From contig NZ_JHXR01000047.1 in assembly GCF_000621645.1 (NCBI RefSeq), positions 1 through 6,763 of the forward strand: a stretch of DNA of 6,763 nucleotides. Direction: 5' to 3'. This document shows positions 1-6,763 of this stretch, in pieces. The position numbers and the translations under genes were made by a program. The notes under the pieces were generated by a model. The model saw only the letters and a program-made list of their open reading frames with translations. It had not been told where the DNA came from and did not search any database. How positions within the stretch are numbered: position 1 is the stretch's first letter; each line of letters opens with the position of its first letter. This stretch comes from Vibrio cholerae ATCC 14035 (GTDB lineage Bacteria; Pseudomonadota; Gammaproteobacteria; Enterobacterales; Vibrionaceae).

Positions 1-231
1 CAGCTTCTTTTTCAATTCCCGAATTTCTATTTGCTCAGGGGTCATAGGTGAAGCTTTAGGTGTTTTCCCTTGGCGTTCTTCTCTAAGCTGGCGAACCCAT
101 TTATCCATCGTGGACTTGCCCACATTCATGGCTTGGGCTGCTTCCGTCACTGAGTAATTTTGGTCTAAGACTAGCTGCGCTGCTTCTAACTTAAATTCTG
201 CGCTAAATAGTCGTCTTGTACGTTTTGTCAT
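1..231 (-). CDS. IS3-family transposase OrfA (HTH part), 5' portion, open to the window edge
   Basis: Own translation from ATG 231-229 gives [77 protein letters not shown] with no stop down to position 1. The pattern FSAEFK...[32 protein letters not shown] is what I recall for IS911-like OrfA. It is absent from the ORF track because it is truncated by the window. Confidence 0.85.
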
Positions 232-290
232 AATGTCACCTGTTAACTTATGAGGTGATGATATCACCTCTAACTAAGTGACCAAATTCA
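1..290 (-). mobile_element. Left end of an IS3-family insertion sequence (partial; continues beyond window start)
   Basis: On the minus strand the element starts 5'-TGAATTTGGTCACTTAG (290 down to 274). The TG start and TGAAnTGGTCA-like terminus resemble IS911/IS3-group terminal inverted repeats. It is followed by a leader hairpin GAGGTGAT/ATCACCTC (252-259/263-270, 3-nt loop), an AGGTGA SD (236-241) and the OrfA ATG at 231. The boundary at 290 is inferred; the other end is outside the window. Confidence 0.7.
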
Positions 291-298
291 CTATGCCA

Positions 299-568
299 CT
301 ACAACTTTCGCCCATTTGGGTATGCGTGAGAGGCTACACCTTTAGCTAAACTACGACAATCACTGCAGTAGCTTTGATAACCATCAGGGTTACGAGCTGT
401 CACTCGTGCAGGAGTTTTTCCAAATGAAGATGGATATGAATGAAAAACATGTTCTCCGCCATTGGCATCTGAACAGTGAGGGCAAGACTTAAATTTCTGT
501 CCAGTCTTGGGGTCTGATTTATGAATTGTTCCTACGTTTAGGCGTTTTCCACAACAACTACATGCCAT
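299..568 (-). CDS. Cys-rich small protein (three CxxC-type pairs, zinc-ribbon-like), function unknown
   Basis: 89-aa ORF with ATG at 568 and a GGAGA SD (574-578) 5 nt upstream. Cysteine pairs are CSCC (aa 3-6), CPHC (29-32) and CSDC (68-71). It is co-oriented with the cassette array. No family was recognised with confidence. Confidence 0.65.
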   Translation of the reverse strand: MACSCCGKRLNVGTIHKSDPKTGQKFKSCPHCSDANGGEHVFHSYPSSFGKTPARVTARNPDGYQSYCSDCRSLAKGVASHAYPNGRKL

Positions 569-654
569 AACTGTCTCCTATAAAAATCTTAGGCACAGAA
601 ATCATAAGGGAAAATCAATATGCAAACCGAGACCTATGCATGCAATTTGTAACC

Positions 655-777
655 TAACGCCCGCCTAAGGGGCTGACAACGCATTACCACTAAACTCAAA
701 CACAACAACTGCAACCACCGCGGCTCATTGGGACTGGAAACGCCACGCGTTGACAGTCCCTCTTGAGGCGTTTGTTA
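655..777 (-). repeat. attC site, VCR class (copy 1, 123 bp)
   Basis: Plus strand reads TAACGCCCGCCTAAGGGGCTGACAACGC...CGCGTTGACAGTCCCTCTTGAGGCGTTTGTTA. The ends are imperfectly complementary (R''/L'' versus L'/R'). The minus strand starts with TAAC (inverse core) and ends with GTTA (core GTTRRRY). Confidence 0.95.
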
Positions 778-785
778 TGTGCGTG

Positions 786-1199
786 CTATTGATGAGCCTT
801 GTTCAACTCCAAAAGATCCCATTTGTTTCCATAAAGATCTTGGAACACAACCACTGTCCCATACTCTTCTACTCGTGGTTCTTCATTAAAAACAACACCC
901 TTGGTCTTCATCAACTCATAATCTCGCCAGAAGTCATTCGTTTGTAGAAACAGAAAAACACGACCTCCAGTCTGATTACCTACAAATTGAGCTTGTTCTT
1001 CGGTACTTGCTTGAGCAAGAAGTAGGTTCGTTCCATTCGAGTTTGGCGGCGAAACTTGAACCCAACGTTTACCACCACCCAAATCGGTATCTTCAACTAA
1101 ACTGAACTGAAGCTTTTTTGTATAGAACTCAATGGCATCATCGTAGTTTTCTACGACAAGTGCGATATTGCCGATTTGCTGTTGAACGACTTTAGACAT
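786..1199 (-). CDS. VOC (glyoxalase/bleomycin-resistance/dioxygenase) superfamily protein
   Basis: 137-aa ORF. It has the beta-alpha-beta-beta-beta style sequence typical of the family (IGNIALVVENYDDAIEFYTKKLQF...; ...YGTVVVFQDLYGNKWDLLE at the C-terminus). Weak GAGAAG SD lies 5 nt upstream of ATG 1199. It sits alone between two attC sites. Confidence 0.85.
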   Translation of the reverse strand: MSKVVQQQIGNIALVVENYDDAIEFYTKKLQFSLVEDTDLGGGKRWVQVSPPNSNGTNLLLAQASTEEQAQFVGNQTGGRVFLFLQTNDFWRDYELMKTKGVVFNEEPRVEEYGTVVVFQDLYGNKWDLLELNKAHQ

Positions 1200-1263
1200 G
1201 CTGACTTCTCAAGATTTCAAAAGCTGAATTCTACACTACTTCGAGATTTTTCGAGAAAGCACA

Positions 1264-1385
1264 TAACGCCCGCCTAAGGGGCAGGCAACGCATAACACTA
1301 AACTCAAACACAACAACCATAACCACCGCAGCTCATTGGGACTGGAAACGCCACGCGTTGACAGTCCCTCTTGAGGCGTTTGTTA
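1264..1385 (-). repeat. attC site, VCR class (copy 2, 122 bp)
   Basis: Same repeat as copy 1, with variants GGGGCAGGC and CCGCAGCTC. The central part is CATAACAC instead of CATTACCAC. Confidence 0.95.
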
Positions 1386-1898
1386 TGCGGTTAATAGCTT
1401 AGACATGTACAGCTCATTAACATACTCACCATCGACAACCAGAGAATGGCGCTTTAAACCCTCAACTTCAAAACCACATGATTCATAAAGCCTTTTAGCT
1501 CTCTCGTTGTGCTGCATTACGGTCAACTCTAGCCGGCTATATCCATGAGAAATCGCCCAACCTTCAAGCTTGTTTACTAATTCTTTTCCAAATCCTTGGC
1601 CTGTAACAGCTTGGAGAAGGCCAATGACCAAAGACATGCAGTGTTTATTGCGATTGGCTGTATTACCTACACCGACAATGAAACCAAAAGCCTTTTCATC
1701 ATTGGTCAGTAAATATATCACCTTATTAGATGAATCATTGAATGAGTGAATAATTTGGATTTGCTGCTCCAGTGTGGTTGTCCTTTCTTCTGGTTCAAGC
1801 AGCATGAATTTAGACTCTCGATCTAATTGGTACATTAATGACAATACTGACTCTGCATCTTCGACTGTTAATTTTCTAATAATCACTTTTTCATCCAT
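1383..1898 (-). CDS. GNAT-family N-acetyltransferase
   Basis: 171 aa from ATG 1898 (MDEKVIIRKLTVEDAE...). The acetyl-CoA motif region is LLQAVTGQGFGKELV, followed by NERAKRLYESCGFE. The track ORF (to 1976) begins at a GTG inside the attC and is an artefactual extension. The TAA stop (1383-1385) is the TAA of the attC inverse core. Confidence 0.9.
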   Translation of the reverse strand: MDEKVIIRKLTVEDAESVLSLMYQLDRESKFMLLEPEERTTTLEQQIQIIHSFNDSSNKVIYLLTNDEKAFGFIVGVGNTANRNKHCMSLVIGLLQAVTGQGFGKELVNKLEGWAISHGYSRLELTVMQHNERAKRLYESCGFEVEGLKRHSLVVDGEYVNELYMSKLLTA

Positions 1899-1913
1899 GC
1901 TCAAATAACTGCA

Positions 1914-2035
1914 TAACGCCCGCCTAAGGGGCTGACAACGCATAACACTAAACTCAAACACAACAACCGTAACCACCGCGGCTCAATGGGACTGGAAACG
2001 CCGCGCGTTGACAGTCCCTCTTGAGGCGTTTGTTA
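1914..2035 (-). repeat. attC site, VCR class (copy 3, 122 bp)
   Basis: Same repeat, with variants CTGACAAC, CTCAATGGG and ACGCCGCGCG. Confidence 0.95.
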
Positions 2036-2036
2036 G

Positions 2037-2065
2037 TTGCCCTACCCCAACACCAGTGCTAACAT
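2037..2065 (+). promoter_or_regulatory. Putative sigma70 promoter of the reverse-oriented TA operon
   Basis: TTGCCC (2037-2042), 17-nt spacer, extended -10 TGcTAACAT (2057-2065). It starts 2 bp after the attC end and lies about 27 nt upstream of the ATG. Hexamer matches are only moderate. Confidence 0.35.
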
Positions 2066-2091
2066 TCGTACACACAACAAAGGAGCTCACC

Positions 2092-2376
2092 ATGGATACT
2101 AGAATTCAATTTCGTGTAGACGAAGAAACAAAACGTTTAGCTCAACAAATGGCTGAAAGCCAAGGTCGAACTCTTAGCGATGCTTGCCGTGAACTCACTG
2201 AACAATTAGCTGAGCAGCAACGCAAGGCATTATCTCACGATGCATGGCTAACTGAACAAGTGAATCAAGCATTTGAGAAGTTCGACTCAGGAAAAGCAGT
2301 ATTCATTGAACATGACATCGCCAAAGCACGAATGGCTGAACGTAAAGCTAAAATCCGAAATCGAGGCCACGCATGA
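2092..2376 (+). CDS. Type II antitoxin, ribbon-helix-helix (RelB/DinJ/ParD-like)
   Basis: 94 aa from ATG 2092 (MDTRIQFRVDEETKRLAQQMAESQGRTLSDACRELTEQL...), which is an RHH N-terminus. AAGGAG SD (2080-2085) lies 6 nt upstream. The stop overlaps the toxin start (ATGA at 2373-2376). The track ORF start at 2008 is a TTG inside the attC. Confidence 0.8.
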   Translation: MDTRIQFRVDEETKRLAQQMAESQGRTLSDACRELTEQLAEQQRKALSHDAWLTEQVNQAFEKFDSGKAVFIEHDIAKARMAERKAKIRNRGHA

Positions 2377-2651
2377 TTTTCTGGGAAGAAGCATCTCTCA
2401 ATGATCGTGAGAAAATTTTCGAATTTCTCTACGACTTTAACCCAGCAGCGGCTAAAAAAACGGATGAGCTCATAGAAGCCAAAGTCGAAAATTTGCTTGA
2501 GCAACCACTAATCGGTGTTCAGCGTGATGGCATTAGAGGCAGATTGCTTATTATCCCTGAGATATCAATGATTGTTTCGTATTGGGTTGATGGTTCTAAA
2601 ATTCGAATAATGCGTGTACTACATCAGAAACAAAAATTTCCAAACGACTGA
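2373..2651 (+). CDS. Type II toxin, RelE/ParE superfamily
   Basis: 92 aa: MIFWEEASLNDREKIFEFLYDFNPAAAKKTDELIEAKVENLLEQPLIG...IVSYWVDGSKIRIMRVLHQKQ. This is the typical ParE/RelE plasmid-stabilisation layout (I.W...A..D...I..., P.aA, P.iG, Y....I.I.RVLH). It is translationally coupled to the upstream antitoxin. Confidence 0.85.
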   Translation: MIFWEEASLNDREKIFEFLYDFNPAAAKKTDELIEAKVENLLEQPLIGVQRDGIRGRLLIIPEISMIVSYWVDGSKIRIMRVLHQKQKFPND

Positions 2652-2670
2652 TTTGTTGCTGATTGGCAAC

Positions 2671-2792
2671 TAACGCCCGCCTAAGGGGCTGGCAACGCAT
2701 AACACTAAACTCAAACACAACAACTGCAACCACCGCGGCTCATTGGGACTGGAAACGCCACGCGTTGACAGTCCCTCTTGAGGCGTTTGTTA
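2671..2792 (-). repeat. attC site, VCR class (copy 4, 122 bp)
   Basis: Same repeat, close to the consensus of the nine copies. Confidence 0.95.
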
Positions 2793-3185
2793 GCTGCGTT
2801 TTTGAACATTGTCACCTTTAGTTTCGATAACAAAATTAACTGAGCGCTCAATTTCAGAGGTGCTCTCAACGTTTTTAATAATTAGCTTTTCTGATATTGA
2901 AACGTGGATATGCATTTCACGTCCCTGTTCTTTAGCTCTAGCCTTAGCGCTAAATATTTTATCGAATACTTTTGATATGTAGTAAACACTCAAGCCTGCA
3001 ACGACATTGGCACCGATAGAAATTAGAACTTCCGTCACTGCGGGGGCGGAAAAACCCTCAGATACATTTAGAGAGAGATCGTGTTCTCTAAATTCGCTGA
3101 ATTCGGACTGGTAAACATCATCGAAAAACTCTTTACCTGGACCCACGACTAAAATTTTTAGTGAGTTCTGGTCATAATCGTTCAT
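2790..3185 (-). CDS. Hypothetical 131-aa protein with one central hydrophobic (possible transmembrane) segment
   Basis: Strong SD AGGAG (3191-3195) lies 5 nt upstream of ATG 3185. The N-terminus is acidic, the hydrophobic stretch is VLISIGANVVAGLSVYYI, and the C-terminal half is charged. The TAA stop is supplied by the attC. No family was recognised. Confidence 0.7.
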   Translation of the reverse strand: MNDYDQNSLKILVVGPGKEFFDDVYQSEFSEFREHDLSLNVSEGFSAPAVTEVLISIGANVVAGLSVYYISKVFDKIFSAKARAKEQGREMHIHVSISEKLIIKNVESTSEIERSVNFVIETKGDNVQKRS

Positions 3186-3202
3186 TTTTTCTCCTGAGCA
3201 AC

Positions 3203-3325
3203 TAACGCCCGCCTAAGGGGCTGGCAACGCACTACCACTAAACTCAAACACAACAACCATAACCACCGCGGCTCAATGGGACTGGAAACGCCACGCGTTG
3301 ACAGTCCCTCTTGAGGCGTTTGTTA
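3203..3325 (-). repeat. attC site, VCR class (copy 5, 123 bp)
   Basis: Same repeat, with central variant CACTACCAC. Confidence 0.95.
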
Positions 3326-3335
3326 GTTTCGTAGC

Positions 3336-3358
3336 CCATTGTTTACCAATGGTTTTTT
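3336..3358 (+). terminator. Intrinsic-terminator-like hairpin plus T6 tract, plus-strand polarity
   Basis: CCATTG (3336-3341) pairs with CAATGG (3347-3352) across a 5-nt loop, followed by TTTTTT (3353-3358). The stem is short and AT-rich, and the T tract is on the strand antisense to the cassette array. The function is uncertain. Confidence 0.3.
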
Positions 3359-3739
3359 AACACCTTTACTTGAAAAGCATTTTACGCAAATGCATCTTAC
3401 AAGCACACGTCCAACACCAAAAGCTGTGAAGCAAGCTACCAAAACTTAAAACGATCAAGGTTAAGTTGGCCACTGTTAATAGTCCGCGACAAAGAAAACC
3501 AGATCACAGCGATGATGCTGCCTTTTGTGAGACTAAGCTGACCGCGCTGAACACCCAACAACGTTGAAGCATCTTGACTTGTTGGCTTGCGGCGACTTTG
3601 AAACTACTGCGTTTTCAACGCTTTCTGCCAAATCAGCATCAAGCAAAACTCAAAAGCCAACTTGTGAAATTTGGATACTAAAAGCTGCATGTTTAATGCA
3701 AATGAGCTTAGATTTTGATGATTTTTGATTGAGAGAAAC

Positions 3740-3862
3740 TAACGCCCGCCTAAGGGGCTGGCAACGCACTACCACTAAACTCAAACACAACAACTGCAAC
3801 CACCGCGGCTCAATGGGACTGGAAACGCCACGCGTTGACAGTCCCTCTTGAGGCGTTTGTTA
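3740..3862 (-). repeat. attC site, VCR class (copy 6, 123 bp)
   Basis: Same repeat. It differs from copy 5 only in the variable central CAACTGCAACC / CAACCATAACC segment. Confidence 0.95.
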
Positions 3863-4381
3863 TATGCGTGGTTCCTTGTTTGCCACTGTTCTATCTTTCG
3901 CTAGTTCGATGACGGCGTGCCCTAACTGAACTAGTGTGCCAAAGTTTGGCGTTGTTTCTGGCTTCAAGGAGCGATAAGCACTCGTACGACTTTTTATACC
4001 CGCCTTTGCAATAACTTGACCATGACCAAACTGCTCTACGTAAGAACGAATAGCCGCTTGCAAGATGTCGGGACGCCCCTCCATCATCGATTCCCATGAG
4101 GCCTGTTTGATGACGGCTTCCATTTCTTGAACATTAAAACTTAACTCCACCGACTTTTGTGAGCCCTTGGTTATGTCACGGAGTGTCGCGGCCGTTAACT
4201 CATTACCATCCCAATTTAACGAGCCATCACGAGTCAAGGAAAAGCGTTTAAAGTCCTTAATTTCTGAAAACGGTGCTTTTTTAAAGTATACCGACAAGTC
4301 GGCATAGCCTTGGTAACCATCATTGAACGTCAGTTCTAATGTATGGTCTGAGACAAAATCAACATCTATGACTTTCAACAT
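3860..4381 (-). CDS. DUF2442-like N-terminal domain fused to a C-terminal HigA-like 'addiction module antidote' HTH domain (candidate antitoxin/regulator)
   Basis: 173 aa. The N-terminus VIDVDFVSDHTLELTFNDGYQGYADLS fits my recollection of DUF2442. The C-terminal GRPDILQAAIRSYVEQFGHGQVIAKAGIKSRTSAYRSLKPETTPNFGTLVQLGHAV parallels the recalled consensus of HigA-type antidote proteins (GDPallaaAL..IA.a.Gm.qlA...Gl.R.sLY.aLs..gNP.f.T.lkvl.AlG). The ATG (4379-4381) overlaps the upstream gene's stop (ATGTTGA). The TAA stop lies in the attC. Confidence 0.75.
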   Translation of the reverse strand: MLKVIDVDFVSDHTLELTFNDGYQGYADLSVYFKKAPFSEIKDFKRFSLTRDGSLNWDGNELTAATLRDITKGSQKSVELSFNVQEMEAVIKQASWESMMEGRPDILQAAIRSYVEQFGHGQVIAKAGIKSRTSAYRSLKPETTPNFGTLVQLGHAVIELAKDRTVANKEPRI

Positions 4382-4644
4382 AAATCACCTAACTTACCTG
4401 GATTTTCACCATTCACCGCTTTATTCCACATCACCATCAATTGCTCTCGATGTTCAAGAATATGGTTTTCAGCACGTTTTCGTTGCTTATTGGGTAAGTA
4501 ACCCTCTAAACACTCACCTGTTTCAATAGCAATAATTAGCTCGTAACTACCGTACTTAACGTGAATATGAGGTAATTTATGCTGCTTGTTATCAAAGAAG
4601 TACAAGCAAAATGAAAGACCTAATAGGGCATCAATCTCTGGCAT
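4375..4644 (-). CDS. DUF4160-like protein (candidate toxin/effector partner)
   Basis: 89 aa from ATG 4644 (MPEIDALLGLSFCLYFFDNKQHKLPHIHVKYGSYE...). It shows the MP... start and the DH/H.PH.H..YG motif I associate with DUF4160. AGAGG SD lies 5 nt upstream. The track start (GTG 4650) is 2 codons longer and less likely. Confidence 0.75.
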   Translation of the reverse strand: MPEIDALLGLSFCLYFFDNKQHKLPHIHVKYGSYELIIAIETGECLEGYLPNKQRKRAENHILEHREQLMVMWNKAVNGENPGKLGDLC

Positions 4645-4663
4645 AGCCACCTCTAGTTCATCG

Positions 4664-4702
4664 CTCTAAAGGGACTATAGCAGCGTATCCTTTAGGAGAC
4701 AA
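4664..4702 (-). promoter_or_regulatory. Putative sigma70 promoter with flanking inverted repeat (operator-like) for the DUF4160/DUF2442-HTH operon
   Basis: On the minus strand: TTGTCT (4702-4697), 17 nt, TATAGT (4679-4674). The inverted repeat CCTAAAGG / CCTTTAG(A) (plus coordinates 4689-4696 and 4666-4672) brackets the -10 element. Confidence 0.45.
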
Positions 4703-4716
4703 TTCCTATAAGCATA

Positions 4717-4838
4717 TAACGCCCGCCTAAGGGGCTGGCAGCGCATACTACTAAACTCAAACACAACAACCGAAACCACCGCGGCTCAATGGGACTGGAA
4801 ACGCTACGCGTTGACAGTCCCTCTTGAGGCGTTTGTTA
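4717..4838 (-). repeat. attC site, VCR class (copy 7, 122 bp)
   Basis: Same repeat, with variants GGCAGCGC, CATACTAC and ACGCTACGCG. Confidence 0.95.
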
Positions 4839-5435
4839 TGTTTGTGGTTCTGAAACGGCTACTCTTTCATTTTTTCTAATGTAGATCAGATGGTTATTAT
4901 AAAACTCACTTTCAACATAACCATGCTGGAGAGCTTTCTTGTAAATTGACGCTACAAAAATATCCGCAAGACTAAAAGTCCGACCAATAATAAAACCTGA
5001 TTCATTACAAATCGTCTGACTTAACTTATCAAGACACAGCATAATCCACTCTCCCCGAACTTTCCGTTTGGATGTTTCATCTAGGTCGGGCCTAAAAAAG
5101 TTAAGCACAGTTCGGTTTTGAGGTGAATGAATACTGGAGTTCACGTATTCACAAACTGAGCGGATTTTTGTTTTTTCCTCAAGACTTTGACCTAGCAATG
5201 GACTCGTTGGAAATCGCTCTTCGAGGTATTCGGCAATAGCCATTGACTCAGTAAATACTAGACCATCAACTAACAACGAAGGCACATAGCCAAATGGATT
5301 CATCACACGATAAGTCGTAGCAAGGTCGTCCGAGCTAACTTCAATTCGTTCGTACGGGATACCTTTGAAATTAAGCATCCATTCAACCCTTTCTGAGCTG
5401 TTGGAACCCTTTGCGCTATAAAGTGACAAGTCCAT
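4836..5435 (-). CDS. Glutathione S-transferase family protein
   Basis: 199 aa from ATG 5435 (GGAG SD 5 nt upstream). The N-terminal thioredoxin-like GST domain is LYSAKGSNSSERVEWMLNFKGIPYE...NPFGYVPSLLVDGLVFTESMAIAEYLEERFP. The track ORF (to 5516) is an extension into the attC. The TAA stop lies in the attC. Confidence 0.88.
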   Translation of the reverse strand: MDLSLYSAKGSNSSERVEWMLNFKGIPYERIEVSSDDLATTYRVMNPFGYVPSLLVDGLVFTESMAIAEYLEERFPTSPLLGQSLEEKTKIRSVCEYVNSSIHSPQNRTVLNFFRPDLDETSKRKVRGEWIMLCLDKLSQTICNESGFIIGRTFSLADIFVASIYKKALQHGYVESEFYNNHLIYIRKNERVAVSEPQT

Positions 5436-5452
5436 TTTAACTCCGAAAAACA

Positions 5453-5574
5453 TAACGCCCGCCCAAGGGGCTGGCAACGCATTACCACTAAACTCAAACA
5501 AAACAACCATAACCACCGCGGCTCATTGGGACTGGAAACGCCACGCGTTGATAGTCCCTTTGAGGCGTTTGTTA
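5453..5574 (-). repeat. attC site, VCR class (copy 8, 122 bp; most divergent copy)
   Basis: Same repeat but with CGCCCAAGGGG (T to C), CAAACAAAAC, GTTGATAGTCC (C to T) and CCCTTTGAGG (1-bp deletion relative to CCCTCTTGAGG). These fall in the normally invariant arms. Confidence 0.9.
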
Positions 5575-5584
5575 GTTTTGGGCG

Positions 5585-6382
5585 CTAGGAAGAAAATTTA
5601 TCTACCAATTTTTGTAGATTATGAGCAGTTGGACGAGACTTTAGCTTTTTGATACCACTTCGAGTCGAAACCTGATGGATACAATTATCAAAGTAGTCAT
5701 GAATTGCTTTGTAGTCTGCTTTAACGGTAGGCTCACATTCATAATGAGCTAGCCTTCCAAAAAGACCACACAGCCAATCTGCACATTGAACCGTTTGATA
5801 TAAATGGCTTTCGACTTGTACTGGAGGTTCTATCAAGCGATAACGAGCATCATCACCAAACATTGCAACAGATGCAGTTTCAACAATTTCACCACGGAGA
5901 ACGTTTTCTTCTTGCTGATCTAGAATAAGCATAAACTTTGCGTCACGCTGTTCACACTCTTGATCAATACACTTTATGACTTCCCTTAATACAGAGTGAT
6001 AAAGTCGCTTGGAATCATGGCCATCAACTCTCCTCTCTTTTTCAATACCGACATAAATTATAAAGCCTCCAGATGCTTTTACCTTATTTAGTAGCCGAAA
6101 AGTCGCCTGCCTTAACTGTCGATATTTGGTAACATTAGTCACAGTGTATAATGAAGCGCCTTTCTTTTCCCACTTTGCAGGGTGAATGCCGCTATTTTTT
6201 AGCTCGTAGTCTAGCAGGCGATTCTTAAGCTGGTAGAAGTATGTCGAGAATTTTCTAACTTCTGTATAAGGTAGGACAACTCCACCCAACCCAAATACAG
6301 GATGTGTTTTGTGGCTTTTGTCGGTAGAAGACAAGTAAGGGCCGATGTGACCAAATTCGTCAAGATATACAATGTAAAGCAA
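5585..6382 (-). CDS. DUF3800-like protein, function unknown
   Basis: The reading frame is open from 6457 (GTG, 290 aa). The preferred start is TTG 6382-6380, with a GGAGG SD (6391-6395) 8 nt upstream, giving 265 aa that begin MLYIVYLDEFGH. The DE motif at the extreme N-terminus and QCAD (QxxD) near the C-terminus (..HLYQTVQCADWLCG..) match my recollection of the DUF3800 (PF12686) signature. Confidence 0.75.
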   Translation of the reverse strand: MLYIVYLDEFGHIGPYLSSTDKSHKTHPVFGLGGVVLPYTEVRKFSTYFYQLKNRLLDYELKNSGIHPAKWEKKGASLYTVTNVTKYRQLRQATFRLLNKVKASGGFIIYVGIEKERRVDGHDSKRLYHSVLREVIKCIDQECEQRDAKFMLILDQQEENVLRGEIVETASVAMFGDDARYRLIEPPVQVESHLYQTVQCADWLCGLFGRLAHYECEPTVKADYKAIHDYFDNCIHQVSTRSGIKKLKSRPTAHNLQKLVDKFSS

Positions 6383-6475
6383 TTTACCAGCCTCCAGATA
6401 CACGAAAGCTCGACCATTAATGTCGAGCCTCGGAAGTGGAGCGCTTCGTGAAACCACGCCTCGCGTCCCACTAAG

Positions 6476-6504
6476 AATTTAGTACTTTGAGCATCTGAAG
6501 TCAA
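6476..6504 (-). promoter_or_regulatory. Putative sigma70 promoter of the DUF3800-like cassette
   Basis: On the minus strand: T-rich tract, TTGACT (6504-6499), 17-nt spacer, TAAATT (6481-6476). It lies immediately downstream of the attC copy 9 crossover. The leader of about 90 nt contains the hairpin GCTCGAC/GTCGAGC (6408-6414/6422-6428). Confidence 0.5.
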
Positions 6505-6512
6505 GAAAAAAC

Positions 6513-6634
6513 TAACGCCCGCCTAAGGGGCTGGCAACGCATACCACTAAACTCAATCACAACAACCGTAACCACCGCGACTCATTGGGACTGGAAACGC
6601 CACGCGTTGACAGTCCCTCTTGAGGCGTTTGTTA
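6513..6634 (-). repeat. attC site, VCR class (copy 9, 122 bp)
   Basis: Same repeat, with variants CATACCAC, CTCAATCAC and CCGCGACTC. Confidence 0.95.
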
Positions 6635-6763
6635 GGTTTGTGCTACGAAGCTCATGTAGTAATAACCACCCAATTCATCATCCACTTGCGACACAATTTC
6701 AAAACCTTGCGACAAATAAAAGTTGAGTGCTTTTTGATTTTGAACCATGCACTTAAGGCTTAA
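6632..6763 (-). CDS. 3' end of a GNAT-family acetyltransferase gene (partial, start beyond window)
   Basis: Own translation in the frame aligned to 6763 gives LSLKCMVQNQKALNFYLSQGFEIVSQVDDELGGYYYMSFVAQT*. This is the classic GNAT C-terminal motif (N..A..FY...GF). The stop is the attC TAA (6632-6634). Confidence 0.6.
   Translation of the reverse strand, partial: LSLKCMVQNQKALNFYLSQGFEIVSQVDDELGGYYYMSFVAQT

Follow-up and report, generated by a model that had tools for sequence, protein, structure and literature searches.

The 977-bp unit studied here very probably corresponds to VCA0497-VCA0498, the DhiT/DhiA type II toxin-antitoxin cassette found in the chromosome-2 superintegron of Vibrio cholerae. 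It lies on the minus strand of a 6,763-nucleotide stretch of DNA from V. cholerae ATCC 14035; the whole of this stretch is referred to as the window. The dhiT-dhiA cassette is an already known system and not a novel one, because its products match VC_A0497 and Q9KM84 exactly and pass the NCBI equivalog models NF048015 and NF048016 over their full lengths. Three observations are new: one family-conserved dyad is located over the -35 element of the promoter, Foldseek finds no match for the DhiT model in solved (PDB) or viral (BFVD) structures, and in about one quarter of 75 related loci DhiA is intact while the DhiT next to it has decayed. A preliminary description of the unit, made from the letters of the window, had regarded it as a candidate novel toxin-antitoxin-like pair. 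That interpretation was right in kind, though the system has a name and curated models for both of its proteins; the operator that was assigned in it is probably wrong. The coordinates of all features are listed in Table 1.

The window is part of a Vibrio-type chromosomal integron (superintegron). It contains nine copies of one repeat of ∼125 nt, which reads TAACAAACGCCTCAAGAGGGACTGTCAACGCG...GCCCCTTAGGCGGGCGTTA on the minus strand. These VCR-type attC repeats tile the window with a spacing of 530-1060 bp, and the mean column identity of their alignment is 84%. Every protein encoded in the window is sequence-identical to a V. cholerae protein. On the minus strand, the cassette starts within the core GTTATAT (4720-4714) of the upstream attC, where position 4719 is the first T after G, and it ends at its own core site GTTAGTT (3743-3737), where position 3743 is the G. 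Therefore, the two-gene cassette of the preliminary description, placed at 3743-4719, corresponds to exactly one VCR-flanked integron cassette, which is bounded by attC sites, its first letters being the TT of one core and its last the G of the next. As single-stranded DNA, the attC of the cassette folds more stably than its shuffled versions (z -4.3); its minimum-energy structure is composed of local hairpins rather than of long-range pairing of R''/L'' with L'/R'. Since this fold does not reproduce the canonical structure, the assignment of cassette membership is based on the repeat alignment. Integron-borne relatives from Aliivibrio, Photobacterium, Shewanella and Marinomonas flavescens are packed in the same way as the window cassette; the attC core is located 11-17 nt before the -35 element and the dhiA stop codon falls within the inverse core of the next attC. 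One RelB/DinJ and RelE/ParE pair was observed nearby (2092-2651, plus strand), in agreement with the neighbouring addiction modules noted before.

Table 1. Features of the dhiT-dhiA cassette, in window coordinates
Feature	Position	Strand	Basis or remark
Integron gene cassette with dhiT-dhiA	3743..4719	-	977 bp; attC alignment and boundary reading
Cassette attC (VCR) site	3737..3867	-	inverse core ATATAAC to core GTTAGTT; nine-copy alignment
dhiT (VCA0497), 89-aa DUF4160 toxin	4375..4644	-	TGA stop (4377-4375) included
dhiA (VCA0498), 173-aa antitoxin/repressor	3860..4381	-	TAA stop included, inside attC inverse core
dhiT stop/dhiA start overlap, ATGTTGA	4375..4381	-	7 nt; read from sequence
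DhiA N-terminal beta domain (residues 1-75, DUF2442)	4157..4381	-	PF10387; strands in model
DhiA C-terminal five-helix domain (residues 84-169), HigA/COG3636-like HTH	3875..4132	-	PF21716; model
-35 hexamer TTGTCT	4697..4702	-	promoter scan
Extended -10, TG-c-TATAGT	4674..4682	-	promoter scan, TG flag; hexamer TATAGT at 4679-4674
Family-conserved dyad GTCTC-N6-GATAC, candidate operator	4685..4700	-	overlaps -35 and spacer
Inverted repeat of the preliminary description, CTAAAGG (4695-4689)/CCTTTAG (4672-4666)	4666..4695	-	flanks -10; arms 16 nt apart

The first gene of the cassette, dhiT, likely starts at ATG 4644, with one AGAGG Shine-Dalgarno sequence 5 nt upstream. Starting from the alternative GTG at 4650 (ORF 4375..4650, minus strand), the product is the 91-residue database form, which is identical to VC_A0497 of V. 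cholerae O1 biovar El Tor str. N16961; the VC_A0497 record is labelled 'hypothetical protein'. The likeness of the 89-residue product to DUF4160, noted in the preliminary description, was borne out by the PF13711 model (E 3e-20). Against NF048015 (toxin DhiT), whose curated cut-off is 100 bits, DhiT scores 148.5 bits over positions 1-84 of 84. The second gene, dhiA (ORF 3860..4381, minus strand), overlaps dhiT by the ATGTTGA already pointed out, and an identical 7-nt overlap is present in ∼30 related loci. DhiA is identical to Q9KM84_VIBCH and scores 274.6 bits over positions 1-160 of 160 of NF048016 (antitoxin DhiA), compared to a curated cut-off of 200 bits. Members of the 90%-identity clusters are named 'toxin DhiT' and 'antitoxin DhiA' in NCBI and UniRef, and the exact DhiT and DhiA sequences each occur on ∼600-1000 contigs. 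The bicistronic organization, with the toxin gene first and the two genes overlapping, is that of the DhiT/DhiA family. Taken together with published experiments on homologues, the curated family models uphold the toxin-antitoxin reading.

The domain searches proposed in the preliminary description matched DUF4160 and DUF2442, and the HTH domain remained below threshold in the window protein. In the AlphaFold model of DhiA (pLDDT 85.7), the beta domain (residues 1-75) is followed by five helices (84-101, 104-118, 120-127, 132-139 and 147-169). Residues 4-60 match DUF2442 (PF10387, E 2.4e-8), as had been supposed for the N-terminus. Residues 97-157 match the HigA-type model 'dnstrm_HI1420' (PF21716) with an E-value of 6e-4 and 20.1 bits, which is below the curated cut-offs of the HigA/HI1420 models (27 bits for PF21716 and 53.7 bits for TIGR02684). 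However, all 21 aligned DhiA relatives match PF21716 (best E 7.5e-8); therefore, homology of the DhiA C-terminal domain to this HTH family is likely when the relatives are considered together, and the HigA-like HTH of the preliminary description can stand. VCA0498 has been assigned to COG3636K (PMC4032106), and the HTH region is nearly invariant across the DhiA family. The joining of DUF2442 to an HTH domain, described before as a fusion, is not peculiar to this locus; it is the standard DhiA architecture and occurs in more than 100 protein clusters.

The same architecture of one beta and one helical domain is found in NE0471 of Nitrosomonas europaea, a 'putative DNA binding protein' solved by structural genomics (PDB 2AUW), which is the top fold match of the DhiA model. 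The two structures align over 162 columns covering both domains (probability 1.0), whereas their identity is 14-17%, the TM-score is 0.37-0.42 and no match is seen at the level of sequence. The low TM-score would fit two domains that are oriented differently to each other in the two structures. Searches of PDB sequences, with single proteins and with profiles, identified no relatives of DhiT or DhiA.

DhiT is predicted to fold into five strands followed by two helices (pLDDT 90.3). The DUF4160/DhiT domain is a widespread toxin domain, with 5,943 cluster representatives at E ≤ 1e-3; Foldseek searches with the DhiT model found no significant match in the PDB (best E 0.15) or among the viral structures of BFVD (best E 0.098). 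In one alignment of 61 DhiT sequences, which extends to ∼30% identity, the H22-x2-P25-H26-x-H28 cluster and residues G9, Y31, G48 and W73 are invariant or nearly so, and the window DhiT retains every invariant residue. The preliminary description called the effector chemistry uncharacterised, and we agree. Our most likely guess is that DhiT is a nuclease with RNA as its substrate, dependent on histidine and possibly on metal. This guess is based on the conserved histidine cluster and on the Menshen NsnC proteins, in which DUF4160 takes the place of effector domains of the PIN, BECR, Toprim and PLD types; the Foldseek searches of the PDB and BFVD found no relative that would lend it structural support. 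We also considered one HUH-type or cupin-type metal site, formed by the H-I-H stretch on a DhiT beta strand. Neither type was supported by the fold searches, and no conservation was seen at the putative cupin glutamate.

The DUF4160/DUF2442 pair of Dickeya dadantii 3937 (DDA3937_RS07415/RS07420) is the founding member that defined the family. Like the window pair, it is composed of a DUF4160 toxin and a DUF2442 antitoxin, encoded toxin-first by overlapping genes with their own promoter; the Dickeya genes are co-transcribed. Dickeya DhiT is toxic in both Dickeya and E. coli, without filamentation, and is neutralised by DhiA. The Dickeya promoter is repressed by ∼50% by DhiA alone and by 70-99% by the complex, the autorepression being strengthened by the toxin. 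Whereas the window pair is an integron cassette, the Dickeya pair is encoded at a chromosomal locus. In E. coli, plasmids were not maintained any better with Dickeya dhiTA (legend to Fig. 8 of that study), so addiction is not a universal property.

Plasmids of Thermus thermophilus carry one module of the same two domain families in the same gene order, DUF4160 (87 aa) followed by DUF2442 (92 aa), which raises plasmid persistence (PMC12724237). Thermus could not be transformed with a plasmid from which the second ORF was missing; in this module, the first gene is tolerated only together with the second, and the replicon is stabilised. Compared to DhiA, the antitoxin of Thermus consists of DUF2442 and has no C-terminal HTH domain; in E. 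coli, the module is without effect. Since DUF2442 alone makes up this antitoxin, since the Thermus study gives a heterodimer predicted by AlphaFold 3, and since single-chain DUF2442-DUF4160 fusion proteins exist, we infer that the N-terminal DUF2442 domain of DhiA is the DhiT-binding domain, and it would block the toxin by binding it. The C-terminal HTH would then be the DNA-binding domain. The HTH family of the HigA-type HI1420/COG3636 antitoxins (PF21716, TIGR02684) aligns with this domain, and by analogy DhiA would share their double role as antitoxin and repressor. Whereas the partner of HigA-type antitoxins is a toxin of HigB/RelE fold, the gene just upstream of dhiA encodes a DUF4160 protein. 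Different from HigA-type antitoxins, DhiA probably neutralises its toxin through the added DUF2442 domain.

VCA0497 and VCA0498 are listed as superintegron genes (PMC4032106). According to the V. cholerae papers, the integron contains 19 toxin-antitoxin cassettes, which have their own promoters and cause killing upon cassette loss; all 19 were inactivated to relieve the killing. The 19 include two new systems credited to Krin et al. 2023, one of type I ('TA18', composed of vca0495 with two antisense RNAs) and one of type II. As a discovery, the window cassette adds little: the system is named, it is covered by curated models, and it is counted among the superintegron toxin-antitoxin cassettes that hold the array together. 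By analogy to the published homologues, DhiT made alone would arrest growth and DhiA would neutralise it. Upon loss or excision of the cassette, the stable toxin would be freed and the cell killed or arrested; such 'cassette loss killing' would help to keep the silent cassette array in place. In 2023, Krin et al. reportedly found VCA0497 to be toxic and VCA0498 to be autorepressing. VCA0497-0498 is said to be the second dhiTA member in that work, with VCA0498 repressing the promoter both alone and in complex.

The main role of the cassette could instead be phage defence by abortive infection, in which infection lowers DhiA or blocks its synthesis and thereby frees DhiT, array stabilisation being secondary. 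We regard this role as rather unlikely. DUF4160 does serve as the C-terminal effector domain of Menshen NsnC (PMC12065111). NsnC is a larger defence protein and has different partners, whereas the window DUF4160 is a free-standing protein of 89 residues that, by analogy, would be restrained by DhiA. DhiT weakly matches the C-terminus of DndF in PADLOC (E 2e-3, 14.8 bits), but it has no significant match in PADLOC-DB v2, and DhiA has none at all. The decay of the toxin in related loci, described below, fits addiction modules as well as defence. The screen of the V. cholerae integron for anti-phage activity, which covered 88 cassettes, left out the toxin-antitoxin cassettes by design, so a possible anti-phage role of this cassette in V. 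cholerae has been bypassed in published screens. In one bolder version, DhiT is a free-standing toxin fold without solved relative, its histidine cluster (H22, H26 and H28) performs chemistry unseen among toxin-antitoxin toxins, and the cassette acts in abortive-infection defence as well; taken jointly, these claims are doubtful.

The promoter TTGTCT-17-TATAGT of the preliminary description was recovered by the promoter scan. It is located inside the cassette (4702-4674), with one 17-nt spacer and a TG extension. Promoter-like sites are no more numerous in this region than expected from shuffled sequence; TTGTCTC is present at the -35 position in all related loci examined, and the TTGTCTC...GCTATAGT block is kept at the same place in ∼45 distinct related loci. 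With a promoter of its own, 17 nt from the boundary on the inside, the cassette would express dhiT-dhiA at any place in the array. The ATGTTGA overlap would couple the translation of dhiA to that of dhiT. VCA0497/0498 are not mentioned in the supplements of the Krin 2018 paper on transcription start sites.

With the promoter as anchor, we aligned the upstream regions of 51 loci. Conservation is confined to TTGTCTC-N6-GA(T/G)AC-N3/4-GCTATAGT, and it includes one dyad, GT(C/A)TC-N6-GA(T/G)AC, whose half-site centres are 11 bp apart. Across 45 distinct loci, four of the five symmetric positions of the dyad are complementary without exception (100%). At the middle position, the combinations C/T, C/G and A/T occur, never A/G; the window has C/T, which is the single mismatch of its dyad. 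The symmetry is longer, 12 bp, in locus L048. Since the HTH region of DhiA is almost invariant across the family, its operator is expected to be conserved too, and judged from these alignments, GTCTC-N6-GATAC is the best candidate for the DhiA operator. The dyad is partly the -35 element itself and its invariant positions cannot covary, so its role as operator is an inference. The HTH domain of DhiA, as a dimer, would bind the dyad over the -35 element and switch the promoter off. As in Dickeya, DhiT may act as co-repressor; DhiA alone would repress partly and the DhiT-DhiA complex strongly.

The preliminary description had placed the operator elsewhere, at the inverted repeat CTAAAGG/CCTTTAG that brackets the -10 element. 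The repeat is present and perfect over 7 bp, not 8 as described, and it flanks the -10; in two other lineages (L009/L010 and L058/L059), unrelated 6-bp repeats are found at similar positions. However, repeats of equal quality occur in 7% of shuffled versions of the 75-nt leader. The repeat is also unique to the window: per-position complementarity at these positions is 13-64% in 45 distinct relatives, and 7 of 7 positions pair in the window alone. With an HTH domain that is nearly invariant, the conserved GTCTC-N6-GATAC dyad is the site to be expected. The inverted repeat is probably fortuitous; we rejected it as the operator for its lack of conservation in relatives, and that it serves as such is improbable.

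Scanning one genome per species, we obtained 79 loci encoding DhiA relatives, from hosts including Halomonas/Vreelandella, Rheinheimera, Marinomonas, Aliivibrio, Photobacterium, Shewanella and Edwardsiella. The 75 loci with a DhiA N-terminus were used to determine the status of DhiT. Full-length DhiT is encoded directly upstream of DhiA in 50 of the 75 loci and an N-terminally shortened DhiT ORF in four, which brings the toxin-first order, dhiT then dhiA, to 54 loci. In the remaining 21, intact DhiT is missing. Four of them have no detectable trace of DhiT (L025, L057, L060 and L066), and ∼10 have terminal remnants alone. DhiT is interrupted by one stop at W73 in L004 and by frameshifts in L014 and L024; L017 is cut by the contig start and carries H28Q. 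Two loci retain full-length copies: L011, with G9V and P25L at invariant residues, and L042, with H26Y and the start codon lost. DhiA, in contrast, keeps a full-length reading frame in 20 of the 21; in three of these 20 (L031, L064 and L067), the first dhiA codon is not ATG.

Toxin lost and antitoxin kept is the signature expected of a toxin-antitoxin pair. The decayed toxins of many related loci could also suggest that in this strain the pair never worked, or has ceased to work, as a toxin-antitoxin system, being either one small regulator with its accessory protein or an inactive relic; this is very improbable, given the invariant residues and the NF048015 score of the window DhiT, the intact promoter, Shine-Dalgarno sequence and overlap, the many contigs with the exact sequences, and the toxin-antitoxin cassettes added by Krin 2023, which the V. 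cholerae papers count as functional. For the DhiT/DhiA toxin-antitoxin pair, the decayed copies point to the H22-x2-P25-H26-x-H28 cluster as important for the toxin. Two handles for testing are provided by these comparisons: one is the conserved operator candidate, which is distinct from the obvious CTAAAGG/CCTTTAG repeat, and the other is the invariant H-x2-PH-x-H cluster, which is substituted in naturally decayed copies.

The dhiTA promoter has a conserved dyad, GT(C/A)TC-N6-GA(T/G)AC, over its −35 at window 4685–4700; 45 distinct related loci, which encode relatives of DhiA, the DUF2442 + HTH antitoxin, carry it in the same place. The preliminary description had assigned autorepression to the CTAAAGG/CCTTTAG inverted repeat flanking the −10; the −35 dyad is a better candidate operator.

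P0314, P0269 and P0275, found in the representative search for relatives of the DUF4160 toxin DhiT, each carry an N-terminal DUF2442 and a C-terminal DUF4160 domain in one polypeptide. Unless they are gene-calling read-throughs, these ‘Rosetta stone’ fusions suggest that DUF2442 and DUF4160 contact each other directly.

The tight packing of the window cassette is kept in the integron-borne dhiTA cassettes of Aliivibrio, Photobacterium, Shewanella and Marinomonas. In the integron-borne loci (L032–L040, L043, L051–L056 and L069), the attC core GTTAYAT precedes the −35 by 11–17 nt and the following inverse core contains the dhiA stop codon TAA. Neither of these attC motifs was found adjoining the operon in Halomonas, Rheinheimera and other loci.

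In related loci L004, L011, L014, L017, L024, L026, L028, L029, L031, L042, L062, L064, L067 and L071, a full-length dhiA reading frame is accompanied by a decayed dhiT, which is located upstream of the DhiA match, mostly at about positions 2730–3007 of the loci. Some of these copies are interrupted by a stop or by frameshifts, some survive as terminal remnants, and some have invariant DhiT residues replaced (G9V together with P25L, H26Y, H28Q). The set forms a natural catalogue of changes that probably inactivate the toxin.

Further features of the window are listed below. By position, the ORF-poor cassette is the gene-less cassette ‘C10 (VCA0498-VCA0501)’, for which promoter activity has been reported on both strands (PMC11014356). 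The RelB/DinJ–RelE/ParE pair is a second TA cassette, of classical type, and its orientation is opposite to that of every other gene in the window.

Features of the window outside the dhiTA cassette
Feature	Window position	Strand	Remark
ORF23 (Q9L988), 89-aa cysteine-rich protein	302–568	minus	faint GRF zinc-ribbon match
RelB/DinJ antitoxin (94 aa) + RelE/ParE toxin (92 aa)	2092–2651	plus	4-nt gene overlap
Q9KM82, 131-aa protein	2793–3185	minus	weak NF047374 match
ORF-poor cassette	3206–3742	minus	directly downstream of the dhiTA cassette; longest ORF at most 54 aa
DUF3800 protein cassette	5588–6457	minus	two cassettes upstream of dhiTA

Judged by its position, the DUF3800 protein is probably VCA0495, which, according to V. 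cholerae papers, is a type I toxin that has two antisense RNAs. Its gene has an alternative TTG start at 6382, preceded by GGAGG, and a TTGACT hexamer is located at ∼6503, just within the start of the cassette.

In the mechanical ORF list, the ORFs at 1383–1976, 2596–2733, 4675–4779 and 4836–5516 (minus) start within VCR repeats, and their VCR-derived N-terminal peptide reads MV.VVVFEFS.MRC.PLRRAL. These extensions were rejected as real coding sequence; they are read-through artefacts of the repeat. No Pfam match was found for Q9KM82; its residues 53–85 match the type I toxin model NF047374 below threshold (20.2 bits versus a cut-off of 60). The zinc-ribbon match of ORF23 (E 0.0085) is its sole domain match.

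Follow-up and report, generated by a model that had tools for sequence, protein, structure and literature searches.

The locus raises the question of what a single gene with its own promoter is doing inside an integron cassette, and whether it represents a defence or addiction function that has so far gone undescribed, as a sequence-only reading had proposed. The window, by which we mean the whole stretch of 6,763 nucleotides of Vibrio cholerae DNA that was analysed, holds a cassette bounded on the minus strand by the G/TT crossover points 6516/6515 and 5456/5455. With one attC, a G/TT boundary at each end and the orientation of the array, it has the make-up of an integron gene cassette, and since the other VCRs in the window are spaced at 533-976 bp it is the largest, in agreement with the sequence-only reading. 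Its VCR escaped a scan of the window that allowed at most 3 mismatches over the first 48 nt. The features on which the following account draws are these:

5456 to 6515, minus strand: complete integron cassette, 1060 bp between two G/TT crossover points, from the sequence and the VCR repeats
5456 to 5574, minus strand: attC (VCR) of the cassette, a diverged copy
5585 to 6382, minus strand: DUF3800 protein of 265 aa with a predicted RNase HII-like fold, from Pfam, homologue starts and the AF2 model; putatively VCA0495, the TA18 toxin
6361-6359, 6358-6356, 5920-5918 and 5779-5777, minus strand: candidate catalytic codons D8, E9, D155 and D202
6391 to 6395, minus strand: Shine-Dalgarno sequence GGAGG, 8 nt 5' of the start codon TTG, from the sequence
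6398 to 6471, minus strand: conserved two-hairpin leader RNA, matched by covariance model R1 at 33 bits (E 2e-5 over the 1.17 Mb searched)
6403 to 6432, minus strand: helix P2, whose lower stem CGAGG pairs with CUU(U)UCG leaving a bulged U, with the upper stem at 6408-6428
6436 to 6471, minus strand: helix P1, at whose base GGA-C-GCG pairs with CGC-UCC leaving a conserved bulged C
6476 to 6481, minus strand: -10 hexamer TAAATT, with transcription predicted to start about 7 nt downstream, near 6469
6499 to 6504, minus strand: -35 hexamer TTGACT of a 9/12 site whose position is conserved in homologous loci

The open reading frame extends over 5585-6457 and encodes 290 aa when started at GTG, while TTG at 6382-6380 gives a protein of 265 aa. 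About two thirds of the first 40 homologues have MLY[IVLC][AVLI]Y[LIMF]DE[FY]GH as their N-terminus, and the shorter form is therefore taken to be the real one, as had been supposed from the GGAGG sequence; it is also the form that NCBI annotates in the 7th-pandemic strain KW3. The identical protein is present in more than 3000 V. cholerae assembly blocks, O395 among them. In the protein look-up a variant differing by one residue matched short Logan contigs only. The neighbours of the ORF correspond to the N16961 locus tags VCA0485 to VCA0506, and from this gene order (via P0122), rather than from a locus-tagged sequence, we infer that the cassette ORF is almost certainly VCA0495. VCA0495 was recovered by a promoter-trap screen. 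Its product is said, in the abstract of the original report, to be a toxin without homology to characterised toxins. According to the available part of a CRISPRi study, VCA0495 is the toxin of the TA18 system and comes with two antisense non-coding RNAs (PMC11492475, citing Krin et al. 2023). TA18 is thus the same gene in the same cassette by synteny, adjoining dhiTA (VCA0497/0498) and relBE (VCA0503/0504), while DUF3800, an RNase HII-like fold and a leader RNA go unmentioned in that part of the account (PMC11492475). The gene can accordingly no longer be called undescribed, and 'single-gene' does not fit a published system that includes RNAs, nor a gene that a conserved structured leader always accompanies; the general idea of an addiction function is supported.

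TA18 would be an unusual type I system. Toxins of this type are typically small membrane peptides, whereas the VCA0495 candidate is not a small hydrophobic peptide but an apparently soluble protein of 265 aa with a predicted globular alpha/beta structure. Inside the gene, promoter-like sites in antisense orientation are weak (8/12), and no conserved element such as an antisense promoter was found embedded in the coding region, where four-fold degenerate sites carry about 0-0.4 bits and mostly less than 0.2. It follows that the RNA conserved across the family is the leader and not an embedded antisense element.

Membership of the DUF3800 family, which had been proposed from two motifs, is established by the profile search that the sequence-only reading had suggested: PF12686 matches over profile positions 1-148 of 149 with E 4.6e-16 and 60.3 bits, above the gathering score of 21. 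The motifs LYIVYLDEFGH (D8/E9), LILDQQEE (D155) and QTVQCADW (Q199/D202) are located where they had been placed, and in 79 homologues D155, Q199 and D202 never vary, conservation of D8 and of E9 being at least 90%. An AF2 model of the 265-aa protein (pLDDT 92.6, pTM 0.87) has as its best solved structural match the RNase HII of Methanocaldococcus jannaschii, PDB 1EKE (probability 1.0, E 4e-4, TM 0.44-0.52), followed by much weaker matches to RNase HI and RuvC. In the model D8/E9 end strand 2-10, D155 ends strand 149-155 and D202 lies within helix 196-216, and 1EKE likewise has an adjacent D-E pair at the end of strand 1, a later aspartate at a strand end and another in the following helix. The four acidic residues are predicted to sit where a catalytic DEDD set would be, and the earlier suggestion of a nuclease-like acidic active site is supported by the predicted fold. 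The likeness is distant, at 13-14% identity and a TM of only 0.44-0.52, and the DUF3800 protein adds helical insertions; a PDB profile search with the protein matched no entry by sequence profile. The DUF3800 domain has already been called RNase H-like in two papers, and the DUF3800 literature reports no biochemical activity or role for any member. With an RNase HII-like fold and four intact acidic residues, the protein is most likely a two-metal-ion nuclease, which would act on RNA or RNA-containing duplexes. The same predicted fold could be taken to mean a housekeeping repair enzyme of the RNase H type, but this is hardly credible for a protein that matches no RNase HII model in Pfam (DUF3800 being the sole family) and nothing in NCBIfam, whose gene is patchy and mobile in cassettes, plasmids and phages, and for which toxicity is reported, as VCA0495, in the accessible text of PMC11492475.

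A leader of roughly 70 nt with two hairpins is found 5' of DUF3800 homologues, on the same strand, in 72 of 73 loci from many phyla, with one match of the R1 model per locus in the 1.17 Mb searched. The apical part of P1 is variable (CGUG-GUUU-CACG in the window), and all 8 of its modelled pairs change on both sides across the family. P2, as defined by RNAalifold on a MAFFT alignment, combines lower-stem CGA/UCG pairs that are invariant in 71/71 aligned sequences with an upper stem that covaries freely, an A-U pair having turned into G-C in Providencia. Conservation among the aligned leaders extends to the flanking UUC and to both bulged nucleotides, C and U, and the tail after P2 (UUUCGUGUUU) keeps its U-richness even in GC-rich genomes. 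The hairpin with a 7-bp stem that had been picked out by eye (GCUCGAC-AUUAAUG-GUCGAGC at 6428-6408) is exact and turns out to be the upper stem of P2, and hence part of a conserved motif. In the alignment 96.6% of cells are paired, the shuffled and slid controls reaching 82% and 39-50% respectively, and double, compensatory changes occur in 16 of 20 pairs, a number reached by none of 500 shuffles. Since G-U pairs are conserved, the fold is assigned to the mRNA strand. Taken singly the leader of the window is less conspicuous, with a modest folding z-score of -2.2; a terminator scan of the window did not call P2, and Rfam 15 gave no match for the whole window at E <=1, only chance matches at E <=10 on 6370-6520, and nothing at gathering score on seven other homologous loci.

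The leader lies directly upstream of the gene in nearly all loci, the distance from motif to start codon ranging from 45 to 134 nt with the maximum in locus L079. It is kept beside homologues of 42-51% identity and is still weakly matched (19.8 bits) at 27% identity. When metagenomes were scanned for the pattern first, a homologue began within 250 nt downstream of 84 of the 121 leader occurrences. Another 31 had no intact homologue downstream, about 15 of which represent one lineage with a convergent Abi_2 gene instead, and in locus L135 the leader precedes a weak HEPN-like gene. Such occurrences speak against the idea that the DUF3800 protein strictly recognises the leader.

The promoter is credible by comparison only. 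TTGACT-17-TAAATT at 6504-6476 matches the consensus in 9/12 positions, and such a site by itself is at chance level (2 in the region, 2.5 expected). A site of at least 9/12 is present in 27 of 72 homologous loci, compared with 2.46 in shuffles (maximum 8). With the threshold lowered to 8/12, 51 loci qualify, and in 39 of these the gap between the end of the -10 box and the conserved RNA is 3-6 nt. It is this excess over shuffles, together with the conserved spacing across phyla, that upholds the proposal of a promoter independent of Pc. From the predicted start near 6469 the leader would measure about 87 nt, close to the roughly 90 nt first estimated. The observations of the sequence-only reading are in this way confirmed, whereas its interpretation is partly supported.

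Eleven unrelated structured RNAs have been described near DUF3800 genes, of which DUF3800-I may lie before or after the gene and point either way, and several have a terminator behind them; for these reasons action in trans was suggested, as far as the available text of that paper goes (Weinberg et al. 2017). The leader resembles these motifs, DUF3800-I to -XI (Rfam RF02969 and RF02968 among them), in being structured, covarying, linked to DUF3800 and equipped with a terminator-like 3' hairpin, yet differs in that it is usually a 5' leader on the strand of the gene, whereas DUF3800-I is rarely found in 5' UTRs according to the same text. Compared by way of Rfam models and published descriptions, it may equal a member of the set DUF3800-II to -XI that is absent from Rfam. 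The effector of type VII retrons, which has been modelled on RNase H2 (Mestre et al. 2020), has the same Pfam domain and is likewise paired with a structured nucleic acid. It lacks the Q of QxxD and has a DEED set, whereas the family in the window keeps Q199 and has an invariant D155 at the presumed corresponding position; the window contains no ORF of a size for a reverse transcriptase. The RNase HII-like fold, the leader RNA and the mobile-element context of the homologues appear new; besides the phage settings taken up below, that context includes plasmid stability regions.

The best explanation of the locus as a whole, to which we give a probability of roughly 0.65, is a nuclease-toxin module that has its own promoter and in which the leader RNA sets the output. 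It is proposed that the sigma-70 promoter of the cassette would start transcription at the foot of P1, which would form the 5'-terminal hairpin, to be followed by P2 with its invariant lower stem and U-rich tail, the ribosome-binding site and the DUF3800 protein. The toxin, presumably VCA0495, would be restrained by two antisense RNAs according to the portion of the literature available (PMC11492475), and as a published toxin with antisense RNAs the module would behave as an addiction element that stabilises the cassette array. The leader would most likely set the amount of toxin. In the preferred version the protein of the module would recognise or cut the invariant lower stem of P2 and thereby exert negative feedback, to which partial termination at P2 might be added. 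That the leader represents a new class among DUF3800-associated RNAs, and that the RNase HII-like toxin binds or cuts it as its cognate partner, is put forward tentatively, as a minority view among our own expectations.

Rather doubtful, too, is a leader that serves as a generic expression device, in which a protective 5' hairpin and an attenuator would keep a toxic gene low without being recognised by the protein. Such a device would account for a P1 that begins where the transcript is predicted to begin, for a tail that stays U-rich and for the same leader preceding the HEPN-like gene in L135, but it does not call for an invariant lower stem beneath a freely covarying one or for the conserved UUC and bulged nucleotides, and the conservation of the leader across phyla exceeds the demand of stability alone. 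That the leader works as a switch, with the 3' strand of P1 (CUCCA) alternately pairing with the ribosome-binding site, is very improbable. The minimum-energy fold of the full leader of the window does pair GCGCUCCA with UGGAGGC around P2; over 72 leaders, though, the accessibility of the ribosome-binding site is 0.46 at full length, 0.44 when truncated at the 5' end and 0.44 when shuffled (p = 0.41, 0.51), and the variable distance to the start codon also counts against the switch. As a feature of the family the switch was rejected for want of a systematic effect; it could operate in V. cholerae alone.

It is also unlikely, if less so, that the leader acts in trans as an RNA partner or antitoxin in the manner of type III systems. 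Most transcripts would then terminate at P2, giving an abundant RNA of about 70 nt to bind the protein and keep it silent, and when transcription stops, for example on phage infection, the RNA would decay and the nuclease would be released. The layout of ToxIN is promoter, RNA, hairpin and toxin gene. The locus resembles it in this order, with a structured RNA, a GC-rich hairpin with a U-rich tail and a presumed nuclease as toxin, and leader copies that survive without the gene point the same way, as does the action in trans suggested for DUF3800 motifs in the available text of Weinberg et al. Against this, ToxIN has tandem repeats and an unrelated protein fold, whereas the DUF3800 leader is a single structured unit and no tandem repeats were found upstream of the toxin gene in 5400-6763; P2 was not called as a terminator, and the antitoxins published for TA18 are, in the part of the account cited, antisense RNAs and not the leader (PMC11492475).

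Returning to the nuclease-toxin module, a role in phage defence is plausible from genomic context. That anti-phage abortive infection rather than stabilising of the array is its main role we consider possible at somewhat under even odds, and the two roles can coexist. The old/tin slot of phage P2 is a hotspot for defence genes. The P2-like phage phiO18P carries a homologue between the replication genes and the ogr/portal genes, a site that presumably corresponds to this slot; another homologue lies as a moron within the tail module of a prophage. Gene swaps behind the same leader bring in Abi_2 and HEPN-like genes, and DUF3800 domains accompany retrons, Cas12a2/a3 and Cas13. The commonest immediate neighbour is McrBC, with 4 of 128 proteins, next to single cases of pAgo, ShosA, PsyrA, IetA and SduA. 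Most neighbours, on the other hand, are ordinary genes: those of 64 loci span 134 Pfam families with no conserved partner, and around the cassette ORF itself they are GST, GNAT and TA genes. PADLOC 2.0 returned PDC-M04A as its sole match, a weak one (E 8.5e-4, 60/232 profile positions). In the available part of the Darracq screen, which covered 88 cassettes without an assigned function, no DUF3800 match is reported; a known TA cassette may be outside that set, and the screen is not counted against a defence role. No phage test of the VCA0495 gene was found in the literature.

The window joins a toxicity-tested member of the family (VCA0495, if gene order is followed), an RNase HII-like model with an intact acidic set and a covarying leader that stays with the gene in different phyla, on plasmids, in phages and in an integron cassette. 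For integron biology, this would mean that this stabilising cassette is an imported, ready-made unit of promoter, leader and gene, instead of a promoterless gene dependent on Pc. If the leader is indeed the cognate partner of the toxin, DUF3800 RNA motifs in general may be regulators or antitoxins of widespread RNase H-like toxin or defence nucleases. In that case VCA0495 of V. cholerae would serve them all as a genetically tractable model, which would turn the question of DUF3800 RNA function into one of simple experiments in a model organism.

The DUF3800 gene lies in an array that is a portion of the V. cholerae superintegron, in which a repeat scan of the window locates eight near-identical VCR attC cores, all on the minus strand and spaced 0.5-1 kb apart. 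The sequence-only reading was accurate here, as the cassette ends, the ORF and the domain family were all re-found and its interval matches a single cassette exactly, with both crossover points located:

5456-6515, minus strand: DUF3800 cassette, 1060 bp, G|TT crossover points at 6516/6515 and 5456/5455
5456-5574, minus strand: attC (VCR) of the DUF3800 cassette, a diverged copy
6398-6471, minus strand: leader motif, covariance-model match of 33 bits

This cassette exceeds every other in the window in size. Its attC is the sole VCR of the window that is undetected at ≤3 mismatches and has CTCAAAGGGACTATCAACGC in place of the CTCAAGAGGGACTGTCAACGC found in the others, a divergence which may reduce the excision rate of the toxin cassette. 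A second promoter-like site (TTGCCA-17-TATGTT, 9/12; 5449-5477, minus strand) within this attC is directed into the GST cassette and is at chance level when taken alone. A 537-bp cassette of the array (3278-3862, minus strand) is effectively gene-less, since a 41-aa DUF645 peptide (3436-3561) is all that is annotated in it.

The sole long ORF of the DUF3800 cassette (5585-6457, minus strand) encodes 290 aa when read from GTG 6457. About two-thirds of the first 40 homologues begin with MLY[IVLC][AVLI]Y[LIMF]DE[FY]GH, so the true start is TTG 6382, preceded by GGAGG at 6395-6391 (minus strand) and giving 265 aa, the start and Shine-Dalgarno sequence originally preferred over GTG. The annotated N-terminal "extensions" of some homologues are the same upstream nucleotides read in differing frames, which was the first hint that this stretch is kept as DNA and not as protein.

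More than 3000 assembly blocks of V. cholerae, classical O395 among them, encode an identical protein (record P0122), and the seventh-pandemic strain KW3 carries an annotated 265-aa form of it. The P0122 gene order (MazG, Phd/ParE, esterase, Y1 transposase, GNAT fragment, DUF3800, GST, DUF4160, DUF2442, DUF645, a 131-aa ORF, a reversed ParE-family pair, GNAT and glyoxalase) fits that of N16961 from VCA0485 (mazG) through VCA0489 (ParE-like), VCA0493 (IS1004 transposase), VCA0497, VCA0498, VCA0504 (relB) and VCA0505 (acetyltransferase) to VCA0506 (glyoxalase) (PMC4032106), which would make the DUF3800 gene VCA0495. The function, previously called undescribed, is then partly known already: one paper describes TA18 as "the vca0495 toxin gene" with "two antisense non-coding RNAs", citing Krin et al. 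(PMC11492475), so that the proposed addiction function was right in idea and is not new. VCA0495 was also found by a promoter-trap screen for biofilm-repressed genes. In the abstract of Krin et al., cells are reported to die when both antisense RNAs are silenced, and the toxin is reported to lack any characterised homologue and perhaps to act by degrading mRNA. Two further pairs lie in the array:

3860-4650, minus strand: DUF4160 (91 aa) and DUF2442 (173 aa), overlapping, in one cassette
2008-2651, plus strand: antitoxin (122 aa as ORF) and ParE/RelE-family toxin (92 aa)

By synteny the former is probably VCA0497/VCA0498, of dhiTA toxin-antitoxin type, and the latter, on the strand opposite to all other cassette genes, would be VCA0504/VCA0503 (relBE). 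If relBE is counted, three toxin-antitoxin cassettes are closely grouped in the window.

The domain call was correct, as the ORF matches Pfam DUF3800 (PF12686) at 60.3 bits against a threshold of 21. It also matches PHROG 26069, a family of unknown function, at 1e-97, has no match among NCBIfam profiles, and has a single PADLOC hit, weak and partial, to the candidate PDC-M04A. Across 79 homologues (49-78% identity) D155, Q199 and D202 never vary, and conservation is at least 90% for D8 and E9. An AlphaFold2 model built from their alignment (pLDDT 92.6, pTM 0.87) has as its closest solved structure M. jannaschii RNase HII (1EKE; probability 1.0, E 4e-4, TM 0.44/0.51), followed by much weaker matches to RNase HI and RuvC, which favours the nuclease-like acidic active site suggested earlier and agrees with prior literature that terms DUF3800 RNase H-like. 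In the model the four acidic residues occupy the places expected of an RNase H-type DEDD set and would cluster in space: D8 and E9 are at the end of strand 2-10, D155 is at that of strand 149-155, and helix 196-216 contains D202. The subfamily is modest, with 466 clusters at 50% identity (E ≤ 1e-3) and 414 matching stretches in a collection of species-representative genomes (185,579 species).

Neighbours of the homologues include no conserved partner gene. Homologues occur on 21 plasmids. On a Providencia IncC plasmid the gene is inserted within a prophage tail-gene block, and on a Pseudomonas plasmid it lies between a Tn3/PIN-RHH/recombinase block and kfr stability genes. In the P2-like Aeromonas phage phiO18P the homologue sits between replication genes and ogr/portal genes, the place of the P2 old/tin accessory slot, a known defence hotspot. 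As a descriptive tally, immediate neighbours include McrBC at 4 of 128 proteins and pAgo, ShosA, PsyrA, IetA and SduA once each. Such contexts suggest a putative defence or abortive-infection role for the module. An N16961 cassette screen, which covered cassettes of unknown function only and may not have included VCA0495, names 16 systems, with DUF3800 absent from them. Eight Sphingomonas/Sphingobium/Sphingomonadaceae assemblies (L026-L032 and L070) have one and the same sequence over the 160 nt before the gene and its first 36 coding nt, and the three loci compared share a neighbour ORF pattern; two S. paucimobilis plasmids (H6, H7) also carry homologues, which together points to recent spread via a shared element.

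A common unit recurs in the 160-nt upstream regions of 80 homologous genes, whose hosts belong to Cyanobacteria, four proteobacterial classes, Acidobacteriota, Deinococcales and Armatimonadota. In order it comprises a TTGAC-type -35 box, a -10 box, GRGRCGC, a variable hairpin (P1), CYCUNWUUCCGAGG, a GC-rich hairpin (P2), CUUUCGYGUUU and a ribosome-binding site. The 7-bp-stem hairpin seen earlier is real as the upper part of P2 and belongs to this larger two-hairpin leader. RNAalifold on a plain MAFFT alignment recovers P2 including its closing CGA/UCG pairs and bulged U, with compensatory changes in 6 of 10 pairs. A covariance model seeded with 19 gapless sequences finds one match per locus, 5' of the gene and on its strand, in 72 of 73 loci. 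Paired cells reach 96.6% in the model-based alignment (82.1% in shuffles, 39-50% in slid controls) and both sides change in 16 of 20 pairs (183 such cells against 42.6 expected), values attained by 0 of 500 shuffles, although fitting this alignment to the model works in its favour; the independent check comes from the MAFFT result. G-U pairs are conserved (58 of 71 at one position), which places the structure on the mRNA strand. Plasmid and phage homologues at 42-51% identity also have the leader, with a weak match at 27% identity, and in the Providencia copy an otherwise invariant A-U pair is replaced by G-C. Rfam 15 contains DUF3800-I and DUF3800-IX, and none of its families matches the motif in the window, the leader region or seven homologous loci; the conserved leader RNA appears to be new.

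The link between leader and DUF3800 is strong and not absolute. The motif lies directly upstream of the gene in nearly all loci; in Achromobacter pestifer (L079, 9815-9867, plus strand) it lies 134 nt before the start codon as against roughly 45-76 nt elsewhere, and the stretch immediately 5' of that gene is without it. When the P2 core was searched first and downstream genes then inspected, 3 of 5 occurrences in viral contigs directly precede a homologue, and in metagenomes a homologue starts within 250 nt in 84 of 121, with 6 more interrupted by contig ends. Of the 31 lacking an intact downstream homologue, 3 precede visibly decayed DUF3800 genes and about 15 represent a single locus, one lineage given their common downstream sequence, in which the full motif (49 bits) is followed by a convergent abortive-infection-like Abi_2 gene ending about 20 nt after it, with no DUF3800. 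The genes in apparent swaps are other toxin-type genes:

L085 7087-7147, plus strand; L087 1525-1585, minus strand; about 15 metagenome loci, e.g. L107, L110, L122: leader with convergent Abi_2 gene
L135 13333-13396, minus strand: strong leader copy (71.7 bits) with ribosome-binding site

In L135, one of the 31, a 162-aa ORF with a weak HEPN match (E 0.003, under the Pfam cutoff) begins 71 nt after the leader; it looks like a replacement of the gene immediately past the ribosome-binding site, with promoter and leader retained. A 3.9-kb metagenome contig (L154) has leader copies at 936-998 and 2815-2883 (both minus strand), 1.9 kb apart, with a DUF3800 gene behind only one.

The promoter proposed for the cassette is at chance level when judged alone, but its position is conserved: a site of at least 9/12 occurs in 27 of 72 loci (shuffles give 2.46), and in 39 of the 51 loci with at least 8/12 only 3-6 nt separate the end of the -10 box from the motif, so that transcription should begin at the foot of P1. 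A switch hiding the ribosome-binding site, seen in the minimum-energy fold of the window's own leader, is unsupported across 72 leaders.

The freely covarying upper stem of P2 contrasts with the lower stem, both bulges and the adjoining UUC and YG, which do not vary across phyla; this points to sequence-specific recognition. The module travels among very different hosts, and the simplest candidate recogniser is its own protein, although a universal machine could also play that part, for instance RNA polymerase at a tuned terminator. The leading reading is a cis-acting autoregulatory or attenuating element, with a probability of about 0.35-0.4. A generic stabiliser and attenuator is slightly less likely, and a trans-acting RNA antitoxin less likely again; these options are not strictly exclusive. 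A covariance-model search of 1.17 Mb of homologous loci gave no second full-length copy, and the cassette region has no type III-style tandem repeats. Four-fold degenerate codon sites of the gene show no conservation, and any antisense RNAs in V. cholerae are therefore, unlike the leader, not sequence-conserved across the family.

Beyond the published toxin role, the analysis adds a predicted assignment to an RNase HII-like type whose acidic set is intact. Its main addition is the conserved leader RNA, which connects an experimentally tested toxin with the unexplained DUF3800-associated RNAs.
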